A stretch of 64,000 bases of DNA from Escherichia coli O157:H7 (GTDB lineage Bacteria > Pseudomonadota > Gammaproteobacteria > Enterobacterales > Enterobacteriaceae). Below are positions 1-64,000 of this stretch, one piece after another. A program made the translations under genes and the position numbers. The number at the start of each line of letters is the position of its first letter. Positions within the stretch are counted from its first letter, which is position 1. The notes beneath the pieces were generated by a model. That model saw nothing but the letters and a program-made list of their open reading frames with translations. It was not told the origin of the DNA and did no database searches. The stretch is from assembly GCF_013167455.1 (NCBI RefSeq), contig NZ_CP038328.1; one strand, given 5' to 3'.

Positions 1-10144: not shown

Positions 10145-11640
10145 TATGCAGACTCCTCTGAATACTGAAGACGGAACTGATTAACCACGGCAAAGACACG
10201 CAGCTGGTTAACATAGTCAGGCGGGAACAGCGTGTTCAGGCGGTTCGGATCGCTGGCATCACGCTCCACAACCAGGTACTGCTTAAACAGTTCGTAGTTT
10301 TCCACGATCCCCGCACGCTCAAGCTGACGGTAGGTTGCCAGCAGTTCCCCTTTGATCACCGCCGGGGTGACAATCGCCTGACCGGGACCAAAGCGGGTAC
10401 CGTCACTGGCAAGCTTGTGACGCCCGTACTTACTGGTAATGACGGATTTCAGTTTGCGCAGTACATACGCGCTGGTATGCAGCGTCTCACTGTCGAGGTA
10501 ACTGTTATCCGCAACCCCGTAAGCGTTTTTCCTGTACGTGGTGACATCACGCTGAATGCGTAGTACCCCGCTTTCGACATACGCCGTTGCCACGCCATGA
10601 GACAGCAGGGTCTGTTGTTCGGTCATCGTGAACCGTTTCCCCTTCGGCGCAGGCAGCATACCCACCAGCTCACCGGTCTGCGTGGGACGTGCCGGATCGT
10701 TGCGGATAAACACCGCTGCGCGGGCGGTACGGCTTGCCGCCAGCTCGTCGGCAGGCGTCTGGGTCTCTTTTTCGTACCCCGCCAGGGTAATGTGCTGCTG
10801 GTTAAACTGGTCACCTGCGGTCACCAGTTCTGACAGCGTGCCGATCTTTGCCGTATGCACATGACCATACAGCTGACGCGCATAGCTCCAGCGACCGCTG
10901 GTATCGTTCATCTCGGTCACCAGCGTGTTAACGGAGGCCGTGTCGTTGAACGGCAGGCCGATATAATCAAACGGCTCATCCGCCATTGCAGCCACCGCGC
11001 CGGTGAGAACCGGAGCACCCGTTCCGGCGGTACCCGTCGCCACGGCAATCTGTACGCCCGCTGGCAGCACTTCGCCCCCACCAAAGCCGTAGTAATTGAG
11101 GCTGACAGGAATTTCATTCCCACAAAGCCCCTTATGACGCGCGGTCAGTGTGACCACGCCTGCCAAAGATGAAGCCGTAAACGGCAGGGTCGGAACGGCA
11201 TTGATGGCATCCTGGATACTGCTGGCAATCATCGTGACGTTATCGCCGTTAGTCACCGGTGCCTGCACGCGGGTACGTCCTACATACACATTCACCGTGC
11301 CGGTTTCGGTTGCCGCCCCGGTCACCGTCAGCGTAACTGTTGCCGCCGCACCTGTGGATTCAGGAACGGCAATCACATACAGCTCGCCAAACGGGTCAGT
11401 CTGGCGATAAGCCTCGACCATACGCGCCAGCTGACTTCCCGCACCACAAATCTGGCGTGCATAGTCTGCCGACGACATCAGTACCAGACTGTTGGCAACA
11501 ATCTCTGCACCGTTATTGGCATGACCAATCAGCAGCGATGCTCCGCTGTCCTGTGCAGTATTCGCCGCCTGGTTATCCATTTCCGCATAAAACAACGGAA
11601 CCAGCGTATTCGACGGAATGGTGTTAAAGCTTATCGTCAT
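10144..11640 (-). CDS. Contractile tail sheath protein
   Basis: 498 aa, family-level recognition. Confidence 0.9.
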   Translation of the reverse strand: MTISFNTIPSNTLVPLFYAEMDNQAANTAQDSGASLLIGHANNGAEIVANSLVLMSSADYARQICGAGSQLARMVEAYRQTDPFGELYVIAVPESTGAAATVTLTVTGAATETGTVNVYVGRTRVQAPVTNGDNVTMIASSIQDAINAVPTLPFTASSLAGVVTLTARHKGLCGNEIPVSLNYYGFGGGEVLPAGVQIAVATGTAGTGAPVLTGAVAAMADEPFDYIGLPFNDTASVNTLVTEMNDTSGRWSYARQLYGHVHTAKIGTLSELVTAGDQFNQQHITLAGYEKETQTPADELAASRTARAAVFIRNDPARPTQTGELVGMLPAPKGKRFTMTEQQTLLSHGVATAYVESGVLRIQRDVTTYRKNAYGVADNSYLDSETLHTSAYVLRKLKSVITSKYGRHKLASDGTRFGPGQAIVTPAVIKGELLATYRQLERAGIVENYELFKQYLVVERDASDPNRLNTLFPPDYVNQLRVFAVVNQFRLQYSEESA

Positions 11641-11802
11641 CGGTGTTCACCTTTTTATTCACGCGCCGGATATCACCCGCTGCTTCACGGCGCAGCCAGT
11701 AGTTGTTCTCGTCAACATTTCGCCCTTCGGCGGGCAAAAGGTCGCCGCGGGCAGGGTCAGGCACTGACCGCCCTTTAACAGGTTTGACAAACATGAGGAT
11801 CC

Positions 11803-12363
11803 TCAGGAAGGAAGGGTTATTTCGGTGTGATGTTCGATATCGCCGTCAGGCCCGTTACCGGGCTCGAGATAATCAACATCAATCGCCAGCGTTTGCAGTT
11901 CATCCAGACTGTTCAGATCATCCTGCTGGCGGGTATCGTCTTCAGTCAGCTCGCTGATGACCGAAAAATCGAACTGATAAATCAGCTCATGACGATTCAG
12001 ATCCAGCAGCGTGCCGCCGTCATAGGTAATCGGGTTACCGCACGCTTCCGGGTTCCAGCCCAGCAAGGCCTTAAAGAGCATCTGCCGGACATCGTCCACC
12101 ACATCATACGAAGCAAACTGACCGAGCTCATCACGCCCGTTACTCAGTATGACAACCACGGAGAAGCCCTCTTTCAGCTCCTGCCAGTAGTCGGTCTGGC
12201 TTTTGTTTTCTCCCGGAGAGTCATCACCCGGTACCACATACGCCGCCGGGAGTCTCAGCTTTCCGACCTCCGGCAGATTTTTGAACTGTGCCGCGCCTGC
12301 CACCCGGTTTTCAAAATACGGGCAGCGGGCACGCAGCGCAGCAATAACAGGCGTCAGTTTCAT
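11803..12363 (-). CDS. Phage virion / tail-completion protein (family uncertain)
   Basis: 186 aa ORF between head-tail joining genes and the sheath. Confidence 0.45.
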   Translation of the reverse strand: MKLTPVIAALRARCPYFENRVAGAAQFKNLPEVGKLRLPAAYVVPGDDSPGENKSQTDYWQELKEGFSVVVILSNGRDELGQFASYDVVDDVRQMLFKALLGWNPEACGNPITYDGGTLLDLNRHELIYQFDFSVISELTEDDTRQQDDLNSLDELQTLAIDVDYLEPGNGPDGDIEHHTEITLPS

Positions 12364-12866
12364 CTGCGTCGTCGCTCAGGCTTCAGTGATTTACGTAATT
12401 CTCGCGCCAGAAAATAGCGTGTCCAGCTGCGGTTCTTTTCAAGCGTTTCCACCATAAAGTTATTACGTGGAGCCAGCCGCCAGCCGCTGCCACCGGATGC
12501 ACCACGATGATGACTACGACGACGTTTTGCTCCTCCCCGGACACCAAAAAACAGAAACGCCGGATAGAAGTCACCAGAGATCATCCGGTTCCCCTTCCCG
12601 TTGCGCTGGTTAGGGGCAATGCGTGTCATAAAACCGGCTCGCTTTTTACTGGCTCTCGGCACCATGTAACCAATCGAACGAGCCAGGCGTCCGGTCTGAT
12701 AACCGGGGTTTTCACCCGGTGCCGACCGCGCACGGCGCATCACCAGCCGACGGGCATCACGCATATGACGCTGCCCAATCGTGACAAACGCCCGCCGGAC
12801 ACGGGCGCGGTTAAAGCGCATCTCGGCGGGCTGCTGAACATCAACGTGAAAAAAGGGAGTCGCCAT
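12360..12866 (-). CDS. Virion morphogenesis protein (Mu gpG-like, uncertain)
   Basis: 168 aa basic protein, 4-nt overlap with neighbours. Confidence 0.45.
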   Translation of the reverse strand: MATPFFHVDVQQPAEMRFNRARVRRAFVTIGQRHMRDARRLVMRRARSAPGENPGYQTGRLARSIGYMVPRASKKRAGFMTRIAPNQRNGKGNRMISGDFYPAFLFFGVRGGAKRRRSHHRGASGGSGWRLAPRNNFMVETLEKNRSWTRYFLARELRKSLKPERRRR

Positions 12867-13251
12867 TGCTGCCTCCGTGACTCTGCGTAAATTCGCCCAG
12901 TTCCGTACACTCCAGCAGCAGAAAGCGCCGCGCCCCGTTCAGATCGCGCTGACGTTTCACCCGGTACACACTGTCATCACAGACCACCTCATAATCAGCA
13001 GTGATCCCGCGGCGGTAGCGAATGGTGATGTAATGGGTGATGGCGTCCCCGGTCTGCGCGGTTTCCTGCCAGGTGGTGGCACTGGTCTGGATAACCTTCG
13101 CCCATGCCCGGAACGCAACCGGGTATTGAGGCTCCACGCCAAAGTTATCCGCGGGCATATCCACCCGCTGGCGGATCAGGACGCGTTTATTCAGTTCGCC
13201 GGGGTCCGGCAGTATGTAGGTTGCGCTGGTCTGCGCCTGACGAATTTTCAT
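12841..13251 (-). CDS. Head-tail joining / head closure protein
   Basis: 136 aa ORF in head-tail connector position. Confidence 0.5.
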   Translation of the reverse strand: MKIRQAQTSATYILPDPGELNKRVLIRQRVDMPADNFGVEPQYPVAFRAWAKVIQTSATTWQETAQTGDAITHYITIRYRRGITADYEVVCDDSVYRVKRQRDLNGARRFLLLECTELGEFTQSHGGSNGDSLFSR

Positions 13252-13571
13252 AGTGGTATAAGGCGATAAGGAGCAACCAACCAGTTAAAACTCATTGGCA
13301 ACTCCATTTTCTCAACGTCTGTAACCGTTGAGCGGTTTTCGTAGAAATGGCTGACAAGTAGCAGAAGTGCCAGCTTCACATCATCAGATATCACAAGCCC
13401 ATCAGGATCATCCGCAGGCCTGTCATCTGCGGTTGCATACAACTTACGGTTAAGGAAGTTTTCCGTACGACTCTGAGCGGCCTTACCAAGCAGTTCAAGC
13501 AACTCATCTTCATCAGAGAAATCATCATCCAGACGGAGCTGAAGCTTAATCTCTTCCATTTTTAACAGCAT
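13248..13571 (-). CDS. Head-tail connector protein (gp6-like)
   Basis: Likely start MLLKMEEIKL... at 13571, preceded by AGGAGG; acidic 107 aa protein. Confidence 0.5.
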   Translation of the reverse strand: MLLKMEEIKLQLRLDDDFSDEDELLELLGKAAQSRTENFLNRKLYATADDRPADDPDGLVISDDVKLALLLLVSHFYENRSTVTDVEKMELPMSFNWLVAPYRLIPL

Positions 13572-13649
13572 AAAACCTCCTGTGCCCGCCAGAACGCGGG
13601 CACAAAAAAACCGCATTACGCGGCGTGCTGTATTACGTAAAAAGACTAA

Positions 13650-14879
13650 TCAACCACCAACGCTACCTTTCCCCACCAGCGCTTTAATGGCAGAGGTGTC
13701 TTCCAGGATACAGTCAAAACGATGGAAGGCCAGAAAACCGGTCTGATCATATTCCGCGTAACGCTCAACCAGACGTTTAAGAATCATGTATCGCACACGA
13801 CGGATAATGAAGCGATCAAAGTCACCACAGAACATGAATTTTTTACCCGCCCCGATATCATCAATTTCCTGATCAATGACATACGGTACATTCAACACTG
13901 AAGCAGGTGCCACACCAACAATATCCGGCAACCATAAAGGGCGTCCCTGACCGTCTTCCATCTCACTGATCAGTTTCAGCGTATTATCGTTAAACGCCAG
14001 GCGGAATTTCGGTCCGCGACGATATGCAGGATCAATGCTGTGTTTCAGAGCCAGAATTTCCTGCCACTTCACCGTATTTGCCGCGGCAGTCTGTGTTGTG
14101 CCGGTCACAGATGCGACCAGCCCTTTGGGTTGTTTAGGCGTACCAGCACCAGTTCCCTGAATCAGATAACGGGCTTCACCACGACCAATACGTTCAGCAA
14201 TGCGACGGGCAAGATAAGCTTCCATATCGATCGCACTGTCCTGCAGCAACTCATTAGACACACGAATTATTTTCGATGTCATTTTGAGCGCCCCAAGGCT
14301 TCCCATACCGAAATCGGTGTCTTCTTCACCGGCTTCTTCATTTTCGCCCAGCAGAACACCAACTTCGGAAGTACCATCAGCTGTTGCCCACTCCATAGTG
14401 CGACCGTCAGAAGTGGTAAGAATCTGCGCCACACTGGCGATGCCACCGTAGGATTTCATCTTCTCAACAACTTTCGCCAGGAATGTTTCTGGTACGGTAT
14501 ATCCGCCCTTTTCATCCTGAGCTACGCCCTGGGCACGAAGTTCACGCAACGCCTTTCGTTCTTCTGATGTCAGCTCACTGGCACCGTGACGCATCCACTT
14601 ATCAAAAACCTGAGCTCGTTTCTCATCCTGTTGTGGATTGTTTTCCGGATCAAGATTCTGACGCTGCTCTTCCTCATTGCTTTCAATGTACGCCTGATCC
14701 TGACGACGCAGTTCTTCTTCGCGTGCAATTCGTTCATCAAGCGCTTCCAGTTCGGATTTTGCTTTGTTCCACTCAGTGCGCTGCTCTTCCGTCCATGCGT
14801 TATCACCAATTTTTTCATTCAGGGCGCGCATGTCAGTTGCGATAGTATTACGTTTCTGTTTCAGTTCATGCAGTTTCAT
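13650..14879 (-). CDS. Major capsid protein (HK97 fold)
   Basis: 409 aa with coiled-coil N-terminal delta-like region followed by capsid domain; downstream of the prohead protease. Confidence 0.85.
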   Translation of the reverse strand: MKLHELKQKRNTIATDMRALNEKIGDNAWTEEQRTEWNKAKSELEALDERIAREEELRRQDQAYIESNEEEQRQNLDPENNPQQDEKRAQVFDKWMRHGASELTSEERKALRELRAQGVAQDEKGGYTVPETFLAKVVEKMKSYGGIASVAQILTTSDGRTMEWATADGTSEVGVLLGENEEAGEEDTDFGMGSLGALKMTSKIIRVSNELLQDSAIDMEAYLARRIAERIGRGEARYLIQGTGAGTPKQPKGLVASVTGTTQTAAANTVKWQEILALKHSIDPAYRRGPKFRLAFNDNTLKLISEMEDGQGRPLWLPDIVGVAPASVLNVPYVIDQEIDDIGAGKKFMFCGDFDRFIIRRVRYMILKRLVERYAEYDQTGFLAFHRFDCILEDTSAIKALVGKGSVGG

Positions 14880-14889
14880 GATGTTTCCT

Positions 14890-15492
14890 TTACGCGTTAA
14901 GAAGGGTCAGGACGCGTTCACGCGCCATACGTTGATTAATGGCTTTCTGTAGCGCGCCGCTGTTGCGCGCCTCCTGCCATGCTTTCATGGAGCGAACAGC
15001 CGAGTCAGCCTCCTGATAGGCAGGATATGTCACAGGACTGACATCCAGCAGACGGGAAAAGCGGGTTATCTCGCGAATAACAACCCCGTCCTCATCCTGA
15101 TACCACTCCTCGCCGTCACGGGCGACACGGAAAGCAAAAGATGACTGGTTAATATCTCCACGTTGCATCGGGGCCAGCACCAGATCACGAATGGTCTGTG
15201 TCTCCGGAGCCTGGATGTCATAGCGCAATCCGCGCTCATCAACTGAAAGATTCAGCGTGCCTGCTGCACTACGCCCAAGAATAAAATTAGGATCGTGGTT
15301 AAACAGTGCGCGTACATCATCACCAAGCACATCGTCAAAAGCGCCGGGCCGGATGATTTCGCGGAATGAACCAAATATCAGCTCAGAACGACAGTCAAAC
15401 ACCGATCCATAACCGATAATGTGCGCAGGGTTATCGTCATGCCGCTCAGCACGCACCTCACCGCTGTAACAACGGATTTCACGGTCATTCAT
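14890..15492 (-). CDS. Prohead protease (HK97 family)
   Basis: Likely start MNDREIRCY... at 15492; located between portal and capsid. Confidence 0.8.
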   Translation of the reverse strand: MNDREIRCYSGEVRAERHDDNPAHIIGYGSVFDCRSELIFGSFREIIRPGAFDDVLGDDVRALFNHDPNFILGRSAAGTLNLSVDERGLRYDIQAPETQTIRDLVLAPMQRGDINQSSFAFRVARDGEEWYQDEDGVVIREITRFSRLLDVSPVTYPAYQEADSAVRSMKAWQEARNSGALQKAINQRMARERVLTLLNA

Positions 15493-16711
15493 TGGTTTTT
15501 CCCTCATCATTTTTTGGGGGCTTAAAATCTCCTGCCGGGTTAGCAGCATTCACGCTTACCAGCATCTCATCCAGCCCTTCAACCGGATTCATATCCTCGA
15601 ATGCGCGGGCTTCATTACGGCTCATCCATCCATCGGTAATAGCGAAGTGATAGAATTGCGCGCGCTCCTGCGGAGTTCCGCGTAAAAGCCCCGTCAGATT
15701 GAACCTAACGTAATACCCGGCGGCTAACTCAGCGCGGGTAAACAAGCGACGGTTAAGCTCCTGCTCCCAGTTCGTTACCCACGGCATCATCGTGTAGCGG
15801 ACAAACTGAATCGCCTGCGCAGAAATATTGGAGAAGGTGGCTTTTTCGAGGTCATTAATCATGTGCGCAGGAATATTGAAAATACCGGCAATCATTGAAC
15901 GGTTCAGTTTCATCATGTCAATGATCTGAGCGTCAACTGGCGACACAGTCAGTGCCTTGTAATCCAGATCGGCTGGCAGCAGCATGGTTTTGTTTTCCTG
16001 GCTGCGTAACGCCTGCGATGCCTTCTGCCACTGATCTTTAAGCCAGCCCCAGCTGTCCTTATTGAGTCCGCTTTTAACGGATACTATCCCCGCCGGACGG
16101 GCATTACCGCTGAAGAAGCTTTCTGTGTATTTCTGACCGCTCATCCCCATGCCTATTGTTTCGGCATGTTGCATAATCGGACTCAGCCCCATCTTCTGAT
16201 TATTACCCAGCGCACGGATGTGGATCATATCGTCGGGGCTGATCGCAAACGCCCCATATTCGTTGTACAAACCGTAGGTATATCGGCCACCAGTATTCAT
16301 CAGCGTCGTTTCCCACGGCATACAGCAATCCAGGGATATGACTTCACCGCGACGATTACGTTTCACCCAGGTATACCCATTCCCCCAGCCAAGGATGTGA
16401 CGTTGCTTCAGTTCGCGCCATTTGTAACTGGTTTGCCAGGTATTGGGCTCATCATGAACCAGATAAAACGCCGGATGATCGCGTGCGGGCTCAACCTTCC
16501 CATTGTGCCTGCGCATAACATGCAACGGCATCTGGGCAAGGCTGGAAGACAGGACATAGATACAGGAATACACCGCAGCCAGTTTCATCGCAGTTTCAGG
16601 ACTGACATAAACGTCTGTCCGGAACAGCCCATCAGTATCAACGGCATCCCCGGTTATCGGGGTGGAAGGATTCTCCAGTGATTTACTTCTGAACAGAGCA
16701 TCAAGCAGCAC
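15485..16711 (-). CDS. Portal protein
   Basis: 408 aa, family-level recognition; GTG start. Confidence 0.85.
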   Translation of the reverse strand: MLLDALFRSKSLENPSTPITGDAVDTDGLFRTDVYVSPETAMKLAAVYSCIYVLSSSLAQMPLHVMRRHNGKVEPARDHPAFYLVHDEPNTWQTSYKWRELKQRHILGWGNGYTWVKRNRRGEVISLDCCMPWETTLMNTGGRYTYGLYNEYGAFAISPDDMIHIRALGNNQKMGLSPIMQHAETIGMGMSGQKYTESFFSGNARPAGIVSVKSGLNKDSWGWLKDQWQKASQALRSQENKTMLLPADLDYKALTVSPVDAQIIDMMKLNRSMIAGIFNIPAHMINDLEKATFSNISAQAIQFVRYTMMPWVTNWEQELNRRLFTRAELAAGYYVRFNLTGLLRGTPQERAQFYHFAITDGWMSRNEARAFEDMNPVEGLDEMLVSVNAANPAGDFKPPKNDEGKTNE

Positions 16712-16862
16712 GCGTCCCCCTTCTGGCCATAGCCAGTGCGCCCACCAGCAGTAAACCGCCGGACAGCATCAGAGCCGGAGCCATACCAAACTGCAGGTAA
16801 AACCCGCACGTAAGCAGGCCAAAACCAGCCAGCCCGATAACATCAGCAATTAGTGATTTCAT
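16701..16862 (-). CDS. Small hydrophobic protein (53 aa), hypothetical
   Basis: ATG overlaps the terminase stop in an ATGA arrangement; [53 protein letters not shown]; not in the ORF track (under 60 aa). Confidence 0.3.
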
Positions 16863-18592
16863 AGAATTAAGAGAGCATCGTCCGGATCAAGAGATGAGAG
16901 GAAATCGTCGGGTTCTTTGAGCATTGCCCGACCGATCGCCATAATCAGCGCAACCGCACCATCGATTTTGTTTTCCGCCTGCTCCTTGACAGGCTTCACC
17001 ACATCATCGTTACCCGGAATGGTTTTGCCGACCACGTTGCCGATACACCAGGTCATGATGGGATTGCCGTCATGATGAAAGCGCCCCGATTCAATCGCCG
17101 CTTCCAGCTCTTTCATCGGATCGGACATGTTGGTGTAGTTCTGAATGATGGTGATGGGGTTCAGGTCTTCATCAGCAAGGTCATGCGACAGCCCGGTCGC
17201 CCCGAAGGGGTCGATGGGTGACTCACTGACCGGGCTGATTTTGTTCGCCGCTTTGGCCTCCTCGAGGATGTACCGATAATCCACCTCCGCACCAGCGGTA
17301 ACAGTCAGAACGCCCATTTCCACCCATTTCTGAAAGCGTTCGGCTGTCCGGCGATCTTCATTTTTCTCGACGCTGTACACCGTGTCATACGGTACCCAGA
17401 AACGCGGGGCCACACTGTAGTAATGCGTTTTACCGTCAATCTCGCGGGTATAAAGTCGCGCCATGCTGTTCATATCCAGCTTACGCGCCAGGTCAAAGGC
17501 CAGAATGCACGGCTGCCCCTCGAACTGCTCAAGGGTCAGTGATTTATCCTCGCAGCTCTGCCAGCTCACCAGGTTGAAATACGCCGAACGCGCCGACACC
17601 CAGATATTGAGGTGTTTTGTTTTAAAGACGTTTGCCAGACGGGCGTTATTTTTCGCACGCTGCTGCTGACTTAACAAAAATTCGCGATAAACCGACACGC
17701 CAATATTTGGATTGGCTTTTTCCAGCACCTGCGGGTCGATCCAGTCGTCACCTTCATCAACGGTATAGATGATCCCGAACAGTTCATCGTTGGGTACCGA
17801 ACCGTTGAGCATCTCGATAACTTCCCGCCGCTTGTCGTAGCACGGCCCCTCAATGTTGTACCCGGCGGTGGTGATGGCCCACATCAGTGGCTGACGTCGC
17901 GCCCCCATCCCGGTAAGCATCGTGGTATAAAGCGCATCGGTGGCGTGCTCGTGATATTCATCCACCACCGCACAGTGGGGTGATGAACCATCACCAGGGT
18001 TACCGATCAGCGGTTCAAACCGCGCACCATCCTCCGGACGGTTCATGTTTGAGGCGTTAACCTCAATCCCGAACGCTTCCGTCAGCATGGGTGTGCGTTT
18101 ACACATCAGTCGTGCCGGACGAAAGACTTCCCATGCCTGTTTCTCCGTCGTGGCACCGGAATACACTTCCGCGCCGAACTCGTTATCACAGGCAAAACAA
18201 TACAGGGCGACACCGGCAGAGATTGCCGATTTGCCGTTCTTACGGGGGATTTCGGTATACACCTCCCGGAAGCGGCGCAGCCGGGAGCCTTTATTGACCC
18301 AGCCAAACGCGCAGCAGATCACAAAGAGCTGCCACGGCTCCAGCGTGATGGGCATCCGTTTGAATGCCCACTCACCCTTGGTGTGCGGCAACAGCTGAAT
18401 AAATTTCGCGGCCCGTTCAGCCAGGTCCTTGTCGAAGCGGTAACGAAACGACTTACTTTTTTCCGCCATCAGGTCATCAAGATGGCGCTGGCAGGCCTGA
18501 ATCACAAACTGGCAGGCCACAATCTTTCCGCGCACGACATCACGGGCATACTGATTTGCAGCATTTACGTTGGGGTAAGATTTCCGGCTCAT
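16859..18592 (-). CDS. Terminase large subunit
   Basis: 577 aa, family-level recognition. Confidence 0.9.
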
Positions 18593-19092
18593 GATTCGAT
18601 AATTTTCAGAAACGGGTTAGTGGCTTTCTTCTGCCCCGCCAGGCCAATCAGACGCTGGCGGCTGCTGGGGTCGAGTCCGAGCATTGCCCCCGTACTGCTC
18701 ATCTCGGACTCCTGTTCTTTTTTGGCGGTCAGCTCCGGATTTTTGACCATGCCGCCCATTGCACCGGTGATGGTGTTGCCCTGTCTGGCAATATTTTTCA
18801 CGGCACGTCGCCAGAACTCATAGGCCACGCACCACCGCTCAAGCACCGCGAGGTCAGTCACGCACAGCAGGCCCTGACCGCAGAGTTCTTTGGTTGTCAG
18901 TTGCCACATGATCGTGGCGAGAGGGAGATCTTCTTCAGCGAACCACTCCGGTGGCTCAACACCTTTGATGGGCGTAAAAACAGGTTCATCTTTGTTCAGG
19001 GCTCGCTTGCCGGGGTTTCCGGCCAGCGCCTTGCGCGCCGTTGGCTTGGGGCGACGCCCGGAACGCCCCGCCGTTCCAGCCATATGCGGCAC
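18589..19092 (-). CDS. Terminase small subunit (P27-like)
   Basis: 167 aa basic N-terminus, directly upstream of the large subunit. Confidence 0.75.
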
Positions 19093-19209
19093 TCCTGGTT
19101 AAATTTCATTTTTCGCGGGTATAAAAAAACGATGGGGCGGGCAGTCCGGAAGACGTCAGGTCACAGGGATTTGACCCGCCCCTCCCCTCTGGCAGTGGGA
19201 ACTGGTTCT
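19092..19209. other. Candidate cos region between HNH endonuclease and terminase small subunit
   Basis: GC-rich 117-bp gap containing ggggcggg ... cccgcccc inverted repeat; HNH-TerS-TerL arrangement is typical of HK97-type cos packaging. Confidence 0.3.
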
Positions 19210-19658
19210 TACTTCAGCCGTTCACGGGCCGTCTTCGCCTTATGACACGGCCAGCACAGGCTCTGCAGATTGCTGTCGGCATCAGTGCCGCCATGCGCTT
19301 TAGGGATGATGTGGTCAACGGTTTTCGCCTCGCGCACCACACCGGCACGCAAACACAACTGACACAGGCCTTTGTCACGCTTTAGTACACGCCCCCGGAT
19401 AACATCCCATTTCGAACCATAACCGCGCTGGTGTCGGGACTGGCCTGGCTTGTATTGCTTCCAGCCCTCGCTTTTGTGGCTTTCGCAATAACCTGACGGG
19501 TCAGTCGTGGTATGGCGGCAGCCGCGAACTCGGCAGGCTTTTGGGGTTCGTGGTGGCATATGTACTCCAATGAAGAAGCTACCGACATAGCCTCCTCCAT
19601 TCGTCGTGAAACTATTTTCATCTACCCAGTAATGAATTCTTTGAAGAGTTGTAATCAA
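19209..19658 (-). CDS. HNH endonuclease (packaging-associated)
   Basis: 149 aa with Cys-rich zinc motifs and DHIIPKAHGG...N...C HNH signature. Confidence 0.85.
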   Translation of the reverse strand: MITTLQRIHYWVDENSFTTNGGGYVGSFFIGVHMPPRTPKACRVRGCRHTTTDPSGYCESHKSEGWKQYKPGQSRHQRGYGSKWDVIRGRVLKRDKGLCQLCLRAGVVREAKTVDHIIPKAHGGTDADSNLQSLCWPCHKAKTARERLK

Positions 19659-19678
19659 TACAACTCGCTAATGGAGAG

Positions 19679-19702
19679 GCTTGTCTCACACGTGAGACAA
19701 GC
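19679..19702. promoter_or_regulatory. 11-bp inverted repeat with 2-bp spacer (gcttgtctcac ac gtgagacaagc)
   Basis: Near-perfect dyad 20 bp upstream of the HNH start in the divergent HNH/bor intergenic region; candidate protein-binding site. Confidence 0.4.
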
Positions 19703-20084
19703 TTCCTGTTTGATTTACTGGACACTATAGAAGGACAGAATGCCTTCCTCACTCGAATCACATCAATTAAGGAGGTTCAACATGTTTCATTCCACAAGTC
19801 ATCAGGCTGTAATTATGGCAGCATCAGTTTGTGCCACAGACCTTTTCCGCTTCACTTTGAGCCTGATTCATTTCTACCTGACCGGCTCGCCTCTATCTTT
19901 TTAATCCCCGCTTTATCCAAATTGCATTGCCAGAATGCCGACAACAGACTGACATTCAAATCCTGACTACCTCCAATAGTCTGACCGTACACCTATATAG
20001 TTTTAATTTTCATCAATCCATTTAACTATCGTTTAATTGTTGTCACATAGGATTCTGCCGTTTTTAACAATGCAGGATAATAAG

Positions 20085-20378
20085 ATGAAAAAAATGTTAT
20101 TTTCTGCCGCTCTGGCAATGCTTATTACAGGATGTGCTCAACAGACGTTTACTGTTGGAAACAAACCGACAGCAGTAACACCAAAGGAAACCATCACCCA
20201 TCATTTCTTCGTTTCGGGAATTGGACAGGAGAAAACTGTTGATGCAGCCAAAATTTGTGGCGGCGCAGAAAATGTGGTTAAAACAGAAACCCAGCAAACA
20301 TTCGTAAATGGATTGCTCGGTTTTATTACTTTAGGCATTTATACTCCGCTGGAAGCGCGGGTGTATTGCTCACAATAA
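20085..20378 (+). CDS. bor: Bor-family outer-membrane lipoprotein (serum-resistance moron)
   Basis: MKKMLFSAALAMLITGCAQQTFTV... lipobox and near-identity to lambda Bor; opposite strand to the lysis genes. Confidence 0.85.
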   Translation: MKKMLFSAALAMLITGCAQQTFTVGNKPTAVTPKETITHHFFVSGIGQEKTVDAAKICGGAENVVKTETQQTFVNGLLGFITLGIYTPLEARVYCSQ

Positions 20379-20409
20379 TTGCATGAGTTGCCCATCGATA
20401 TGGGCAGCG

Positions 20410-20868
20410 CTATCTGCACTGCTCATTAATATACTTCTGGGTTCCTTCCAGTTGTTTTTGCATAGTGATCAGCCTCTCTCTGAGGGTGAAATAATCCCGT
20501 TCAGCGGTGTCTGCCAGTCGGGGGGAGGCTGCATTATCCACGCCGGAGGCGGTGGTGGCTTCACGCACTGACTGACAGACTGCTTTGATGTGCAACCGAC
20601 GACGACCAGCGGCAACATCATCACGCAGAGCATCATTTTCAGCTTTCGCATCAGCTAACTCCTTCGTGTATTTTGCATCGAGCGCAGCAACATCACGCTG
20701 ACGCATCTGCATGTCAGTAATTGTCGAGTTCGCCAGCTTCAGTTCTCTGGCATTTTTGTCGCGCTGGGCTTTGTAGGTAATGGCGTTATCGCGGTAATGA
20801 TTAGCCCATGACAAGCAAACGATGATGCAGATAACCAGAGCGGAAATAATCGCGGTTACTCTGCTCAT
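20410..20868 (-). CDS. Rz: Spanin inner-membrane subunit Rz
   Basis: 152 aa, lambda Rz-like. Confidence 0.85.
20469..20651 (-). CDS. Rz1: Spanin outer-membrane lipoprotein Rz1 (embedded in Rz in another frame)
   Basis: 60 aa [20 protein letters not shown]... lipobox followed by Pro-rich PPPPP tract, lambda Rz1-like. Confidence 0.8.
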
Positions 20869-21341
20869 ACCTCAATCTCTCTGACCGTTCCGCCTGCTTC
20901 TTTGAATTTTGCAATCAGGCTGTCAGCCTTATGCTCGAACTGACCGTAACCAGCGCCCGGCAACGAAGCCCAGATATTGCTGCAACGGTCGATAGCCTGA
21001 CGAATATCACCACGATCAATCATCGGTAAAGCGCCACGTTCTTTAATCTGCTGCAATGCCACAGCGTCCTGGCTTTTGGGGGAGAAGTCTTTCAAACCAA
21101 GCTGTTTACGGTAAGCATCCCACCAACGTGAAAGAAGCTGGTAACGTCCGGCGGCTGTTGATTTGAGTTTGGGGTTTAGCGTGACAAGTTTGCGAGGGTG
21201 ATCGGAGTAATCAGTGAAGAGTTCACCACCGACAATAACGTCATAACCGTGGTTACGTGTCGGTTGTCGTCCGTTATCCGTTCCTTCTGACCAAGCCACC
21301 ATATCAAGGAAAGCTTTACGCTGGGAATTTAGTACCTGCAT
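20865..21341 (-). CDS. R: Endolysin (lambda R-type lytic transglycosylase)
   Basis: 158 aa with near-identity to lambda R over most of its length. Confidence 0.9.
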
Positions 21342-21344
21342 AAA

Positions 21345-21680
21345 TTACTCCTTAGAGCCACCAAATTTGTTACCGATTACTCGCATTGCAGCCCCACGAA
21401 TAGCATCGACACCGATCAGCCCCACCCCACCACCAATGGCAACAGAAAGTGATTTAGGCCATCCGACATACTCAAGAGCGGATGCAAAGGTCAGCGTCAG
21501 AGCGCCACATAGCAAAATCTCGAGCGTTTTTCGCTTCCAGCCACCACCACCGCCAAAATAGGCGATGCGCAAACCAGCCATAACGATCGACATAATCACT
21601 GCACCCAGCGGTGTGTCTCCACGCCACCAGCTCTGAAACAACTCCAGCCAGTCCGGCCAGGTATTTGGGTTATGAGGCAT
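21345..21680 (-). CDS. Holin (putative)
   Basis: ORF 21345..21776; likely start MPHNPNTW... at 21680 after a GAGGTG Shine-Dalgarno; hydrophobic helices and Gly-rich segments; immediately upstream of the endolysin. Confidence 0.55.
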   Translation of the reverse strand: MPHNPNTWPDWLELFQSWWRGDTPLGAVIMSIVMAGLRIAYFGGGGGWKRKTLEILLCGALTLTFASALEYVGWPKSLSVAIGGGVGLIGVDAIRGAAMRVIGNKFGGSKE

Positions 21681-21723
21681 TTCGTCATCTCTCACCTCGC
21701 GATATTTGCGGGTGCTGTGTTGG

Positions 21724-21747
21724 AAATAAAAAGGCCACGCAACGTGG
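21724..21747 (-). terminator. Intrinsic terminator-like hairpin upstream of the holin
   Basis: ggccacg ttgc gtggcc followed by TTTTTATTT on the minus strand. Confidence 0.5.
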
Positions 21748-21816
21748 CCACCAGAATTATTTCCCCACCAGTTCACTTACCTCTTTCACCGTCTGATTAA
21801 ACCGCTCTGACTCAAG

Positions 21817-22131
21817 TTAAACACCTAACGCCCGACGCCCCAGCGCCATTGCTGCTTTTATTGTGGAACCGAATCCCATAAAGAAATCAGCAACCAGATC
21901 ACCAGGTCGACTACTGGCATTGATTATTTGCCTGAGCATATCCGCCGGTTTCTCGCACGGATGTTTACCCGGGTAGAACTGAACGGGCTTATGCGTCCTG
22001 ACATCGGTATAAGGCACGGAGACTGATACGGAGAAATAGCGCCGGTGAGATTTAAACTCATCCAGCAATTCAGAAGATTTGCAATTCAGTGAATCATGAG
22101 ATACCACCAACTGGTGGTAGGATTGTCTCAA
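21817..22131 (-). pseudogene. Remnant of a beta-class N6/N4 DNA methyltransferase (C-terminal part only)
   Basis: 104 aa ORF with ..FYPGKHPCEKPADMLRQIINASSRPGDLVADFFMGFGSTIKAAMALGRRALGV*, matching the HPxxKP and DPFxGSGTT-type AdoMet motifs, but lacking the upstream DPPY catalytic region; AT-rich foreign DNA begins right at its 5' end. Confidence 0.6.
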
Positions 22132-22301
22132 CTAGTGAGCTTTATACATTTAAGTGCGATGCACAGATAATAACCACGCCAATGGAATATCACACACAAA
22201 ATTGATAGAACACTAACAATAAGCCACAAAATAATTCACAATTTATTTTTACAGTGGATAAGTAGCAAAGTAGTGAATGTGAATAACGGCTAACTAAGAT
22301 G

Positions 22302-22330
22302 AAACAAAAAGCCCCACAATATGTGGGGCT
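22302..22330 (-). terminator. Rho-independent terminator ending the cargo cassette
   Basis: Minus strand agccccaca tatt gtggggct followed by TTTTTGTTT. Confidence 0.65.
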
Positions 22331-22388
22331 CCTTCGCGATTTATAGTAAAATAATCGATTCTCTAGCTGAAAAAATCTTTAAAAATTA

Positions 22389-22622
22389 TCAGCAATACGC
22401 AAGTTTTTTACCGTCATCCGGTACTAGTTTGATCACTACACCAGGATTCTTACGCTCTAACATCTGAGTTTGACTCCATGTAATACCAAAGGTTTCCATT
22501 GGAGATGCATTGCCAGCAAAGAGTTCGGCGACGACTTTAGCTGCCTCAATCTCTATCTGCTCATGATGTTTCATAAAAATCCCCTTGTTCAGCACTAAGC
22601 TGTAGTTGCTTCTTTGAAGCAT
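22389..22622 (-). CDS. Small hypothetical protein (cargo cassette gene 2)
   Basis: 77 aa ORF; more likely 61 aa from ATG at 22574 (MKHHEQIEIEAAKVV...) preceded by AAGGGGA Shine-Dalgarno; low GC. Confidence 0.4.
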   Translation of the reverse strand: MLQRSNYSLVLNKGIFMKHHEQIEIEAAKVVAELFAGNASPMETFGITWSQTQMLERKNPGVVIKLVPDDGKKLAYC

Positions 22623-22765
22623 AAAGGCAACAAAGTTTGTTACCTGAAGATGTATAAAGTAAAGCGTAGTACATTTTGTGTGTGCTTTGTGTGGATCCAG
22701 ATTGCATCAACTAAAAGAGGTTTTCAATACTTTTGTAATGATTCTGGAGAAATTAAGAATCTAAC

Positions 22766-23308
22766 TCACACTGATTGGTTAGGTAAAACGCTCCTAAGCA
22801 CCATTGCGCAACCACCTCGTTCGTAATCAGCAATGTACTCAAAACCACTTTCAGTATAGTATCTTATTGCCCCATCAACTGGACTAACTAAAGCTATCGA
22901 ATCAATAGATTCACCCTGAAGGTTCAGAAATCGTGCATATGCAGAGAAGCAATCCAAAACGATACCAAGCATCTGATGGTCTAGGTCTTCATGTGCATCA
23001 TTACGTTTTTCCATCCAGCAAATATGCACCGCATTTTTCGGCTTACAGTAACACCCAAATGCAAATCCAATAGGCTCCCCACGATAATAAACAACTAGTT
23101 TTATCGGGTGTTCTTCCATCATATCCATAAACACTCGCGACTTTAGTCCGGGATCCCACCGCAGTTTATTGTTAGCCTTGAGGAACTCCATATCTTTTAG
23201 TACCAGCTCGTCGGCATATACGAGCCCTAACGACTTATGAGGGAAGCGCCCTTTTAAATACTCTGCAACATTTTTAAATACTGCTGTTTGGAAGGCTTGA
23301 AACATCAT
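22766..23308 (-). CDS. Hypothetical protein with GNAT-like C-terminal signature (cargo cassette gene 1)
   Basis: 180 aa; C-terminus ..SIALVSPVDGAIRYYTESGFEYIADY.. resembles GNAT motif B, but no canonical Q/RxxGxG acetyl-CoA loop; roughly 40 percent GC against about 52 percent in flanking phage DNA. Confidence 0.55.
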   Translation of the reverse strand: MMFQAFQTAVFKNVAEYLKGRFPHKSLGLVYADELVLKDMEFLKANNKLRWDPGLKSRVFMDMMEEHPIKLVVYYRGEPIGFAFGCYCKPKNAVHICWMEKRNDAHEDLDHQMLGIVLDCFSAYARFLNLQGESIDSIALVSPVDGAIRYYTESGFEYIADYERGGCAMVLRSVLPNQSV

Positions 23309-23337
23309 GTCGATCCAGACGAGACGAAAGTTTAAAT

Positions 23338-23367
23338 TCTACCTACTCGCCGAATACCATTTCAATG
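23338..23367 (-). promoter_or_regulatory. Candidate sigma70 promoter for the cargo cassette
   Basis: Minus strand TTGAAA, 18-bp spacer, TAGAAT, about 25 nt upstream of the 23308 start codon. Confidence 0.35.
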
Positions 23368-23386
23368 CCACACATCTAAAATTCCG

Positions 23387-23414
23387 AAAAAAAACCCGCA
23401 CATCAGCGGGTTTT
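23387..23414 (-). terminator. tR'-like intrinsic terminator downstream of the late promoter
   Basis: Minus strand aaaacccgc tgatgt gcggg followed by eight T; about 50 nt downstream of the predicted late promoter. Confidence 0.75.
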
Positions 23415-23459
23415 CTACTTTTTATTAAAGCCGGACACACAATGCCTATCATTGAGAAA

Positions 23460-23488
23460 ATATTATCCATTTTTTTTGAAAAATGCAA
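23460..23488 (-). promoter_or_regulatory. Late promoter pR'-like (Q-dependent antitermination site)
   Basis: Minus strand TTGCAT, 17-bp spacer, TAATAT located 30-60 bp downstream of the Q stop codon. Confidence 0.6.
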
Positions 23489-23519
23489 GCATCATGTCGC
23501 CATTTTCGTCGAAAATCAT

Positions 23520-24272
23520 TCATCTCGTCACTTTCCTCAATTGTGTCTCAGCATACGCTTCTTCCTGCCAGCACTTTGTAACCAGTTTATCAATGACATC
23601 TGCATATCCTTTGTACCACTGATAATCCGTCAGGTCTGGTACCAGCTTCTGGACATGAAGCCGCGCCAGTGTGGTTGGTAAACGGCTAAACCGGTTTCCA
23701 TTGCAACGCCCACAAACCTTATAAACAGGCGTGCCATGAAGCCTGGTTCTTTTTTCATCCAGGACAATACCTTTACCCTTACACCCTCTGCACGCTGTGC
23801 TGACTTCTCCCTTACCATGACAATGCTGACACAGTTCCTTCACCCACTCTTCCTTGATAACAGATTCCCCGCTTCTGGAGTGTTTCACCACCTCGCGCAA
23901 TACATCATGAAATCCAGTACCAGCACAATGCTCACAGCGAGCCTTACTTGCCGCAGACCTGGAATAATCAGCAAAGGCAAAATTCACAAGGTAAGGAATG
24001 ATCTGTAGCCGGGTTTCTTCACTCAATTTGTTCAATGTCGGGTTATCCAGTGCCATCGCGTAATTGAGCAGACCTTCAATCGCAAACTGAGGATCCTGAA
24101 CACCAACTTTTGCCAGGAATAAGGCAAACCCAAGCGGTGCTTTCGACTGCACCATCCCCTGCGCAGCCATTACATCCGTAATTGTTAAACCACCAGAGCC
24201 TGTCGCCGGTGCGTCATCGCTCAATTTTGGAGATTTTGGGGAGTAATATTTCGGTAAGGCTTCAAAGTTCAT
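23520..24272 (-). CDS. Q: Late-gene antitermination protein Q
   Basis: 250 aa with CxxC...CxxC zinc-binding motifs (CEHCAGTG, CQHCHGKG, CRGCKGKG), followed by promoter and terminator. Confidence 0.85.
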   Translation of the reverse strand: MNFEALPKYYSPKSPKLSDDAPATGSGGLTITDVMAAQGMVQSKAPLGFALFLAKVGVQDPQFAIEGLLNYAMALDNPTLNKLSEETRLQIIPYLVNFAFADYSRSAASKARCEHCAGTGFHDVLREVVKHSRSGESVIKEEWVKELCQHCHGKGEVSTACRGCKGKGIVLDEKRTRLHGTPVYKVCGRCNGNRFSRLPTTLARLHVQKLVPDLTDYQWYKGYADVIDKLVTKCWQEEAYAETQLRKVTR

Positions 24273-24285
24273 GCTCGTTCTCCAC

Positions 24286-25281
24286 TTACGCCAGTACGCC
24301 TATTGCCAGCGCACGATCGATAAAACGAAATATCAGCTCCAGCTGGGAGCCATACTTCTCTTCAAATGCCACGGTATCCGCATGCAGCTCGTCGTGATGC
24401 TTTCTGCACAAAGGCAACACAAAGAGGTCATGCGCTTTTGTACCCATTCCTCCCTGACCGTGACCTATCAGGTGGTGGGGATCATCAGCAGGCTTTCCAC
24501 AACATGCACACGGCTGTGTCTTAACCCAGCGCGTGTACTTTTCATTAACCCAGCGGCGACGTTTTGGGCGTAACATAAAAGACTCCGGCGACTCAGGATC
24601 CACTTTCAGCGCCAGCACCTTTTTCGCTTTATCCTGGATGATGCTGGTGGCAGGAACCGAAGGCACAAGGTCACTTTCCCGGGTAACAGACGGCACAACA
24701 GGCTTCGGTAATCTAAGTGCCTTACGGGCTGCACTTTCCGGTAAGGCATCCGCCAGGTCATTACGAATCAGCCACCAGCACAGTTCCGGCATTGTCACAA
24801 CGTGACTGTCATCAAAACCGAGATCCCGACGCACAACAGACAACACCCAGCGGGCACAGTTATCCGTTGCCATTGATTCCAGCCGTTCCGTGAACTGATC
24901 GCGCAGCTGGTTATCGCAGTGCCAGCACAGACGGATTGCGCCCGGAGCGTGTCGCATTGTGGTCATGTTCTCGCTGTGCCAGTCGGAATGAGGCCACTGG
25001 CAGCCTTTTTCACGAAGTAACCAGCTTTCAAGACATTCCACGCCACCAGCACGACGGATCACTGCCTCATTGCGGAACACGGCCCGAACGGCAGGATCAT
25101 CCGCCAGCGGTTGTGATGCCGCCGGAACGGCACCACTGGCGAAAGATGAATAACGTTCCGGCTCAGGCTCCAGCAGGACACGCCCCTGCATAAACAGGGG
25201 CATCAGCTCTGAACCTGGCCTGAACAATACGATCCCCATACGCGGGGCAATTTCAGGAGTCAGTAGTGCTCTCACGGTCAC
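24286..25281 (-). CDS. DUF968-family prophage protein (YdfU-like) with HNH-like C-terminus
   Basis: 331 aa; C-terminal ..QPCACCGKPADDPHHLIGHGQGG...CRKHHDELH; typical gene upstream of Q in lambdoid prophages. Confidence 0.7.
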   Translation of the reverse strand: MTVRALLTPEIAPRMGIVLFRPGSELMPLFMQGRVLLEPEPERYSSFASGAVPAASQPLADDPAVRAVFRNEAVIRRAGGVECLESWLLREKGCQWPHSDWHSENMTTMRHAPGAIRLCWHCDNQLRDQFTERLESMATDNCARWVLSVVRRDLGFDDSHVVTMPELCWWLIRNDLADALPESAARKALRLPKPVVPSVTRESDLVPSVPATSIIQDKAKKVLALKVDPESPESFMLRPKRRRWVNEKYTRWVKTQPCACCGKPADDPHHLIGHGQGGMGTKAHDLFVLPLCRKHHDELHADTVAFEEKYGSQLELIFRFIDRALAIGVLA

Positions 25282-25282
25282 C

Positions 25283-26092
25283 TCAATGAACGGTATCGAG
25301 CAGCTTTAACAGCTCAGGGAATCGGGATTCGAAGAAATGCGGCTGCGTCTCGCGCGGATTTGCGGGACTGGTGATGTTCTTGCCGAACATGCAGCCTTTC
25401 GCTGTCAGCGACCAGAATTTTTTGATGTTGTTAATCGCAGTGCGGCTGTATCGTTCACGTTGTTCAACGATCCCCAGCTTCGCCATCTGGTGATATGCCT
25501 GATTAGCTGTCAGGCGGATACCATACTGCTTCAGCAGTGCACTCAATGATAGCGTGGGGCGGCTTGAGCCATCAGGCGCGTCAGCAGGAGCATCAATGGC
25601 ATAGCGCGGTGCCAGATTCGGTAAGCCAACAGCCTCCTGGAGTTTCTGACAGGCACCAAGCACTGAAGAGTTAGACAGGTTTAACTCCCGGCGCATAAAG
25701 TCCAGCAGGATCACGCCAGCCTGCATCTTGTCAGCAGCCTGTCCGGATAATTTTTCCGGTGCGCTGGTTACCATATCGAAAGTACGGATCACCTTCAGAT
25801 GGAATGACGGGCTGATCCACATTGCATAGGCATACACCAGTTCCTTGCAGACATACGTTCCCCGTTCATTTCCCCCATGAATCACACTCACCGGGTCAAC
25901 ACCCAAATTCTGGGTGTTGGTCAATTCATGAACAAGCTCAACAGTTTGTTGGCTGGAAAGAAACTTTCCCGGCTCCTTGGTTCTGGCATTTGCACCAGAT
26001 GCTACTGCTGCGCGATGCAGATCGTTCAGGCTGTAACGCCCATAAGCATCACGACGAACTTCAATACCATCAATGACCATCAGATTATTCAT
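25283..26092 (-). CDS. KilA-N domain protein (antirepressor-like)
   Basis: 269 aa; N-terminal KilA-N-like region. Confidence 0.7.
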   Translation of the reverse strand: MNNLMVIDGIEVRRDAYGRYSLNDLHRAAVASGANARTKEPGKFLSSQQTVELVHELTNTQNLGVDPVSVIHGGNERGTYVCKELVYAYAMWISPSFHLKVIRTFDMVTSAPEKLSGQAADKMQAGVILLDFMRRELNLSNSSVLGACQKLQEAVGLPNLAPRYAIDAPADAPDGSSRPTLSLSALLKQYGIRLTANQAYHQMAKLGIVEQRERYSRTAINNIKKFWSLTAKGCMFGKNITSPANPRETQPHFFESRFPELLKLLDTVH

Positions 26093-26111
26093 ACTTCGTT
26101 TCTCCTCTTAA

Positions 26112-26501
26112 TCAGGCGGCTGCACCCGCCGTTTTCTCGTACTTACTGATAGTGATCTCGACCTTCCCTTCCGGGATAACCGGTCCCCACTCCACCAGCA
26201 TTCTTTTCACCTGACTGTCGTCTTCCCACACACCCGCGTGGGTCAGGGCGTCAAACAGCGCCTTGTTATAGTTGTCCAGATCGCGGATCCGGTTATCCGG
26301 AGGAAACAACACGATCTCCACTGAAGCAGGTGCCGACGTTGGTTTCGGCAGACGACGTAACTGCTCAACTATTGCTGCGCACGCCGCGCTCTGGAATTTT
26401 CGCCCCGCCGCGCTTATCAGGCTCTTACCAGCAAACGCCCCTTTGTTGGGGTGTCGCCAGTACGTGTTCACGCTGGGCGGAAAAGGCAGGATCAGCTTCA
26501 T
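26112..26501 (-). CDS. rusA: Holliday junction resolvase RusA
   Basis: 129 aa MKLILPFPPSVNTYWR... with ...RDLDNYNKALFDALTHAGVWEDDSQV core. Confidence 0.9.
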   Translation of the reverse strand: MKLILPFPPSVNTYWRHPNKGAFAGKSLISAAGRKFQSAACAAIVEQLRRLPKPTSAPASVEIVLFPPDNRIRDLDNYNKALFDALTHAGVWEDDSQVKRMLVEWGPVIPEGKVEITISKYEKTAGAAA

Positions 26502-26824
26502 ACTTTCAGGTCCCTCTCATGTAACCAGTGGGTTGCACGCAGCCTTGCGTTTTCCTCACCGGCAAGCAGTGCGCGGATAATCCCGACCGCCTCGCTGTCG
26601 TCGTCCTTCACCGCGGTATGAAGCGTTATCCCCCGGGCCACGCCACGCTTTATCGTGATGACGCCTTTTTTCTCCAGTGCGCGAAGATGCTCCACCGCTG
26701 CATTCACTGAACGGTATCCCAGCATGGTTGCCACCTCCTGATTGGTTGGCGGGAAGCCACGTTCTTTCTGATAAGAAATCAGCATATCCAGCACCTGCTG
26801 CTGGCATTGAGTTAACGTCGTCAT
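26498..26824 (-). CDS. LexA DNA-binding-domain-like protein lacking the S24 peptidase domain
   Basis: 108 aa; ..QQQVLDMLISYQKERGFPPTNQEVATMLGYRSVNAAVEHLRALEKKGVITIKRGVARGITL.. aligns along the LexA N-terminal winged-helix domain; no Ser/Lys peptidase region. Confidence 0.65.
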   Translation of the reverse strand: MTTLTQCQQQVLDMLISYQKERGFPPTNQEVATMLGYRSVNAAVEHLRALEKKGVITIKRGVARGITLHTAVKDDDSEAVGIIRALLAGEENARLRATHWLHERDLKV

Positions 26825-27474
26825 GCCGCCATCTCCCTGACCAGTTTTTCTGCCTGCTGGCGAACCTGCGCCAGAAAGGCCTCACCACATGCCTCAAGTT
26901 CATAGCGCCCGATGTAGCTGATTGCCGGTCCCTTCCAGGTCTTGTCGAAAACAGCAATAGCACCAGCGAAGAAAGCGCCTGTCGGCACCTGCTTCTCATC
27001 CTTCGGGATAAACCAGGCAGGCAGTTCAAAACCAATACGCCCGCGAATAAAAGCAATATGATCTGCATCTTCCGGCCACCACACTTCGCTGGTGGCAGCT
27101 TTGATCAGGAAAACATAGCGCCCGCCTTTATCACGCATGGCACTGGCATGCTTCATGATGTAACGCATGCCGGTGATGTATTGCCCCTCATGCTGACTGG
27201 CGCGGCTGTATGGGGGATTACCAAAGGCAGCACCTTTAAGCTCCGCAAGACGTTCTGACCAGTCATGCGCCAGCGCGTTGTCTTCCGCAGTGTAATAAGC
27301 GGCACATTTGGCGTTATCACCGTCAGTGAACAGATCCAGAACAAACGGGCCAAACAGGGTGTTAATTCCCCAGAAAATGTTGTCCGGCGTGCGCCACTGA
27401 TCGCCCACTTCCTTCAGTTCATGGGCTGGTTTGTTCCGCAGCTCCACCAGCGCCTGGCAATATTTATTACTCAT
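26821..27474 (-). CDS. Phage N6-adenine DNA methyltransferase (Dam-like)
   Basis: Start MSNKYCQ... at 27474 (TAATG overlap with upstream gene); contains NPPY catalytic motif (AAFGNPPYS). Confidence 0.8.
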   Translation of the reverse strand: MSNKYCQALVELRNKPAHELKEVGDQWRTPDNIFWGINTLFGPFVLDLFTDGDNAKCAAYYTAEDNALAHDWSERLAELKGAAFGNPPYSRASQHEGQYITGMRYIMKHASAMRDKGGRYVFLIKAATSEVWWPEDADHIAFIRGRIGFELPAWFIPKDEKQVPTGAFFAGAIAVFDKTWKGPAISYIGRYELEACGEAFLAQVRQQAEKLVREMAA

Positions 27475-27968
27475 TAAGCCCCCACGTAATTCCCTGACAG
27501 ATACCACTCTTCACCCGATACAGCGCGCTTGCTGCTTTTCCGTAAGCACCGCTCACGACGCGCCAGAAAATTGTTTCGTTCTGGCTGGGAGTGGCTTTCA
27601 CGGAATGCCGCCATCCACACCGTTGCAGCACGACGGTATAAGCCCCTGGACTCCAGTTCTTCAGCCTGGCGGGTCAGGCACAAAATCACCCGGGGATCGT
27701 TAGTGCCGACATAGAAATTGCGCACAGGTCTGGTTTCACGAACTGGTTGTGGTTCCGGCTCCTGCGCTCTCTCAGTCAGGCGCGGGAAATGTCTGCGTGT
27801 ATCCCCTTCACAACGGTGAGCCACACGCCCACTCTGACGTAACTTGCTTGCAGACTGCAGAACGCGCTGCCGTGAGTAACCTGCAAAAGCATCCGCAATG
27901 TCTCCGGAAGTACAGCCCGGATGGGCTTCAATGAATTTCTGAACGTCATTCAAAAGACTCATGCTCAC
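27474..27968 (-). CDS. Hypothetical regulator, PerC/Pch-like C-terminal region (tentative)
   Basis: 164 aa; ..ELESRGLYRRAATVWMAAF.. resembles the PerC family signature; assignment from memory only. Confidence 0.4.
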   Translation of the reverse strand: MSMSLLNDVQKFIEAHPGCTSGDIADAFAGYSRQRVLQSASKLRQSGRVAHRCEGDTRRHFPRLTERAQEPEPQPVRETRPVRNFYVGTNDPRVILCLTRQAEELESRGLYRRAATVWMAAFRESHSQPERNNFLARRERCLRKSSKRAVSGEEWYLSGNYVGA

Positions 27969-28906
27969 CCCCTGAATCCTGCCGGGATCTGGCTGTAGTC
28001 CACGTTGTCGTAACTGGCTTTGAAGTACGGGTCCTCGCGTTTTTCGGTGTACGTGCTGACGGACGGCGATAAGCGCAGGGAAAGCTCATCCCATTTTTCC
28101 CGCAGCTTCGACGGGCTGAGCACGTTACGGCACCAGAACGGATCGCGACTGACGCGGCTGTACATCTCGCAGATTTGTTTATGAGTACGACCATCCTGCA
28201 CACACATCAGGCGAATTTCGTTTGCCCAGGCTGTCCAGTTCGGTTCTTTGGGACGAACCACCTCGCCGTCACATTCGGCGGCATGCTCGTACAGGGCGAT
28301 GATTTTTTTCCAGAGCCACTGTGCACAGGTCAAATCATCCTGCGTCCCCCACTGGCGCTTTTTAGGGCTGAATACAACCGCATCAGGATGGCGAGTTAAA
28401 AAATCCTGTTCATCCGTCTGCGTGTCCGGTTGCGAAGCGTCCGGACGAGAAGGTTTTTTATCTGACGGATCATGTTTTGATTTTACTGACGGATCCCCGC
28501 CAGATTCTGACGGGTGAAAACCCGCTTTTTTGCCAGATTTCGACGCATCAAATTTTGACGGGTCAGATTTTGATGCGTCAGATTTTGACGGGTCAGAATC
28601 TGACAGTTGAGAAAATGCCGCTGCCTGAAGCTTCGCAACGTTAAGCTGATAAACATTCGACGCATTGCGGTTACCCTGGCGACGCGCCTTACGCGTTAAC
28701 CAGCCTTCTGCTTCCAGCCGTGCGATAGCCGTTCTGACGGTGCTCATCCCCGCGCCAATCTGGCGGGCAATGGTTTCAATTGATGGCCAGCACACACCTT
28801 CGTCATTACTGAAATCAGCCAGGCGGGCCATAATTGCCACGCTGGATAACTTCATGCCTGACGCAGCGCAACCATCCCATACATAGCCGGTTAATTTAGT
28901 GCTCAT
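27965..28906 (-). CDS. Replication initiator (lambda O-like) with internal iterons
   Basis: 313 aa; N-terminal winged-helix region, central repetitive SDSDPSKSDASKSDPSKFDASKS linker encoded by the iteron array. Confidence 0.7.
   Translation of the reverse strand: MSTKLTGYVWDGCAASGMKLSSVAIMARLADFSNDEGVCWPSIETIARQIGAGMSTVRTAIARLEAEGWLTRKARRQGNRNASNVYQLNVAKLQAAAFSQLSDSDPSKSDASKSDPSKFDASKSGKKAGFHPSESGGDPSVKSKHDPSDKKPSRPDASQPDTQTDEQDFLTRHPDAVVFSPKKRQWGTQDDLTCAQWLWKKIIALYEHAAECDGEVVRPKEPNWTAWANEIRLMCVQDGRTHKQICEMYSRVSRDPFWCRNVLSPSKLREKWDELSLRLSPSVSTYTEKREDPYFKASYDNVDYSQIPAGFRG
28450..28610. repeat. Iteron array / phage origin of replication inside the initiator gene
   Basis: About eight imperfect direct repeats of the tttTGACGGGTCA type at roughly 18-19 bp spacing. 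Confidence 0.7.
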
Positions 28907-28915
28907 GACCGACCT

Positions 28916-29254
28916 CTATTTCCCTGAATTTACGACGAAACTGTTCGAGCGGGCTGAAGCACTCATGCTCATAGCCTTCGCGGAGGTAGATAACCCGTTG
29001 TGTTTCCGGTTCCCAACGAATGACTCTGACGGGCACTCCGTAGTGATCTTTGAACCAGCGGTTAACTTGTCGCAAAGGACTGTCTCCTTTTGCCTGTTGA
29101 AATCACCCACAGCCCACTCTGCAAAGCTGTGGGTTACAATTTCCCTGTCACCTGGTACATTCACTGCATAGCAATACTCCACCTTCGCTTTTCCACCCGG
29201 TACAGGAAGTGCAATCAGTTGCGAGCGACGGTAGTGTGTTGTTAAACTGTTCAT
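28916..29254 (-). CDS. Hypothetical early protein (e14 YmfM-like position)
   Basis: 112 aa ORF between the CII-like gene and the replication initiator. Confidence 0.4.
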
Positions 29255-29802
29255 GCGTTAGTTTCTCCACAGTCACGACACGCCACGGCGCCCGGAGCTG
29301 CACACTCGCGGGCGTCATTACTTTCTGAAATGCAAAAAATTTTGTAGACCAGTGCTGCATGCTCCTGCAGCTTCGAAATTGAGAGGTACAGCTCGTCGTT
29401 AATTGCTGTCTTCTCATGCGGTTCCACTACACCGTCTTCAATTGCTGAACGAATCTGTTTTGAATAACTGCCGATCTGTTCAATGACCTCCAGCAGGCGT
29501 TGGTTGATATCGGCGTTGTCCACATCCTCGACATCAGGAAGAGACACAAAGACGCCATTTGCAGACTGCGCCACAGCGTCAGCAATGAAGTGAGTTCCAC
29601 CAGCACGTTGCAAAATCATTGCCCATCCCAGCGGGAAAATCTGATCGCCATCGGCACGAAGGCGGTTAAATAATGCGTTCTCTGTTACATCCAGCCAGTC
29701 AGCAGCTTCAGCGTACCCCCCCGGCAACGCTGCGATAGTTTTTCTGACAGCTTTCACGTACCACTCAGGCTGTTTTTCTACTTTCCAGTGATGCTTACCC
29801 AC
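29251..29802 (-). CDS. Phage regulatory protein, CII-like (e14 YmfL-like position)
   Basis: 183 aa, GTG start preceded by AGGAGG, immediately downstream of cro. Confidence 0.45.
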
Positions 29803-30055
29803 GGTTCACCTCCTGTTCCTGTGGTTTAAACCCATTCTGGTTTTGGCTAGATTGAAAACGTGCCGGATAAAGAATCTGCATTTCGCTGACTTCACCCTTA
29901 AAAAAATTGGCTAAACGTTCTGCAAGCTCGATAGATGGAATCTGCTCCAGCCTCTCAATACGACTCAACGTCGCTGGATTGACTTGAACACCCGCAGCAA
30001 CATGCTGCAAAGTGAAACCATGCGCCTTACGCACATTTCGTAATGGTGATTGCAT
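29795..30055 (-). CDS. cro: Cro-like HTH repressor
   Basis: 86 aa; XRE-type HTH (..VRKAHGFTLQHVAAGVQVNPATLSRIERLEQIPSIELAERLANFF..); divergent from cI. Confidence 0.8.
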   Translation of the reverse strand: MQSPLRNVRKAHGFTLQHVAAGVQVNPATLSRIERLEQIPSIELAERLANFFKGEVSEMQILYPARFQSSQNQNGFKPQEQEVNRG

Positions 30056-30152
30056 ACGCCCTCCAAATATTGCGCGTTATGCATGTTATTTCACGCAATT
30101 ATTTTGCGCAAGTTGATTTGCTTATCACGCAATAAAGAAATGTAATAAACGC
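30056..30152. promoter_or_regulatory. Right operator / divergent promoter region between cro and cI
   Basis: 97-bp intergenic region containing TTGC-N7-GCAA type sites (TTGCTTATCACGCAA at 30118-30132; TTGCGCGTTATGCAT at 30070-30084). Confidence 0.65.
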
Positions 30153-30845
30153 ATGAACATAGGAAACCGAGTCAGACAACTTCGCCAAGCGAAGAACATG
30201 AAAATCGCCGATCTCGCTGAAGCGATAGGAGTAGATGCGGCGAACATCTCGCGCTTAGAAACGGGTAAGCAAAAACAATTTACCGAACAAACACTGAGTA
30301 ATATTGCCAAGAGCTTAGGTGTTGATATTGCTGATCTCTTTACCTCTGCCCACAAAAGTAATACTGTATATAAAAACAGTAATAATGAGGATGTTGCGCA
30401 GGTGAAGGATGTGTTCCGTATTGAAATGCTGGATATCAGTGCCAGTGCGGGAAATGGCCTTATCCAGGGCGGTGATGTCATTGATGTGATTCATGCCATC
30501 GAATACAGAACTGATAATGCTGTATCAATGTTCGGCGGACGACCAGCCAATCACATCAAAGTTATCAACGTTCGTGGGGACAGTATGTGTCCAACCATTG
30601 AGCCAGGAGATCTCATCTTCGTTGATGTCAGCATCAATCAGTTTGATGGTGATGGTATATATGTCTTTGGTTTTGATGACAAAATATACGTTAAAAGACT
30701 TCAAATGATTCCTGACAAACTGCTGGTGATTTCTGATAACCAGATTTACCGTGAATGGGGAATTACTAGCGAAAACGAACACCGATTCATGGTCTTTGGA
30801 AAGGTCTTAATCAGTCAGTCGCAAACCCTTAAGAGACATAATTAA
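30153..30845 (+). CDS. cI: CI-type prophage repressor (HTH plus S24 LexA-like peptidase domain)
   Basis: 230 aa; N-terminal HTH (..IADLAEAIGVDAANISRLETGK..), C-terminal ..GDSMCPTIEPGDLIFVD...KRL.. autocleavage domain. Confidence 0.9.
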   Translation: MNIGNRVRQLRQAKNMKIADLAEAIGVDAANISRLETGKQKQFTEQTLSNIAKSLGVDIADLFTSAHKSNTVYKNSNNEDVAQVKDVFRIEMLDISASAGNGLIQGGDVIDVIHAIEYRTDNAVSMFGGRPANHIKVINVRGDSMCPTIEPGDLIFVDVSINQFDGDGIYVFGFDDKIYVKRLQMIPDKLLVISDNQIYREWGITSENEHRFMVFGKVLISQSQTLKRHN

Positions 30846-30862
30846 CCTCAATATCCCATCCA

Positions 30863-30888
30863 TCGGCCACCGAAAGGTGGCTTTTTAT
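30863..30888 (+). terminator. Rho-independent terminator after cI
   Basis: cggccacc gaaa ggtggc followed by TTTTTATT. Confidence 0.8.
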
Positions 30889-30898
30889 TACCTATAAA

Positions 30899-30949
30899 TT
30901 TGCATATCTCGCAAATACCACTTGCATATCTCGCAATTTAATTTTATCT
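30899..30949 (+). promoter_or_regulatory. Left operator / pL-like promoter: two 15-bp direct repeats TTGCATATCTCGCAA
   Basis: Repeats at 30899-30913 and 30921-30935 (22 bp centre to centre), same TTGC-N7-GCAA pattern as the right operator; TTGCAT -35 at 30921-30926, 17-bp spacer, TATCTT -10 at 30944-30949. Confidence 0.5.
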
Positions 30950-31140
30950 TTTATTCCAGACCAACTACAGGATTACAACAAAATCTGGTTGCAACACGGT
31001 GCATGTGTCGTAAGCAGTCAGTAAATGTCAAAAACGAACAGGCAGGACGCCCACGAAGTAGCCGCCTGGGGCATATGAAGTCCAGGATGATTCGTTGAGT
31101 CATGTTGTGCCACTAGGCACTCATGTTAAAGCAGGTGTAT

Positions 31141-31419
31141 GAAATGAAAGTCCAGATTTTAAACAATAACTGTGAAGTCGTTTGGTCATACGACATAGCC
31201 GCCCCTGTAGATCAGAGCGGCGATAGCTGGACCAATGGGAAACATCAGATTATGGCTGGAGTTGTGTTCTCTTTACGCCGTGCTTTAGAACAGGCTGAAG
31301 TCTTTCCATCAGACCCTGAATGGAAATGGCCTTTTTCTATTTGTCCAAATTCGGAGAGTACATTTCAGAAAATTGGTCAGAAAGTCGCACTCGAAGAGCA
31401 TCAGCCAACTGTTTCCTGA
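31141..31419 (+). CDS. Hypothetical small protein (early-left operon)
   Basis: ORF 31123..31419; ATG at 31141 with AGGTG upstream; no family recognised; 3' end overlaps a convergent ORF. Confidence 0.35.
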   Translation, partial: EMKVQILNNNCEVVWSYDIAAPVDQSGDSWTNGKHQIMAGVVFSLRRALEQAEVFPSDPEWKWPFSICPNSESTFQKIGQKVALEEHQPTVS

Positions 31420-31582
31420 TTTTTTCAGGTAACTCGTCGGCATCGCAGAAACAACAACGCTCGATCATGTTGAAAGCCGATTCGTAGAACTGTTTTTGCT
31501 GAGTGTCGCTGAGACAGGAAAAGAGCGACGTTACGATGATTTTATTAATTGCATTATCAAGTTCTTTTTCATCAAAAGTCAT
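31337..31582 (-). CDS. Hypothetical small protein, convergent to the early-left operon
   Basis: 81 aa; strong AAGGAAAA Shine-Dalgarno 7 nt before ATG at 31582; contains CCFC motif; no family recognised. Confidence 0.4.
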   Translation of the reverse strand: MTFDEKELDNAINKIIVTSLFSCLSDTQQKQFYESAFNMIERCCFCDADELPEKIRKQLADALRVRLSDQFSEMYSPNLDK

Positions 31583-31837
31583 TTGATTTTCCTTTTATGT
31601 ATACGGGCTTAAAAGGATACCACCGAGCCTGAAGTGGTGAAAAGACAGGCACATAACAGCTAAGTATTTTCAACCAGAGAGAATCCTTAGCGTTGTGGTG
31701 AATGCGGCTCAGCGCACGCGGGTTAAGGTTGAGGCTGACAGTCGACCTTCTGTGGATACCCACCCGCCTGGTGTGCAACCTTCGCCAGGCACCGGGAGGC
31801 ACCCGGCACCACAACTTTATGCTGTGTGTAGTCTTAG

Positions 31838-31882
31838 CGGTACCAGCTTGTACCCTTGCTTCCGGCTGGTACCGTCCTTTTT
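31838..31882 (+). terminator. Terminator-like hairpin (10-bp perfect GC-rich stem plus U-run)
   Basis: cggtaccagc (31838-31847), 17-nt loop, gctggtaccg (31865-31874), then TCCTTTTT. Confidence 0.5.
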
Positions 31883-31971
31883 ACAAAACAGAGAAGAGCA
31901 TCACCGGACGACGGGCTCATAACCCAATCCATCCGGGCGGCTGCCACCGCAGGTGTTCTTCTCTGTTTTGT
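31883..31971. other. Long-range 15-bp inverted repeat enclosing a GC-rich loop (structured non-coding element)
   Basis: acaaaacagagaaga at 31883-31897 pairs perfectly with tcttctctgttttgt at 31957-31971; further GC hairpin gcccc tac ggggc at about 31984-31996. Confidence 0.4.
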
Positions 31972-32095
31972 GGAGAAACTAACCGCCCCTACGGGGGCAT
32001 TTATGGAAATGTAATTGACTCAATAATCGCCGGACGGTGAGGGCTTCCTTTTACCCGAATTCAGCGCGGTGCAGCGCATATACGTGGAGAACAAA

Positions 32096-32632
32096 ATGTC
32101 ATTTATTAAAACTTTTTCCGGGAAGCATTTTTATTATGACAGGATAAATAAAGACGACATCGTTATTTACGATATCGCGGTTTCCCTTTCAAATATCTGT
32201 CGCTTTGCAGGACATCTTTCACACTTCTACAGTGTCGCCCAACATGCGGTGCTTTGCAGCCAGCTGGTGCCACAGGAATTTGCTTTTGAAGCTTTAATGC
32301 ATGATGCAACAGAAGCATATTGCCAGGACATCCCCGCACCACTGAAACGACTTCTTCCTGACTATAAACGGATGGAAGAAAAAATAGACGCCGTAATACG
32401 TGAGAAATACGGGTTACCTCCTGTTATGAGCACGCCAGTGAAATATGCCGATCTCATTATGCTGGCAACCGAACGCCGCGATCTCGGGCTTGATGATGGC
32501 TCTTTCTGGCCTGTACTGGAAGGTATCCCGGCAACAGAGATGTTCAAAGTGATTCCACAGGCACCGGGCCATGCCTACGGGATGTTTATGGAACGTTTTA
32601 ACGAGTTATCGGAGTTACGCAAATGCGCATGA
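32096..32632 (+). CDS. HD-domain phosphohydrolase (YfdR-like 5'-nucleotidase family)
   Basis: Start MSFIKTF... after GGAGAA; H..HD motif in ..SVAQHAVLCSQLV...ALMHDATEAYCQDIP.. Confidence 0.8.
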   Translation: MSFIKTFSGKHFYYDRINKDDIVIYDIAVSLSNICRFAGHLSHFYSVAQHAVLCSQLVPQEFAFEALMHDATEAYCQDIPAPLKRLLPDYKRMEEKIDAVIREKYGLPPVMSTPVKYADLIMLATERRDLGLDDGSFWPVLEGIPATEMFKVIPQAPGHAYGMFMERFNELSELRKCA

Positions 32633-32985
32633 ATGTTTTCGAAATGGAAGGGTTTCTTCGTGGGAGATGTGTACCGCGAGATCTGAAAGTGAATGAAACA
32701 GATGCTGAATACCTGGTGCGTAAATTCGATGCGCTTGAAGCTAAATGTGCAGCACAGGAAAACAAAGTAATACCAGTGTCAACTGAACTGCCACCAGCAA
32801 ATGAAAGTGTTTTGTTATTCGATGCTAACGGAGAAGGCTGGCTAATTGGCTGGCGTTCTCTCTGGTACACCTGGGGACAAAAAGAAACCGGAGAATGGCA
32901 GTGGACATTTCAGGTCGGGGACCTTGAAAACGTCAATATCACTCACTGGGCAGTAATGCCAAAAGCACCGGAGGCTGGAGCATAA
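32623..32985 (+). CDS. DUF551-like prophage protein
   Basis: 120 aa ending ..ITHWAVMPKAPEAGA, the characteristic C-terminus of this family. Confidence 0.65.
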   Translation: MRMNVFEMEGFLRGRCVPRDLKVNETDAEYLVRKFDALEAKCAAQENKVIPVSTELPPANESVLLFDANGEGWLIGWRSLWYTWGQKETGEWQWTFQVGDLENVNITHWAVMPKAPEAGA

Positions 32986-33290
32986 TGACCACTTTTACCG
33001 ACAAAGAACTGATTAAAGAAATTAAAGAGCGTATCAGCAGCCTTGACGTGCGAGACGATATTGAGCGCCGTGCTTATGAAATCGCACTCCTATCTCTGGA
33101 AGTAGAACCAGATGAACGCGAAGCTTATGAATTATTCATGGAAAAGCGTTTCGGTGACTTAGTAGATCGTCGGAGAGCAAAAAACGGCGATAACGAATAC
33201 ATGGCATGGGATATGACTCTCGGTTGGATCGTCTGGCAGCAACGAGCAGGTATCCATTTTTCAACAATGTCACAACAAGAGGTGAAATAA
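32985..33290 (+). CDS. Hypothetical prophage early protein
   Basis: 101 aa acidic ORF between DUF551 gene and xis. Confidence 0.5.
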   Translation: MTTFTDKELIKEIKERISSLDVRDDIERRAYEIALLSLEVEPDEREAYELFMEKRFGDLVDRRRAKNGDNEYMAWDMTLGWIVWQQRAGIHFSTMSQQEVK

Positions 33291-33640
33291 TGGAGCCATA
33301 CAGCCTCACACTCGATGAGGCCTGTCATTTTCTCAAGATATCCAGACCGACTGCCATTAACTGGATACGCACAGGGCGTCTTCAGGCAACACGCAAAGAT
33401 CCCACTAAGAATAAATCTCCTTACCTCACAACACGACAAGCCTGCATTGCGGCTCTTCAGTCTCCGCTGCATACTGTCCAGGTGAGCGCGGGTGATGGCA
33501 TAACAGAGGAAAGAAAATGTCACTCTTCCGCAGAGGTGAAATATGGTACGCCAGTTTCACATTGCCGAACGGTAAAAGATTTAAACAGTCTCTTGGAACA
33601 AAGGACAAAAGGCAGGCGACAGAACTCCATGACAAGCTAA
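33290..33640 (+). CDS. xis: Excisionase (P22 Xis-like)
   Basis: 116 aa from [37 protein letters not shown]..; HTH DNA-binding region; overlaps int start by about 124 nt. Confidence 0.8.
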
Positions 33641-34680
33641 AGGCTGAAGCATGGCGGGTCAGCAAACTTGGTGAAATACCTGATATAACGTTCGAGGAAG
33701 CGTGTGTCAGGTGGCTTGAAGAGAAAGCACATAAAAAATCGCTGGACGATGACAAAAGCCGGATCGGATTCTGGCTTCAACATTTCGCAGGAATGCAACT
33801 AAGAGACATTACTGAATCAAAAATTTATTCAGCAATGCAGAAAATGACGAACCGGCGTCATGAGGAAAACTGGAAACTCAGGGCAGAAGCATGCAGAAAA
33901 AAAGGGAAACCTGTTCCAGAATACACGCCAAAACCAGCGTCCGTTGCAACGAAGGCTACGCATCTTTCATTTATAAAGGCCCTACTAAGAGCCGCAGAGC
34001 GTGAATGGAAAATGCTGGATAAGGCACCAATTATTAAAGTGCCTCAACCAAAGAATAAACGGATCCGCTGGCTGGAGCCCCATGAAGCACAAAGGCTGAT
34101 TGATGAATGTCCGGAGCCATTAAAGTCTGTTGTTGAATTTGCACTGGCAACAGGCTTAAGACGCTCGAACATCATCAACCTTGAATGGCAACAAATAGAT
34201 ATGCAGCGCCGGGTGGCATGGATAAACCCGGAAGAGAGTAAATCAAACCGCGCAATTGGCGTTGCGCTGAATGATACTGCATGTCGCGTATTGAAAAAAC
34301 AAATCGGGAATCATCACCGTTGGGTATTTGTGTACAAGGAAAGCTGTACCAAACCAGACGGAACGAAAGCGCCAACAGTAAGGAAGATGCGGTATGACGC
34401 AAACACAGCCTGGAAAGCGGCGCTGAGACGGGCTGGTATTGATGATTTCAGATTTCACGACTTGAGACACACCTGGGCAAGTTGGCTGGTTCAAGCCGGA
34501 GTCCCGTTGTCAGTGTTACAGGAAATGGGAGGCTGGGAGTCTATCGAAATGGTTCGTCGATATGCTCACCTTGCACCTAATCACCTTACCGAACACGCAC
34601 GGCAAATAGACTCGATCCTGAACCCATCGGTCCCAAATTTGTCCCAGTCAAAAAATAAGGAAGGTACTAATGATGTGTAA
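33517..34680 (+). CDS. int: Tyrosine integrase (P22 Int-type, thrW-specific)
   Basis: 387 aa [22 protein letters not shown]...; C-terminal [16 protein letters not shown]...VRRYAHL catalytic motifs; stop 15 nt from the tRNA 3' end. Confidence 0.95.
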
Positions 34681-34694
34681 CTTATTGATTTTAA

Positions 34695-34770
34695 TGGTGC
34701 CGATAATAGGAGTCGAACCTACGACCTTCGCATTACGAATGCGCTGCTCTACCAACTGAGCTATATCGGC
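34695..34770 (-). tRNA. thrW: tRNA-Thr (anticodon CGU)
   Basis: Minus-strand gccgatatagctcagttggtagagcagcgcattcgtaatgcgaaggtcgtaggttcgactcctattatcggcacca; cloverleaf with GGTTCGA T-loop, anticodon loop uuCGUaa, encoded CCA. Confidence 0.95.
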
Positions 34771-34884
34771 CCTGAAAGGACATGTTCACGAACGTGAATC
34801 ACGGTGGACAAGGTTAAAACTAACCGGGCGATGCGTCAATGGCCTTGTGAATCAAACGGCTACTTTTGCATCACCCGGTTTTAT

Positions 34885-36138
34885 TTACGCACGAATGGTG
34901 TAATCACCAATGCCGATCCACTTGTAAGTGGTCAGTGCTTCCAGCCCCATTGGGCCACGCGCGTGGAGTTTTTGTGTGCTTACCGCCACTTCCGCACCCA
35001 GTCCAAACTGGCCGCCGTCGGTAAAACGCGTAGAGGCGTTAACGTAAACAGCGGACGAATCCACTTCGTTAACAAAACGCTGGGCGTTGCGCATATCGCG
35101 GGTCAGGATCGCATCGGAGTGTTGCGTGCCGTGTTCACGAATATGGGCGATGGCATCGTCAAGATCGCTGACGATTTTGACGTTCAAATCTAATGACAGA
35201 AACTCATCGTCATACTCTTCGGCTTTAACCGCCACCACCTTCGCAGGGCCTGTCTGCAACTGCGCCAGCGCAGATGCATCTGCGTGTAACGTCACGCCGC
35301 TTTCCGCCATTTGTTTGCTTAATGCGGGCAGGAAGCTATAGGCGATGTTTTTATTCACCAGCAACGTTTCTACCGTATTACATGTGCTCGGACGCTGAGT
35401 TTTCGCATTGACGATTACTTTCAGGGCTTCAGCAATCTCTGCACTTTCATCAACATAAATATGGCATACGCCTATACCACCTGTGATCACCGGGATCGTC
35501 GACTGCTCGCGGCACAGTTTATGCAAACCAGCCCCGCCGCGCGGGATCAGCATGTCGATGTATTTATCCATACGCAGCATTTCACTGACCAGCGCACGGT
35601 CAGGATTATCAATCGCCTGCACGGCACCCGCCGGTAAGCCACAGGATTTCAGGGCGTCCTGAATCACCACCACCGTTGCCGCGTTAGTGCGACAGGTTTC
35701 TTTGCCACCACGCAGGATCACCGCGTTACCGGTTTTCAGGCACAGCGAAGCGACATCAACCGTCACGTTCGGGCGCGCTTCATAAATCACGCCAATAACC
35801 CCCAGCGGTACGCGACGACGCTCAAGACGCAGGCCGCTGTCCAGTACGCCGCCATCGATTACCTGCCCCACTGGATCGGCGAGGTTGCACACCTGACGTA
35901 CATCGTCGGCAATGCCTTTCAGCCGTGCGGGCGTCAGTGCCAGACGGTCAAGCATCGCTTCGCTAAGGCCATTGGCTCGCGCGTCAGCAACATCCTGGGC
36001 GTTAGCGTTGAGGATGATTTCGCTTTGTGCTTCCAGTTCATCGGCGATTTTTTCCAGCACGCGATTTTTTTCGCGGCTGGAGAGTTGCGCTAATTTATAC
36101 GAGGCTTGCTTCGCGGCAATGCCCATTTGTTCCAGCAT
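34885..36138 (-). CDS. proA: Gamma-glutamyl phosphate reductase
   Basis: 417 aa, full-length recognisable ProA sequence. Confidence 0.97.
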
Positions 36139-36149
36139 CAGCCTGCTCC

Positions 36150-37253
36150 TTAACGGGTGATCATGTCATCACGGTGAACGGCAACCGGGCCGTATTCATA
36201 TCCCAGTATTGCATCAATTTCTTGCGAGTGGTGTCCGGCAATACGGCGTAATGCATCGCTGTTGTAACGACTGACGCCGTGGGCGATATCGCGACCTTCG
36301 AGGTTACAAATGCGGATGACTTCACCACGCGAGAAGTTGCCAGTCACGCTTTTAATGCCTTTCGGCAACAGGGAGCTGCCGCGTTCAAGAATGGCGGCGG
36401 TTGCCCCTTCATCTACCGTGATTTCACCCGCAGGCGGCGCACCGAAAATCCAGCGTTTACGGTTTTCAAGCGGAGTCGCCTGGGCATGGAACAGCGTACC
36501 GACGGAAATGCCTTCCATCACATCACCAATAACGCCCGGCTTGCTGCCCGCGGCAATAATGGTGTCGATACCCGCACGGCAAGCCACGTCAGCGGCCTGC
36601 AATTTGGTACTCATGCCGCCAGTTCCGAGGCCTGAAACGCTGTCACCAGCAATCGCGCGCAGTGCGTCATCAATGCCGTAAACATCTTTAATCAGTTCTG
36701 CCTGCGGATTGCTGCGCGGGTCAGCGGTATACAAACCTTTTTGATCGGTCAGTAACAACAGTTTATCGGCACCCGCCAGAATCGCCGCCAGTGCAGAAAG
36801 GTTGTCGTTATCGCCGACTTTAATCTCTGCCGTAGCGACAGCATCGTTCTCATTGATTACCGGAACGATATTGTTATCGAGCAACGCACGCAGGGTGTCG
36901 CGGGCGTTCAGGAAGCGTTCACGGTCTTCCATATCAGCACGAGTCAGCAGCATTTGCCCGACGTGAATGCCATAAATCGAAAACAGCTGTTCCCACAGTT
37001 GAATCAGTCGACTCTGCCCTACCGCCGCCAGCAGTTGTTTCGAGGCGATAGTCGCTGGCAGTTCCGGGTAACCCAGGTGCTCACGTCCGGCGGCGATCGC
37101 GCCCGACGTCACAATAACAATCCGATGCCCGGCGGCATGTAACTGCGCGCACTGGCGAACAAGTTCAACGATATGGGCACGGTTCAGGCGGCGCGATCCG
37201 CCTGTTAGCACACTGGTGCCGAGTTTTACCACCAGCGTCTGGCTGTCACTCAT
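36150..37253 (-). CDS. proB: Glutamate 5-kinase
   Basis: ORF 36150..37340; true start [15 protein letters not shown]... giving 367 aa. Confidence 0.97.
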
Positions 37254-37540
37254 GATTCTCTGCCATTCAATTTTAGGAAAAATGATATCAAACGAACGTT
37301 TTAGCAGGACTGTCGTCGGTTGCCAACCATCTGCGAGCAAAGCATGGCGTTTTGTTGCGCGGGATCAGCAAGCCTAGCGGCAGTTGTTTACGCTTTTATT
37401 ACAGATTTAATAAATTACCACATTTTAAGAATATCATTAATCTGTAATATATCTTTAACAATCTCAGGTTAAAAACTTTCCTGTTTTCAACGGGGCTCTC
37501 CCGCAGAATATTCGCGCGTTAATTAAAATCAGGAATGAAA

Positions 37541-38596
37541 ATGAAAAAGAGCACTCTGGCATTAGTGGTGATGGGCATTGTGGCATCTGCATCCGTACAG
37601 GCCGCAGAAATATATAACAAAGACGGTAATAAACTGGATGTCTATGGCAAAGTTAAAGCCATGCATTATATGAGTGATAACGACAGTAAAGATGGCGACC
37701 AGAGTTATATCCGTTTTGGTTTTAAAGGCGAAACACAAATTAACGATCAACTGACTGGTTATGGTCGTTGGGAAGCGGAGTTTGCCGGAAATAAAGCGGA
37801 GAGTGATACTGCACAGCAAAAAACGCGTCTCGCTTTTGCCGGATTGAAGTATAAAGATTTGGGTTCTTTCGACTATGGCCGTAACCTGGGCGCGTTGTAT
37901 GACGTGGAAGCCTGGACCGATATGTTCCCGGAATTTGGTGGCGACTCCTCGGCGCAGACCGACAACTTTATGACCAAACGCGCCAGCGGTCTGGCGACGT
38001 ATCGGAACACCGACTTCTTCGGCGTTATCGATGGCCTGAACTTAACCCTGCAATATCAAGGGAAAAACGAAAACCGCGACGTTAAAAAGCAAAACGGCGA
38101 TGGCTTCGGCACGTCATTGACATATGACTTTGGCGGCAGCGATTTCGCCATTAGTGGGGCCTATACCAACTCAGATCGCACCAACGAGCAGAACCTGCAA
38201 AGCCGTGGCACAGGCAAGCGTGCAGAAGCTTGGGCTACAGGTCTGAAATACGATGCCAATAATATTTATCTGGCAACTTTTTATTCTGAAACACGCAAAA
38301 TGACGCCAATAACTGGCGGCTTTGCCAATAAGACACAGAACTTTGAAGCGGTCGCTCAATACCAGTTTGACTTTGGTCTGCGTCCATCGCTGGGTTATGT
38401 CTTATCGAAAGGGAAAGATATTGAAGGTATCGGTGATGAAGATCTGGTCAATTATATCGATGTCGGGGCTACATATTATTTCAACAAAAATATGTCAGCG
38501 TTTGTTGATTATAAAATCAACCAACTGGATAGCGATAACAAATTGAATATTAATAATGATGATATTGTCGCGGTTGGCATGACCTATCAGTTTTAA
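37541..38596 (+). CDS. phoE: Outer membrane phosphoporin PhoE
   Basis: [21 protein letters not shown] signal peptide followed by porin sequence; 351 aa. Confidence 0.97.
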
Positions 38597-38601
38597 TGAT
38601 T

Positions 38602-38628
38602 ATTGCCGGATGTGATGCATCCGGCACA
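38602..38628. terminator. Bidirectional terminator hairpin between phoE and crl
   Basis: tgccggatg tgatg catccggca between convergent genes. Confidence 0.6.
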
Positions 38629-38634
38629 TTTCAC

Positions 38635-39093
<459 letters not shown>

Positions 39094-40338
39094 TTAACAC
39101 AAGCGTTTTTCGATCCAGTCGGTGATTTCCTGAAGACCTTTGTCAAAATTCCGATACACCGGGTTAAATGGGATCTCTAATAATTTACCGTCAGCAGATG
39201 ATGAGGTGATTAAGCGTGAGTCCTCTTCCGGGCTGAACGGATCGTTCTTCCAGTAGCCTGATAACATTGGCGTTGGGCATCGACGTCCCAGCAATCCTTG
39301 CACTTTTAATGAATAGCGATTCAGCTCCACGCGCAACGCTTCGTCGGAAGCATCATGCATCCCCAAACGACTCGCCAGAACGTCAAGATACATTTCCGGC
39401 ACCTGTTGCTGGCACTTAAAATCACTCAACAGGGTATGAACTACCGGACCAAGACAGGCAACCGCTTTCAGACGCGGCGATTCAAGATATGCCAGACGCA
39501 CGGCAACGTTAGCGCCGAAACGGAAACCAAAGGCCGCGACGCGAGTGTGATCCACCCACGGTACGTTAGGCAGAGCCTTTAAGACGCGCTGATGCAACAG
39601 GCAGGAGTCCTGGGTGAGCTTCCATTTTGAAGAAAAGCCCACCGACGGCATATCAATAGTCAGCATCGCAATGCCGCGCGGCGCAAAATAACGTTCATAC
39701 AGGCTGTAATAGTCCGTCTGCATCGCATCCAGACCACCACACATTAATACCGTCGGGAACGGGCCATCGCCTTTCGGCATATGCAAAAAGCCGGTGATGG
39801 GCGCACCGCCGGGTACGGTAAACTCCATCTGTCGCATCGTGCCCGGTAGACGCTGAGCGGCCTCTTCATAGGCGCGGTTTGACAAAGCCTGCGCTTGCTC
39901 GGCCAGGTCATCTCCTTTCAGATGAGGATAGGCGGCAATGTTGTACAACGTAGCCGCATGCAGCCAGTGACGACCACTGAGTTGCGGATCTTCTTCCGCA
40001 CAGGCTTTTTGTTGCCACACCATCGCCTGGGTGGCCCACTCATAAATCCAGTTGCCGCCACGGTAGCCAATCACCGTATCGTATAAATCATCGTCGGTAC
40101 GTTCGGCATCGCTCATCACAATACGTGCCTGGACGTCGAGGATTTCGCGTGGGTCAATGCCGCGCCAGATCCACATCAGACGGTTAATCATGCGATACCA
40201 GTGAGGGATGGTTTTACCATCAAGGGCCGACTGCACAGGCGGTTGTGCGCCGTGATTAAAGCGGCGGACTAGCGTCGAGGTTTCAGGATGTTTAAAGCGG
40301 GGTTTGAACAGGGTTTCGCTCAGGTTTGCCTGTGTCAT
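39094..40338 (-). CDS. frsA: Fermentation/respiration switch protein (esterase) FrsA
   Basis: 414 aa, full-length recognisable. Confidence 0.95.
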
Positions 40339-40429
40339 GGATGCAGCCTCCAGAATACTTACTGGAAACTATTGTAACTCGCCTGAAGTTAAAAAGAACA
40401 ACGCCCGGCAGTGCCAGGCGTTGAAAAGA

Positions 40430-50979: not shown

Positions 50980-51720
50980 ATGCGTAAAATCGCATTAATT
51001 CTTGCGATGTTGTTGATCCCGTGCGTTTCGTTTGCCGGTTTGCTGGGCAGCAGTAGCTCGACCACGCCAGTGAGCAAAGAGTATAAGCAGCAGTTGATGG
51101 GATCCCCTGTCTACATCCAGATCTTCAAGGAAGAACGTACGCTCGATCTCTACGTCAAAATGGGCGAGCAATATCAACTGCTCGACAGCTATAAAATCTG
51201 TAAATATTCCGGCGGCTTAGGGCCAAAACAGCGTCAGGGCGATTTCAAAAGCCCGGAAGGGTTTTATAGCGTCCAGCGTAATCAGTTAAAACCAGACAGC
51301 CGTTACTACAAAGCGATTAATATTGGTTTCCCCAATGCCTATGACCGTGCGCATGGTTATGAAGGGAAATACCTGATGATCCACGGCGATTGTGTTTCCA
51401 TCGGCTGCTACGCGATGACCAATCAGGGCATTGACGAGATTTTCCAGTTCGTTACTGGCGCACTGGTATTTGGTCAGCCGAGCGTGCAAGTGAGCATTTA
51501 CCCGTTCCGCATGACCGACGCCAATATGAAGCGCCATAAATATTCCAACTTTAAGGACTTCTGGGAGCAACTGAAGCCAGGCTACGACTACTTTGAGCAA
51601 ACCCGTAAGCCACCGACCGTTTCTGTGGTCAATGGCCGTTACGTGGTCAGCAAGCCGTTAAGCCACGAAGTTGTGCAACCACAACTGGCATCAAACTACA
51701 CGCTCCCCGAGGCAAAATAA
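50980..51720 (+). CDS. yafK: L,D-transpeptidase family protein YafK
   Basis: 246 aa with signal peptide [19 protein letters not shown]. Confidence 0.95.
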
Positions 51721-52458
51721 GCGCCATTCGCCTGGCATAATCTTTTGCCAGGTTTCATTGCCCGTCAGCGGCTGTGTCGCAATCACCGTGACCACATCAT
51801 TCGGTGTGGTCTGCGAGCTGAAGTCGATTTCCACATCCTGATCCAGCAACGTTGCCACGCCAAACGGCGCGCGGCGGGTGATCCAGTGCAGATTGGTCGA
51901 GCAATACGCCATTACATAGCGCCCATCCGAAAGCAGCATGTTGAAAACGCCCTTCTGCCGCAGTTCATCCGCCAGTGAGGCGATATATTTAAATACCGCC
52001 GCCATATTGCCCGGCGTACGCGGATAACGCTGCGTTAATTTATACAGCAGCCAGCAAAAGGCTTTTTCGCTGTCGGTTTTACCTACCGGGCGGAAGTTGC
52101 CGGTTTCCAGTGATTTATAGCCCGTCAGTTGTCCGTTATGGGCATAAGTCCAGTTACGTCCCCATAACTCGCGGGTAAACGGGTGAGTATTTTCCAACGC
52201 CACCTCGCCCCGATTTGCCTGGCGAATATGAGCCACAACCGAACAGGATTTTATCGGGTAGTCCTGAACAAGTTTGGCAATGGGGGAATTAAAGCTGGGT
52301 TGTGGATCTTTAAATGTGCGACAGCCTTTACCTTCGTAAAAGGTAATGCCCCAGCCATCTTTATGTGGCCCGGTTCCACCACCACGCTGCACCAGCCCGG
52401 TGAAACTAAAGCAAATATCGGTAGGGACGTTGGCGCTCATCCCGAGCAATTCGCACAT
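51691..52458 (-). CDS. yafJ: Class II glutamine amidotransferase YafJ
   Basis: Start [19 protein letters not shown]..., 255 aa; N-terminal Cys nucleophile. Confidence 0.95.
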
Positions 52459-52499
52459 CGGTAACCCCCACAACAGCGGGAGCGCATGGCCCCCGGCGA

Positions 52500-52560
52500 A
52501 GATTGACTTAAGAATTTTCAGGCCGGATGCGGCGTAAACGCATTATTCGGCCTACGCCAG
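52500..52560. repeat. REP element
   Basis: ggccggatgcggcgtaaacgcattattcggcctacgcc between yafJ and gmhA. Confidence 0.7.
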
Positions 52561-52562
52561 AC

Positions 52563-53141
52563 TTACTTAACCATCTCTTTTTCAATTAACTGGATCAGGA
52601 TATGGATCACTTTAATGTGAATTTCCTGAATGCGGTCGGCATAACCAAAATGTGGAACGCGAATTTCAATATCCGCCGTACCAGCCATTTTGCCGCCATC
52701 TTTGCCGGTCAGGGTAATCACTTTCATTCCCTTCTCACGCGCCGCCGCGATCGCTTTGATCACGTTTGCAGAGTTACCAGACGTGGAGATCCCCAGCAGT
52801 ACATCGCCTTCGCGGCCTACCGCTTCAACATAGCGGGAGAAAATATCATTGAAACCAAAATCGTTACCGACGCAGGAAATATGGCTGACGTCAGAGATGG
52901 CAATCGCCGGGTAGCCCGGACGGTTTTCACGGTAGCGACCGGTCAGCTCTTCGGCAAAGTGCATGGCGTCGCAATGGGAGCCGCCGTTGCCGCAGGAAAG
53001 CACCTTGCCACCGGCTTTAAAGCTGTCTGCTAACAGGACCGCCGCTCGCTGAATGGCGTGAATATTGGCGTCATCTTTTAAAAAGTTAGCCAGCGTTTCC
53101 GCCGCTTCGTTCAGTTCGTTACGAATAAGATCCTGGTACAT
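52563..53141 (-). CDS. gmhA: Phosphoheptose isomerase
   Basis: Start [20 protein letters not shown]..., 192 aa. Confidence 0.95.
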
Positions 53142-53380
53142 GAGGATATCCTTCAGCATAAATGTAATAGACAAAATGCAGTGTACCGGATACCGCCAAA
53201 AGCGAGAAGTACGGGCAGGTGCTATGACCAGGACTTTTTGCCCTGAAGTGTAGATAAAAACAGCAACAATGTGAGCTTCGTTGTAATTATATTGTAAACA
53301 CATTGCTAAATGTTTTTACATCCACTACAACCATATCATCACAAGTGGTCAGACCTCCTACAAGTAAGGGGCTTTTCGTT

Positions 53381-55825
53381 ATGATGATTTTGAGTATTCT
53401 CGCTACAGTTGTCCTGCTCGGCGCGTTGTTCTATCACCGCGTGAGCTTATTTATCAGCAGTCTGATTTTGCTCGCCTGGACAGCTGCCCTCGGCGTCGCT
53501 GGTCTGTGGTCGGCGTGGGTACTGGTGCCTCTGGCCATTATCCTCGTGCCGTTTAACTTTGCACCTATGCGTAAGTCGATGATTTCCGCGCCGGTATTTC
53601 GCGGTTTCCGTAAGGTGATGCCGCCGATGTCGCGCACTGAGAAAGAAGCGATTGATGCGGGTACCACCTGGTGGGAAGGCGACTTGTTCCAGGGCAAGCC
53701 GGACTGGAAAAAGCTGCATAACTATCCGCAGCCGCGCCTGACCGCAGAAGAGCAAGCGTTTCTCGACGGCCCGGTAGAAGAAGCCTGCCGGATGGCGAAT
53801 GATTTCCAGATCACCCATGAACTGGCGGATCTGCCGCCGGAGTTGTGGGCGTATCTGAAAGAGCATCGCTTCTTCGCGATGATCATCAAAAAAGAGTACG
53901 GCGGCCTGGAGTTTTCAGCTTATGCCCAGTCTCGTGTGCTGCAAAAACTCTCCGGCGTCAGCGGGATCCTGGCGATTACCGTCGGCGTGCCGAACTCATT
54001 AGGCCCCGGCGAGCTGCTGCAACATTACGGCACTGACGAGCAGAAAGATCACTATCTGCCGCGTCTGGCGCGTGGTCAGGAGATCCCTTGCTTTGCACTG
54101 ACCAGCCCGGAAGCGGGTTCCGATGCGGGCGCGATTCCGGACACCGGGATTGTCTGCATGGGCGAATGGCAGGGCCAGCAGGTGCTGGGGATGCGTCTGA
54201 CCTGGAACAAACGCTACATTACGCTGGCACCGATTGCGACTGTGCTTGGGCTGGCGTTTAAACTCTCCGACCCGGAGAAATTACTCGGCGGTGCAGAAGA
54301 TTTAGGTATTACCTGTGCGCTGATCCCGACCACCACGCCGGGCGTGGAAATTGGTCGTCGCCACTTCCCGCTGAATGTGCCGTTCCAGAACGGACCGACG
54401 CTCGGTAAAGATGTCTTCGTACCGATCGACTACATTATCGGCGGGCCGAAAATGGCCGGGCAAGGCTGGCGGATGCTGGTGGAGTGCCTCTCGGTAGGCC
54501 GCGGCATCACCCTGCCTTCCAACTCAACCGGCGGCGTGAAATCGGTAGCGCTGGCAACGGGCGCGTATGCTCACATTCGCCGTCAGTTCAAAATCTCTAT
54601 CGGTAAGATGGAAGGGATTGAAGAGCCGCTGGCGCGTATTGCCGGGAACGCTTATGTAATGGACGCTGCGGCATCGCTGATTACCTACGGCATTATGCTC
54701 GGCGAAAAACCTGCCGTGCTGTCGGCTATCGTTAAGTATCACTGTACCCACCGCGGGCAGCAGTCGATTATTGATGCGATGGATATTACCGGCGGTAAAG
54801 GCATTATGCTCGGGCAAAGCAACTTCCTGGCGCGTGCTTACCAGGGCGCACCGATTGCCATCACCGTTGAAGGGGCTAACATTCTGACCCGCAGCATGAT
54901 GATCTTCGGACAAGGAGCGATTCGTTGCCATCCGTACGTGCTGGAAGAGATGGAAGCGGCGAAGAACAATGACGTCAACGTGTTCGATAAACTGTTGTTC
55001 AAACATATCGGTCACGTCGGTAGCAACAAAGTTCGCAGCTTCTGGCTGGGCCTGACGCGCGGTTTAACCAGCAGCACGCCAACCGGCGATGCCACTAAAC
55101 GCTACTATCAGCACCTGAACCGCCTGAGCGCCAACCTCGCCCTGCTTTCTGATGTCTCGATGGCAGTGCTGGGCGGCAGCCTGAAACGTCGTGAGCGTAT
55201 CTCGGCACGTCTGGGTGATATTTTAAGCCAGCTTTACCTCGCCTCTGCCGTTCTGAAGCGTTATGACGACGAAGGCCGTAATGAAGCCGATCTGCCGCTG
55301 GTGCACTGGGGCGTACAGGATGCGCTGTATCAGGCAGAACAGGCGATGGACGATTTACTGCAAAACTTCCCGAACCGCGTGGTTGCCGGGCTGCTGAATG
55401 TGGTGATCTTCCCGACCGGACGTCATTATCTGGCACCGTCTGACAAGCTGGATCATAAAGTGGCGAAGATTTTACAAGTGCCGAACGCCACTCGCTCACG
55501 TATTGGTCGCGGTCAGTACCTGACGCCAAGCGAGCATAACCCGGTTGGTTTACTGGAAGAGGCGTTGGTGGATGTGATTGCCGCCGACCCGATTCATCAG
55601 CGGATCTGTAAAGAGCTCGGTAAAAATCTGCCATTTACCCGTCTGGATGAACTGGCGCACAACGCGCTGGCGAAGGGGCTGATTGATAAAGATGAAGCCG
55701 CTATTCTGGTGAAAGCGGAAGAAAGCCGTCTGCGCAGTATTAACGTTGATGACTTTGATCCGGAAGAGCTGGCGACGAAGCCGGTAAAGTTGCCGGAGAA
55801 AGTGCGGAAAGTTGAAGCCGCGTAA
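53381..55825 (+). CDS. fadE: Acyl-CoA dehydrogenase FadE
   Basis: Start [20 protein letters not shown]..., 814 aa. Confidence 0.97.
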
Positions 55826-55832
55826 TTGAATA

Positions 55833-55858
55833 ACGGAGCCGAAAGGCTCCGTTTCTTT
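55833..55858. terminator. Bidirectional terminator between fadE and ivy
   Basis: acggagcc gaaa ggctccgt followed by TTCTTT. Confidence 0.7.
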
Positions 55859-55867
55859 ATCCGCTAA

Positions 55868-56341
55868 TTATTTAAAATTAAAGCCATCCGGATGGTTTTC
55901 CAGGCTGCCGGTCAACGCCGCGAACAGCACCGTTTTACCATCAATCGAAAGCGCATCGTTCACATTCAACCAGGTCAGTTTCTCTTGCGACGTTTTCTCA
56001 TCAATAGTCGAGAACAGCCCCGTCATCTGATTAGATTTCTCGGACCACATCACAGCGATACGTTGCGAGCCACAGTCATGCGGTTTGCACGCGCTCATCA
56101 CCTGATACGTCTCATCTCCCAACGTTACGGTTTGTGCAGGGGTATAAGTACCGCCTTTCATCACCCAGGCAGGCAGCTTATGCCCTTGCACCATCTGATT
56201 AAATGCAGCTTTGGTGGTTTCGCCCTTTGCAAGGCTGCTAATGGTTAAATCATCCTGCGCCATTGCACTGGTGGCGATGACCAGTGCGGCGACTGTCGTT
56301 ATTGCCTTAAACATCATTCCTCCCGAGCTTATCCTGCCCAT
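55868..56341 (-). CDS. ivy: Inhibitor of vertebrate lysozyme
   Basis: 157 aa with signal peptide and ..CKPHDC.. loop. Confidence 0.95.
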   Translation of the reverse strand: MGRISSGGMMFKAITTVAALVIATSAMAQDDLTISSLAKGETTKAAFNQMVQGHKLPAWVMKGGTYTPAQTVTLGDETYQVMSACKPHDCGSQRIAVMWSEKSNQMTGLFSTIDEKTSQEKLTWLNVNDALSIDGKTVLFAALTGSLENHPDGFNFK

Positions 56342-56494
56342 GTTATTAACCTCCTAAAGCCTGGCGATAACACGATAATTTGCAAATCAGATATTTCCAA
56401 TATCAGCATTTGTTATCAATTTATTCTGCGCTAAGGCAACTGCCTGATAAGGTGTTAAAGTTATAAAACCCTTCGCATAAAGGAGTTGTACACC

Positions 56495-57265
56495 GTGCCT
56501 GGTTTGAAGATTACGCTTTTGCAGCAACCACTGGTGTGGATGGATGGTCCTGCCAACCTGCGTCATTTTGATCGTCAACTGGAAGGTATTACCGGGCGCG
56601 ATGTGATCGTTCTACCGGAGATGTTTACCAGCGGCTTTGCCATGGAAGCGGCTGCTTCGTCGCTAGCACAAGATGACGTAGTGAACTGGATGACAGCCAA
56701 AGCGCAGCAGTGCAATGCGCTGATTGCAGGCAGTGTTGCATTACAAACGGAGTCTGGTTCGGTTAACCGCTTTTTGCTGGTTGAGCCGGGCGGCACGGTA
56801 CATTTTTATGATAAGCGTCATCTGTTCCGCATGGCAGATGAGCATCTGCATTATAAAGCGGGCAATGCGCGAGTGATTGTGGAATGGCGCGGCTGGCGTA
56901 TTTTGCCGTTGGTGTGCTACGACTTACGTTTTCCGGTGTGGTCGCGCAATCTCAACGATTATGACCTCGCCATCTACGTTGCCAACTGGCCTGCTCCGCG
57001 CTCTCTGCACTGGCAGGCATTGCTGACGGCCCGCGCGATTGAGAATCAGGCGTATGTGGCGGGATGCAATCGCGTCGGCAGCGATGGCAACGGCTGCCAT
57101 TATCGCGGTGACAGCCGGGTGATTAATCCACAAGGCGAGATTATCGCTACTGCCGACGCGCATCAGGCAACGCGCATTGATGCGGAGCTGTCGATGGTGG
57201 CATTGCGGGAATATAGAGAAAAGTTTCCGGCATGGCGGGATGCGGATGAGTTTAGGTTGCGGTGA
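56495..57265 (+). CDS. yafV: Omega-amidase / nitrilase-family hydrolase YafV
   Basis: GTG start, PGLKITLLQQPLVWMDG...; 256 aa. Confidence 0.95.
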   Translation: MPGLKITLLQQPLVWMDGPANLRHFDRQLEGITGRDVIVLPEMFTSGFAMEAAASSLAQDDVVNWMTAKAQQCNALIAGSVALQTESGSVNRFLLVEPGGTVHFYDKRHLFRMADEHLHYKAGNARVIVEWRGWRILPLVCYDLRFPVWSRNLNDYDLAIYVANWPAPRSLHWQALLTARAIENQAYVAGCNRVGSDGNGCHYRGDSRVINPQGEIIATADAHQATRIDAELSMVALREYREKFPAWRDADEFRLR

Positions 57266-57329
57266 GTGGGGGCTGTATTTAGGGCGGGGAATTCAGAAAG
57301 GGATGTTTAGTGTGCTGAGCGAGAGTTAA

Positions 57330-58620
57330 ATAATAAAAAACTGGGAAGATTTAATAATCCCCCCGCAGGGCAAGAGCATGAATTAAATCTGTGTTAAATT
57401 TTTCATTTTGTCAGTTCGAAACCCAAGCTCTGAGCAGGATGCAAGCACTTCTTCTATATAACATGTGTTTAACGCAACCTTCTTTCTTTTCCTCTTCACC
57501 CCACCCTTAATGTCTTTGCAATCTCTTAATAAATTCAGTGCCATCTTCTTTATTCCAGATATTATTTCGGCTGCGTTTCCTCTTCTTATCCGGCTGGCAT
57601 CTTCATTCATTTTTACATCTAACACCCAATGAAGACTGTGCTCGATCAGCCAGTGCGCTCTGATAGCATGTGCAAATTCTTTAGCATCCATATCCTTTGA
57701 TGAAATATAATATCGGATGCTTACACCTTCTGCTGATTTATCTTCTTTCTTCTGCCTGAATGACAATGCTACACAAAGCTTTTTTAATCCCTTCCATTCG
57801 AATTCAAAATCACAAAATTCAGGCGTTACGTTACTGACAATATGCAAACGTGTTTCTTTTCTTCCATGACTTATCTCCTGCGTACTAAACGAATCGCCTT
57901 TATAATTAGAAAACACATTTACAGGAAATTTTTCCTCGAATGCATGATGTAATTTCCCCTGATTGCCTTTTACTGCCAGAAGATAATCTGCTTTTTTATC
58001 TTTGATCTTCGAAGCGATATCTTTCTGACAGCCCATAGCATCAATGGTTATCAAATTTTTCTTTAAATTCAGTAGGTTAAGCAACTCTGGAATGGCTGTA
58101 ATCTCATTACTTTTGGCTTCCGTTTTTACCTGCCCCAGTACAACACCATTTTCGTTCGAGAATGCACTCACCATATGGATTGCTCCTTTTCTTTTTCCCT
58201 TATCAAAGGAGCCTCTTATGGTCTTTCCATCTATTGCTATAATTTCACCATCAGTGATTTCATGGCACTCCTGCATCCATTCAATAAATATCTTTTCAAA
58301 GGCCAAACTGTCAATGTTACTCACAACGCGTGCAATGGTGTCATCGACCGGAATGCCATTATCAAAATCACCATATTTCTTTAGCCATTCAAGTCTTTCA
58401 TGTCCAAAATCTTCAATTTCCTGCCACTCATCGGCACCTGCAATTACTGCACATACGGTGAGAAACAAAATATCAGATAATTTATGTTTAACCTTTCCTT
58501 GTTGTCGTATATCAGGGATCACTGAAATATAATCAAGCAAACTTTGAATACTCACCTGGCGTCCTTTTTATCTTTTTAGTTATTCCAAAGGTTAAATTTT
58601 GATCACCTGTAGGCGTTAAA
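57330..58620 (-). mobile_element. ISAs1-family insertion sequence (H-repeat element), boundaries approximate
   Basis: Single transposase ORF 57383..58555; ends not delimited. Confidence 0.6.
57383..58555 (-). CDS. ISAs1-family (H-repeat-associated) transposase
   Basis: 390 aa MSIQSLLDYISVIPDIRQQGKVKHKLSDILFLTVCAVIAGADEWQEIEDFG... Confidence 0.9.
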   Translation of the reverse strand: MSIQSLLDYISVIPDIRQQGKVKHKLSDILFLTVCAVIAGADEWQEIEDFGHERLEWLKKYGDFDNGIPVDDTIARVVSNIDSLAFEKIFIEWMQECHEITDGEIIAIDGKTIRGSFDKGKRKGAIHMVSAFSNENGVVLGQVKTEAKSNEITAIPELLNLLNLKKNLITIDAMGCQKDIASKIKDKKADYLLAVKGNQGKLHHAFEEKFPVNVFSNYKGDSFSTQEISHGRKETRLHIVSNVTPEFCDFEFEWKGLKKLCVALSFRQKKEDKSAEGVSIRYYISSKDMDAKEFAHAIRAHWLIEHSLHWVLDVKMNEDASRIRRGNAAEIISGIKKMALNLLRDCKDIKGGVKRKRKKVALNTCYIEEVLASCSELGFRTDKMKNLTQI

Positions 58621-58735
58621 GCCAGGATGAAAATCGTGATTTACATCACGATTTTCATGATCTTGCCCTGCCCCGTCCCTTGCTCTCATGTCTTTCTGTA
58701 TGTATTTTATATTTTTCTCTTTCTGGTGTTGTTCA

Positions 58736-58999
58736 TTATGACCATTTACCAATCCAGTCAAAAACTTCATTTTTCAAATTGTTATCATAATAATCAACAT
58801 CATAATAGTCTCCATAATTAATTATTTTATAACTAGCCTTCTTGTTTTTATCACTAAAATACACCCGTTGTTTTGTAGCGCAGAACTCCATATTCTCCAG
58901 TTTACTAATGTTTTTTAATCGCACGCTATAAAGAATATCATTGAAAAAATTAAGATTTATATCAACCACTCCACAGTGCGTCTTGTAATTATTAACCAT
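58736..58999 (-). CDS. Hypothetical small protein, candidate orphan immunity protein
   Basis: 87 aa, very AT-rich, downstream of the orphan Rhs toxin tip. Confidence 0.35.
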   Translation of the reverse strand: MVNNYKTHCGVVDINLNFFNDILYSVRLKNISKLENMEFCATKQRVYFSDKNKKASYKIINYGDYYDVDYYDNNLKNEVFDWIGKWS

Positions 59000-59049
59000 T
59001 ATACTTATAAAATGACCATTCCCTCTACTAATTTTTTGGTCATTAATTA

Positions 59050-59217
59050 TTTTATAAATAATATTTTTTCAGAAAGATATATCTCAACGCTCTTTGGTGT
59101 TTTATGTCCATAAAATACGATGTCAGAATTTGAATTGTTATCAAACCCAAGGTAAACAACAAATAAACAAAGGGTAATTAAAAAAATGACAAGTTTGCCT
59201 CTAATAATTTGAAGCAT
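59050..59217 (-). CDS. Hypothetical small membrane protein (55 aa), candidate immunity protein
   Basis: ATG at 59217 overlaps the last codons of the Rhs fragment; [56 protein letters not shown]; not in the ORF track. Confidence 0.35.
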
Positions 59218-60961
59218 CTGAACTCCCTTGCTTTGCTTTTATTGGATTATCTGCTTTTATACCATCTAACCCGAAGAGTTGCCCAATGTTATATTTTTCA
59301 ATACATGCATCGCTACATTTGGCAGAAAAATCGCCACAAGCAATACCGACAGTGTTATTTTTAAGATCCATGATTCTTTCTTTAGCTGGCTGACCTTGTC
59401 TATCCCCAGCCGCCTCATGATTTTTACCTATCACGTCAGCTATTGTTGATCCAAATGTCTTAGTCATTCGACACATCAAGTAACAATATCTCATTGCATC
59501 GGCGGCCCCATTATGAGCTCCGCCAACAATAGCATCCATATCATAACCGAACTGGTAAGCACTGTTAGTAATGCTGTTTGCAACAATCAATCCAGGTACA
59601 CCAGATACGGCATAAATTAGTCCACCTGATGTCATATTCTCAATCGCATCTAACCCCATTGGGTCTATCACTTGTATGGGATTCAACGGATACTGATACA
59701 TATTCCATCCACCTCTCAACCCAATCGGGTCCGGGGTGATATACCGCCCCTGCAACGGATCGTAGTACCGGTGACGGTTATAGTACAGCCCCGACTCCTC
59801 ATCATGCTGCTGGCCCGGCAGACGGTACGGCTGGTGCAGGTGATGCGGGTTCTCCTCATTAAGCTGGTTGCCCCATTCATCATATTCCGCGCTCCACGCC
59901 GTATTGCCGTCTTCGCTGATAAGCGCCAGCGGCAGTCCCCGGTGGTCACAGTGGTACAGATGCAGCGTGCGCGCCGGCGTGTATTCCGGCTCCACCTGTT
60001 TTTCCAGTTGCTCCACCGTCAGTCCGCACTGCGCAAGCCACGCCCGGCTTTCACTGCTCACGCGGTCTGCCCGGATTTCTTCCTCCAGCCTGTCCAGCAT
60101 CCTCACCAGTTCTGCCGGGAACACCACACCGTGACCGTCCTCACTCCCTTCCTGCTGGAGTTTCTCCGCCAGGCTGCGGCGCTGCGCTTTCTCCCGCTCG
60201 CCGTTCTCCGTTTCGATGCGGATGAGCGGTGTGAAGCTCCCCGGCCGGTATACCGTCTGGATACGTGTGGTGCCGGTCTGTACCGTCGTCAGCCTGTCGC
60301 CGTCCCACCCGTACCAGGTCACCTCCGGTTTACGCGACAGCGACATCCACCCCGTCAGGTCACGCTCCCGCCGCCACACCCGTTTCCCCGTCCGGCGGCC
60401 CAGCGGGTCATAGAGGTAGCGGCTCTCGACCAGCGGCTCGCCGTATTGTATCCGCGTGTAGAACACCAGGCGGTGCTGGTTGTCGTAATGGTAGTGGTGG
60501 GTCCGCTCGTCGTGCATCCGGATAACCCCTTCCGGAATGCGGTCCGTCTTCTCCGTCAGCCTGCCGTATTCATCATAGCGGTAGACATAGTGCGCATCTT
60601 CCGCGATGCGGTTATCCGGCCACGCCGTGAGCGTGCTGTCCGGATGCAGTTCCGGGTCCGGCAGCCGGTTTCCTGCCGGGTCCGTTGCATACGGGATATC
60701 GATATCCAGGTTCGCTGCCGTGGTGTGGACGCCCGTCAGCCTTCCCGTGTCGCTGTAACGGTACTCCCGGCTCTCCTGCGGGCCGCTGATGCGGATTAGC
60801 TGTCCGTTGTCGTTCCAGTCGTAGTCACAGTCAAGCTGCGGGAGGTTCAGGTGCCTGCTCTGTAGCTGCCCTGTGAGGGTGTACGCCGTGACCTGTTCGT
60901 ACCCCGCTGTACTGCCCGCCCCGCCGAAGCTGCGGGCCGTCTCACGGTGCAGCCAGGGCAA
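59201..60961 (-). CDS. Orphan Rhs core fragment with C-terminal toxin tip (N-terminally truncated, likely silent cassette)
   Basis: 586 aa with YD repeats, core end ..[29 protein letters not shown].., then about 150 aa unassigned tip; abuts the ISAs1 transposase gene at 60964 with no upstream rhs sequence. Confidence 0.8.
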
Positions 60962-62160
60962 GATTACGAAAGCCCGCTCCCCGCAAGGACTGACGCCAGA
61001 TAGTTTCTGTCCATGGCTGCTTTTCGCATCTTACGTCTTAACCCTGCCTTGAATACCTTATCATTCGTCAAAATATTAATAGCAATGTGCCGTATCCCTG
61101 AAAATAATTCTGCTGCATTTCCTCTTCTTATTTTGCAGTCGTCTTCATTCATTACCACGTCCAGACGCCAGTGCAGCTTATTCTCCACGTGCCAGTGGTT
61201 TCGGATTGCTGTGGCGAACTTCCCTGCGGTTAAATCAGCAGAACTGATATAATATCTGACCGTCATTTTTGGCTCTTTCTTTTGTTCTGCTATTATGGAC
61301 CGAAAGGAGACTGCCACGCATAATTTCTTCAGCCCTTTCCATTCAAACGTGAAATCAATAAGTTCATCAGGGACTTCGCAAACAATATGAAGACGGATTT
61401 CTTCTCTGCCGTGACTCTTTTCACTAATTGCGTAACTGTCATGCTCTGGATTATTTAATTCTTTCAGCGGAAATTTTTCCTCAAAGGCTTTATTTAGCCG
61501 CCCCTGGTTTCCTTTTACCGCGAATAAATAATCACCTCCCTGTTTTTGTATCTTCTCTGCAATATCTTTCTGGCACCCCATCGCATCAGTTGTGATGATT
61601 TTTCCTTTAATATCCAGTATGTTAAGAAGTTCAGGGGGAGCTGTAATCTCATTAGATTTCTCATCCGTCTTGATCTGTCCGATGACCAGACTGTGCATTG
61701 TTGAGAACGCACTAATGACATGAATCGCTCCCCTGCGGCGACTCTTGTCATAAGAGTGCCGGAGCGTTTTTCCATCAATTGCAATGACGTCTTTATCATC
61801 TGAAGAATGGCAGTCACGCATCCAGTTAATAAAGCACTCATGAAATTTTGCAGGACTGATACAGGATACAACTCTGGCAATGGTATCGTGGACAGGAATA
61901 GCATTTTCAAAATCACCATATTGCCTCAAAAAATCGAGATGCGTTTCACCAAAATCCTCTATATCTTCCCAACCTTCTGCACCAGAAATGACGGCACAAA
62001 TAGTCAACAGTAGAATATCTGACAATTTATGTTCTACTTTCCAGGCTTGTCTGTAATCGGGGATAATAGAAATATGTTCCATCAATTTTTTAAGTTCCAT
62101 TTTGTTCTCCTTATTTATGCAAGGAGTATTTGATCATATGTAAGCTGTGAAAAACAGTTT
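60950..62160 (-). mobile_element. ISAs1-family insertion sequence (H-repeat element), boundaries approximate
   Basis: Transposase ORF 60964..62100; ends not delimited. Confidence 0.6.
60964..62100 (-). CDS. ISAs1-family (H-repeat-associated) transposase
   Basis: 378 aa [51 protein letters not shown]...; diverged from the 57383..58555 copy. Confidence 0.9.
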
Positions 62161-62207
62161 TAGATAATAAGGAACATCTCAATTATTGAACATTTAGTGC
62201 GAATTAT

Positions 62208-62507
62208 TTAGTACAAAAAAGCGGCGTTAGGTGATCTTTCCCTGAGGTGAGGAGATATTAACATGGACAAAAACAAGAAACTTATGACAGAAGAAATATA
62301 AGGAATTATTATACAAGCTATTAAATCAACAATAAAAGATCTTTTAAAAAATAACAAAAAACAGAACACTATCAAAACATAAAAAGCAAACAAAAAACAA
62401 TAAGCATGTTGATTGAATATTTTAAATACATGTTCTTTTACAATAAAAAAATGAATGGTTATCGAACAAGCCAGCAATAATAACCTTATTATTTTCATAA
62501 GCTCCAT
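62208..62507 (-). CDS. Hypothetical hydrophobic small protein (possible vestigial immunity gene)
   Basis: 99 aa ORF in a very AT-rich tract; could be a chance ORF. Confidence 0.25.
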   Translation of the reverse strand: MELMKIIRLLLLACSITIHFFIVKEHVFKIFNQHAYCFLFAFYVLIVFCFLLFFKRSFIVDLIACIIIPYISSVISFLFLSMLISPHLRERSPNAAFLY

Positions 62508-62845
62508 CCACTAAAATGCTGGAGATATAAAAAATGAACCAAACGGCTTCTTTGGCCCATACTTAGGTTTGGGGTGTAGAATCTTAGTCATAAGATCTAT
62601 GCCGAGTCATGTGCTGGCCACATACTTAATGATACAAAAAGCTATATTTTCATCTTTTCTCTTGCGACTTTTGATGCATCTGCCAAGTACATCGTAATGA
62701 TAACCGGCGACGAAGATGCCAGTTTTGGTTTCAACTTGCGCTTTGATGAGCTTGTTGCAGTCGTCGTAAACGTAATTTTGTGTGTAGGTGTTGTAGCGAC
62801 TGGTAAAGTTTTTCTACTCTCCATTTTTCTGTTACCTGTTTAAAG

Positions 62846-64000: not shown

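Follow-up and report, generated by a model that had tools for sequence, protein, structure and literature searches.

A 53-codon open reading frame (ORF) between the terminase large subunit gene (TerL) and the portal gene of an SfV-like prophage of Escherichia coli O157:H7 is almost certainly a real, translationally coupled membrane-protein gene. The window, i.e., the whole 64,000-nucleotide stretch of DNA analyzed here, matches E. coli O157:H7 FRIK944 in reversed orientation at 99.9% identity over its bases 1-46754; the two differ by ~20 nt of indels, and features were remapped between them by BLAST. The prophage is integrated beside tRNA-Thr. Its gene order runs from the integrase to a lambda-family holin, GH24 endolysin, Rz, iss, HNH, P27-type TerS, TerL and the small gene, and continues with an HK97-family portal, S78 protease and major capsid, followed by a Mu-like contractile tail. 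The lysis cassette (lambda-family holin, endolysin and Rz) lies ~4 kb upstream of the small gene. The features of the region are as follows.

15485 to 16711, minus strand: portal gene of the PF04860 type with a GTG start (ORF list, RefSeq annotation).
16701 to 16862, minus strand: small gene of 53 codons for a predicted two-pass membrane hairpin protein (RefSeq WP_000838374.1; PHROG 7105).
16716 to 16722, minus strand: Shine-Dalgarno (SD) sequence of the portal gene, AAGGGGG, 4 nt before the portal GTG and within small-gene codons.
16725 to 16781, minus strand: helix 2, codons 28-46, with G35 98% conserved (AlphaFold2 (AF2), column conservation).
16782 to 16793, minus strand: uncharged hairpin turn QFGM, codons 24-27, with G26 97% conserved (AF2 break at residue 26); predicted to face the periplasm.
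16794 to 16853, minus strand: helix 1, codons 4-23, bearing the conserved D7, G13 and G20 (AF2, column conservation).
16859 to 16862, minus strand: ATGA overlap of the small-gene start and the TerL stop, the proposed termination-reinitiation coupling site.
16859 to 18592, minus strand: TerL, the gene upstream of the small gene (ORF list, RefSeq annotation).
16862 to 16937, minus strand: codons for the C-terminal tail of TerL, which follow a mosaic junction and are swapped as a unit with the small gene and the portal gene.

Based on the ORF list and its translation, the ATG of the small ORF occupies 16862-16860 and its TGA stop 16703-16701 on the minus strand. The TerL gene ends with ...ATT CTA TGA and the small ORF opens with ATG AAA, so that the four bases ATGA (16862-16859) are common to both; this is the arrangement that the initial annotation had described for a 53-codon ORF, and the sequence agrees with it. 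The same annotation placed the end of the ORF about 10 bp into the portal start, and the measured overlap, with the portal GTG at 16711, is 11 nt. The AGA-AGG-GGG codons of the small gene, which specify R47-R48-G49, also constitute the portal SD, and this stretch is therefore dual-coded.

The ORF had further been described as unannotated, which holds for the ORF track and for the SfV reference record but not for RefSeq/PGAP or for PHROGs. RefSeq/PGAP lists exactly this ORF as WP_000838374.1, "hypothetical protein" (UniProt A0A0H0HIM7), and the identical protein is found on at least 1000 contigs, every time as hypothetical or uncharacterised, among them many E. coli O157:H7 genomes with the gene at the same position. 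By profile match the protein is a full member of PHROG 7105, a family with no function attached (E 9.2e-22, 77.6 bits, residues 1-52 on profile positions 1-52 of 52). The small gene is already known, as a hypothetical protein, in RefSeq, UniProt and PHROGs; what is newly added here is its link to YmfR and Sb3, its association with the portal module, its patchy distribution and the dual-coded portal SD. In the SfV reference record, the small gene is not annotated and the portal start is put 48 nt further upstream. The 16 residues of extra N-terminus in this "long portal" are a +1-frame reading of helix-2 DNA and are implausible as protein, and the SfV reference genome is probably misannotated, both in omitting the small gene and in placing the portal start too far upstream.

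ORFs of ~53 codons are common by chance, with dozens of like size in 7 kb, and the size of the frame alone does not exceed chance expectation; what lifts the small gene above chance is conservation and selection. This abundance of similar-size ORFs in the window, together with the lack of an SD, is what an untranslated chance ORF would also display, and the initial annotation had proposed conservation of the frame in related phages as the way to decide. When this check was run, frame, length and overlaps were found to recur in Edwardsiella, Klebsiella, Salmonella and E. coli phages: the succession of TerL, 4-nt overlap, 52-53 codons and portal overlap is present in Edwardsiella EPP-1, Klebsiella vB_VIPKPNMC05, the E. 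coli siphophages 733R5 and Evi, and Salmonella F1055. In the GC-rich Ralstonia YO028_2, the ORF and the portal overlap are kept, and translation would begin either at a GTG that overlaps the TerL stop as GTGA or at an ATG lying 2 nt beyond that stop. The layout is also found in distant metagenomic relatives, and the small ORF is intact in 88 of the 88 close loci retrieved. In its own frame, dN/dS was 0.09-0.23 for pairs with dS of 0.4-0.7, as compared with about 0.7-1.5 and 2-7 in the two alternative frames; these values were obtained on codons 2-48, the ends overlapping TerL and the portal gene being omitted. A profile search of 1.84 billion representative proteins yielded 184 clusters (50% identity) at E <= 1e-3, nearly all of 45-60 aa, with the common family pattern M-K-x-L-x-x-D-x-x-G-x-x-G-...-G-V-Y-L-x-F-G-...-A-L-x-x-x-G. 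A tblastn search of the peptide against phage genomes aligned residues 1-25 only, since the low-complexity filter masked helix 2, and served to locate loci. Rfam detected no RNA family on either strand between 15000 and 19500, and there is thus no sign of RNA-based conservation in that interval. With the frame, length and overlaps kept in distant phages, dN/dS well below 1 in this frame only, and 184 clusters, a chance origin is hardly conceivable; that reading appears to be effectively refuted by the dN/dS values and the profile search, and the small ORF is, by these comparative criteria, best regarded as a genuine, conserved phage gene.

The expression signals around the small gene fit the anatomy of termination-reinitiation, in which a start overlaps the upstream stop and has no SD of its own. 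No SD was found in the 25 nt upstream of the small-gene ATG (..CTCTTAATTCT ATG; ..GATGCTCTCTTAATTCT), where a GGAGG-like motif is absent. The same 4-nt stop/start overlap is seen in 12 TerL-adjacent relatives, and the codon of residue 2 is able to begin with A, as the AUGA overlap needs, in 89% of family members; the single member with Ala-2, P0105, is one of two members without TerL upstream. Because an SD is lacking and the AUGA overlap is present, translation most likely comes from ribosomes that restart after TerL termination, and the small protein would be made late, at or below TerL levels. Promoter and terminator counts near the small gene were at or near chance; the scan gave one weak promoter-like site on the minus strand, within TerL and 500 nt upstream of the gene, and one weak terminator-like site within the small ORF itself. 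The GC content of the small gene (56.2%) shows no compositional break from that of TerL (54.4%) or the portal gene (51.1%).

The portal SD lies within the last codons of the small gene in every relative inspected, including those of the YmfR type, in which GGAGG encodes the terminal GGG. This embedding, together with the overlap of the ORF with both flanking genes, would suit a spacer for translational coupling, in which translation alone matters, either to deliver ribosomes from TerL to the portal gene or to open the portal ribosome-binding site, and the peptide has no job. Such a role is very improbable. Purifying selection acts at the amino-acid level, and the near-invariant glycines persist across phages of gamma- and beta-proteobacteria despite saturated synonymous change; a hydrophobic hairpin is kept in a second, very divergent family; HK97-type modules join TerL directly to the portal gene with no spacer; and the portal gene has a strong SD of its own. 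A programmed frameshift fusing the small protein to the portal was also considered as the main reading, since the portal frame is +1 relative to the small gene and AGA-AGG-GGG is SD-like and rare in codon usage. It was dropped because relatives have, at the same place, an ordinary portal SD with normal spacing and a sequence that varies. A hairpin-portal fusion does occur as one database product (P0040), for which an indel is the simplest explanation.

AlphaFold2 modeling on the family alignment gave a helical hairpin with helices at residues 2-25 and 27-47 and a mean pLDDT of 89, in keeping with the earlier description of the product as a two-helix membrane-like peptide. Among 145 family sequences, four glycines are nearly invariant (G13 97%, G20 97%, G26 in the turn 97% and G35 98%) and D7 is conserved in 82%; the window protein carries all five residues. 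In the same 145 sequences, the loop is nearly uncharged (K+R 0.28 per sequence), and the family alignment has a basic C-terminus (K+R 2.2 and D+E 0.5 per sequence), of which the individual tail residues are weakly conserved (R47 33%, R48 41%). The positive-inside rule is a basis for predicting membrane topology. Applied to the uncharged loop and the basic C-terminus, it predicts that both termini are cytoplasmic and that the periplasmic turn is very short; on this topology, ~6 N-terminal and ~7 C-terminal residues would stand outside the bilayer. Domain searches with the small peptide gave no hits in Pfam and none in PADLOC, and the sole NCBIfam match was a sub-threshold LPXTG-anchor (E 3.7). 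When the AF2 hairpin was compared with PDB structures in Foldseek, there was no hit at E <= 0.001, a 53-aa hairpin being not discriminating in such a search.

Proteins of similar form occupy the same slot in other prophages. SfII_03 (Shigella SfII), Sb3 (Salmonella ST64B) and YmfR (E. coli K-12 e14, b1150) are 60-aa two-helix hydrophobic proteins encoded, as in the window, by a small gene that follows TerL and precedes the portal gene. They belong to PHROG 502, "membrane protein", and the K-12 gene is annotated as IPR020297 domain-containing. In the library searched, no functional study was found of YmfR, of ST64B Sb3 or of any small membrane protein encoded between the terminase and portal genes, and a preprint on the enterobacterial microproteome makes no mention of terminase, portal or prophage. 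The direct HMM match of the window peptide to PHROG 502 is weak (E 1e-4, 22.7 bits), and members of the PHROG 7105-type family cross-match phrog_502 at E 1e-4 to 1e-7. Profile-profile comparison of the two families (145 versus 98 sequences) gave a probability of 93%, an E value of 3.5e-7 and a score of 32.1, in register over both helices; the control scores were far lower, averaging 10.1 +/- 2.2 for 60 column-shuffled profiles (highest 16) and reaching 12.8 for the reversed profile. These results support a relationship in which the YmfR/Sb3 family and the window family would be distant homologues and not the same family. The YmfR type and the window gene share only about 26-29% pairwise identity. 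In the YmfR type, a gap of 11 nt separates the TerL stop from the small gene, which is preceded by an SD of its own (GAGG), in contrast to the ATGA overlap of the window gene; its protein is without the conserved D7 and has a longer polar C-tail than the window protein, and its partner portal is only 27% identical to the window portal.

Comparison with these phages also indicates with which neighbor the small gene is inherited. DNA homology to SfI, SfII, SfIV and ST64B ends at window position 16937. Residues 1-566 of the window TerL share 97% identity with SfII TerL, and the C-terminal tail beyond them diverges, which places a mosaic junction inside the TerL 3' end; past the junction, the small membrane gene of SfII is a different one and its portal has only 27% identity. 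The exchanged block thus consists of the TerL tail, the small gene and the portal gene, and by this pattern the small gene is inherited with the portal and not with the TerL body. The Klebsiella and Evi-type phages repeat this pattern, with a DNA identity of 53-61% in the TerL 3' region, 65-68% in the small gene and 73-78% in the portal gene. The small gene stands directly before, and overlaps, a PF04860 portal gene in the window, in 6 annotated phages and in Ralstonia. Of eight distant metagenomic contexts, 7 have a PF04860 portal gene next, i.e., wherever the downstream gene is identifiable, and 6 have TerL upstream, its place being taken by a PF09682 holin in L091 and by an unknown 79-aa ORF in L101.

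A portal tether or assembly helper, in which the forming portal ring (or the portal-terminase vertex) is anchored or nucleated by a hairpin in the inner membrane, would account for this arrangement: the small gene is directly upstream of and overlaps the PF04860 portal gene in every context examined, two without TerL included, it is exchanged as one block with the portal gene and the TerL C-terminal tail, and the distantly homologous YmfR/Sb3 genes hold the same slot beside a portal only 27% identical. There is also a precedent in T4, whose prohead assembles from a membrane-bound portal in a gp40-dependent manner, the phage-encoded chaperone gp40 tying assembly of the gp20 portal initiator to the inner membrane (PMC9958956). 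The resemblance of gp40 to the tether role proposed for the hairpin is functional, and no sequence relationship is expected. In contrast to T4, HK97-type heads assemble without such a factor, and HK97 has no small gene, its TerL abutting the portal gene. A tether is nevertheless rather unlikely. HK97 and all 80 of the related portal loci sampled are without the gene, so that the portal family has no general need of it; the ~6 N-terminal and 7 C-terminal cytoplasmic residues offer little contact surface, the C-tail being poorly conserved and partly set by the portal SD; and the N-termini of carrier portals are not distinctive, non-carrier portals aligning to the portal of the carrier L094 from residue 2. 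An idea of the same kind, in which the hairpin and its YmfR/Sb3 relatives oligomerise via their glycine faces and serve as an inner-membrane dock at which the dodecameric portal or the portal-terminase vertex is nucleated or retained, is doubtful. If it were true, head assembly would begin at the membrane, as in T4, in many proteobacterial phages with HK97-like heads. In a rarer variant of this docking, the hairpin would be joined to the portal N-terminus by a +1 shift within the SD-like AGA-AGG-G stretch.

The distribution of the small gene among related head modules is uneven. Carrier portals are only 27-36% identical. A portal-anchored survey of 80 viral contigs with portals 41-47% identical to that of L094 turned up neither a family member nor any convincing two-helix ORF ahead of the portal gene; TerL runs straight into the portal gene in many of these contigs. 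As a control, the same pipeline recovered the small gene in each of 15 known carriers and gave no such gene for HK97. The portals of the carriers L091 and L101 are equally near that of L094 (42%), and the presence of the gene in these two at a portal identity at which 80 similar loci lack it makes the distribution patchy. These surveys firmly support the view that the small gene is accessory, and dispensable for HK97-type assembly in general.

Patchy occurrence among related head modules is also what would be seen for a moron, i.e., a gene expressed from the repressed prophage, for example for superinfection exclusion at the inner membrane in the manner of HK97 gp15. As with gp15, a small inner-membrane protein is encoded within the late structural operon of a temperate coliphage (PMC3594210), and the related phrog_502 is filed by PHROGs under "moron, auxiliary metabolic gene and host takeover". 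Whereas gp15 is an independent transcription unit in the tail operon, with its own promoter and terminator, deviant GC content and a relationship to YebO (PMC3594210), the small gene has none of the promoter, terminator or GC signals of gp15 and is locked to the TerL stop. A moron is improbable: no promoter- or terminator-like site exceeds chance, there is no own SD and no GC break (56% versus 54% for TerL and 51% for the portal gene), the start is locked on the TerL stop so that expression should follow the late operon, and a PADLOC match is absent.

The favoured explanation, put at somewhat short of an even chance and preferred to the portal tether, is that the small protein acts inside the membrane as an accessory factor. 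As a late gene of the SfV-like prophage of E. coli O157:H7, it would be translated by ribosomes that finish TerL and restart on the small gene, giving a late product in an amount tied to that of TerL. The product may insert in the inner membrane with both ends in the cytoplasm, as predicted, and act within the bilayer by helix-helix packing, either through self-association along the glycine faces or through binding of a host membrane protein. Its accessory late role could lie in lysis timing, in the state of the membrane, or in exclusion of incoming DNA during head filling, and its fixed place before the portal gene would then reflect shared expression and linkage, not a physical complex. Work within the membrane is the most likely site of action because nearly all conserved positions lie in the bilayer and the tails outside it comprise 6-7 poorly conserved residues.

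Class II holins and pinholins, such as S21 of phage 21, have two transmembrane domains with an N-in/C-in topology. The window protein resembles them in its small size, two helices, glycine-rich first helix and basic C-terminus, and has, by prediction only, the class II trait of two transmembrane helices, N-in/C-in, with a charged C-terminus. It differs from known holins in being shorter, in having no Pfam or NCBIfam holin match and in not lying beside an endolysin gene, and since a lambda-family holin, endolysin and Rz are encoded elsewhere in the prophage, the small gene is presumably not the primary holin. One distant relative, that of L091, does follow a PF09682 holin. In phage lambda, a 68-aa gene between A/TerL and B/portal encodes gpW, a soluble head-completion protein. 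Compared by description, gpW shares the positional slot of the small gene but is not hydrophobic.

For the window itself the finding has little significance, the gene being already listed as a hypothetical protein. The wider lead is a family of tiny two-pass membrane proteins under purifying selection, encoded directly before the portal gene and with a K-12 relative in YmfR. This family may bear on how the single portal vertex is specified in HK97-like heads, and on whether assembly or packaging touches the membrane outside T4. Neither Pfam nor NCBIfam nor PADLOC places the window peptide in a family of holins, defence proteins or membrane proteins, which counts against the membrane-factor reading. 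The strict adjacency to the portal gene over deep divergence is more than simple linkage predicts and favours a portal-related role, and it persists in L091 and L101, the two loci without TerL upstream.

In the annotation of the SfV reference genome (L002, NC_003444), the small gene is absent, and its locus lies at 2289-2450. The portal in that record is annotated at 2392-3666 with a GTG start at 2392, located 48 nt 5' of the GTG that is preceded by a Shine-Dalgarno (SD) sequence, and the 16 additional N-terminal residues obtained in this way correspond to an out-of-frame reading of helix 2 of the small gene. The GTG at 2392 was probably mis-called as the portal start. In the 131-aa database protein P0040, the small hairpin runs on directly into the portal N-terminus (...LLLFLRWWPQGGNMLLDTLFRSEPLENPG...). 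This fusion is most simply explained by an indel or an assembly error; it would also be the sort of product expected if the reading frame moved by +1 at AGA-AGG-G, which resembles an SD.

In two distant members of the small-gene family (L091, 1188-1346, and L101, 535-687), the upstream gene is not TerL: a PF09682 holin precedes the former with a gap of 13 nt, and the latter follows a T-rich stretch, 185 nt past an unknown ORF. Each nevertheless overlaps a PF04860 portal by 4 nt, and no obvious SD was seen for either. In locus L014 (IMGVR_UViG_3300028995_000017), the TerL and small-gene sequences match those of the window at 100% identity, and shortly 3' of the small gene, at about 3160-3300, the sequence skips to the tail sheath gene, with loss of the genes for the portal, protease, capsid, and connector. 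This locus is a deletion variant of the prophage in the window. The boundary at the TerL 3' end and the other features considered are as follows.

Features of the window (coordinates, strand where assigned, description)
16862-16937, minus: mosaic junction within the TerL 3' end, from DNA identity comparison
5077-6156, minus: baseplate assembly gene, intact ORF of 1080 nt
21817-22131, minus: N-terminally truncated DNA methyltransferase remnant just upstream of the holin
42663-43386, minus: truncated rtcB and prfH fragments beside pepD, outside the prophage
1-231 and 1108-1710: pinE-type invertase gene (the window starts inside it) and tail-fibre assembly genes
20085-20378, plus: iss (increased serum survival lipoprotein, bor-like)
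21345-21680: holin of the lysis cassette (holin, endolysin, Rz)
11624-11794, minus: RefSeq-annotated DUF2635 gene, 56 aa

The window TerL shares 91-98% DNA identity with those of SfI, SfII, SfIV, and ST64B up to 16937, past which these phages carry a different TerL tail and a different small membrane gene, and their portal is only 27% identical to that of the window.

The baseplate assembly gene is annotated as frameshifted in the FRIK944 reference copy, where its length differs by 16 nt from that of the intact window gene; therefore, the window prophage may be less decayed than the FRIK944 copy. The invertase gene adjoins tail-fibre assembly genes that are oppositely oriented, and this region probably constitutes an invertible host-range segment for the prophage tail fibres.

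On the opposite strand, iss is flanked by the lysis cassette on one side and the HNH-TerS-TerL packaging genes on the other, which is a classic moron position, unlike that of the small gene between TerL and the portal. The DUF2635 gene is another very small late gene; it has the tail terminator on one side and the tail sheath on the other, and shares 17 nt with the start of the sheath gene.

Follow-up and report, generated by a model that had tools for sequence, protein, structure and literature searches.

Introduction

Two described systems bear on the locus analyzed here. The first is the cos packaging site of phages HK97 and SfI. HK97 DNA carries a 10-nt 3′ overhang; gp74 stimulates cleavage, and the small terminase subunit (TerS) binds just downstream of the cut, from +15 to +29, at an A-tract (PMC11331095). 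In SfI, work on virion DNA identified the 10-nt cohesive end TGCCCGCCCC, exactly the 10-mer absent from the virion ends (PMC3636060). The second is the "hairpin then promoter" unit of SP6-like podoviruses, among them K1-5 and K1E (Vectrevirus) and SP6 (Zindervirus). In vitro, TATTTACTGGACACTATAGGAGGA drives an SP6-like polymerase; the promoter in question equals the one described below over 19 bases, TATTTACTGGACACTATAG (−19 to +1) (PMC13029058).

The DNA analyzed is a stretch of 64,000 nt (the window) from contig NZ_CP038328.1 of Escherichia coli O157:H7 (assembly GCF_013167455.1). The window is an SfV/SfIV-type lambdoid prophage, and its attachment site is thrW beside proA, as in SfI, SfV, SfIV, and SfII. 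The interval of interest runs from terS across the HNH endonuclease gene toward bor, and it probably holds two unrelated things: a cos site of the SfV/SfI type (19084–19208) and a podovirus-like plus-strand cassette built around a dyad.

Results

The genes around the gap are arranged in the order HNH, terS, terL, portal, as taken from the list of open reading frames and from the PGAP annotation of an identical O157 locus. The terminase small subunit gene (18589–19083, minus strand), the first after cos, belongs to the P27/Terminase_4 type; its product matches PHROG 83 at an E value of 4.5e-60 and Pfam PF05119. The HNH gene (19209–19559, minus strand) encodes a 116-aa endonuclease of the packaging-associated type according to the PGAP and SfV orf53 annotations, and its product matches PHROG 144 (E value, 1.7e-45) and Pfam HNH and shares 38% identity with HK97 gp74 over 65 aa. 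Its annotated start, shared by SfV orf53 and PGAP, is ATG 19559; TTG 19658 is the start of the longest open reading frame only. HNH lies directly upstream of terS-terL-portal with cos between HNH and terS, and both features are HK97 style.

A sequence-only reading had placed cos in the GC-rich gap between HNH and terS, and comparison with relatives upholds this, since the gap aligns base for base, and nearly identically, with the end-to-start junctions of SfV, SfIV, SfI, SfII, and ST64B. The G+C content is 55% at 19084–19208 against 50.5% for the window, and it reaches 69% in the core at 19134–19182. The inverted repeat pointed out in that reading is present as GGGGCGGG (19134–19141) and CCCGCCCC (19175–19182), with 33 nt between the arms, and its ggggcggg arm falls within the 10-nt cohesive end mapped in SfI (PMC3636060). 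An 8-bp repeat arises in 32 of 500 shuffles of the gap (~6%), so the repeat is weak evidence by itself; its weight comes from conservation and from the mapped ends in relatives.

Three elements make up the predicted site, all on the minus strand. The cohesive-end sequence, equivalent to cosN and assigned from the SfI ends (PMC3636060), occupies 19134–19143 and contains the left repeat arm; the SfI sequence record terminates at the equivalent position. The window has just one further copy, at 60913, which falls inside RHS coding DNA and was set aside as a chance occurrence. A leader from the cos cut to the terS start (19084–19133) contains a run of seven T residues and an A5 tract; its sequence is unchanged in SfV, SfIV, and SfII, and ST64B and Klebsiella relatives conserve it. 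By analogy with HK97, this leader is probably the small-terminase binding (cosB-like) region. Upstream of the cut, a G-run followed by a TCAAATC box, GAGGGGAGGGGCGGGTCAAATC (19168–19189), contains the right repeat arm and is common to SfV, SfIV, SfI, SfII, ST64B, two Klebsiella phages, and HK97 (there GGGGGGGGGATCAAATC). The terminase with the adjacent HNH protein would cut here to give the 10-nt cohesive end (19143 to 19134), with the G-run/TCAAATC box ~25 bp upstream of that end and the A/T-tract leader, probably bound by the small terminase, downstream.

The likeness to HK97 extends to the order HNH, cos, terS and to a cut at the aligned position; the 3′ polarity of the 10-nt overhang is documented for HK97. 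HK97 and the Klebsiella relatives share with the window the layout G-run/(A/G)TCAAATC ... GAC(C/T)GCC...CC ... T-run and a GC-rich 10-nt end. BLASTP of the window TerS against HK97 gp1 gave no significant similarity, the window protein being of the Terminase_4/P27 family. Judged from these comparisons, packaging here appears to work like that of HK97, yet with a TerS from outside the HK97 TerS family. That cos lies elsewhere, or that packaging is by the headful mechanism and the repeat in the gap fortuitous, is exceedingly improbable: the frequency of 8-bp repeats in shuffles speaks for it, but the gap matches the SfI cos with its sequenced ends, the architecture is common to HK97, and an HNH gene adjoining terS is typical of cos phages of this type (PMC3592412). 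The comparisons support the prediction of a cos of an SfV/SfI-type packaging module working in the HK97 style; this reading of the gap is correct and already known. It confirms an SfI-type packaging site in an O157:H7 prophage and aids the prediction of virion ends and transduction boundaries, and it is not new.

Between the window and SfI, SfV, SfIV, and SfII, the HNH-cos-terS junction is virtually identical over ~200 bp, with equal gene order. Relative to the window, nothing substantial differs at cos; the module upstream of HNH does differ. The cassette found there in the window is absent from SfV, SfI, and SfII, and SfIV carries an SP6-type version of it.

The cassette centers on the dyad GCTTGTCTCAC-AC-GTGAGACAAGC (19679–19702, plus strand), which has perfect 11-bp arms and a 2-nt spacer and spans 24 bp; the extended stem covers 19676–19705. 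The dyad was correctly placed by the sequence-only reading in the divergent HNH/bor region, and arms of at least 11 bp were found in 0 of 200 shuffles of this intergenic region. Its distance to HNH needs revision: the 20 bp given earlier had been measured from TTG 19658, and the dyad lies 120 bp upstream of HNH because the annotated start is ATG 19559.

Ten nucleotides beyond the dyad begins a promoter of the type used by the single-subunit RNA polymerase of K1-5 (SP6-like), ATTTACTGGACACTATAGAAG (19713–19733, plus strand), with a predicted start at G19730. From −17 to +4 it is identical at 21 of 21 positions to the K1-5 sites at 12580, 14590, 22852, and 39265, which are syntenic with SP6 promoter sites, and it has 3 mismatches from the SP6 consensus. 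No other site in the window comes within 3 mismatches, and none did in 100 shuffles; the core, CACTATAG, occurs once in the window. Position +1 is G, and the start reads GAAGGA and is purine rich. The T7, T3, and K11 consensus promoters are absent from the window, a scan for sigma-70 promoters over 19050–20120 found none, and a search of 18500–20500 against Rfam at E values up to 1 returned one chance miRNA match within bor and nothing else.

The observed identity with podovirus DNA covers hairpin and promoter together. In an independent BLAST search, matches spanning the dyad plus the promoter fell in ~100 Vectrevirus and SP6-like genomes, at 5 to 6 places in each, and in IMG/VR the 21-mer is confined to ~44-kb podovirus contigs and to this cassette. 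The dyad core GTCTCAC-NN-GTGAGAC is present in 5 copies in K1-5, and its SP6 counterpart, GTCTAAC-NN-GTTGGAC, in 6 copies in SP6, all 6 with a U·G wobble in the sense strand; in both genomes the copies often lie just 5′ of promoters. The cassette has the same hairpin core as the units of K1-5, K1E, and SP6 and a similar distance from hairpin to promoter, 21 nt versus 22 nt at K1-5 14559–14610, and it resembles these units in the purine-rich start and in the strong Shine-Dalgarno sequence after the promoter. The window-type cassette combines a K1-5-type hairpin with a K1-5-type promoter; the SfIV type combines an SP6-type hairpin with ATTTAGGTGACACTTTAGAAG, 1 mismatch from the SP6 consensus. 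The podovirus genomes hold repeated units and the polymerase, whereas the window has a single orphan copy, carried by a lambdoid prophage of the myovirus type that lacks a polymerase gene. A tblastn search of the window with the K1-5 polymerase found no homologue, so that the promoter is an orphan that would depend on an incoming phage. The podovirus units are also without the downstream open reading frame (ORF), and the cassette is oriented against the late operon of its host phage.

Several features suggest that the dyad forms a terminator-like hairpin, a homologue of those repeated between the genes of SP6-like podoviruses. A scan flagged it as terminator-like on the plus strand, where it has 13 pairs (6 of them G-C), a 4-nt loop, and a T-rich tail, CTGTTTGATT, and its homologue in phage R4596 carries a putative-terminator annotation. 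The T-tail, TTCCTGTTTGATTT, is interrupted, and the K1-5 homologue at 14559 has no T-tail. The region 19640–19722, which holds the dyad and a second hairpin, folds on the plus strand at −32.2 kcal/mol (z = −4.96). That second element, hairpin 1 (GAGTTGTA-ATCAA-TACAACTC, 19646–19666, plus strand), is weakly conserved; its variants lose 1 to 2 pairs with partial compensation. It was not counted as functional because of this poor conservation and is probably not essential.

The dyad hairpin is the most diverged segment of the cassette (21 to 33%), and its complementarity is nevertheless kept. Between lineages, TCTCAC/GTGAGA switches to TCCAAC/GTTGGA by compensatory double substitutions that affect two pairs. 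Pairing is retained in 93% of cells on the plus strand versus 81% on the minus strand, and changes of the G·U type favor the plus strand.

These changes bear on the earlier proposal that the dyad is a protein-binding site near HNH, which they do not support, nor do the homology to podovirus hairpins and the adjoining K1-5 promoter. A double-stranded DNA operator at which a dimeric protein regulates HNH or bor would suit a perfect palindrome (11-bp arms, 2-nt spacer) located between divergent genes, and the conservation within each podovirus genome of the core sequence, beyond its pairing, could mean sequence-specific recognition. Yet 120 bp separate the dyad from the HNH ATG and 384 bp from that of bor, whose lambda-homologous upstream region starts only at ~19966. 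The half-sites themselves are replaced, the change in one arm being mirrored in the other; single changes are G·U compatible on the plus strand only, and in the SP6 motif it is the sense strand that carries the wobble. The dyad has no candidate binding protein linked to it, and the scanned interval lacks a sigma-70 promoter. A role as an HNH or bor operator is unlikely, and we give it very little weight.

Even less probable, in our judgment, is a role for the hairpin in the minus-strand late mRNA of the prophage, where it might affect processing, stability, or attenuation between the lysis genes and HNH-terS. The resemblance to a podovirus promoter would then be irrelevant. Its position inside the late operon, flanked by the lysis cassette and the packaging genes, fits such a role, as does a minus-strand fold of −28.5 kcal/mol (z = −5.1). 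Pairing, however, is better retained on the plus strand, the minus strand has no T-tail, and the hairpin is missing beside the same HNH-cos-terS module in SfV, SfI, SfII, and ST64B. Such a role would also leave unexplained the exact 21-nt K1-5 promoter 10 nt away and the hairpin-promoter units of podoviruses.

Downstream of the promoter, a perfect Shine-Dalgarno sequence, TAAGGAGGT (19768–19776, plus strand), stands 5 nt before an ATG and is invariant in an alignment of 8 sequences; its presence was built into the IMG/VR search pattern, and its recurrence there is consequently not independent evidence. A 5′ untranslated region (UTR) hairpin (GAAGG...CCTTC) was also considered and dropped because it folds no better than shuffles (z = −0.03) and the segment was preset by the search pattern. 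The ATG opens a 40-codon ORF, MFHSTSHQAVIMAASVCATDLFRFTLSLIHFYLTGSPLSF (19782–19904, plus strand), whose N-terminal half is variable and C-terminal half conserved among copies. The ORF is intact: every one of the 95 complete copies encodes 40 aa, and one further copy, the 96th, extends past its contig end. Its distal part overlaps, on the minus strand, the 3′-end remnant of an Rz1/LysC-type gene (19852–19992), recognized by homology to the intact lysC of E. coli 00-3076, EC17CM13, and SfIV. By this homology, the remnant appears to mark the old end of a replaced lysis cassette.

The overlap allows the two frames to be compared. In codons 21 to 40, 8 of 10 nucleotide changes are synonymous in the ORF frame and 0 in the antisense LysC frame; at a neutral expectation of 25%, 8 of 10 has a probability of ~4e-4 by our own calculation. 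In codons 2 to 20, 3 of 29 changes are synonymous, which shows no coding constraint. The 5′ UTR and ORF codons 21 to 41 are the least diverged parts of the cassette (0 to 6%). This pattern of substitution indicates that the C-terminal half of the ORF is under purifying selection. Homologues of the peptide were found only in copies of the cassette, among 5.8 billion proteins and 1.84 billion representative proteins. Pfam, PHROG, and PADLOC gave no family for the peptide and no match to a defense family, and tblastn against K1-5 and SP6 gave noise only. With GRAVY scores of 0.8 (window type) and 0.45 (SfIV type), the peptide is only moderately hydrophobic and has no clear transmembrane segment, and from its composition it does not look like an obvious membrane toxin.

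The cassette is present in 749 of 5,426 complete E. coli genomes (~14%) and in the inducible phage SfIV. Its context was observed to be invariant at 87 IMG/VR loci; rearranged copies occur at L161 and L162. A scan of one genome per species with ATTTANNNGACACTATAGAAG gave 16 scattered matches in unrelated low-GC taxa, where ~9 were expected by chance (an estimate), and 0 in Enterobacteriaceae, which points to no further contexts for the cassette. About one-third of copies have 1 to 3 changes in the promoter (at −12 to −10, −5, −3, −2, and +2), a level of variation that leaves constraint on the promoter doubtful. IMG/VR scans with two promoter variants, ATTTACTTGAC... and ATTTAATGGAC..., gave prophage cassettes only and no matching podovirus. 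No description of the cassette was found in the literature searched by sequence string and by concept; the SfIV genome paper is silent on it.

Part of this pattern would be expected if the hairpin, promoter, and ORF were a neutral relic, that is, functionless DNA of an SP6-like podovirus that illegitimate or short-homology recombination placed where the lysis module ends and that now hitchhikes with a successful packaging module. The podovirus homology spans only ~60 nt, hairpin plus promoter, which may have arrived jointly and persisted passively; two independent imports, and not selection, could account for how the two lineages differ. The promoter variants, two of which match no known podovirus, the rearranged copies, the lack of peptide homologues, and an N-terminal half that evolves like noncoding DNA fit as well. 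Against passive carriage stand the synonymous changes of the C-terminal half, confined to the ORF frame, and the constant ORF length, together with a 5′ UTR and Shine-Dalgarno sequence that are the most conserved parts. The fastest-evolving element, the hairpin, keeps its pairing through compensatory changes, and hairpin type and promoter type covary with the two podovirus genera. We regard a neutral relic as rather unlikely.

Discussion

The ~230-bp plus-strand cassette would imitate the "hairpin then promoter" units of SP6-like podoviruses, in the order terminator-like hairpin, 10-nt spacer, K1-5-type promoter, 5′ UTR with Shine-Dalgarno sequence, and 40-codon ORF. Because the window has no such polymerase, the cassette is expected to remain silent in a lysogen until an infecting SP6-like podovirus brings in the enzyme. 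The infecting phage's polymerase would then fire the cassette, the hairpin would shield the ORF from read-through, and the 40-aa product may counter that phage through abortive infection or exclusion. Judged from sequence comparison, the unit is probably fired only by an infecting podovirus and may have a defense role.

In its fullest form, this proposal makes the cassette a natural "promoter trap," by which the prophage would sense an SP6-like podovirus through its polymerase and fire a 40-aa effector that aborts or blocks the infection; we put it forward tentatively, as a possibility that is open to doubt. Such a device would still operate after shutoff of the host polymerase, with an effector that is insulated and strongly translated. 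An arms race would then have left its traces in the fast-evolving hairpin, in the K1-5 and SP6 versions of the promoter, and in a peptide whose N-terminal half is hypervariable. In a variant of the proposal, the processive polymerase would continue ~10 kb into the plus-strand repressor, yfdR-yfdT, and integrase genes.

With the cassette, a temperate phage carries the exact consensus promoter of a polymerase private to a virulent phage, followed by a small conserved gene. Should a podovirus fire it, the cassette would represent an antiphage sensing principle in which the trigger is the invader's transcription enzyme, a principle not described in the literature searched. It would in that case also be relevant to therapy with phages of the K1-5, K1E, and SP6 types against E. 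coli and Shigella lysogens.

The closest parallels outside the podoviruses are of two kinds. Phage-triggered suicide cassettes were reportedly engineered by Djordjevic and coworkers (1997, J Bacteriol). These and the T7-promoter (pET) vectors follow the same logic as the proposed unit, namely, an upstream terminator, a promoter that answers only to a phage factor, and a short effector gene behind a strong ribosome-binding site; they are man-made, whereas the arrangement in the window is natural. Among natural systems, the P4 promoter Psid is activated by P2 Ogr, so that a satellite gene is switched on by the transcription factor of another phage. As would be the case here, the promoter of a resident element answers to the transcription machinery of a different phage. 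Promoters of the P4 type, however, use the host RNA polymerase with an activator and serve propagation of the satellite, while the cassette carries a promoter for the single-subunit polymerase of a virulent phage.

The window matches many Escherichia coli O157:H7 chromosomes at 100%, and the region examined forms the right-hand end of a lambdoid prophage inserted at the tRNA-Thr gene adjoining proA. The prophage integrase gene (approximately 33562-34770, + strand) abuts this tRNA gene, at an att site common to the Shigella phages SfV, SfI, and SfIV. The late operon lies on the minus strand and comprises holin, endolysin, and Rz genes (21680-20410), a packaging-type HNH gene (19559-19209), and, after a 125-bp gap, terS (19083-18589), whose product belongs to the P27/Terminase_4 family, followed by terL and portal genes; bor/iss (20086-20378) lies on the opposite strand. 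A truncated DNA methyltransferase pseudogene (21817-22131, minus strand; PGAP annotation of an identical locus) is located just upstream of the holin gene. The 526-bp gap between HNH and bor has no annotated gene and contains a + strand cassette: a dyad (19679-19702), a promoter of the type found in the podovirus K1-5 (19713-19733), a 5′ untranslated region (UTR), and a 40-codon open reading frame (ORF). Genes for a cI-like repressor, yfdR, yfdT, and the integrase, all + strand, lie downstream in the cassette's direction of transcription.

The dyad, GCTTGTCTCAC-AC-GTGAGACAAGC, was matched in none of 200 shuffles. The sequence-only reading had placed it 20 bp upstream of the HNH start, a distance counted from TTG 19658 of the longest ORF; the conserved, annotated start is ATG 19559, so the true distance is 120 bp. 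The HNH-bor gap was aligned with those of SfIV, one induced E. coli phage, and five E. coli prophages. The dyad differs among lineages with its symmetry kept (TCTCAC/GTGAGA in the window versus TCCAAC/GTTGGA in others), and nine distinct prophage variants display compensatory double changes in two pairs, with pairing in 93% of cells on the + strand versus 81% on the minus strand. The motif in phage SP6 contains a U·G wobble that pairs on the sense strand only. These features favor a single-stranded hairpin of + polarity over the duplex protein-binding site proposed earlier, on evidence that is moderate because the nine variants are a small sample of related sequences.

The dyad core is a repeated element of SP6-like podoviruses, in which each phage has its own 16-nt palindrome family. 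K1-5 contains GTCTCAC-NN-GTGAGAC five times, plus one GTCCAAC variant, and SP6 contains GTCTAAC-NN-GTTGGAC six times; most copies are intergenic, and several are directly 5′ of promoters. Palindrome copies are located at 559, 6002, 6183, 6983, 8393, 9570, 14559, and 31015 in K1-5 and at 493, 6093, 6264, 7071, 8547, 9383, 14255, 17752, and 30569 in SP6. Downstream of the K1-5 copy at 14559, the 21-mer promoter occurs at nearly the spacing seen in the window. Depositors annotated such a podovirus hairpin as a "putative terminator," and the window hairpin scored as terminator-like on the + strand in a consensus scan. The primase/helicase gene contains some of the palindromes, and near the left end there is one in inverted orientation; within each phage, the sequence is kept beyond what pairing alone requires.

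Ten nucleotides to the right of the dyad, the aligned window sequence is ATTTACTGGACACTATAGAAG; its SfIV counterpart, ATTTAGGTGACACTTTAGAAG, is an SP6 polymerase promoter with one mismatch. In a sensitive BLAST search, 19640-19910 matched approximately 100 Vectrevirus and SP6-like podovirus genomes at 5 to 6 places each, the match being exactly the dyad plus the promoter. K1-5 has four perfect copies of the window 21-mer (12580, 14590, 22852, and 39265) and a fifth with one mismatch (37593), at sites syntenic with SP6 promoters (SP6 consensus verified in the SP6 genome). In the 64-kb window, the 21-mer is the sole site within three mismatches (none in 100 shuffles) and encloses the window's only CACTATAG. 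In IMG/VR, the exact 21-mer was found only in podovirus contigs of approximately 44 kb, in several copies each, and singly in the prophage cassette; the SP6 version was likewise confined to podovirus contigs and the cassette. In vitro, an SP6-like polymerase works from a promoter identical to that of the window over 19 bases, TATTTACTGGACACTATAG (-19 to +1; PMC13029058). The window promoter is probably recognized by a Vectrevirus polymerase, with a predicted transcription start at G19730; no homologue of the podovirus polymerase was found in the window.

The UTR contains a perfect Shine-Dalgarno sequence, TAAGGAGGT (19768-19776, + strand), ahead of the ORF (19782-19904, + strand). Scanning IMG/VR with a pattern drawn solely from the UTR returned 87 loci, all with the hairpin and promoter upstream and all in the same context: terS (minus), HNH (minus), cassette (+), and LysC, either intact or as a remnant. 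In all 95 complete copies, the ORF has a length of 40 amino acids; a 96th runs off its contig end. Of the 10 nucleotide changes in codons 21 to 40, 8 are synonymous in the ORF frame and none in the antisense LysC frame that overlaps it; just one other frame reaches a comparable count, and it contains many stops. Codons 2 to 20 have only 3 synonymous changes out of 29. Divergence among lineages is uneven, at 0 to 6% in the UTR, 2 to 6% in codons 21 to 41, 21 to 33% in the dyad, and up to 28% (nucleotide) in codons 1 to 20 (19782-19841, + strand). The last 20 codons hardly vary, and the first 20 are hypervariable; this hypervariability could reflect diversifying selection or absence of constraint. 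Family and protein database searches found no family for the orphan peptide and no homologue outside the cassette.

By alignment, 19852-19992 (minus strand) is the 3′ end of an Rz1/LysC gene, which places the cassette at the former end of a lysis module since replaced. As this remnant shows, a LysB/LysC-type lysis cassette, still intact in SfIV and some E. coli prophages, gave way to a lambda-type S-R-Rz-bor block (20086-21680), joined at approximately 19971-19990. Rearranged cassette copies on two IMG/VR contigs have breakpoints mid-hairpin and directly past promoter position +4, respectively, which may be insertion or recombination joints. Some relatives (L014 and L015; 1203-1397, minus strand) contain an extra 64-amino-acid hypothetical gene, an insertion of approximately 330 bp, between the cassette and HNH.

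Going beyond the observed anatomy, podovirus homology, and selection signatures, we propose that the cassette would be switched on only by an incoming SP6-like podovirus, the sole source of the polymerase. The upstream hairpin would shield an ORF that would be strongly translated from stray + strand transcription, and the product would most plausibly act against the invader. This defense role is tentative and has a fairly low probability. Promoter changes in a third of cassette copies, including two variants without a known phage match, weaken the case, as do a peptide that is no obvious toxin and a UTR whose structure is not unusual. The main rival, a podovirus import kept passively, is nearly as probable as the defense role. 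In the literature searched, by sequence string and by concept, no description of the cassette was found, and the SfIV genome paper is silent on it.

The HNH-terS gap had been proposed as the cos site, and this stands. Megablast against phage records placed both the starts and the ends of the linear SfV, SfIV, SfI, and SfII records and of the circular ST64B record inside it. Once each record's end was joined to its start, the junctions were nearly identical to the window minus strand throughout the interval between the HNH stop and the start of terS. Compared with the prophage, the sequenced SfI virion termini show a 10-nt gap, 5′-TGCCCGCCCC-3′ (PMC3636060), and the SfIV paper gives SfIV the same cos as SfI, SfII, and SfV (PMC3851460). 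The 10-mer lies at 19143 to 19134 (minus strand), so the left arm of the inverted repeat reported earlier (GGGGCGGG/CCCGCCCC, 19134-19141 and 19175-19182) is the cohesive end itself. The repeat alone is weak proof, as 8-bp repeats arise in 6% of shuffles, and the gap is only mildly GC rich (55%; core, 69%). A second exact TGCCCGCCCC (60913-60922, + strand), inside an RHS-repeat pseudogene region, was judged a chance match. Similarity to Klebsiella phage Kp4882-1 ends at the cos cut, approximately 19147, making cos a mosaic joint; the cos end of this Klebsiella phage, CCCAAAGGACCGCCGCC, is closer to that of HK97 than to that of SfI.

The right arm falls within a conserved box that extends beyond it, GAGGGGAGGGGCGGGTCAAATC (19189 to 19168), with versions in two Klebsiella relatives and HK97 (GGGGGGGGGATCAAATC). 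As in HK97, a GC-rich end (HK97, GACCGCCGCCAAA; window, GACTGCCCGCCCC) follows approximately 25 to 30 bp past the box, and then a T-run. HK97 has a 10-nt 3′ overhang, its cleavage is stimulated by the HNH protein gp74, and its TerS binds at +15 to +29, on an A-tract (PMC11331095). Because the window TerS is unrelated to HK97 gp1, we only infer by analogy that 19133-19084 is the likely TerS site. The cos site is biology already known; the cassette combines known elements in a new way.

Follow-up and report, generated by a model that had tools for sequence, protein, structure and literature searches.

The window analyzed here, a 64,000-nt stretch of the Escherichia coli O157:H7 contig NZ_CP038328.1, carries a set of phage late-control features, all of which are located on the minus strand. 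In the direction of transcription, the first of them is the gene for the antiterminator Q (23520..24272, 250 aa), which is annotated by RefSeq as 'antitermination protein' and matches both the Pfam family PF03589 (E=8e-53) and the lambda Q structure PDB 7UBM (E=2e-37). The protein shares 42% identity with lambda Q along its full length and has the N-terminal segment, HTH body, and zinc-ribbon arm of the lambda-Q family. Alignment with lambda Q reveals a 43-residue insertion in the arm that adds CxxC motifs. Considering that this arm contacts the Q-binding element (QBE) in lambda, recognition of the QBE by the present Q may differ from that by lambda Q. In the O157 literature, Q alleles of Stx2c phages are called 'Q21'. 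A Pfam search of the protein did not find the PF06530 domain of the Q21 family, its sole results being PF03589 and a DnaJ zinc finger below the threshold, and no Q21 structure was present among the PDB matches of Q. Membership in the Q21 family was therefore rejected, because the protein falls in PF03589 and not in PF06530.

The first-pass annotation had placed a TTGCAT-17-TAATAT promoter 30-60 bp past the Q stop codon, and such a site is present at 31-60 nt (23488-23460, minus strand). It consists of a -35 hexamer TTGCAT (23483..23488), a 17-nt spacer TTTTCAAAAAAAATGGA (23466..23482), and a -10 hexamer TAATAT (23460..23465), and is followed by AATGAT and AGG (23445..23453), a putative -10-like, sigma-dependent pause element in the initially transcribed region. 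The same annotation had called this promoter strong, a description that does not fit hexamers matching only 7/12 positions of the sigma-70 consensus; the hexamers alone are unremarkable (1,079 sites of equal consensus quality in the window), and the site is absent from the list produced by an automated promoter scan of the window. We take the promoter to be real because of its homology and conservation, and not because of its consensus match. It can be aligned without gaps to lambda pR' over the -35 hexamer, the 17-nt spacer, the -10 hexamer, the following 6 nt, and the AAYGAT-RGG element (AACGAT-GGG in lambda, at the identical offset), and by its sequence is a homolog of lambda pR', with a predicted transcription start at ~23453. 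The spacer, a candidate QBE, resembles that of lambda (TATTGAATAAAATTGGG), aligns with it, and is near-invariant among relatives. A search of the window for the layout TTG-N20-TAnnnT-N6-AAYGATRGG gave a single match, against 0 expected from 100 shuffles, a test that is partly circular in that the pattern was derived jointly from lambda and the window. Lambda likewise has a single match, at pR', and each of the Q-bearing loci listed has one behind its Q gene. A composite of promoter, -10-like element, and terminator was found at pR' and at only one further place in the window, 44552 (+), which is a chance match lying antisense inside yafO/yafN. In PMC6266700 and PMC4645166, pR' is covered by general statements only.

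A GC-rich hairpin with eight U (tR') had also been noticed about 50 nt past the promoter. This element (23387..23414) begins 50 nt past the -10 hexamer and reads AAAACCCGC-UGAUGU-GCGGGUUUU followed by four more U; its CCCGC/GCGGG stem (23410-23395) encloses a 6-nt loop and is extended by four extra A:U pairs, the U8 tract occupies 23394-23387, and the dG of the fold is ~-16 kcal/mol. The hairpin is homologous to the tR' annotated as a terminator in phages SfV and Ayreon and places an intrinsic terminator between the pause element and all downstream genes. From the positions of promoter and terminator, a short transcript of about 62-67 nt (23387..23453) is predicted, which would correspond to the 6S RNA of lambda and to the precursor of StxS; the lambda pR'-tR' transcript (6S RNA) is 194 nt long, in comparison with the ~65 nt predicted here. 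An Rfam search of this RNA at a permissive E-value gave no family at its gathering score (best 19-27 bits versus thresholds of 40-50), and the matches to AgrB, the Leu and Trp leaders, isrK, and fstAT were rejected as sub-threshold and resting only on the terminator hairpin.

Directly behind tR' lies a cargo cassette of 1,261 bp (22127..23387), delimited by blastn breakpoints versus SfV, Ayreon, and an Stx2k phage, that takes the place of SfV orf47 and the 5' two-thirds of a methylase gene. The earlier view of this cassette as a separate unit is borne out by these breakpoints, by its GC content (0.35-0.42 versus 0.47-0.58 in the flanks), and by its occurrence in only 97/5,426 complete E. coli genomes, always as a single copy with identical junctions, whereas the Q module matches ~3,300 records. 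A predicted promoter, TTGAAA-18-TAGAAT (23336..23365, 10/12 matches to the sigma-70 consensus), is located 22 nt after tR', and its -10 hexamer ends 27 nt ahead of the ATG of the first cassette gene, ORF180. The hexamers of this promoter are kept while the spacer has diverged among the copies in the window, L111, L113/114, and L016, and a weaker version is present in L115; in copy L014, there is no -35 hexamer and only an extended -10 could be identified by eye. When six diverged copies were examined, each was seen to have a -10 hexamer 27-33 nt ahead of the start codon. Thus, the cassette combines a predicted promoter of its own, a terminator of its own (see below), deviant base composition, and patchy presence, which are the features of a moron.

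ORF180 (22766..23308, phrog_11949) encodes a protein that probably has a GNAT fold: the AlphaFold model (pLDDT 86, pTM 0.84) has top Foldseek matches in the PDB that are all GNAT acetyltransferases with a probability of 1.00, at a TM score of only ~0.5. The second gene, ORF61 (22389..22574, phrog_11292), encodes a small protein of 61 aa. Neither protein gave a usable Pfam, NCBIfam, or PADLOC match, no sequence profile placed ORF180 in the GNAT group, and a sequence search of the PDB with ORF180 returned no relevant match. The two genes are paired in 16/16 diverged loci, and related copies are found in Proteus (where the ORF61 partner is 45% identical), Pragia, Cronobacter, and further Enterobacterales. 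In Proteus and other hosts the pair is located behind Q genes of the PF06530 (Q21) family, and in Pragia it follows the lysis genes and precedes the terminase gene. Between ORF180 and ORF61 lies a conserved promoter-like motif, TTGAAAAC-N-GATGCAATCTG (22698..22727), which is present in every copy with at least ~56% protein identity, and the leader of ORF61 contains a weak hairpin with a U-rich tail (22625..22645, dG -9.2) whose stem varies in a compensatory way among other copies. RNAalifold analysis of the ORF180-ORF61 leader yielded no convincing consensus fold (-0.25 kcal/mol), with one hairpin recurring. We did not adopt an interpretation of the pair as GNAT toxin and antitoxin, given that the small gene is downstream, ~190 nt apart, and equipped with its own promoter-like motif, and that PADLOC and Pfam lend no support.

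Two further intrinsic terminators had been proposed ahead of the holin gene, together with a methyltransferase remnant, and all three could be confirmed. Terminator 2 (22297..22334, stem 22334-22306, tail UUUUUGUUU) closes the cassette with a dG of -20.2 (z = -4.4), and 0/200 shuffled sequences fold as well; every diverged copy of the cassette examined (6/6) likewise ends in an intrinsic terminator, the sequences of which are all different. The remnant (21817..22131) is the 3' end of an N6/N4 DNA methyltransferase gene that matches only profile positions 156-209 of PF01555, i.e., the C-terminal end, and is annotated by RefSeq as a pseudogene without N-terminus, whereas the SfV gene is intact (350 aa). 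Terminator 3 (21723..21749, stem 21749-21733) has the form GGCCACG-UUG-CGUGGCC followed by UUUUUAUUU, with a dG of -17.7 (z = -3.8) and as good a fold in 0/200 shuffles, and the SfV and Ayreon records list the homologous hairpin as a terminator. About 44-45 nt past its U-tract is the ATG (21680) of the first lysis gene, a lambda-S-type holin (21345..21680; PF05106, E=3e-27; also annotated in RefSeq), which is followed by the endolysin (20865-21341) and Rz.

The conservation of this region was examined in 79 loci whose Q proteins are at least 98% identical and in which the 140 nt following Q occur in 39 variants. The Q-pR'-tR' layout is unchanged in all 79 loci and the key promoter bases are invariant across the 39 variants: TTG of the -35 hexamer is invariant across 16 representative variants, the -10 hexamer always retains TA..AT (TAAGAT or TAGGAT in relatives), and AA.GAT.GG of the pause element does not vary. 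The tR' variants were folded one by one, and column-wise covariation was dropped, the hairpin versions being out of register; a strong hairpin (-9.7 to -15.9 kcal/mol) with a U-tract is kept in 77/79 loci in at least four stem versions. Homology with SfV, Ayreon, and the Stx2k phage stops at 23388, inside the tR' U-tract, and 13 different sequence types were found downstream of tR'. At the other end of the interval, a hairpin with a T-run is present within 110 nt ahead of the holin gene in 41/41 related loci, with at least eight hairpin sequences and two holin families, and a pre-holin terminator is thus universal in the set of this phage group that was examined. The stack of terminators is not peculiar to the present locus: each terminator is a module boundary, one deriving from the Q module, one from the moron, and one from the boundary ahead of the lysis module, and exchange between modules in this phage group falls at terminator U-tracts.

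Comparison with known systems places the locus close to the lambda Q/pR'/qut/tR' system, where qut comprises the QBE and the sigma-dependent pause element. The locus resembles this system in the Q family, in the base-for-base promoter layout, in the terminator that comes next, and in the lysis genes downstream. It differs from lambda in the arm insertion of Q, in the pause element, and in the interval ahead of the holin, which contains the cargo cassette, the methylase remnant, and two additional terminators. The Q-pR'-tR' module shares ~95% DNA identity with those of Shigella phage SfV (NC_003444) and the coliphages mEp460 and Ayreon. SfV and the window share 96.6% identity over the stretch that comprises the 3' end of the methylase gene, the pre-holin terminator, and the lysis genes, and terminators homologous to the post-Q and pre-holin ones are already annotated in SfV. 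The place of the ORF180/ORF61 cassette and the truncated methylase gene is taken in SfV by orf47 and an intact methylase gene, and Ayreon carries a lipoprotein moron between two copies of tR'. Some Stx2c and Stx2k phages carry the very Q-pR'-tR' module of the window, and Stx phages in general resemble it in having cargo between tR' and the lysis genes (stx there, ORF180/ORF61 here). In Stx phages, transcription from the constitutive late pR' is stopped immediately downstream in the lysogen, and the sRNA StxS, which has been described there (Sy, Lan and Tree 2020, PMC7547250), arises by processing of a 258-nt transcript from another pR' region, unlike the RNA predicted here. Known lambdoid morons, such as lambda bor and that between the Q and lysis genes of SfIV (PMC3851460), are likewise independent units of promoter, genes, and terminator and share with the window cassette a lower GC content than the surroundings, patchy presence, and the slot between Q and lysis genes. 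The window cassette differs from them in encoding a GNAT-fold protein and a 61-aa protein not described in the libraries searched, and in having a conserved promoter-like motif and hairpin between its two genes. The Q21 (PF06530) and Q82 families follow the same cassette logic, although their protein folds are unrelated to lambda-type Q and their QBE recognition is different (PMC9388147). The only near-identical phage record, vB_EcoM-689R6, is a partial prophage that was extracted computationally, and its use as proof of prophage inducibility was therefore rejected.

[quoted passage not shown] We consider it highly probable that the locus is the Q-dependent late regulatory cassette, of the lambda-Q type defined in PMC9388147, of an SfV-like lambdoid prophage, with a mobile cargo cassette (moron) inserted directly behind it. 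Following the paradigm of PMC9388147 and PMC7547250, we infer the behavior of transcription as follows, from its start site, its pausing, and the efficiency of its termination to its dependence on Q and the expression of the cargo in lysogens. In the lysogen, sigma-70 RNA polymerase would start at pR' (~23453), pause at AATGAT, and end at tR', giving an RNA of ~65 nt. Upon induction, Q would bind between the -35 and -10 hexamers and load onto the paused polymerase, rendering it terminator-resistant, and the modified polymerase would, with NusA assisting, pass tR' and terminators 2 and 3 in turn and transcribe the holin, endolysin, and Rz genes and what lies beyond. The cassette may be transcribed in the lysogen because it has its own predicted sigma-70 promoter just past tR' and its own terminator, and terminators 2 and 3 in series would bar this transcription from the lysis genes. 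In the first-pass annotation, late expression was held to be strictly Q-dependent and the cargo to be insulated for expression in the lysogen. Both would follow by analogy with the lambda and Stx-phage paradigm (PMC9388147, PMC7547250), and the insulation gains support from the cassette promoter, the hexamers of which are conserved while the spacer has diverged.

Several alternative explanations were weighed against this interpretation. The TTGCAT-17-TAATAT site might be a chance match with the true late promoter elsewhere, as its modest consensus score, the abundance of comparable sites, and its omission by the promoter scan would allow; we consider this extremely improbable in view of the gap-free positional homology to lambda pR', pause element included, the invariance of key bases in 39 variants, and the fact that, from Q to the holin, the cargo promoter is the sole other promoter-like site of the minus strand. 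It is also conceivable that the short pR'-tR' RNA is a constitutive, trans-acting sRNA bound by Hfq in the manner of StxS, which would add to the main explanation without replacing it. The precedent of StxS and the unexplained lambda 6S RNA (PMC7547250) speak for such a function, as do the strong hairpin and U8 at the end of the predicted RNA, the A-rich single-stranded AAUAAAAAGUAGAAAA just upstream, and a promoter-terminator distance that is held with almost no indels in 39 variants. However, no Rfam family reached its gathering score, the weak matches depending on the terminator, and variation within the module is greatest in the transcribed stretch from the pause element to the hairpin. 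The variability of this stretch, which exists in several unrelated versions, argues against a conserved seed, and on balance, we regard an sRNA role as unlikely. About equally doubtful is a broader, two-part proposal in which the constitutive ~65-nt RNA would be an Hfq-dependent trans-acting sRNA of the prophage, with 3' halves swapped together with the downstream cargo and hence differing host targets, and in which, separately, ORF180/ORF61 would constitute an undescribed accessory system that is expressed in lysogens, recurs behind unrelated Q families, and has an internal regulatory leader.

Other alternatives concern the cargo genes and the terminators behind them. If ORF180 and ORF61 had no promoter of their own, they would be early members of the late operon that depend on Q and serve lytic growth, a possibility raised by the position of the cassette, which lies within the late transcription unit and is codirectional with it, by the Pragia pair, which again lies in a late operon between lysis genes and the terminase gene, and by the missing recognizable -35 in L014. 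The 10/12 match of TTGAAA-18-TAGAAT, with hexamers kept in several lineages while the spacer diverged, nevertheless points to a separate promoter, as does the similar distance (27-33 nt) of the -10 from the start codon in 6/6 diverged copies; moreover, every copy has its own terminator, which would be superfluous for an ordinary late gene, and morons typically show the low GC and patchy distribution seen here (PMC3851460). We thus judge late-operon membership without a separate promoter to be quite improbable, and the ORF180/ORF61 pair probably has its own promoter. A further explanation is that terminators 2 and 3 are simply the 3' ends of recombined modules, their stacking being a historical accident and not a selected protection of the lysis genes. 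In line with this, every terminator sits at a mosaic junction, terminator 3 came together with the 3' end of the methylase gene from a backbone like that of SfV, and lambda lacks a scan-detectable terminator just before S, a weak point given that the scan also missed the tR' of lambda. On the other hand, the occurrence of a terminator at most 110 nt from the holin start in all 41 loci, whatever lies upstream and with at least eight unrelated hairpins and two holin families, is the pattern expected if selection maintains the feature, and stacking by accident appears improbable to us.

Taken as a Q-dependent late regulatory cassette with a moron behind it, the locus offers little new biology and illustrates the well-known late switch of lambdoid phages in clear form. 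Our analysis does locate, to the base, the pR', pause element, and tR' that accompany an SfV-type Q, and it draws attention to an uncharacterised two-gene cargo encoding a GNAT-fold protein and a 61-aa protein. In some Shiga-toxin phages, stx2c and stx2k are driven by the same Q module, so that these control elements are relevant to how the toxin is expressed in such phages.

All features discussed here are read on the minus strand, from the DUF968 gene to the holin. Towards lower coordinates, the DUF968 gene is followed by the antiterminator gene Q (23520-24272 (-), 250 aa), a 211-nt intergenic region, ORF180 (22766-23308 (-)), a 191-nt gap, and ORF61 (22389-22574 (-)) with a hairpin terminator after it. 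Next come an AT-rich segment of 179 nt, what is left of the 3' part of a DNA methyltransferase gene (21817-22131 (-)), another hairpin terminator, and a lambda-S-type holin (21345-21680 (-)). Endolysin and Rz/Rz1 lie 3' of the holin, followed by a bor/iss-like lipoprotein gene on the opposite strand. The RefSeq labels are antitermination protein, two hypothetical proteins, methyltransferase pseudogene "missing N-terminus", and lambda-family holin, and many E. coli O157:H7 genomes carry a prophage 100% identical to this region. The bor/iss-type gene (20037-20378 (+)), located just past Rz and named "increased serum survival lipoprotein Iss" in RefSeq, matches lambda bor in position and orientation and is another moron. 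A tRNA-Thr (CGT) gene (34695-34770 (-)) and ORFs at 43700-46000 that, recognised by eye, are presumably dinB/yafN/yafO/yafP-like show that chromosomal sequence makes up the right part of the window; tRNA-Thr is the kind of integration site used by SfV-type phages.

The first-pass annotation had proposed a strong late promoter shortly after Q, followed by tR' and two further terminators. The promoter was found where it had been placed: on the minus strand, pR' consists of TTGCAT (23488-23483), a 17-nt spacer, and TAATAT (23465-23460), with the hexamers 31-60 nt past the Q stop codon. The description "strong" did not hold, since just 7 of 12 positions match the sigma-70 consensus and the window contains 1,079 sites of equal quality; by its hexamers alone, pR' is no more than chance. 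What makes the site convincing is its positional homology to lambda pR', whose TTGACT-N17-TAAATT-TGACTC-AACGAT-GGG aligns without gaps to TTGCAT-N17-TAATAT-TTTCTC-AATGAT-AGG in the window (AACGAT is the -10-like sigma-dependent pause element of lambda). The combined lambda-type pattern occurs once in the window and in none of 100 shuffles, although this test is partly circular, lambda and the window having both served to derive the pattern. In lambda a single instance was found, at pR', and each Q-bearing locus listed likewise has one, at a fixed offset after Q. A looser composite (7/12 promoter, -10-like element 5-8 nt downstream, and terminator within ~130 nt) was detected in the window at the pR' locus and only one other place, 44552-44700 (+), a chance match antisense inside chromosomal yafO/yafN-like genes and beside a dinB-like gene. 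A general Q-dependent cassette has been described (PMC9388147).

The GC hairpin with eight U claimed about 50 nt after the promoter is also present. tR' (23414-23387 (-)) forms CCCGC-UGAUGU-GCGGG 50 nt past the -10, the stem being extended by four A:U pairs and followed by eight U; the hairpin has a dG of ~-16 kcal/mol, and the predicted transcript one of -21. A simple terminator scan put this hairpin on the plus strand only, because four U were taken into the stem and too few were left in the tail; a separate scan and folds identified a canonical terminator on the minus strand. The two additional intrinsic terminators before the holin were confirmed by the scan, and each folds better than all 200 shuffles: the cassette terminator (terminator 2; stem 22334-22306, dG -20.2, z = -4.4) and the pre-holin terminator (terminator 3; stem 21749-21733, dG -17.7, z = -3.8). 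The 7.5 kb around the locus are enriched in terminator-like sites (18 vs 7.7 +/- 3.3 expected).

Conservation of this module was examined in a viral-contig scan, which yielded 80 loci encoding a Q of 98% or higher identity, of which 79 were anchorable. The 140 nt 3' of Q occur in 39 variants in these 79 loci, with a constant layout and almost no indels. Among 16 representatives, the -35 TTG, the -10 TA..AT, and the pause element AA.GAT.GG are invariant, and the segment from pause element to hairpin is the most variable part of the module. tR' is retained at the same position in 77/79 loci, in versions including CCCGC/GCGGG (several loops), CCUCGC/GCGAGG, CCUCGC/GCGGGG with a UUCG loop, and CUCGC/GCGGG. 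One structure at one position with differing sequences is what would be expected of a selected terminator. The hairpin has decayed in two singleton loci from IMG/VR (L060 and L068, ~110-135 nt after Q; dG -6.9 and -5.1 kcal/mol vs ~-14), where late transcription might leak if the prophages are otherwise intact.

Q itself belongs to the lambda-Q family (PF03589, E=8e-53; lambda Q structures 7UBM/7UBN, E=2e-37; phrog_127), and no match to PF06530 (Q21-family) was found in it. It is 42% identical to lambda Q over the whole length, including the N-terminal segment that forms the exit-channel nozzle in lambda Q (PMC9388147). Residues ~120-160 contain a 43-residue insertion relative to lambda Q, located in the zinc-ribbon arm and carrying extra CxxC motifs, which explain a sub-threshold DnaJ zinc-finger match. 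The insertion gives a DnaJ-like cysteine-rich module and is longer still in the 276-aa Q relative of L016. Part of the Q-binding element is contacted by this arm in lambda Q, and the Q of the window may therefore not recognise its DNA in exactly the same way. The pR' spacer TTTTCAAAAAAAATGGA resembles that of lambda (TATTGAATAAAATTGGG) and is nearly invariant among relatives.

Homology of the window with SfV, Ayreon/mEp460, and a Stx2k phage (94.7%, 913 nt) ends at 23388, within the tR' U-tract. SfV homology restarts at 22126 inside the methylase gene and continues through the lysis genes at 96.6%; compared with SfV, 1,261 bp of the window (22127-23387) replace orf47 and the first two-thirds of the methylase gene. 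Loci with near-identical Q have 13 unrelated sequence types after tR', including SfV-type orf47 plus methylase and a lipoprotein moron. In Ayreon (L002), near-identical tR' hairpin copies (AACCCGCCACTGAGCGGGTTTTTT; 3389-3420 and 4066-4094) bracket the lipoprotein moron after Q, and SfV-type sequence picks up again after the second copy. This arrangement points to the terminator as the very site of insertion or recombination.

The pre-holin terminator of the window arrives with the SfV-like methylase 3' end. A holin of the lambda-S or EssD type was identifiable in 41 related loci, and in every one of them a hairpin plus T-run lies no more than 110 nt from the start of the holin, with at least 8 unrelated hairpin sequences and variable upstream content; in loci differing upstream, homology starts at the pre-holin T-tract, TTTTTATTTCC...CACCCGCA. 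The pre-holin terminator is independent of the methylase. A scan of the interval between terminator 3 and the holin detected no promoter-like site. A linker of ~30 nt, TTTTTATTTCC(A)ACACAGCACCCGCA, separates this terminator from the holin ribosome-binding site (window 21680-21732 (-); L025, L056, and L077); loci that differ in their upstream genes, and even in holin family, have it in common, and it may be a conserved recombination junction.

The cargo between tR' and terminator 2 has a GC content of 0.35-0.42 (0.47-0.58 in the flanks) and is present in 97 of 5,426 complete E. coli genomes, as a single copy with identical junctions and sometimes a different lysis module. Its predicted promoter, TTGAAA-18-TAGAAT, lies 22 nt past tR' and matches the consensus at 10/12 positions. 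In other lineages the hexamers (CATTGAAA, GGTARAAT) are kept and the 18-nt spacer is entirely different, and the -10 ends 27-33 nt upstream of the start codon in 6/6 diverged copies examined. An intrinsic terminator, differing in sequence, ends every copy. With its own predicted promoter and terminator, the cassette is a self-contained promoter-genes-terminator unit. In the Proteus prophage (L008, 5959-6067), a tRNA-Met (CAT) gene identified with ARAGORN lies within a few bases past the cassette terminator and still ahead of the lysis genes. In one copy an intact methylase comes next, and this arrangement may resemble the ancestral insertion.

Profile searches with ORF180 gave no match; its confidently predicted fold (pLDDT 86) has top structural matches that are all GNAT acetyltransferases, with a TM of only ~0.5. 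ORF61 accompanies it in 16/16 diverged loci (Proteus ORF61 is 45% identical). The Q upstream of the pair is of the Q21 family in Proteus and in one further host, and in another locus it is a 276-aa lambda-family Q. In Pragia fontium LR134531 (L013, 4001-4948) it is found after the lysis genes, followed by a pyocin-S-like gene and a terminase gene, and the cassette is therefore not confined to a single moron slot in the late operon. The ORF180-ORF61 interval (22575-22765 (-)) was compared among the window, L016, L011, L014, and L111-L117. It contains a promoter-like motif, TTGAAAAC-N(14-16)-GATGCAATCTG (22727-22698 in the window), kept in all copies with at least ~56% protein identity, and ~60-70 nt further a hairpin, AGTAAC...GTTACT, with compensatory stem changes; L011, L013, L115, L119, and L122 have a clear terminator-like hairpin plus U-tract in this interval. 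Possible readings are a small RNA, an operator palindrome, or, for ORF61, an internal promoter combined with an attenuator leader. The moron with the GNAT-fold protein and ORF61 might constitute a new accessory system that is expressed in lysogens and has an internal regulatory leader.

From the anatomy of the locus we infer its behaviour by the lambda and Stx-phage paradigm (PMC9388147, PMC7547250). pR' would be constitutively active, and RNA polymerase would pause at the -10-like element and, without Q, terminate at tR', releasing a ~65-nt RNA. After induction, Q would load at the paused complex, and the modified polymerase would read past all three terminators to transcribe lysis and morphogenesis genes. 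In the lysogen, ORF180 and ORF61 could be expressed from their own promoter, shielded from pR' by tR', and the cassette and pre-holin terminators, acting in series, would protect the lethal lysis genes against transcription from the cassette promoter. The interpretation in the first-pass annotation, Q-dependent late expression with an insulated cassette, is thus supported, with corrections: by consensus the promoter is not strong, and "strict" Q dependence is a prediction from the paradigm. The short pR'-tR' RNA, with a predicted U8 tail and A-rich stretch, might additionally function as an sRNA in the manner of StxS, but its body is poorly conserved and an Rfam search found no family matches, which weakens this possibility.

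The locus is an undescribed instance of a thoroughly known system, in which a specialist would find nothing surprising: homologous elements are already annotated in SfV, and the GenBank records of SfV and Ayreon mark terminators after Q and before the holin. Judging from the loci compared, the terminator stack is the general architecture of this phage group, not peculiar to this locus, and results from the exchange of modules at terminators.

Follow-up and report, generated by a model that had tools for sequence, protein, structure and literature searches.

A mobile two-gene prophage cassette encoding a divergent GNAT-fold protein and a small helical partner in Escherichia coli O157:H7, a candidate exclusion or toxin-antitoxin-like module

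Introduction

What does a prophage carry when two small genes of no recognisable family sit between its antiterminator and its lysis genes? The locus studied here lies in a window of 64,000 nucleotides from Escherichia coli O157:H7. An initial annotation described an AT-rich two-gene cassette following the Q antiterminator and tR', and all the elements that it described were found, on the minus strand (Table 1). We refer to the larger gene product as orf180 and to the smaller one as orf61. The questions are where the cassette begins and ends, what the two proteins look like, whether they act as one unit, and which function best accounts for their distribution.

Table 1. Coordinates of the features in and around the cassette; promoters, terminator and protein folds are predictions.
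Feature	Position	Strand	Remarks
DNA methyltransferase C-terminal remnant	21817..22131	-	Downstream flank, truncated by the insertion
Inserted cassette (moron)	22127..23387	-	1261 bp, 39.2% GC; breakpoints relative to L043, L044 and L045
AT-rich non-coding 3' tail of the insert	22127..22305		All ORFs shorter than 40 aa
Cassette intrinsic terminator	22306..22334	-	13-bp stem, 6 GC pairs, T-run
orf61, small helical partner protein, 61 aa	22389..22574	-	phrog_11292, "unknown function"
Putative leader of the small gene, about 125 nt	22575..22698	-	9-bp hairpin at 22645..22625
Second, internal promoter-like element, TTGAAA-17-CAATCT	22699..22727	-	Just past the orf180 stop
orf180, divergent GNAT-fold protein, 180 aa	22766..23308	-	CoA pyrophosphate loop replaced by an acidic loop
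Candidate cassette promoter P1, TTGAAA-18-TAGAAT	23336..23365	-	10/12 matches
Q-linked late-promoter/tR' segment	23388..23519	-	Cassette starts directly downstream
Q antiterminator gene	23520..24272	-	250 aa, YdfT type; upstream flank, outside the cassette

Results

The cassette is an acquired insertion with sharp boundaries

Prophages that share the Q and lysis genes but lack the cassette can be aligned with the window up to 23388 and again from 22126. Because homology stops at these two positions and the methylase gene is truncated, the block 22127-23387 is a horizontally acquired insertion with the boundaries given in Table 1. Its neighbours are the Q/tR' unit on one side and the truncated gene on the other. 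Where the relatives L043-L045 have a 67-aa ORF and a full-length DNA methyltransferase (350 aa), the insert stands in place of the ORF and of the first two-thirds of the methyltransferase, counted from the N-terminus; the remnant in the window matches phrog_6952 and phrog_67 and is labelled "incomplete; missing N-terminus" by PGAP. On the other side, the Q protein matches phrog_127 ("anti-termination protein Q-like", E 2e-107; PGAP name "antitermination protein") and is 90-96% identical to ydfT, which is found in thousands of E. coli genomes. In ydfT-type prophages without the cassette, homology from Q ends exactly at 23388. The segment between Q and the cassette contains tR', a G+C-rich hairpin at 23391-23414 with T8 after it on the minus strand, and a candidate late promoter, TTGCAT...TAATAT, read by eye. 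The limits proposed initially, 22131-23420, agree with ours to within about 30 bp, but on the right they include the tR' hairpin, a part of the Q unit.

The composition of the insert sets it apart from its surroundings, much as the initial estimate of about 40 versus about 52 percent GC implied: the measured GC is 0.392 in the cassette, whereas its 2-kb flanks have 0.493 and 0.510. The stretch 22127-22388, which includes the 3' tail, has 32.8% GC, and the tail itself (22127..22305) is absent from the cassettes of other genera. From its promoter end, the cassette consists of a promoter, the 180-aa gene, a structured spacer of 191 bp, the 61-aa gene and a terminator with a 13-bp stem. All the hallmarks of a prophage moron are found here, namely its own (predicted) signals, flanks of conserved genes, deviant GC and sporadic presence.

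The pair is rare and occupies several prophage slots

Uniform presence in related phages had been named as an argument against an accessory module. What we found was the opposite: a query spanning Q and the lysis flank has matches in at least 3286 E. coli genomes, mostly through the Q gene, and only 97 genomes carry the pair. In these 97 of 5426 E. coli genomes the pair is intact and at least 99.8% identical, and the carriers among the matches listed are mainly cattle-associated O157:H7 strains. O157:H7 FRIK944 is one of the carrier strains, and phage vB_EcoM-689R6 also bears the cassette. Among 100,044 species genomes, the pair was found in four. The sampled cassette-less relatives hold other cargo between Q and the lysis genes, in agreement with the initial description of this position as a cargo slot.

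Across Enterobacterales, Vibrio and Aeromonas, the pair is found in at least five different prophage slots: between Q and the lysis genes, past the lysis genes, within the tail cluster, beside the integrase, and between gpA and portal in P2-like prophages, the last of these in Vibrio and Aeromonas. In one locus (L041) the pair is antisense to the late operon. When distant relatives were sought in viral contigs, one alignment (A3) was too divergent and another (A4) had no confirmed match.

Transcription signals and the spacer

The cassette has its own promoter and terminator, both as predicted signals. The proposed promoter candidate TTGAAA-18-TAGAAT (P1) was located at 23365..23336 and recurs in relatives: a counterpart, TTGAAA-18-TAAAAT, occupies the same position in L021 and L023. 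P1 is credible because this counterpart recurs in place where the cassette DNA is only 76-82% identical. Promoter-like elements also precede the large gene in most other loci. Over the region, promoter-like matches are not above chance (2 found, 4.4 expected), and terminator-like matches are enriched (6 found, 1.7 expected). The clean terminator reported initially, a 13-bp stem with a T-run, lies at 22334..22306, and a strong terminator stands 3' of the small gene in every locus examined, irrespective of slot or orientation.

No other non-coding block of the spacer is as well conserved as the internal promoter-like element, in which TTG...T.ATGCAAT is invariant in alignment A2, and distant loci have better matches at this position (TTGACC-16-TATAAT and TTGACC-17-TAGAAT). 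From these comparisons we infer that the element at 22699..22727 probably functions as a promoter. Toxin-first toxin-antitoxin modules such as mqsRA have an internal promoter before the downstream gene, and the element upstream of orf61 fits this arrangement. A reverse-strand promoter in the spacer palindrome was rejected, since distant loci hold strong forward-strand promoters there. Hairpins are present in the leader of the small gene in 14/14 loci folded, some of them terminator-like. RNAalifold on six spacer leaders gave a weak consensus (-2.5 kcal/mol, 4 pairs with double changes). Given the weak covariation, we claim no conserved RNA structure beyond a hairpin that is always present. A search of 21700-23700 against Rfam returned sub-threshold matches only, mostly to the tR' hairpin.

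orf180 is predicted to be a GNAT-fold protein with a substituted loop

The structure of orf180 is predicted with confidence (pLDDT 86) as a mixed alpha/beta GNAT fold, b1-a1-a2-b2-b3-b4-a3-b5-a4-b6, with an extra N-terminal helix (residues 2-21). Motif B is present as Y151...G155-F156, the tyrosine standing four residues before G-F in a4. E100, at the end of b4, is an acidic residue of the general-base type found in GNAT proteins. Among 21 diverse pairs, E100 and F156 are invariant and Y151 is at least 90% conserved. The motif A loop Q/RxxGxG/A, expected between b4 and a3, is absent and replaced by E107-D-L-D-H-Q112, the loop being assigned by its position before helix a3. The whole substitute loop, R102-NDAHEDLDHQ, contains no glycine, and its positions are invariant or acidic within the enterobacterial subfamily. 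The large-protein family is acidic overall, with a pI of 4.6-6.2 in 18/21 members; tRNA-acetylating GNAT toxins are basic proteins.

By this model, orf180 is a GNAT-fold protein and putative acyltransferase that keeps the catalytic-type Glu and Tyr. The initial reading, in which a GNAT-like signature at the C-terminus goes with the lack of a canonical acetyl-CoA loop, is borne out: motif B is kept and the loop is replaced. Because the pyrophosphate loop is acidic and glycine-free, binding of the acyl donor may depart from the canonical acetyl-CoA mode, and by the same token orf180 could be no acyl-CoA enzyme at all.

orf61 and its pairing with orf180

The initial annotation gave the small ORF as 61-77 aa. 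The 61-aa start stands: it is the start called by PGAP, it has a strong upstream Shine-Dalgarno sequence (AAGGGGA), and both are conserved in every orthologue. The 77-aa form was rejected because its in-frame upstream start is not conserved. Homologues of orf61 form 55 clusters, all of 48-88 aa. They share the core LVAELFAxGxSPMExFGxxWxQxxxLERxxP. In the window, the core is followed by a flexible C-terminal tail whose last residue is Cys; this Cys is not universal (it is absent in L040) and its position shifts. The model of orf61 is all-helical, without an N-terminal strand. No DNA-binding domain is recognisable, with neither an HTH nor any other Pfam match for orf61 or a 17-member alignment. 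Two other ideas about the small protein were discarded. An acyl-carrier role conflicts with the S/T before the invariant Pro, which is N or G in some members, and for a secreted peptide or arbitrium-like signal no hydrophobic signal-like segment is visible by eye.

The two genes keep together. In 36/36 loci first fetched, the small gene lies 87-225 bp downstream of the large gene on the same strand, and both genes are adjacent in every locus fetched later through either one. The two families have the same taxonomic range and co-diverge (pairwise identities r = 0.92; Mantel 0 of 5000). Across Enterobacterales, Vibrio and Aeromonas, the length, order and start of both ORFs are kept even where identity falls to 20-45%. 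A fused AlphaFold (AF2) model of the pair has a pTM of 0.82 despite a 30-residue linker at pLDDT of about 40; by our own estimate, two unplaced domains would give about 0.6. In this model, the orf61 core has a pLDDT of 87-96 and the tail 42-54. Taken by themselves, the pTM and pLDDT values suggest that orf180 and orf61 form a complex. The predicted complex fits an enzyme-subunit and an enzyme-substrate relation equally well.

Neither protein matches a characterised family

The initial impression that neither protein is recognisable was borne out by searches of Pfam, NCBIfam, PADLOC and PDB sequences. Pfam gave no match at E <= 10 for orf180 or for any of 28 family members, and NCBIfam gave none for either protein. 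No PADLOC-DB v2.0.0 model matched orf180, orf61 or the 77-aa form at E <= 1, nor did PADLOC match any of ten neighbouring or alternative cargo proteins. The family profile found nothing below E = 1.7 among all PDB sequences, TacT, AtaT and other GNAT toxins included; the matches to AhpC and Nup160 (E > 1) were set aside as chance. In structure searches, the closest BFVD model had a TM of 0.58, and AFDB returned only family members and unnamed GNAT-like proteins. Both PHROGs are labelled "unknown function", and both proteins are "hypothetical" in RefSeq. Their accessions, WP_021519681 and WP_000680348, are mentioned in no paper, and keyword searches on GNAT defence modules of prophages returned no relevant paper. 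The searches thus support the view that neither protein belongs to a characterised family; a match to a well-characterised family, which would have spoken against a new module, was found for neither.

Comparison with known systems

AcrVA5 is a GNAT-fold anti-CRISPR acetyltransferase on a mobile element; it works as a single, minimal protein, and its acetyl-CoA chemistry is normal. By comparison, orf180 has an obligate partner and a non-canonical loop. Compared with the N-terminal acetyltransferases RimI and Naa20/Naa40, orf180 shows 10-11% identity, with scores indistinguishable from those of dozens of other GNATs; it has an extra N-terminal helix and no Pfam acetyltransferase match.

A further comparison is with the GNAT/DUF1778 (RHH) toxin-antitoxin systems TacAT, AtaRT, KacAT and ItaRT, whose features were taken from PMC9177977 and PMC6698736. 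Membership was rejected on every specific test run, covering the antitoxin domain, gene order and coupling, and toxin homology. orf180 has no sequence similarity to solved GNAT toxins, is acidic and lacks the Q/RxxGxG/A loop, the similarity being at the level of the fold, and the all-helical orf61 has no DUF1778/RHH match. In all loci the large gene precedes the small one, whereas the known systems are antitoxin-first, a discrepancy that had already been pointed out for this locus. The known genes overlap, whereas here a gap of 87-225 bp contains a promoter-like element and hairpins, and the coupling of the two genes is looser than in classical type II toxin-antitoxin operons.

TopAI-YjhQ (yjhX-yjhQ), from the KpLE2 region of E. 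coli K-12, comprises an 85-aa toxin and a 181-aa acetyltransferase-like antitoxin (PMC4666372). Our pair resembles it in combining a small protein with an acetyltransferase-like partner of about 180 aa in prophage-like DNA (PMC4666372), but the gene order is opposite and there is no homology on either side. hhalign gave a probability of 0.6% for A1 versus YjhQ, over 16 columns of the generic motif B YY..GF, and 0.04% for A5 versus TopAI, and we rejected membership in this family as well.

The architecture of the cassette is that of morons and exclusion cargo such as lambda bor/lom, stx and P2 old/tin: an independent promoter-gene-terminator unit of deviant GC, flanked by conserved phage genes and sporadic in its presence across related phages. 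The slots are shared too, the Q-S slot with lambda bor/lom and stx and the gpA-portal hotspot with P2 old/tin. The proteins themselves are unrelated to those of the lambda and P2 morons.

Discussion

Our best explanation, to which we assign a probability of about 0.4, is that the cassette is a self-contained lysogenic-conversion moron acting like a toxin-antitoxin or exclusion module, and the pair is a candidate for a new module of this kind. We infer the defence role from the accessory slots that the pair occupies, including the P2 gpA-portal slot. This slot is a documented anti-phage hotspot in E. coli, holding mostly exclusion genes (PMC9122126). Applying the hotspot argument to the phages of Vibrio and Aeromonas is an extrapolation from E. 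coli P2 phages. Several observations speak against this explanation: the absence of PADLOC matches, the loose coupling of the two genes, the lack of a recognisable DNA-binding domain in orf61, the acidity of the large proteins, the acidic, glycine-free loop that may belong to no acyl-CoA enzyme, and a predicted complex that fits a subunit or substrate relation just as well.

The proposed mechanism would run as follows. A mobile transcription unit was dropped into the prophage right after tR', and its two cytoplasmic proteins would act as one unit. In the lysogen they would be expressed from the cassette's own sigma-70 promoters, the extra promoter providing the small protein in excess. The helical core of orf61 would bind the GNAT protein and leave the flexible, Cys-bearing tail free. 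The GNAT-fold acyltransferase would be the effector, restrained by its partner. A superinfecting phage or a stress might deplete or displace the partner, and the freed effector would then modify a macromolecular target and block the growth of the competitor phage.

A more specific version, which we hold tentatively and with more doubt than belief, is that the pair represents an unrecognised two-component family for prophage immunity or exclusion. In that case, the exchange of the GNAT loop for a conserved acidic/His cluster would imply a different donor, a metal or non-acetyl chemistry; the regulator would be a new small helical protein with its Cys-bearing tail as sensor or degron; and the module would move as a unit between lambdoid and P2-like accessory slots.

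Other explanations account for part of the evidence. The pair might be an enzyme with a substrate or specificity subunit that confers another lysogenic-conversion trait (detoxification, metabolism or stress tolerance), the Lys/Cys tail of the partner being acylated or the partner serving as an adaptor for a small molecule or host protein. The predicted complex accommodates this, yet no exporter, protease or tailoring gene accompanies the pair in the loci examined, the tail Cys is neither universal nor fixed in position, and known detoxifying GNATs need no partner; we consider it unlikely. The GNAT enzyme might instead disable a host immune or physiological protein, with the small protein as cofactor or regulator, much as AcrVA5 reportedly modifies and disables Cas12a. 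The pair is phage-borne, its GNAT fold has catalytic-type residues, and the small gene lies downstream, as in the acr-aca order. In lambdoid phages it also lies in the late operon, and Q-modified polymerase would therefore read through the cassette too. Counter-defence or host takeover is nevertheless distinctly unlikely. The cassette has its own promoter and terminator and an orientation independent of late transcription in L041 and the P2-like loci, which points to expression in the lysogen; orf61, lacking an HTH, has the enzyme and not DNA as its predicted binding partner; and most of the genes in the P2 gpA-portal slot serve exclusion (PMC9122126).

Reversing the polarity, orf61 would be a growth inhibitor neutralised by the GNAT-fold protein. 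The topAI operon is under leader control, and a structured leader likewise precedes our small gene; the strict pairing and predicted complex agree with this reading as well. A gene with an extra promoter is normally the antidote, though, which would make orf61 the antidote. The protein sizes are nearly identical to those of TopAI-YjhQ (PMC4666372), but with no sequence relationship to either protein by hhalign and the opposite gene order, this arrangement appears very improbable. Finally, the ORFs might be chance products of AT-rich junk left by recombination, for which one could cite the lack of annotation anywhere and the promoter-like matches that do not exceed chance. The chance of this is negligible and the idea is already refuted by conservation: length, order and start persist at 20-45% identity over three groups of bacteria, orf180 folds confidently, and the pair is intact and nearly identical in its E. 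coli carriers.

Returning to the moron reading, if the cassette is an exclusion or abortive-infection module, the defence repertoire would gain a compact system of about 1 kb that combines unusual GNAT chemistry with a new partner fold. Such a module would also give a trait to a prophage that, among the matches listed, occurs mainly in cattle-associated E. coli O157:H7 strains, where prophage competition shapes the carriage of Stx phages. The same cargo is exchanged between the Q-to-lysis slot of lambdoid prophages and the gpA-portal slot of P2-like ones. Whatever their function may be, orf180, with its GNAT fold and a loop that is acidic and free of glycine, and its obligate partner of 60 residues present a clean biochemical problem.

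A cassette inserted between Q and the lysis genes

The window sequence is chromosomal and occurs identically in O157:H7 and some non-O157 E. coli genomes. Its minus-strand prophage spans from the left end of the window to 34680 and combines a lambdoid early/late region with P27-type terminase, HK97-type head and sheathed-tail genes. The order on the minus strand is a DUF968 gene, Q, the cassette, a truncated DNA methyltransferase, a lambda-family holin, lysozyme and Rz/Rz1. The phage record vB_EcoM-689R6 carries a 99.9% identical copy of the cassette region.

We placed the cassette ends by reference to E. coli prophages whose Q (YdfT type) and lysis flank are the same. Homology on the Q side (91-96%) ends at 23388, just beyond the tR' hairpin, and restarts at 22126, within the methylase gene; therefore, the insert is 22127-23387. 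These 1261 bp have 39.2% GC, compared with 49.3% and 51.0% in the flanks, as expected from the proposal of the initial annotation that an AT-rich cassette occupies the cargo slot between Q and lysis genes. The sampled relatives hold other ORFs there: an intact methyltransferase of 350 aa (L043:909-1961) with a 67-aa ORF ahead of it, and sometimes an extra 141-aa ORF. Therefore, gain of the cassette deleted the 67-aa ORF together with the N-terminal two-thirds of the methylase. The slot between Q and the methylase is a variable cargo site. Its examples in loci L044 and L043, from E. coli JJ1887 and 30EVA1, are WP_000217632 (141 aa, L044:2193-2618) and WP_000917724 (67 aa, L043:2112-2315), neither with a PADLOC match.

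Features of the prophage and its cassette
Feature	Position	Strand	Remark
tRNA-Thr	34695-34770		beside prophage integrase
Integrase	33517..34680		adjoins tRNA-Thr and proA
Q antiterminator gene	23520-24272	-	250 aa, YdfT/Qin type
tR' hairpin	23391-23414		T8 after it on minus strand, A4 on other side
Cassette promoter	23365..23336	-	TTGAAA-18-TAGAAT
orf180 (large gene)	23308..22766	-	180 aa
Intergenic spacer	22575-22765	-
Spacer element	22727..22699	-	TTGAAA-17-CAATCT; most conserved non-coding block in E. coli group
Leader hairpin	22645..22625	-	9 bp
orf61 (small gene)	22574..22389	-	61 aa; AAGGGGA ahead of start
C-terminal 15 codons of orf61	22389-22433	-	Cys-bearing
Cassette terminator	22334..22306	-	13-bp stem
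Methyltransferase remnant	21817-22131	-	C-terminal; adjoins holin gene
iss/bor-like lipoprotein gene	20037-20378	+	PGAP: 'increased serum survival lipoprotein Iss'

All of the elements listed by the initial annotation (tR', promoter, 180-aa ORF, small ORF and terminator) were found in their places. For the small ORF, which had been given as 61-77 aa, the 61-aa form stands and the 77-aa form is wrong: orthologues conserve the start and Shine-Dalgarno of the 61-aa form alone, and PGAP calls that form. In this region terminator-like sites exceeded chance (6 versus 1.7 expected) and promoter-like matches did not (2 versus 4.4 expected). The cassette promoter is credible because TTGAAA-18-TAAAAT stands at the equivalent position in two cassettes of Citrobacter and metagenomic origin, L021 and L023. 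An upstream promoter-like element is present in most cassettes examined, and all have a strong terminator at most about 90 nt past the small-gene stop. In most hosts the cassette is AT-richer than its surroundings (GC 0.31-0.46 versus 0.32-0.59). At the DNA level, the E. coli cassette resembles those of Citrobacter solely across the tR'-like hairpin, promoter, genes and spacer (23413..22385), and not in the 3' tail.

The tR' hairpin was scored as a plus-strand terminator by the scanner and reads as one on the minus strand too; it may be bidirectional. The Q antiterminator weakly matches DnaJ-type CXXCXGXG zinc-finger models as well as anti-TRAP (NCBIfam E 4e-6 to 4e-5) and so probably has a zinc-ribbon module. 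The iss/bor-like gene, just past Rz/Rz1 on the opposite strand, is a second moron of the prophage; the sequence around it (19800-20300) is also AT-rich, about 38-39% GC.

Two small families that travel together

Neither protein, both unrecognised in the initial annotation, matches a curated family. Their PHROGs (11949 for orf180, 11292 for orf61) are both of 'unknown function', NCBIfam and PADLOC gave no match, Pfam gave nothing even at E = 10, and PDB sequence-profile searches returned chance matches only. RefSeq labels both 'hypothetical protein', and a literature search by accession found no paper mentioning either. The large family comprises 28 clusters at 90% identity and, in a set of 1.84 billion proteins, 36 representatives, with all full-length members 173-197 aa long; the small family comprises 55 clusters, every one of 48-88 aa. 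Both are limited to Vibrio, Aeromonas and Enterobacterales (Escherichia, Citrobacter, Cronobacter, Erwinia, Proteus, Morganella, Photorhabdus, Xenorhabdus, Pragia and Limnobaculum). Carriers are rare: 97 of 5426 complete E. coli genomes (identity 99.8% or more in every case), 1 of 50,697 phage records and 4 of 100,044 species-representative genomes. The sole plasmid match to the 180-aa protein, 67% identical and broken into three pieces (CP044351.1:39590-40100), lies on a conjugative E. coli plasmid of 111 kb that carries no annotation; frameshifts in the copy or misassembly may account for it.

Computation assigns to orf180 a predicted GNAT fold with catalytic-type residues. Across 21 pairs, with identity down to about 31%, E100 at the end of strand b4 is invariant; the motif-B tyrosine Y151, which precedes G155-F156 by four residues, shows at least 90% conservation. 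At the position of the pyrophosphate loop Q/RxxGxG/A, before helix a3, orf180 has E107-D-L-D-H-Q112, within the invariant enterobacterial motif W-M-E-K-R-N-D-A-H-x-D-L-D-H-Q. The earlier description of a GNAT-like C-terminal signature lacking a canonical CoA loop was exact. The large proteins are acidic (pI 4.6-6.2 in 18 of 21).

The small gene lay downstream of the large one on the same strand in all 36 loci first collected and in distant relatives reached from either gene, bearing out the remark that the order differs from that of GNAT toxin pairs. In the 21 representative pairs, 87-225 bp separate the two genes. Pairwise identities within the two families correlated strongly (r = 0.92; Mantel 0/5000), with a mean of 39% in both, and the core LVAELFAxGxSPMExFGxxWxQxxxLERxxP still aligns in the most divergent small proteins. 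Judged from these alignments, partner swapping is absent from the history of the pair.

We modelled the pair with AlphaFold on a paired alignment of 21 couples, with a 30-residue Gly-Ser linker between the proteins. The fused model reached pTM 0.82 and mean pLDDT 84.9 (91-97 over most of the GNAT part, 87-96 in the small core, about 40 in the linker and 42-54 over roughly the final dozen residues of orf61). By our estimate, two floating domains with about 40 disordered residues would give a pTM near 0.6; the higher value implies, indirectly, that AlphaFold places the small protein at a fixed position on the enzyme, and we infer that the two form a complex. The small protein is all-helical in the model, with a long, a short and a third helix. 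Of 21 diverse partners, 20 have one or more Cys among their last 15 residues and no other Cys. Its position varies (..LAYC, ..RACC, ..AACGGIR, ..GCLQHAR, ..LTCHSNDKCQKTA). Distant members terminate in -RAA, -KTA or -NVA, loosely resembling ssrA-type ClpX tags.

Accessory slots and the spacer

Pairs occupy several kinds of position: in the interval from Q to the lysis genes (E. coli, Proteus loci L003-L006 and metagenomic phage L038); past the lysis genes beside a pyocin-S-like gene (Pragia); within the tail cluster between gpK-like and gpJ-like genes (Erwinia); adjoining the integrase (Citrobacter freundii); between the gpA replication gene (or ogr) and the portal gene of P2-like prophages (Vibrio and Aeromonas), with an AHH nuclease and a putAbiC protein among the neighbours; and near umuDC-like genes, in antisense orientation to the late operon (L041/L042). 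In E. coli, Rousset et al. (PMC9122126) showed the gpA-portal interval (old/tin locus of P2) to be an anti-phage hotspot; a similar role in Vibrio/Aeromonas phages would be an extrapolation. The computed comparisons show the cassette to be autonomous and mobile, the pair to be obligate and co-evolving, and its locations to be accessory slots.

Other cargo beside the pair includes, in Pragia, a pyocin-S-like protein and a 100-aa neighbour (L007:7444-9037) and, in Vibrio, an AHH-nuclease protein with a 191-aa neighbour (L050:956-2262) and a putAbiC-domain protein (L051:2453-3538). The Vibrio cargo proteins scanned had no PADLOC match, nor had any of ten neighbouring or alternative cargo proteins.

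A second promoter-like element lies at or after the large-gene stop in the great majority of loci (other spacers considered: L029, L031, L035-L038, L041, L049 and L052). It reads TTGACC-16-TATAAT, TTGATA-16-TATAAT or TTGACC-17-TAGAAT in Vibrio/Aeromonas-type spacers, TTGAAA-17-CATATT in Photorhabdus and TTGAAA-17-CAATCT in the E. coli group. The predicted leader of 74-156 nt always has one or two stable hairpins, with thin covariation support; the first is terminator-like in Photorhabdus, Pragia (GACACGG...CGTGTC-T8) and L025. Rfam found nothing in the spacer. The small gene would be transcribed separately, probably with attenuation, and the spacer may act as an attenuator or a small RNA.

Discussion

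In kind, the cassette is a classic moron in a classic lambdoid cargo slot. We put at about 85% the probability that it is self-contained and encodes an interacting GNAT-plus-partner pair; that both ORFs are junk is refuted by their conservation and deserves next to no credence. The most economical mechanism, held tentatively, is a toxin-antitoxin or abortive-infection-like module. Both proteins would be expressed in the lysogen, the small one in excess because of its own promoter. The GNAT-fold acyltransferase would act as effector, with the small protein as inhibitor or sensor. When another phage infects, the partner would be depleted or displaced and the freed enzyme would modify a target required for phage growth. 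The flexible free C-terminal tail with its Cys fits a labile or sensing partner but proves nothing. Against this reading stand the absent defence-database match, the loose coupling of the genes, a partner without a recognisable DNA-binding domain, the acidity of the enzyme, and a loop that may not bind CoA in the customary manner.

GNAT/DUF1778 toxin-antitoxin systems (PMC9177977, PMC6698736) are likewise two-gene modules, encoding a GNAT-fold protein and a small protein that binds it. However, orf180 lacks sequence similarity to solved GNAT toxins and the canonical motif A, orf61 has no DUF1778/RHH, the gene order is reversed, and a long gap bearing a promoter-like element separates the genes; in every specific feature tested, the pair departs from that family. 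A toxin-antitoxin pair of reversed polarity, as in TopAI-YjhQ (PMC4666372), would match in protein sizes but seems improbable; absent homology to either protein and opposite gene order rule out membership in TopAI-YjhQ. The pair is therefore placed in neither family. An enzyme with its substrate or adaptor, serving another conversion trait, is unlikely, and a counter-defence or host-takeover enzyme resembling AcrVA5 somewhat more so. The initial observation is confirmed and its interpretation supported, and a toxin-antitoxin or exclusion function is a defensible hypothesis.

Uncharacterised cargo pairs are common in prophage hotspots; this one is apparently an undescribed two-gene family, compact and well delimited, with an odd GNAT active-site loop.

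Follow-up and report, generated by a model that had tools for sequence, protein, structure and literature searches.

An intact DNA methyltransferase gene located between the late antiterminator gene Q and the holin gene is found in Shigella phage SfV, in vB_EcoM-720R4, in Stx2a phages and in about 900 Escherichia coli records. The nearest intact layout is that of SfV and vB_EcoM-720R4, where Q is followed by tR', a small ORF, the methyltransferase, a terminator and the holin gene. The intact homologues were found to be 350-352 aa in length, either as translated genes (O2:H6 and R14) or as full-length matches covering residues 1-350 (SfV, 720R4, a Stx2a phage and Citrobacter phage phiNP). These proteins carry DPPY at residues 35-38 and FFMGSGST at residues 309-316, which is the motif order of the beta class. 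All six relatives examined are about 350 aa long, and full-length relatives are therefore not naturally as short as the 104-aa product described below.

Morons and the mosaic joints of lambdoid phages are a concept that arose from the comparative genomics of HK97 and HK022, and module exchange at such joints, the process behind the present locus, is textbook phage evolution. The remnant reported here has already been flagged by RefSeq and is an ordinary scar of phage gene shuffling, of a kind that is already known, and our search of the literature found no paper discussing this particular methyltransferase remnant. What we add is modest and concerns its finer anatomy, namely a decayed relic of the 5' end, the loss of an internal segment at a short repeat, and point lesions that came later. 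We consider it probable that the locus is a pseudogene in two pieces, without function, which derives from the late-operon DNA methyltransferase gene of an SfV-like prophage.

Late region of the prophage

The window is the whole stretch of 64,000 nucleotides of E. coli O157:H7 that was analysed. The region of interest in it is 100% identical to many E. coli O157:H7 chromosomes, and the structural genes of the prophage in which it lies are 97.6% identical to those of SfV. The genes and signals around the remnant are as follows.

20410-21680, minus strand: holin, endolysin and Rz genes
21345-21680, minus strand: lambda-family holin gene (Pfam Phage_holin_3_1, E 5.9e-27; PGAP coordinates)
21733-21749, minus strand: terminator hairpin just past the original methyltransferase stop and ahead of the holin gene; SfV has an annotated terminator at the same place
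about 22100-23400: low-GC stretch within the late region
23389-23414, minus strand: tR'-type terminator hairpin 3' of Q, common to SfV (annotated terminator there) and the relatives of the low-GC cassette
23520-24272, minus strand: late antiterminator Q, 250 aa (Pfam Antiterm PF03589, E 8e-53; PGAP)
24286-25281, minus strand: DUF968 gene
26821-27474, minus strand: intact Dam-family N6-adenine methyltransferase of the early region (PF05869; NPPY present)

The holin gene is the first lysis gene downstream of the methyltransferase remnant. GC content drops from about 0.49 to 0.35-0.40 across 22100-23450, and for the low-GC cassette it is 0.35-0.43 compared with about 0.5 in the flanks. The second, intact Dam-like methyltransferase with NPPY that the preliminary description had placed at 26821-27474 is indeed present, as its product matches PF05869 with 153.6 bits (cut-off 28.1; E 5e-45), its translation contains GNPPYS, and PGAP annotates it as an intact phage N-6-adenine-methyltransferase CDS. 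The prophage has lost its late methyltransferase, and the Dam-family gene of its early region is still intact.

The leader between PR' and tR' (23389-23490, minus strand) is about 75% identical to that of SfV and is more diverged than the adjoining Q gene. It retains a conserved ACGATGGGCATTGTATGT-like block which was also observed in cassette relatives with other Q genes. Rfam gave weak terminator-type matches alone on this leader (isrK and leader families), all under their gathering scores, and over the whole of 21300-24300 nothing came near any gathering score, the weak matches being terminator hairpins.

On the other side of the lysis genes, a bor/iss lipoprotein gene (20037-20378, plus strand, hence opposite in orientation; named Iss by PGAP) sits in a pocket of low GC (about 0.39) that separates the Rz gene from the HNH and terminase genes. 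This gene is a classic lambdoid moron. In O157:H7 strain F1273 (locus L001, 2798-4011), IS1203 lies between a tail/baseplate gene and iss, where the window has an HNH endonuclease and terminase (about 18500-19700). Some O157 strains thus carry an IS-rearranged and probably defective version of the prophage, whereas the version in the window retains packaging genes.

Anatomy of the methyltransferase remnant

The remnant is made up of a well-preserved 3' part, which contains the 104-codon ORF, and a decayed 5' relic lying upstream of it.

21757-22120, minus strand: 3' part of the gene, well preserved, codons ~229-350 (91% identity to residues 227-350 by tblastn, E 8e-70)
21817-22131, minus strand: 104-codon ORF with a TTG start and a premature TAA, corresponding to residues 227-330 of the 350-aa methyltransferase
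21817-21819, minus strand: nonsense codon TAA; GAA or GAG (Glu331) in all other alleles, including the truncated copy of strain Ec-050
21872, minus strand: Ser313 to Phe in the AdoMet-binding motif (FFMGSGST to FFMGFGST), in O157-type copies only
21999, minus strand: W271R, in O157-type copies only
22046, minus strand: L255H, in O157-type copies only
22076-22118, minus strand: stretch next to the junction with five derived substitutions, common to both truncated lineages and found in no intact allele
22121-22256 (136 bp), minus strand: decayed relic of the 5' end of the gene, codons 4-49, 69% identical to the SfV-type allele, with indels
22154-22165, minus strand: site of the former DPPY codons (GAT CCG CCT TAC), now TGT GCA TCG CAC (Cys-Ala-Ser-His)

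The ORF at 21817-22131, with its TTG start, had been described from the sequence as the C-terminal part of a beta-class N6/N4 methyltransferase without the catalytic region, and this assignment holds. Its product matches Pfam N6_N4_Mtase (PF01555) with 65.8 bits (cut-off 26.7; E 7.3e-18) over profile positions 156-209 of 221 only, which is the C-terminal part of the profile, and it aligns with residues 227-330 of the intact homologues, so that the DPPY of those homologues at 35-38 falls outside it. Catalytic motif IV, (D/S)PP(Y/F), is absent from the ORF, and the homologous position in the relic reads Cys-Ala-Ser-His. No complete frame of ~350 codons with a start codon was observed, as the remnant has no recognisable ATG or ribosome-binding site; a TAG stands in frame directly 5' of the TTG, and no AGGAGG-like sequence precedes it. 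A tblastn search of the 64-kb window for residues 1-230 of the methyltransferase elsewhere returned noise only (best E 0.29). PGAP annotates a pseudogene here, 'incomplete; missing N-terminus'. The best PHROG match of the remnant is phrog_6952, 'DNA methyltransferase', a profile 181 positions long that is matched at 59-161; this suggests that phrog_6952 was built from partial or truncated ORFs of this methyltransferase gene.

The 3' part was also aligned with the SfV, 720R4, O2:H6 and R14 alleles, and the 3' 360 nt of the window copy are nearly identical to the vB_EcoM-720R4 allele. The E331stop change (GAA to TAA) removes 20 codons, and the 60 nt past this premature stop are still read in frame, with the original stop TAA at 21757-21759. 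AdoMet motif I, which takes the form FxGxG or D-x-F-x-G-S-G-[ST]-T in the family, reads DFFMGFGST in the window; both glycines are kept, and the serine found in 7/7 other alleles compared is replaced by phenylalanine. All four O157-specific changes in the tail are amino-acid-changing or nonsense. The earlier view of the ORF as the dead remnant of a phage methyltransferase beside imported low-GC DNA is supported.

Upstream of the ORF, the relic at 22121-22256 aligns with nt 9-145 of the intact methyltransferase gene; strand and order agree between the two, and the match stops at the junction with the 3' part. It contains two in-frame stops and several indels, and its substitutions are AT-biased (21 GC to AT against 10 AT to GC). 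A local alignment of 22119-22305 with the segment that is replaced relative to 720R4 scored 33, compared with 10.7 +/- 1.3 for shuffles. Against dinucleotide shuffles (10.4 +/- 1.4, maximum 17) the same score of 33 gives a z of about 16, and when a 14-nt exact word is left out the score is still 25 against 10.1 +/- 1.2. A blastn search of the whole window with the 690 nt of the intact 5' end had its best match at 22255-22121 (E 1.7e-4), and nhmmer gave E 1.8e-4 on the relic. Relic identity was found to be 69% with the SfV-type allele, 60% with phiNP, 56% with the Stx2a allele and 54% with that of locus L037, which fits descent from an SfV-type gene and not a shared base composition. The homology is weak, at 64-69% identity and E about 2e-4 over the whole window, and the weight that can be given to it comes partly from its exact adjacency, its strand and its colinearity.

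The two surviving pieces, codons 4-49 and ~229-350, meet at 22120/22121. This point falls in an imperfect repeat, which the intact gene has as GTTGGGACAATCA at nt 133-145 and as ACTGGAACAACCA at about nt 678-690. As the 5' relic is present between the low-GC cassette and the ORF, the missing middle of the gene (codons ~50-229, about 540 bp) is an internal deletion and not the edge of the insertion.

A simpler account, which is that of the preliminary description, needs one event only: the cassette took the place of the entire 5' part of the gene, and its edge would then fall at the 5' end of the ORF, at about 22131. The end of megablast similarity to intact alleles at 22118, the drop in GC at about the same place and the PGAP label 'missing N-terminus' all speak for it, but the adjoining 136 bp upstream are colinear with codons 4-49, score far above shuffles and are the best match in the window, and the homology of the cassette to its own relatives ends at 22383-22386 and not at 22131. 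We therefore regard this account as improbable. The 5' end of the ORF is not where the foreign DNA begins, since 22121-22256, although AT-rich, corresponds by blastn, nhmmer and shuffle scores to methyltransferase codons, and the 5' relic with its former DPPY site intervenes between cassette and ORF. The related proposal that the cassette replaced the 5' part of the gene is only half right: what the foreign DNA itself removed was no more than the small ORF together with the ribosome-binding site and codons 1-3 of the gene, and the proposal does apply to later transfers, in which a block entering a phage with an intact gene through the 3' remnant as its arm replaces the 5' two-thirds of that phage's gene.

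It is very improbable that the similarity at 22121-22256 is a chance match of AT-rich DNA and that all of 22119-23388 is foreign. The identity of only 64-69% with several gaps would be compatible with chance, and so would the failure of tblastn to find anything at 22121-22256 and the recovery of only the 14-nt exact word under standard blastn scoring; set against this are the shuffle scores with and without that word, the shared strand and order with an end exactly at the junction, the better fit of the SfV-type allele than of three other alleles, and the lack of any such similarity 3' of the cassette in eight relatives. That the 104-aa ORF encodes a functional small protein, such as a fragment made from the late operon that binds AdoMet or has a regulatory role, is scarcely credible, for although it belongs to the late transcription unit and most of the AdoMet-binding region is retained in it, it begins at a TTG immediately after an in-frame stop with no AGGAGG-like sequence, lacks the catalytic motif, ends at a different place in the two carrier lineages with the nonsense codon only in O157-type copies, and has four O157-specific changes that all alter or terminate the protein, one of them at the GSG serine.

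The two-piece pseudogene reading leaves one stretch to be accounted for. The substitutions in the 43 bp at 22076-22118 go with a clean split of the records searched, 97 carriers standing at >=95% identity and the 903 others at <=94.4%. Divergence over these 43 bp is 12%, which lies between the 31% of the relic and the roughly 0% of the tail, and a model of an old pseudogene with a refreshed tail does not predict it. Four of the five substitutions alter amino acids at positions conserved in all intact alleles. Inheritance of these variants from a known divergent allele was considered and rejected, as they are absent from the alleles of about 900 E. coli records, of Stx2a phages and of phiNP.

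The low-GC cassette and its two genes

The cassette lies between the tR' hairpin and the relic and has its own candidate signals.

22257-23388, minus strand: imported low-GC block ('cassette') that replaced an SfV orf47-type small ORF and the methyltransferase start
22306-22334, minus strand: terminator-like hairpin closing the cassette, 13-bp stem and T-run; hairpin at the same position in L029 and L012
22389-22574, minus strand: orf61, a 61-codon small partner gene that follows orf180 in the loci checked
22766-23308, minus strand: orf180, GNAT-fold protein (AlphaFold pLDDT 87; Foldseek; phrog_11949, unknown function)
23336-23365, minus strand: promoter-like site TTGAAA-18-TAGAAT, 10/12 consensus positions; hexamers conserved in L029 and L031

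Towards Q, the sequence remains similar to SfV and 720R4 across PR' and the tR' hairpin, and the similarity ends after the T-run of the hairpin at about 23388. On the methyltransferase side, neither 22257-22305 nor 22257-22388 was similar to the region upstream of the intact gene (score 7, shuffle mean 6.9), and the foreign DNA therefore abuts codon 4. A hint from MAFFT of upstream-region similarity at this end of the block was discarded because its score was at shuffle level. About 0.75 kb, comprising the small ORF (SfV orf47, phrog_331), the ribosome-binding site and the start codon, has thus been replaced by 1.13 kb. Cassette relatives show 68-82% DNA identity over up to 23413-22383, with homology ending at 22383-22386. 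Repeats or IS-like ends were searched for at the cassette borders, and only short repeats at chance level were observed.

The cassette has the features of a moron, with a promoter-like site and a terminator (both consensus matches only), a distinct GC content, and presence or absence between similar phages. It is absent from SfV and 720R4 and present in vB_EcoM-689R6. This phage comes from work on phages located in clinical isolates of E. coli, and its record is therefore not taken as evidence of a viable phage.

For orf180, profile searches gave no Pfam or NCBIfam match at E <=0.1 and no PADLOC match. The AlphaFold model (pLDDT 87, pTM 0.85) was compared with Foldseek, and almost all of the best 50 PDB matches listed were members of the GNAT family (Naa50, Gcn5, RimI and SpeG); the best PDB match had E 2.4e-6 and a TM of about 0.5, and the viral library likewise returned acetyltransferases. 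The predicted structure is therefore that of a GNAT fold. In the family, the acetyl-CoA loop (Q/R-x-x-G-x-G/A) retains an invariant Q112 and a nearly invariant G115 (Q-M-L-G-I-V), and its last position is neither G nor A. The dN/dS of orf180 and orf61 is about 0.05, with dS about 1 or more, against their nearest relatives, a ratio which indicates that both cassette genes are under strong purifying selection.

Relatives of orf180 form 28 clusters in Cronobacter, Proteus, Pragia, Jinshanibacter and metagenomes, and an orf61 homologue was found 3' of the orf180 homologue in the loci with neighbours examined. The orf180-orf61 unit comes directly after Q and tR' in the examined prophages of several Enterobacterales genera. 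A Q gene is directly upstream of the cassette where this is visible (L012, L014, L029 and L037), and at least two Q families, PF03589 and PF06530, occur in this position. Downstream of the cassette, no methyltransferase relic above shuffle level was found in eight relatives (L012, L014 and L029-L034), and a tblastn search over L010-L040 found the methyltransferase only in E. coli-type loci and in L037. In L031, homology to the holin region begins 173 bp after orf61. L037 is a distant relative, and its contig (IMGVR_UViG_2897721305_000018, 2287-4882) carries a small ORF, an intact methyltransferase (63% identical), an orf180 homologue, a small ORF and then lysis-like ORFs. As the intact methyltransferase lies upstream of the cassette in this contig, the two are not mutually exclusive.

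Carrier lineages and comparison with known systems

Among 5,426 complete E. coli genomes, 97 carry the cassette, and all 97 have the same remnant. This is equally true of all 13 IMG/VR contigs on which the cassette occurs in its E. coli form, with an orf180 that is 100% identical. A second carrier lineage, represented by Ec-050 (L003), has the same 5' junction without L255H, W271R, S313F and E331stop. Across 22076-23519, a stretch that takes in the junction, relic, cassette and tR'/PR', the difference between the window and Ec-050 is only 0.7%, compared with 6.3% in the distal methyltransferase tail and 3.5% in Q. By part, the difference is 2.9% in the relic, 0.4% in orf180 and 0% in orf61. 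The first allele-specific site between the carriers is at 21995. The tail of Ec-050 is R14-like and stands beside essD/rrrD, and that of the window is 720R4-like and stands beside a lambda-type holin, so that the tail of each carrier matches the allele normally paired with its own lysis module. Since the block is near-identical and its flanks differ, it has been transferred between phage backgrounds by homologous recombination. The recombination arms would be Q/PR' on the left and the methyltransferase tail on the right, and a tail that serves as a recombination arm explains how a fresh tail can lie beside a decayed relic.

The remnant can be accounted for in five steps. The cassette would first have inserted after tR' and removed the start of the methyltransferase gene, after which the silenced gene would have decayed neutrally. 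Its middle would then have been lost in a repeat-mediated event, the tail would have been overwritten repeatedly by recombination with intact alleles of other prophages, and the point lesions of the O157 lineage would be recent. The insertion probably silenced the gene long ago; the raw divergence of the relic, 31%, is of a size comparable to the divergence at silent sites that separates the cassette genes from their nearest relatives. No intermediate with the cassette and an undeleted methyltransferase was found in the 5,426 E. coli genomes or in IMG/VR, and the order of insertion, decay and deletion is therefore one that we infer and do not prove. The tail would have no function of its own and would act only as the right homology arm when the cassette is transferred from one lambdoid or SfV-like prophage to another. 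Read in this manner, the locus offers a clear example of a dead gene fragment acting as a homology arm that carries an accessory cassette between prophages.

O157:H7 prophages of this type are without the late methyltransferase of their SfV-like relatives, and this could affect the fate of their DNA against restriction in new hosts. A bolder proposal sees in the GNAT-fold protein and the 61-residue protein encoded beside it an uncharacterised accessory system of phages (for example anti-defence, defence or host-modifying) which took over the E. coli late-operon slot of a protective methyltransferase and spreads with the dead tail as its recombination arm. We hold this to be unlikely as a whole, and the pair is a better target for study than the remnant.

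The lambdoid morons resemble the cassette in being self-contained units with a promoter-like site and a terminator, in their deviant base composition, in being present or absent among near-identical phages and in being flanked by recombination arms. The surroundings of the remnant are those of a moron placed at a mosaic joint of a late operon of the lambdoid type, in the slot that holds stx in Stx phages, and this is a well-known arrangement. In Stx phages the stx genes stand in this part of the late region and are controlled by pR' (PMC6266700).

The closest counterparts are SfV orf48 (NP_599080.1) and the 'DNA adenine methylase' of 720R4 (URC09703.1), which are the same gene in the same place in the same type of phage. 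Those genes are intact, with 350 aa and DPPY. The copy in the window lacks a start and is decayed in its 5' relic; it has lost ~540 bp by deletion and carries three missense changes as well as one nonsense codon. PGAP pseudogene records of the remnant exist for O157:H7 F1273 (E3159_RS04910) and Ec-050-T20-ESBL (LNN47_RS08110), described as 'DNA methyltransferase, incomplete; partial in the middle of a contig; missing N-terminus'; these cover the 3' piece only and record neither the 5' relic nor the internal deletion nor the premature stop. In Stx2a-converting phages the order is Q, a small ORF, a DNA methylase, tRNAs and stx2AB, with a methyltransferase homologue of 81% amino-acid identity. 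In these phages the methyltransferase and the small ORF come directly after Q and precede the accessory cargo and the lysis genes. Their methyltransferase is intact with the cargo downstream of it, whereas in the window the cargo lies upstream and the methyltransferase is dead.

Follow-up and report, generated by a model that had tools for sequence, protein, structure and literature searches.

[quoted passage not shown] The Bacillus tectivirus GIL01 encodes gp6, a truncated LexA homologue that turns on the late promoter P3 by binding a non-SOS site that overlaps the -35 element (Fornelos et al. 2018, PMC6182141), and it is the only characterised phage homologue restricted to the N-terminal domain (NTD) of LexA. 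A second GIL01 protein, gp7, stabilises DNA-bound LexA and prevents it from being cleaved (PMC4551915). In E. coli, a comparable NTD-only form is the autocleavage fragment of LexA (residues 1-84; LexA1-84).

We describe here a prophage gene of Escherichia coli O157:H7 whose 108-amino-acid (aa) product resembles both gp6 and LexA1-84. The window, the whole stretch of DNA to which all positions refer, comprises 64,000 nucleotides of contig NZ_CP038328.1. Like gp6, the protein is phage-encoded, retains only the DNA-binding domain of LexA (a match to Pfam PF01726), and is encoded among early genes. However, gp6 is 66 aa long and has no tail, whereas the 108-aa protein carries an additional helical hairpin, and the phages differ in type: GIL01 is a tectivirus, and the prophage here is a tailed lambdoid, SfII-like phage whose late control is exerted by Q. 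The two proteins give no BLASTP alignment at E<=100, and each resembles the LexA of its own host; we therefore regard them as independent captures, from Bacillus and enterobacterial LexA, respectively.

Our preferred reading, which is tentative and to which we assign a probability of about 40%, is that the protein would serve as a non-cleavable stand-in for LexA that re-occupies SOS-type operators in lytic growth. The proposed outcome, SOS boxes repressed despite RecA*, is that of non-cleavable LexA alleles (lexA3 Ind-, S119A and K156A), GIL01 gp7, plasmid PsiB and DinI-like proteins. Whereas such factors can shield LexA or inhibit RecA, however, the LexA-like protein would itself take the place of LexA on the operator.

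Identification of a LexA DNA-binding domain without a protease

The gene and the parts of its product are as follows.

26498-26824, minus strand: gene for the LexA-NTD-only protein, 108 aa (ORF; Pfam PF01726; PHROG 362; RefSeq and GenBank annotation)
26618-26824, minus strand: winged helix-turn-helix, codons 1-69 (AlphaFold pLDDT about 83-86; Foldseek to 1lea/3jso)
26669-26710, minus strand: recognition helix SVNAAVEHLRALEK, codons 39-52 (alignments; LexA contact residues from PMC3091678)
26516-26602, minus strand: C-terminal helical hairpin, codons 75-103, helices 75-88 and 93-103 (AlphaFold pLDDT 87-89)

The product (WP_000210155.1) is SfII_44 of phage SfII. It matches the complete Pfam model LexA_DNA_bind (PF01726, positions 1-65 of 65; E=2.9e-19; 69 bits against a cutoff of 23.7), and in a search of PDB sequences with phmmer it matched E. 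coli LexA (1lea, 1jhh and 3jso) with E ~1e-15. Over LexA residues 1-69, which align without gaps, 35 of 69 residues are identical (51%). LexA proper combines this N-terminal winged-helix domain with an S24 peptidase (Ser119/Lys156) that is also its dimerisation domain; the 108-aa protein has only the former. In the Pfam profile search it gave no match to Peptidase_S24 even at E<=1, and it ends at residue 108. The NCBIfam lexA equivalog model, TIGR00498, aligns only over positions 1-91 of 203, and its score of 70.6 bits falls under the whole-protein cutoff of 110.95. The original prediction of a LexA N-terminal domain without the S24 region, and hence of a non-autocleavable protein, is thus borne out. 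A frameshift artefact does not account for the absence of the S24 domain, because the stop codon overlaps the start of rusA (ATGA) and a product of 104-108 aa is kept in hundreds of genomes. Lacking the autocleavage domain, the protein cannot be inactivated by RecA*-triggered self-cleavage.

The protein also matches, over its full length, the stand-alone phage LexA_DNA_bind family PHROG 362, 'transcriptional repressor' (residues 1-108 against 1-106 of 106; E=3.8e-59), and together with the prophage location this match places it in that family. It shows no sequence difference in kind from the members SfII_44, mEp460_046 and the SfV homologue NP_599074. Names for the gene therefore exist already, in PHROG 362 and in RefSeq ('LexA family transcriptional regulator'), and these labels are homology-based: literature searches found no experiment behind either, and text searches of the literature found no functional study of the gene. 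In papers on Stx phages, 'LexA family transcriptional regulator' designates cI-type repressors. The 'bully phage' 1720a-02 carries the LexA-like gene, and its interference has been attributed to Cro.

Distribution and selection

We found the gene in 41% of complete E. coli genomes (2232 of 5426), and PHROG 362-type proteins occur in 51 phage records and at least 583 IMG/VR stretches; carriers include Stx2a and Stx2c phages and Shigella serotype-converting phages. The same search revealed other proteins in which the LexA DNA-binding domain is duplicated in tandem. The length of the product is constant across genera (104-108 aa). Comparison with the Salmonella homologue gave dN/dS values of 0.12 for the whole gene, 0.04 for the NTD and 0.26 for the tail. 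Judged by this purifying selection, the gene is functional and not a remnant. The opposite view, that it is a non-functional piece of a captured lexA persisting through a conserved operon, is hardly credible to us: neither function of the C-terminal domain of LexA is present, and frameshifts or truncations affect several of the copies in databases, but the low dN/dS values, the constant length, a tail motif kept to about 40% identity and the presence of the gene in so many complete genomes all speak against it.

Recognition helix

The AlphaFold model of the protein (overall pLDDT 80) contains the elements of a winged helix-turn-helix: helices at residues 6-22, 28-35 and 40-52 and a beta hairpin at 56-58/66-68. 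Foldseek superposes the model on 1lea and 3jso with an rmsd of 1.4-1.6 Å over 67-69 residues at approximately 50% identity. The recognition helices of the LexA-like protein and of LexA are very similar (RSVNAAVEHLRAL and RSPNAAEEHLKAL, respectively); within residues 38-50, the changes from E. coli LexA are P40V, E44V and K48R. Five DNA-contact residues are listed for LexA, namely S39, N41, A42, E44 and E45 (PMC3091678). Four of these are kept, as is H46, whereas Glu44 is replaced by Val. Among all aligned members of the wider family, position 44 is V, A, T, F, L or Y and never acidic, whereas the true LexA sequences in the alignment keep Glu. Because the replacement is family-wide, DNA specificity or affinity may be shifted from that of LexA. 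The four retained contacts suggest, indirectly, that the protein may bind the SOS box (CTGT-N8-ACAG). In a family member from Citrobacter, the helix (NTIAGH) has diverged much further and SOS boxes are absent from the vicinity, which argues against a uniform SOS-box specificity in the family.

C-terminal hairpin

Where LexA has its hinge, the LexA-like protein has a conserved helical hairpin of 35 aa. Its pattern is kept in aligned homologues down to about 40% identity, its hydrophobic residues I82, I83, L86, L87, L95, W100 and L101 are conserved and exposed, and Foldseek found no match in the PDB to the tail beyond the NTD. By itself, the LexA NTD binds operators weakly. The predicted two-helix hairpin may be a dimerisation or partner-binding module in place of the absent dimerisation domain of LexA. 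A tethered two-copy model reached a pLDDT of 60 and a pTM of 0.36, a construct too poorly predicted to show a dimer.

The protein thus shares with LexA1-84 (1lea, 3jso) the fold, the sequence of residues 1-69 at 51% identity, a near-identical recognition helix and the lack of a protease/dimerisation domain. It differs in being the product of a stand-alone phage gene in a lytic operon rather than of cleavage, in the Val at position 44, in the hairpin and in its last residues, LKV rather than VAA. The VAA end of LexA1-84 is reported to be a ClpX signal (Neher et al. 2003), marking the fragment for ClpXP. LexA cleavage products are normally cleared by ClpXP/Lon, and LexA on its operator has an extensive NTD-NTD interface (PMC3159453).

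The phmmer alignment runs to LexA residue 86, pairs the tail with the hinge and cleavage-site region of LexA and places A88-G89 of the LexA-like protein opposite A84-G85 of LexA (LLAGE and VAAGE). The protein itself contains no catalytic domain that could cut this site in cis. The idea that it is a trans-cleavable substrate through the Ala-Gly pair found no support: the aligned site reads LLANE, LLVGE, LLAKE and others in homologues, and the segment is helical in the model.

Operon context

The neighboring genes are all on the same strand.

26821-27474, minus strand: Dam-type phage N6-adenine methyltransferase, upstream gene (Pfam PF05869; RefSeq); its stop overlaps the start of the LexA-like gene (ATGA)
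26112-26501, minus strand: rusA, Holliday-junction resolvase, downstream gene; its start overlaps the stop of the LexA-like gene (ATGA)
25283-26092, minus strand: KilA-N protein, conserved downstream block (ORF; annotation)
24286-25275, minus strand: DUF968/HNH-like protein, conserved downstream block (ORF; annotation)
23520-24272, minus strand: Q antiterminator, conserved downstream block (ORF; annotation)

The LexA-like gene is thus embedded in the early-right (lytic) operon: it shares 4 nt with each neighbor through overlapping start and stop codons, and no separate promoter-like site was seen upstream. The order of the downstream block (23520-26092) is unchanged in prophages of Citrobacter and Salmonella and in more distant ones. 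The one invariant neighbor is rusA, directly downstream in 58 of 59 related loci and in relatives of 40-65% identity. A LexA NTD followed by the conserved hairpin, with the gene immediately 5' of rusA, characterises the family, and the present gene shows both traits; in one relative, a 67-aa ORF lies between the two genes. The upstream neighbor varies (Dam, another methylase, a replication gene or PerC). The dam gene is directly upstream in 47 of 59 loci and absent from the other 12, and is therefore dispensable for the association. A number of proteins in databases contain both PF05869 and PF01726, but we discarded these Dam-LexA fusions as a functional clue, because they are deletion or gene-calling artefacts: in one locus, a clean deletion has left just the initial 10 codons of dam, joined to the LexA-like ORF, and Sb44 of ST64B (297 aa) contains the Dam domain alone. 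Searches of the LexA-like gene and its neighbors against the PADLOC defence-system libraries gave no meaningful match except the methyltransferase.

It had also been suggested that the protein could hold SOS-regulated genes, or its own prophage's induction, repressed during DNA damage, or compete with LexA. Given the position in the lytic operon, the 4-nt overlaps and the lack of a separate promoter-like site, the protein would be made after derepression or infection and so could not restrain the induction of its own prophage in the lysogen. A role after induction, in re-silencing SOS boxes or competing for them, is plausible.

Candidate operators

Candidate targets in the window, with their genes, are as follows; no strand is assigned to the boxes.

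30153-30845, plus strand: cI-type prophage repressor of the self-cleaving type, HTH_XRE plus Peptidase_S24 (Pfam; tblastn)
30362-30381: near-consensus SOS box TACTGTATATAAAAACAGTA within the linker codons of cI, candidate phage target
44913-45968, minus strand: dinB (identity to annotated genome)
45983-46002: host dinB SOS box CACTGGTAAAGTATACAGTG, just upstream of dinB, candidate host target
50251-50270: host dinJ SOS box AGCTGAATAAATATACAGCA, just upstream of dinJ, candidate host target
50285-50545, plus strand: dinJ (ORF)

The dinB and dinJ boxes named in the original prediction are present 5' of their genes. The box inside cI is the sole strong LexA-type operator of the prophage. The cI protein is 100% identical to that of SfII (tblastn), and the position of the box is shared by six cI genes of 50-100% aa identity despite differing linker residues; moreover, the box is found in all 26 IMG/VR loci with an SfII-type cI. 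No promoter arrangement overlapping it is common to the six phages on either strand.

Related phages have strong SOS boxes at other positions. One variant locus has a box in the intergenic region between the RusA and KilA-N genes, and another box in this phage group covers the point where a methyltransferase gene of the late region begins. A further relative, at 40% identity, has a promoter (TTGCAA-17-AATAAT) that abuts an SOS box before the operon that holds the LexA-like gene, a layout that resembles lexA autoregulation. In 19 of 59 related loci, no strong SOS box was found within 10 kb. Phages without the LexA-like gene, namely ST64B, P7641, Eeyore and ENT47670, likewise have the cI box. 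The cI box thus follows the type of cI, and the LexA-like gene does not co-occur with phage SOS boxes. A short-range scan for inverted repeats in positions 21800-30200 of the window and in the Citrobacter prophage revealed no convincing private operator; the best matches are origin-like repeats within the replication gene.

Proposed function and alternatives

The non-cleavable stand-in for LexA that we favor would have arisen by loss of the S24 protease/dimerisation domain and gain of the conserved hairpin. Transcribed and translated within the early-right operon, in coupling with dam and rusA, it would appear only after inactivation of cI or upon infection. It would bind LexA-type operators (CTGT-N8-ACAG or a close variant), probably as a dimer held by the hairpin together with NTD-NTD contacts like those of DNA-bound LexA, so that SOS boxes vacated by host LexA become occupied again. 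Likely targets are the host SOS regulon and, where present, phage-borne boxes: the one inside cI here and, in relatives, those at the KilA-N gene, the late-region methyltransferase gene and the operon promoter. The predicted outcome is that SOS functions and LexA-controlled rivals would be dampened during lytic growth in a RecA-insensitive manner. Transcription of cI might also be shut off through its internal box, resulting in commitment to lysis.

The main alternative takes its cue from gp6: the LexA domain might, aided by the family-wide loss of Glu44, have drifted to a private operator and, as a phage-specific regulator, activate or repress a phage promoter instead of SOS boxes, with a target that could lie in the rusA, DUF968 and Q block or in the late region. 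We consider this possible, although somewhat unlikely. The precedent of a truncated LexA homologue with a distinct site and an activated late promoter favors it, as do the substitution of E44 in every aligned member, the strongly altered Citrobacter helix and the many carriers without an SOS box nearby. Also, the gene moves with a fixed rusA, DUF968 and Q block at 40-100% identity, whatever the immunity type. However, the helix is otherwise near-identical to that of enterobacterial LexA, and is much closer than gp6 to the operator logic of its host LexA; inverted-repeat scans of the early and late regulatory regions of the window, and of the Citrobacter prophage, gave no candidate alternative palindrome; Q already serves late transcription in these phages; and the lack of pairwise similarity to gp6 marks the two as separate captures.

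The tight linkage to rusA, usually through a 4-nt overlap and under changing upstream neighbors, would also fit a role in phage recombination, with the protein serving that module as a DNA-binding accessory factor or an adaptor. Such a protein would be tied to RusA, and perhaps to the DUF968 HNH-like protein, and would recruit or regulate junction resolution or protect branched DNA, for example, rather than control transcription; the exposed hairpin hydrophobics could dock on a partner. We regard this role as improbable, since the conserved residues fit a sequence-specific recognition helix and not a structure-specific DNA binder, and block inheritance and translational coupling could alone explain the linkage, which one relative interrupts with its 67-aa ORF. 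Moreover, RusA acts alone, as a homodimer. Very improbable is a pseudo-substrate or decoy whose tail would occupy, or be cut in, the catalytic cleft of LexA, cI or UmuD in trans and so modulate their RecA*-dependent cleavage. The C-terminal domains of LexA and CI reportedly cleave intermolecularly (Kim and Little 1993), and the Ala-Gly pair aligns at the matching place, but this pair varies among homologues, and the segment is confidently predicted as helix where LexA has a beta-strand loop.

Returning to the non-cleavable stand-in for LexA, a bolder version can be outlined that we consider rather unlikely when taken as a whole. The protein would be a RecA-proof LexA substitute in nearly half of E. 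coli strains that, on induction or infection, re-occupies SOS boxes and silences both the SOS regulon, including ruvAB (junctions being left to the co-encoded RusA), and rival prophages and colicins that are under LexA control. For phages of the SfII type, binding of the protein to the conserved LexA operator inside cI would additionally lock the lytic decision.

Implications

The SOS response governs mutagenesis, persistence, release of toxins and colicins, and prophage induction, and its single off-switch is the cleavage of LexA. Should SOS boxes prove not to be its targets, the protein would simply join the many small phage regulators built on a known fold. In the LexA-like gene, a natural experiment is provided in which a repressor domain is re-used without its dimerisation and sensor half, and with a helical hairpin added. 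If the preferred reading is correct, an uncleavable LexA domain, carried by 41% of the complete genomes of E. coli, would modify the SOS response on a wide scale, and it could also shape the rivalry between co-resident prophages.

A LexA DNA-binding domain without the protease domain

The following reading frame is the only long ORF across its interval. It begins with ATG and encodes 108 amino acids.

26498-26824, minus strand: LexA-like gene

As originally predicted, the product is a LexA N-terminal DNA-binding domain (NTD) without an S24 peptidase region. It matches the complete Pfam model LexA_DNA_bind (PF01726, positions 1-65 of 65, E=2.9e-19), and Pfam gave no S24 match even at E<=1, so the description "non-cleavable" is correct. 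A phmmer search of PDB sequences with this protein as query recovered E. coli LexA entries at approximately 1e-15, and 35 of 69 residues are identical in an ungapped comparison with LexA residues 1-69. The AlphaFold model (24 input sequences, mean pLDDT 80) deviates by 1.4-1.6 Å from 1lea and 3jso across 67-69 superimposed residues. However, because the protein lacks an S24 domain and its score against the NCBIfam lexA equivalog (70.6, matching only model positions 1-91 of 203) is under the cutoff of 110.95, it is not a member of LexA proper. It is a full member of PHROG 362. Both RefSeq and GenBank already give the gene a homology-based name: its RefSeq entry is WP_000210155.1, "LexA family transcriptional regulator" (annotated in ECP19-598), and the SfII counterpart, SfII_44, is called "LexA DNA binding domain protein".

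LexA contacts DNA through Ser39, Asn41, Ala42, Glu44 and Glu45 (PMC3091678). Four of these five residues are kept in the LexA-like protein, whose recognition helix is RSVNAAVEHLRAL versus RSPNAAEEHLKAL in LexA; the exception is Glu44, which is replaced by Val.

26693-26695, minus strand: codon for position 44

In our alignment of the wider family that shares the NTD and a C-terminal hairpin, position 44 is V, A, T, F, L or Y in every aligned member and Glu in the true LexA rows, and replacement of Glu44 is a signature of this family. The replacement could make recognition of one base less strict or alter the preference there; alternatively, the loss of a negative charge could simply strengthen binding. 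The helix is far more diverged (NTIAGH) in a rare Citrobacter member. Binding of the LexA-like protein to SOS boxes is plausible.

A conserved C-terminal hairpin

In the AlphaFold model, a winged helix (residues 1-69) and a low-confidence linker (70-74) are followed by a tail of two helices (75-88 and 93-103, pLDDT 87-89) that has no structural match in PDB. When 1.84 billion representatives were searched exhaustively with HMMER, 4611 matches were returned. Besides true LexA, nine more 50%-identity clusters (approximately 105-135 amino acids, 38-53% identity) carry the domain with the same tail pattern, and the hairpin is therefore an old, defining trait of a distinct family. Conserved hydrophobic residues (I82, I83, L86, L87, L95, W100 and L101) are exposed on the modeled hairpin, which suggests that the hairpin serves in oligomerization or binds a partner; an AlphaFold run with two tethered copies gave a model too poor to discriminate (pLDDT 60). 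Phmmer also aligns the tail weakly with the LexA hinge and cleavage site (LLAGE vs VAAGE), but we do not interpret this as a cleavage site, because the Ala-Gly is not conserved among homologues.

Among the best 150 of the 4611 matches, 15 proteins, mostly of approximately 140-350 amino acids, have a tandem pair of LexA domains (P0130, P0131, P0153, P0156, P0159, P0162 and nine others). The five whose sequences were read (141-164 amino acids) lack an S24 domain. These proteins resemble "single-chain dimers" made of the LexA NTD, and the tandem would be an alternative route to replacing the lost dimerization domain.

Distribution and operon context

Of 5426 complete E. coli genomes, 2232 contain DNA of the LexA-like gene, with as many as four copies in a genome. 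This DNA is also present in at least 583 stretches from IMG/VR and in 51 phage records, among them mEp460, 1720a-02, and Stx2a, Stx2c and Stx2k phages. Homologues with 62-100% identity are found in Citrobacter, Salmonella and Hafnia. Relative to the Salmonella copy, the whole gene has a dN/dS (Nei-Gojobori) of 0.12, with values of 0.04 over residues 1-70 and 0.26 over the tail; the gene is thus kept by purifying selection rather than being a lexA fragment in decay.

Window positions 6498-46824 match a stretch of E. coli O157:H7 ECP19-598 at 99.995% identity. The prophage is of the SfII/SfV/mEp460 type and is inserted at tRNA-Thr(cgt) adjoining proA; its cI and cro genes essentially match those of Shigella phage SfII. 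Its early-right operon (minus strand) encodes, in order, a cro-like protein, a ymfL/cII-like protein, replication proteins, PerC/YfdN, Dam methyltransferase, the LexA-like protein, RusA, a KilA-N protein, a DUF968/HNH-like protein and the Q antiterminator. ATGA overlaps join the dam stop to the LexA-like start and the LexA-like stop to the rusA start, and a consensus scan found no promoter-like site ahead of the LexA-like gene. Given this position, these overlaps and the lack of such a site, the protein would be made alongside delayed-early lytic genes, and not in the quiescent lysogen. The original prediction that it keeps the prophage's own induction repressed is thus disfavored, as it does not fit expression from a lytic operon.

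Farther upstream in the operon are two neighboring imperfect palindromes that are probably the phage origin.

27965-28906, minus strand: replication-protein gene, containing both palindromes
28542-28604: palindromes GACGCATCAAATTTTGAC/GTCAGATTTTGATGCGTC and GTCAGATTTTGAC/GTCAGAATCTGAC

The gene upstream of the LexA-like gene differs among loci (Dam, a larger methylase, a replication gene or PerC). Directly downstream is rusA in 58 of 59 loci, and also behind LexA-like genes of 65%, 49% and 44% identity; in a 40%-identity relative, a 67-amino-acid ORF intervenes. DUF968 and Q also lie downstream. The fixed linkage may result from block inheritance and translational coupling, or, as a rival explanation, may point to a functional tie to recombination. 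In one related locus (L046, 9968-10327), a natural deletion takes out dam exactly, so that only its first 10 codons remain, fused in frame to the LexA-like ORF, which accounts for database "Dam + LexA_DNA_bind" fusion proteins.

SOS boxes in the prophage and its relatives

The whole window contains one perfect CTGT-N8-ACAG, in a near-consensus SOS box whose sequence is identical to the umuDC operator. The box lies 209 nt past the cI ATG.

30153-30845, plus strand: cI gene, with the SOS box in the linker between its HTH and S24 domains
30362-30381: SOS box TACTGTATATAAAAACAGTA

SOS boxes in related cI genes, with amino acid identity of cI to that of the window
mEp460: TACTGTATGTAAAAACAGTA, 96%
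ST64B: TACTGTATGTAAACACAGTG, 83%
Klebsiella P7641: TACTGTGCATATAAACAGTG, approximately 70% at the DNA level
Eeyore: TACTGTATGTAAATCCAGTG, 67%
Cronobacter ENT47670: TACTGTAGATACATACAGTG, 50%
Positions of equivalent boxes in compared loci: L004 7568-7587; L002 7498-7517; L003 7498-7517; L090 6210-6229; L091 (ENT47670) 6207-6226

In six cI genes with 50-100% amino acid identity, the box sits at the same codons, amid hypervariable linker residues of which only Thr-Val...Ser (aCTGTa...cAGt) persist. Retention of the box while the linker amino acids differ is a constraint at the DNA level, and in all likelihood the box is a genuine LexA operator. It may act as a roadblock that stops transcription of cI, or may place an internal promoter under SOS control; a promoter common to the six phages was not found at the box on either strand. 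Since the LexA-like gene was not seen in the regions examined of four box-bearing phages (ST64B, P7641, Eeyore and ENT47670), the cI box is independent of it. Among 59 IMG/VR loci with enough upstream sequence, the box is present in 26 of 26 with SfII-type cI, and an upstream box in 0 of 33 with other cI types. No strong SOS box lies within 10 kb in 19 of the 59 loci that have enough sequence on both sides.

Phage 1720a-02 (KF030445.1), a Stx "bully phage" that is reported to suppress induction of a co-resident prophage via its own Cro (preprint), carries both the LexA-like gene and the cI-internal type of SOS box. The preprint does not mention the LexA-like gene.

The dinB and dinJ boxes that were originally noted in the window are located directly upstream of these genes.

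45983-46002: dinB SOS box
50251-50270: dinJ SOS box

Many relatives have a strong SOS box, TACTGTAAAAATAAACAGTG, across codons 3-9 of an N6/N4 DNA methyltransferase gene (350 amino acids) downstream of Q (L016 13671-13690; L088 11904-11923). The window copy has no box because its first 234 codons are gone.

21760-22107, minus strand: methyltransferase remnant

In L046, the 150-bp RusA/KilA-N intergenic region has a box (TACTGTATTTATGAACAGTG, 10765-10784) beside a possible TTGGGT-16-TACTGT promoter, before a variant antirepressor-like KilA-N gene; the window allele has a 19-nt spacer and no box. The early-left region of ENT47670 contains a second, very strong box, TACTGTATATAAATACAGTT (L091 12408-12427).

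Possible functions of the LexA-like protein

Our preferred mechanism, to which we assign a probability of roughly 0.4, is that a non-cleavable LexA domain re-represses SOS boxes after cI is inactivated. The early operon would then yield a stable, RecA-insensitive DNA-binding domain, and this could assemble on LexA-type operators via the hairpin and NTD-NTD contacts, the latter being used by LexA itself on DNA (PMC3159453). SOS boxes of the host, and of the phage where present, would be repressed anew, and in this prophage cI transcription could be blocked at the cI-internal box. The analysis establishes the domain, the loss of the protease, the selection on the gene, its place in the operon, and the existence and conservation of the boxes; the specificity, dimerization, timing and consequences in this scheme are what we infer for the protein.

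The general idea of a phage LexA DNA-binding domain without a cleavage domain has a precedent in gp6 of the Bacillus tectivirus GIL01, a 66-amino-acid truncated LexA homologue whose binding site is not an SOS box and which activates the late promoter (PMC6182141). The main rival explanation, that the LexA-like protein is likewise a private regulator, is in our estimation somewhat less likely than the preferred mechanism. Both proteins match PF01726, but they have no pairwise similarity and therefore are independent captures of their own hosts' LexA. Our literature text searches found no description of the function of the LexA-like gene, of the conserved hairpin, or of the family-wide Glu44 replacement and fixed position before rusA.

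The best circumstantial support for SOS-box binding comes from a single prophage type (seen in two loci, with three contigs on record). In L098 (6531-6579, the same in L099), the SOS box ACCTGTACATTCATACAGTA comes directly after a TTGCAA-17-AATAAT promoter, and the operon behind it encodes ORF124, a LexA-like protein (40% identical), ORF67, RusA, DUF968 and Q. This layout looks like the autoregulated promoter of lexA. In this prophage type, the SOS response would turn on Q directly, and the LexA-like protein could control its own expression.

Follow-up and report, generated by a model that had tools for sequence, protein, structure and literature searches.

A stretch of about 200 bp in an apparently complete prophage of Escherichia coli O157:H7 probably serves as a replication origin; it lies within the prophage's initiator gene, in the part that encodes the linker. 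The candidate occupies approximately positions 28410-28618 of the window, the 64,000-nucleotide stretch of contig NZ_CP038328.1 that was analyzed here. It contains an array of repeats, is constrained at the DNA level, co-varies with the DNA-binding domain of the initiator and has a layout parallel to that of lambda ori; binding of the initiator, unwinding and helicase recruitment are what we infer from these observations. The repeats have already been published as the strongest site of the host regulator SrsR (PMC9181523), where they were not recognized as a candidate phage origin.

Results

The initiator gene and its domains

The array lies inside a gene with the following organization.

27965-28906, minus strand: replication initiator gene from the ORF list, 313 aa, with a winged-helix N-terminal domain, a repeat linker, a lambda-O-like C-terminal domain and a DnaT-like tail
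28609-28906, minus strand: N-terminal winged-helix DNA-binding domain, aa 1-99 (AlphaFold model)
28076-28414, minus strand: C-terminal domain, aa ~165-277, homologous to the C-terminal (P-binding) domain of lambda O (BLASTP)
27968-27994, minus strand: extreme C-terminal tail SQIPAGFRG, with 8/9 identity to the E. coli DnaT terminus SQIPPGFRG

The gene had been assigned to the O-like initiators in the original prediction, and this was borne out by a full-length match to PHROG 391 'replication initiation O-like' (E 4e-135) and by homology of the C-terminal domain to lambda O (BLASTP E 7e-26, 31% identity). The only Pfam match was HTH_36 (E 4e-11, HTH at aa 23-70). The AlphaFold model of the N-terminal domain (pLDDT 86) showed a winged-helix topology, with the recognition helix predicted at aa 54-67 (STVRTAIARLE...) and the wing at aa 70-88, and homology to the N-terminal domain of lambda O was not detected (hhalign probability 1.7%; Pfam Phage_rep_O not matched). 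Foldseek on this model retrieved generic MarR/ArsR-like winged helices (TM 0.6-0.67); neither a Rep nor a lambda O structure was matched in the Foldseek and PDB sequence searches, which returned only generic MarR-like winged helices, and the NCBIfam search gave nothing specific.

Initiator genes 98-99% identical to that of the window are carried by the isolated, propagating phages SfII, SfIV, PhiR29_1, Kati and SKA5. In most members of the initiator family, the lambda-O-like domain is replaced by PF09524, the 'conserved phage C-terminal domain' in NCBI's naming, which we take to be DnaD-like. The P-x-GFR(G/S) ending was present in ~38/58 homologues, also in the SfV-type and phiNP-type proteins. 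No P-type or DnaC/DnaB-type helicase-loader gene was found beside the initiator in the ORF list or the Pfam annotation of the window, where the downstream genes were PerC-like, Dam, LexA-DBD, RusA and KilA-N; such a gene is also absent in Citrobacter phage phiNP and in SfV.

Organization of the repeat array

The repeat cluster is real and lies where it had been predicted, at 28450-28610 within the initiator ORF. Its 12-mer GTCAGATTTTGA, allowing ≤2 mismatches, matched 16 times in the 64 kb (5.7 ± 2.4 expected; 0/100 shuffles reached 16), and 8 of these 16 matches fell within 28499-28604. The predicted number of about eight copies was loose, as the 10-mer TGACGGGTCA was found on the plus strand six times with ≤2 mismatches (28463, 28487, 28508, 28556, 28571 and 28586) and two further copies, at 28541 (CGACGCATCA) and 28601 (TGACAGTTGA), needed 3 mismatches. 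The predicted spacing of 18-19 bp and the predicted core were both incorrect. The measured spacings were 24, 21, 33, 15, 15, 15 and 15 bp along the window, every one a multiple of three in a single reading frame; a repeat search on the array gave start-to-start spacings of 15, 15 and 15, and TRF gave periods of 15 (4.3 copies) and 30. What varies across homologues is the centre of the predicted core (TGAC-NNN-TCA, where NNN is the free codon x of S-D-x-S-K); the GATTTT taken as spacer is nearly invariant.

The conserved repeat unit is a 13-bp dyad, GTCAGAWTCTGAC, with the consensus nTCA[A/G]A[A/T]TCTGAC. Six such dyads with internal symmetry are set head-to-tail in a highly non-random cluster, S1-S5 at 15-bp steps and S6 33 bp beyond S5, inside a 19-bp palindrome. 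They are listed below in the direction of transcription, together with the corresponding SrsR boxes of E. coli K-12 and two further direct repeats.

28592-28604: dyad S1, GTCAGAATCTGAC, perfect 13-bp palindrome and first site in the transcription direction; corresponds to K-12 SrsR box 4, TCAGAgTcTGa
28577-28589: dyad S2, GTCAGATTTTGAC; K-12 SrsR box TCAGATTTTGa identical
28562-28574: dyad S3, GTCAGATTTTGAT; K-12 SrsR box TCAGATTTTGa identical
28547-28559: dyad S4, ATCAAATTTTGAC; K-12 SrsR box TCAaATTTTGa identical
28532-28544: dyad S5, GCCAGATTTCGAC, degenerate, from the repeat scan
28496-28514: 19-bp palindrome CCCGCCAGATTCTGACGGG, holding dyad S6 (28499-28511) and encoding the invariant P-S/P-E-S-G-G
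28481-28495: direct repeat R7, coding strand GATCCGTCAGTAAAA, with an invariant GATC at 28492-28495 (GAT 60/60, TCA 51/51, GTA 59/59)
28454-28471: direct repeat R8, coding strand GATCCGTCAGATAAAAAA, with an A-tract and an invariant GATC at 28468-28471

The array repeats correspond to codons ~100-150, between the DNA-binding and C-terminal domains, and the ORF translation (...SDSDPSKSDASKSDPSKFDASKS...DPSVKSKHDPSD) agrees with the repetitive SDxSKSD linker that they had been predicted to encode. Among relatives, the array comprises 2 to ~20 units and deletion variants occur. The 19-bp palindrome is 48 bp from the last array dyad in most homologues, and its codons 130-141 are 0.8-1.0 fixed. Two ORFs over the array, 28477-28644 (plus strand) and 28483-28665 (minus strand), were rejected as repeat-derived artefacts.

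Synonymous-site conservation across the array

Homologues for the divergence analysis were taken from a GTDB genome scan and from a scan seeded with a divergent member; an IMG/VR scan gave only 99-100% identical copies. Among ~60 Enterobacterales homologues, synonymous sites were almost frozen over codons 99-161 and near saturation in the DNA-binding domain. This block defines the candidate origin as a whole.

28410-28618: synonymous-site conservation block, codons 99-161 (codon homozygosity, per-codon table)

In 49 dereplicated homologues, codon homozygosity was 0.83 for codons 99-161 compared with 0.40 for codons 2-97 and 0.47 for codons 162-195 (Mann-Whitney, p=5e-20 and 1e-10, respectively). 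The top-codon fraction, scored in 60 homologues from different Enterobacterales species, was 0.9-1.0 in the block vs 0.3-0.8 in the DNA-binding domain, with codons such as Ser TCA and Val GTA fixed in 59/59, and only the middle codon of each pentad was free. A direct comparison of the window with phiNP gave synonymous differences at 39/86 same-amino-acid codons within codons 1-98 but at only 2/45 within codons 99-153 (Fisher, p=3e-7), and ten amino-acid changes lay between the conserved blocks. An overlapping gene was rejected as the cause of the constraint, because no alternative frame is conserved: stops always interrupt the other sense frames, and among 59 homologues the three antisense frames were open in 0, 17 and 29.

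At the DNA level, conservation of the repeats goes far past the requirements of the protein. We regard the SDxSK peptide repeat as a product of iteron translation and not as the feature under selection.

Covariation of dyads with the recognition helix

The dyad sequence co-varies with the recognition helix, which is the classical lambdoid pattern. All loci with the helix GAG-R-STV-I have TyCAGAATCTGrA dyads, all loci with the helix GAG-x-STV-R-T have ...TCTGAC dyads, and both outer dyad positions change symmetrically between these classes; a single evolutionary split may be an alternative source of this covariation.

The repeats are also exchanged as part of a module. PhiNP has the N-terminal domain and the repeats in common with the window and a different C-terminal domain. 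In mEp460_4F5, the C-terminal domain is common with the window from just after the repeats, and a different N-terminal domain is accompanied by 23-nt repeats of its own at the same place. The homology breakpoints with both lie right where the array ends, at 28428-28464. A third repeat type is present in SfV; phiNP, mEp460_4F5, SfV and lambda each have their own repeats, and the same repeat-finding tool recovers the four annotated iterons of lambda. Immediately beyond the repeats, the Proteus and Providencia homologues match the right arm of lambda ori at 46/57 positions.

AT-rich stretch and inverted repeat

Two further elements follow the dyads in the transcription direction.

28448-28487: AT-richest 40 bp of the middle part of the gene, 70% AT, directly downstream of the dyads
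28424-28446: inverted repeat GTCCGGTTGC-GAA-GCGTCCGGAC, with 10-bp arms and a 3-nt centre, beyond the AT-rich stretch

The AT-rich stretch was missed by a 40-bp composition profile at step 20 and was found by another analysis. It is modest, since the equivalent in lambda, directly after iteron 4, has 80% AT. The inverted repeat has undergone compensatory changes: across 43 homologues, 85.3% of cells were paired vs 78.0% in shuffles (0/500), five pairs were changed on both sides, slid controls were 12-35% paired and no G-U intermediates were seen. The order of dyads, AT-richest stretch and palindrome with compensatory changes matches that of lambda. Scans found no DnaA box in 28300-28750 and no IHF consensus site, and a promoter scan of 28250-28950 found no sigma-70-like promoter.

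SrsR boxes and alternative explanations

SrsR (YgfI) is a host LysR regulator that was footprinted in 2022 on four of these repeats in their truncated K-12 CPS-53 copy (PMC9181523). The array is the strongest gSELEX peak of SrsR in the K-12 genome, where the protein gave a multi-step gel shift and a 66-bp DNase I footprint over the four boxes, and yfdONMLK mRNA was lower in the srsR mutant and higher on srsR overexpression (PMC9181523). The array is thus a bona fide protein-binding array in vitro, and its sole experimentally demonstrated binder so far is SrsR, which is not the initiator. The boxes were described as intergenic, in the yfdO/yfdP spacer, and the link to iterons or an origin was not made (PMC9181523). 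Our sequence comparison showed that they are the K-12 copy of window positions 28548-28603, that is, of S4-S1: the 11-bp box TCAGATTTTGC occurs there as TCAAATTTTGA, TCAGATTTTGA (twice) and TCAGAATCTGA, and 3/4 are identical to the K-12 boxes. The K-12 array was read as intergenic promoter DNA because the K-12 initiator gene is N-terminally truncated, and its intergenic status is an artefact of this truncation; in the window, the array is inside an intact ORF and not in intergenic DNA upstream of a promoter.

It is conceivable, but unlikely, that the array serves primarily in SrsR regulation, with SrsR oligomers on the 11-bp boxes activating transcription of prophage genes further downstream (perC-like, dam and others), and that the conservation reflects this control. 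The K-12 binding and mRNA data, together with SrsR orthologues in several Enterobacterales genera, speak for such a role. However, the boxes are mid-ORF in intact prophages with no sigma-70-like promoter found around them, the DNA-level constraint extends over ~200 bp, well past the 66-bp footprint, the dyad sequence changes together with the recognition helix of the phage initiator, and other initiator types have different repeats at the same position. The SrsR orthologues listed include no close one from Proteus, Providencia, Pantoea or Erwinia, genera in which the module is also present, although this negative is weak.

Another cis-acting nucleic-acid element over the linker, such as an mRNA structure, a translational-pausing signal or a single-strand initiation or primosome-assembly hairpin that works without initiator binding, is improbable. 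The conserved palindrome with its compensatory changes would suit such an element and the DnaT-like tail hints at primosome involvement, but the fixed 15-bp dyad period, the symmetric half-site changes and the protein footprint on duplex DNA fit double-strand recognition, and the palindrome lacks G-U intermediates. This explanation may still apply to the palindrome by itself, as a part of the origin.

We give still less credence to a conservation that is not selective at all, in which a mosaic junction spread by frequent recombination or gene conversion looks young and uniform. The breakpoints with phiNP and mEp460_4F5 at the array end and the variable copy number with deletion variants would be expected of such a junction. 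A recent sweep would not, however, give periodic variation (the x codon every 15 bp) with amino-acid changes between the cores; moreover, hosts as far apart as Proteus, Yersinia and Erwinia share the fixed codons, with the flanks near saturation, rates are heterogeneous by site, and the palindrome changes are compensatory rather than identical.

That only the peptide matters, as a flexible Ser/Asp/Lys-rich linker with the DNA repeats as a by-product of in-frame duplication, would agree with its low complexity and with spacings that are all multiples of three, but is scarcely credible given the synonymous conservation of codons 99-161 and the frozen codon choice, in which TCA encodes Ser at 86% of repeat positions vs 21% outside them in these genes, AAA encodes Lys in 236/237 vs 66% outside, and Asp is GAC in the pentads vs GAT (60/60) in the DPS blocks.

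Discussion

Proposed mechanism

In the origin reading that we prefer, dimers of the N-terminal winged-helix domain would bind the six head-to-tail 13-bp dyads (S1-S6), and the resulting nucleoprotein complex would destabilize the adjacent 70%-AT stretch with its two GATC-bearing direct repeats, beyond which lies the conserved palindrome with 10-bp arms. Transcription of the initiator gene itself would run through the site, as at lambda ori. The host helicase would probably be recruited via the C-terminal part of the initiator, because a P-type or DnaC-type loader gene is absent, and perhaps via the DnaT-like tail. With no helicase loader evident in the window, the subsequent steps are conjecture. 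Neither a replication assay nor initiator-DNA binding for this family was found in the literature searched, nor was this origin described in the literature on Eru replication types, SfIV, lambdoid iterons or the repeat sequence.

More tentatively, the ~200-bp element may be the composite origin of a widespread, undescribed Enterobacterales prophage replicon, with iterons shared by the phage initiator and SrsR that would couple replication to host physiology or restrain it, and with an initiator that does without a phage loader by mimicking the tail of host DnaT. If so, the extreme C-terminal tail of DnaT would be a contact that brings in DnaB/DnaC or other primosome partners.

Distribution and implications

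The conservation block was found in 2103/5426 complete E. coli genomes, and the module also occurs in Shigella serotype-converting phages and in prophages across Enterobacterales. A plasmid search for an autonomous replicon with this initiator yielded only prophages in large replicons, and in the 15-kb 'plasmid' OR902851 the initiator is truncated and joined to unrelated sequence. Common as this replication module is, the literature searched treats the replication of non-lambda modules as unknown. Defining the origin would provide a cis element for mapping prophage induction, for building replicons and for incompatibility tests of co-resident prophages. A published result would also be seen in a new light, in that the top genomic target of SrsR would be the relic of a phage-origin iteron array and not an ordinary promoter.

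Comparison with known systems

The K-12 CPS-53 boxes are literally the same sequence as S4-S1 of the window and differ in context, with a truncated initiator gene there and an intact gene in an apparently complete prophage here.

In iteron plasmid origins (pPS10 RepA, F RepE, R6K pi), a winged-helix initiator acts on tandem binding-site repeats adjoining an AT-rich region; the iterons are ~17-22 bp, lie outside coding sequence and usually occur together with DnaA boxes. The candidate shares the tandem repeats by an AT-rich region and the winged-helix initiator, the latter from a model whose fold match is generic and not Rep-specific, but its repeats are coding and 15 bp apart, and a DnaA box was not found.

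Initiators that bind repeats within their own coding sequence are also known from the replisome-organizer genes of Gram-positive phages, e.g., SPP1 oriL in gene 38. Compared by description alone, these origins differ in hosts, repeats and partner proteins.

E. coli DnaT resembles the initiator at the extreme C-terminus (SQIPPGFRG vs SQIPAGFRG), and some phage relatives are named 'primosomal protein' in RefSeq; outside the tail there is no similarity, and no function for the extreme DnaT tail was found in the DnaT literature searched.

A close parallel is lambda ori inside gene O, which has counterparts in the lambdoid phages phi80, 82 and P22. The predicted likeness to it held in part: the repeats are in the linker-coding part, are under strong selection as DNA and not just as peptide, and co-vary with the DNA-binding domain, whereas the N-terminal domain is not lambda-O-like and a P-like loader is lacking. 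The geometry also departs from that of lambda, whose four iterons of 18 bp are spaced about two helical turns apart (20, 24 and 23 bp) and fall in different frames; the six 13-bp dyads here are in one frame, and S1-S5 are contiguous at 15 bp (~1.4 helical turns), so that in-frame slippage could also have generated the array. Further differences are the HTH_36-type N-terminal domain, the weaker AT-rich stretch, the absence of a P gene and the DnaT-like tail. In common with lambda ori, the candidate sits within the initiator gene, with the DNA-binding domain encoded on one side and the C-terminal domain on the other; its several dyad-symmetric repeats precede, in the transcription direction, an AT-rich stretch (weaker than that of lambda) and then a palindrome, mosaic relatives exchange the repeats together with the N-terminal domain, and the C-terminal domain is homologous.

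Dyad array within the initiator gene

The repeats lie inside the coding sequence of a prophage replication initiator (27965-28906, - strand, 313 aa; repeat span 28450-28610), which is a full-length match to PHROG 391 'replication initiation O-like' (E 4e-135). Both the location and the O-like assignment of the original prediction were confirmed. Its geometry required correction. Eight TGACGGGTCA-like 10-mers were found on the + strand (28463, 28487, 28508, 28541, 28556, 28571, 28586 and 28601), in keeping with the predicted number of about eight, but only six have two or fewer mismatches and the other two need three; the spacings are 24, 21, 33, 15, 15, 15 and 15 bp in order rather than 18-19 bp. 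TRF returned periods of 15 and 30 over the array, and the repeat search of the window found 15-bp steps and many inverted repeats there. The cluster is non-random: GTCAGATTTTGA with two or fewer mismatches has 16 matches in 64 kb against 5.7 expected, 0/100 shuffles reached 16, and 8/16 matches fall within 28499-28604. The array translates as SDSDPSKSDASKSDPSKFDASKS...ESGGDPSVKSKHDPSD. Alignment and census identified the conserved unit as a 13-bp dyad, coding strand nTCA(A/G)A(A/T)TCTGAC, and not the predicted core, whose centre consists of three free bases. With the geometry corrected, the earlier observation stands.

Features of the initiator region
28592-28604 (+ coordinates): S1, GTCAGAATCTGAC, perfect dyad
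28577-28589 (+ coordinates): S2, dyad
28562-28574 (+ coordinates): S3, dyad
28547-28559 (+ coordinates): S4, dyad
28532-28544 (+ coordinates): S5, degenerate dyad
28499-28511 (+ coordinates): S6, dyad within a 19-bp palindrome (28496-28514)
28481-28495 and 28454-28471: direct repeats GATCCGTCAG(T/A)..., after the dyads
28424-28446: inverted repeat with 10-bp arms, after the AT-rich stretch
28896-29075 (-): DUF4222 small gene, overlapping the initiator start by 11 bp
27474-27968 (-): PerC/ANR-family gene (yfdN homologue), directly after the initiator
26821-27507 (-): dam gene in the replication module

Initiator protein and its neighbourhood

The N-terminal domain is an HTH_36 winged helix (Pfam E 4e-11) with no detectable homology to lambda O (hhalign probability 1.7%), and residues ~165-277 are homologous to the lambda O C-terminal domain (E 7e-26). 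The AlphaFold model (pLDDT 86) shows a winged helix with recognition helix 54-67 and wing 70-88; Foldseek retrieved only generic MarR/ArsR-like folds. Genes resembling cI, cro and cII lie upstream, and PerC-like, Dam, LexA-DBD, RusA and KilA-N genes downstream; no P-, DnaC- or DnaB-like gene was found in this neighbourhood. The start of the PerC/ANR-family gene overlaps the initiator stop and occupies the place of lambda P, and the DUF4222 gene travels with the initiator in plasmid and chromosome matches from several genera. The isolated phages SfII, SfIV, PhiR29_1, Kati and SKA5 have initiator genes with 98-99% identity to this one, and the repeat block is present in 2103/5426 complete E. coli genomes.

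The initiator C-terminus (27968-27994, - strand), SQIPAGFRG, matches the E. coli DnaT end, SQIPPGFRG, at 8/9 residues. The P-x-GFR(G/S) ending recurs in ~38/58 homologues and in SfV- and phiNP-type proteins, spanning three unrelated C-terminal domain types. The tail may mimic a host primosome contact; a loader-less initiator with a DnaT-like tail suggests a testable contact for helicase recruitment, as a lead rather than a finding.

Selection on the DNA of the linker-coding block

Between the window and Citrobacter phage phiNP (83% nucleotide identity), 39/86 conserved-residue codons differ synonymously over codons 1-98, against 2/45 over codons 99-153 (Fisher p=3e-7), where all ten amino-acid changes fall between repeat cores. 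The analysis was extended to 62 loci from bacterial assemblies, one genome per species, with genera including Citrobacter, Enterobacter, Kluyvera, Yersinia, Rahnella, Pantoea, Erwinia, Proteus and Providencia. Each of the 62 encodes between two and seven SDxSK-type pentads, with F(H/D)P(S/P)ESGGDPSV.SK.DPS after them. Codon choice in the pentads departs from that elsewhere in the same genes (Ser TCA, 86% vs 21%; Lys AAA, 236/237 vs 66%; Asp GAC, 80% vs 41%). Aligned by codon, the homologues give a top-codon fraction of 0.3-0.8 across the DNA-binding domain and of 0.9-1.0 over codons 99 to ~161, as with Ser TCA (59/59) and Val GTA (59/59); the central codon of the pentads is the exception. Mean codon homozygosity in 49 dereplicated sequences is 0.40 for codons 2-97, 0.83 for codons 99-161 and 0.47 for codons 162-195 (Mann-Whitney p=5e-20 and 1e-10). 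No other reading frame was conserved over the block, and the synonymous constraint therefore shows that a DNA element of ~200 bp (~28410-28618) is under purifying selection beyond coding constraint.

Anatomy of the candidate origin

The array and the last dyad, S6, are 48 bp apart in most homologues. The GATC within each GATCCGTCAG direct repeat is invariant (60/60 and 53/53 sequences) and is kept through synonymous GAT, whereas the pentads use GAC; 28300-28750 contains no GATC besides these two (28468-28471 and 28492-28495). A Dam methylase gene is part of the module, so the candidate origin may be under methylation control. AT content over 40 bp is highest in the region at the direct repeats (70% AT vs 80% in the corresponding lambda stretch). 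In the inverted repeat at 28424-28446, 85% of cells are paired across 43 homologues vs 78% in shuffles (0/500); five pairs carry changes on both sides, slid controls are 12-35% paired, and no G-U intermediates were seen in these homologues. Between S6 and S5, antisense to the initiator, a terminator-like hairpin, CGGGTGAAAACCCG then CTTTTTTG (28511-28524, +), may be fortuitous, since the spacer codons beneath it are among the less conserved of the block.

Mosaic relatives and covariation with the DNA-binding domain

phiNP resembles the prophage initiator in its N-terminal domain and repeats and differs in the C-terminal domain; in mEp460_4F5 the part held in common is the C-terminal domain, from just past the repeats, and the N-terminal domain is another one. 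The candidate origin appears to be a module junction of a mosaic initiator. At the same relative position mEp460_4F5 carries 23-nt repeats, CATyrGGTCAyTTTGACCCGATG, at ~23-bp spacing (L002 3034-3167), and SfV a third type with GTGAATCTCCTGCACTACC-type units (L003 2950-3054); the same repeat tool recovered lambda's annotated iterons. Homology breakpoints with phiNP and mEp460_4F5 overlap at 28428-28464, the distal edge of the repeats.

Within the family, every locus with recognition helix GAG-R-STV-I has dyads TyCAGAATCTGrA, and every locus with GAG-x-STV-R-T has dyads ...TCTGAC, the two outermost dyad positions varying symmetrically between the classes. This covariation may reflect a single evolutionary split and is therefore supportive, not decisive. 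In Proteus and Providencia members, DNA just past the repeats agrees with the lambda ori right arm at 46/57 positions (L086 3467-3523 vs lambda L147 1148-1204, sharing …TTCGTCRSAGAATTCTGGCGAATCC…), and the 15-bp dyad array is also joined to a lambda-like SSQNSGESSDQ peptide, pointing to a hybrid origin with the dyad array in place of lambda's iterons.

Repeat copy number is very plastic (L211 1017-1370; proteins P0084 and P0102), and ~20 units, in a 30-bp super-period, are present at one IMG/VR locus. Of two E. coli variants, one lacks the entire 15-bp array and retains S6 and the GATC repeats, and the other has lost both wing and array. Many initiator proteins in the databases are labelled 'partial' and stop within the repeats; assembly breaks are suspected, since a genome can have up to 4 copies.

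SrsR binding and alternative explanations

In E. coli K-12 the initiator copy, in cryptic prophage CPS-53 and adjoining yfdN, is truncated at its N-terminus; this pseudogene is yfdO in older literature (PMC9181523). For SrsR (YgfI), a host regulator of the LysR type, the strongest gSELEX peak in K-12 is at the CPS-53 'yfdO/yfdP spacer'; its DNase I footprint there covers 66 bp and includes four boxes (TCAaATTTTGa, TCAGATTTTGa, TCAGATTTTGa and TCAGAgTcTGa), and SrsR raises yfdONMLK mRNA (PMC9181523, 2022). In the K-12 sequence these boxes are the copy of S4-S1 (L150 2749-2806, equivalent to 28548-28603). The repeats are a demonstrated protein-binding array, and the demonstrated binder is the host factor SrsR. 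The legend takes the 'spacer' to be the DNA between the initiation codons of yfdO and yfdP, and iterons or an origin are not mentioned (PMC9181523). The yfdO start used there presumably lay downstream of the array, which counts as spacer only under that start; the current RefSeq K-12 record places it inside the truncated pseudogene.

SrsR control as the sole function of the array is nevertheless unlikely, as the ~200-bp constraint well exceeds the 66-bp footprint. Escherichia, Citrobacter, Kosakonia, Klebsiella, Yersinia, Hafnia and Sodalis have SrsR orthologues; the matches listed included none for several module-bearing genera, a weak negative. Binding by SrsR may represent an extra layer (host factor, competitor or domesticated function) and not the array's reason to exist. 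Recombinational homogenisation, as a source of the block's uniformity, is very improbable, and a peptide-only role for the array is scarcely credible; the site-specific pattern of variation contradicts both.

The element is probably a lambda-style origin to which the initiator binds through its own N-terminal domain. This reading is favoured because the constrained DNA extends far past the SrsR footprint, dyad sequence follows the phage recognition helix, other initiator types have other repeats at the same place, and the order of dyads, AT-rich stretch and palindrome mirrors lambda. We infer that the initiator would bind the element, with DNA unwinding and helicase recruitment there.

Comparison with lambda ori

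By analogy, the element would work like lambda ori inside gene O, with which it has in common position, dyad symmetry, modular covariation, the palindrome and C-terminal homology. No description of this origin was found in the literature searched, and its sequence features suggest a variant of the lambda-type origin, new to that literature, that differs in three features: the N-terminal domain belongs to another family than that of lambda O; the dyads stand head-to-tail at 15 bp in one frame, whereas lambda has 20-24 bp and mixed frames; and, unlike in lambda, a P-type loader gene is absent.
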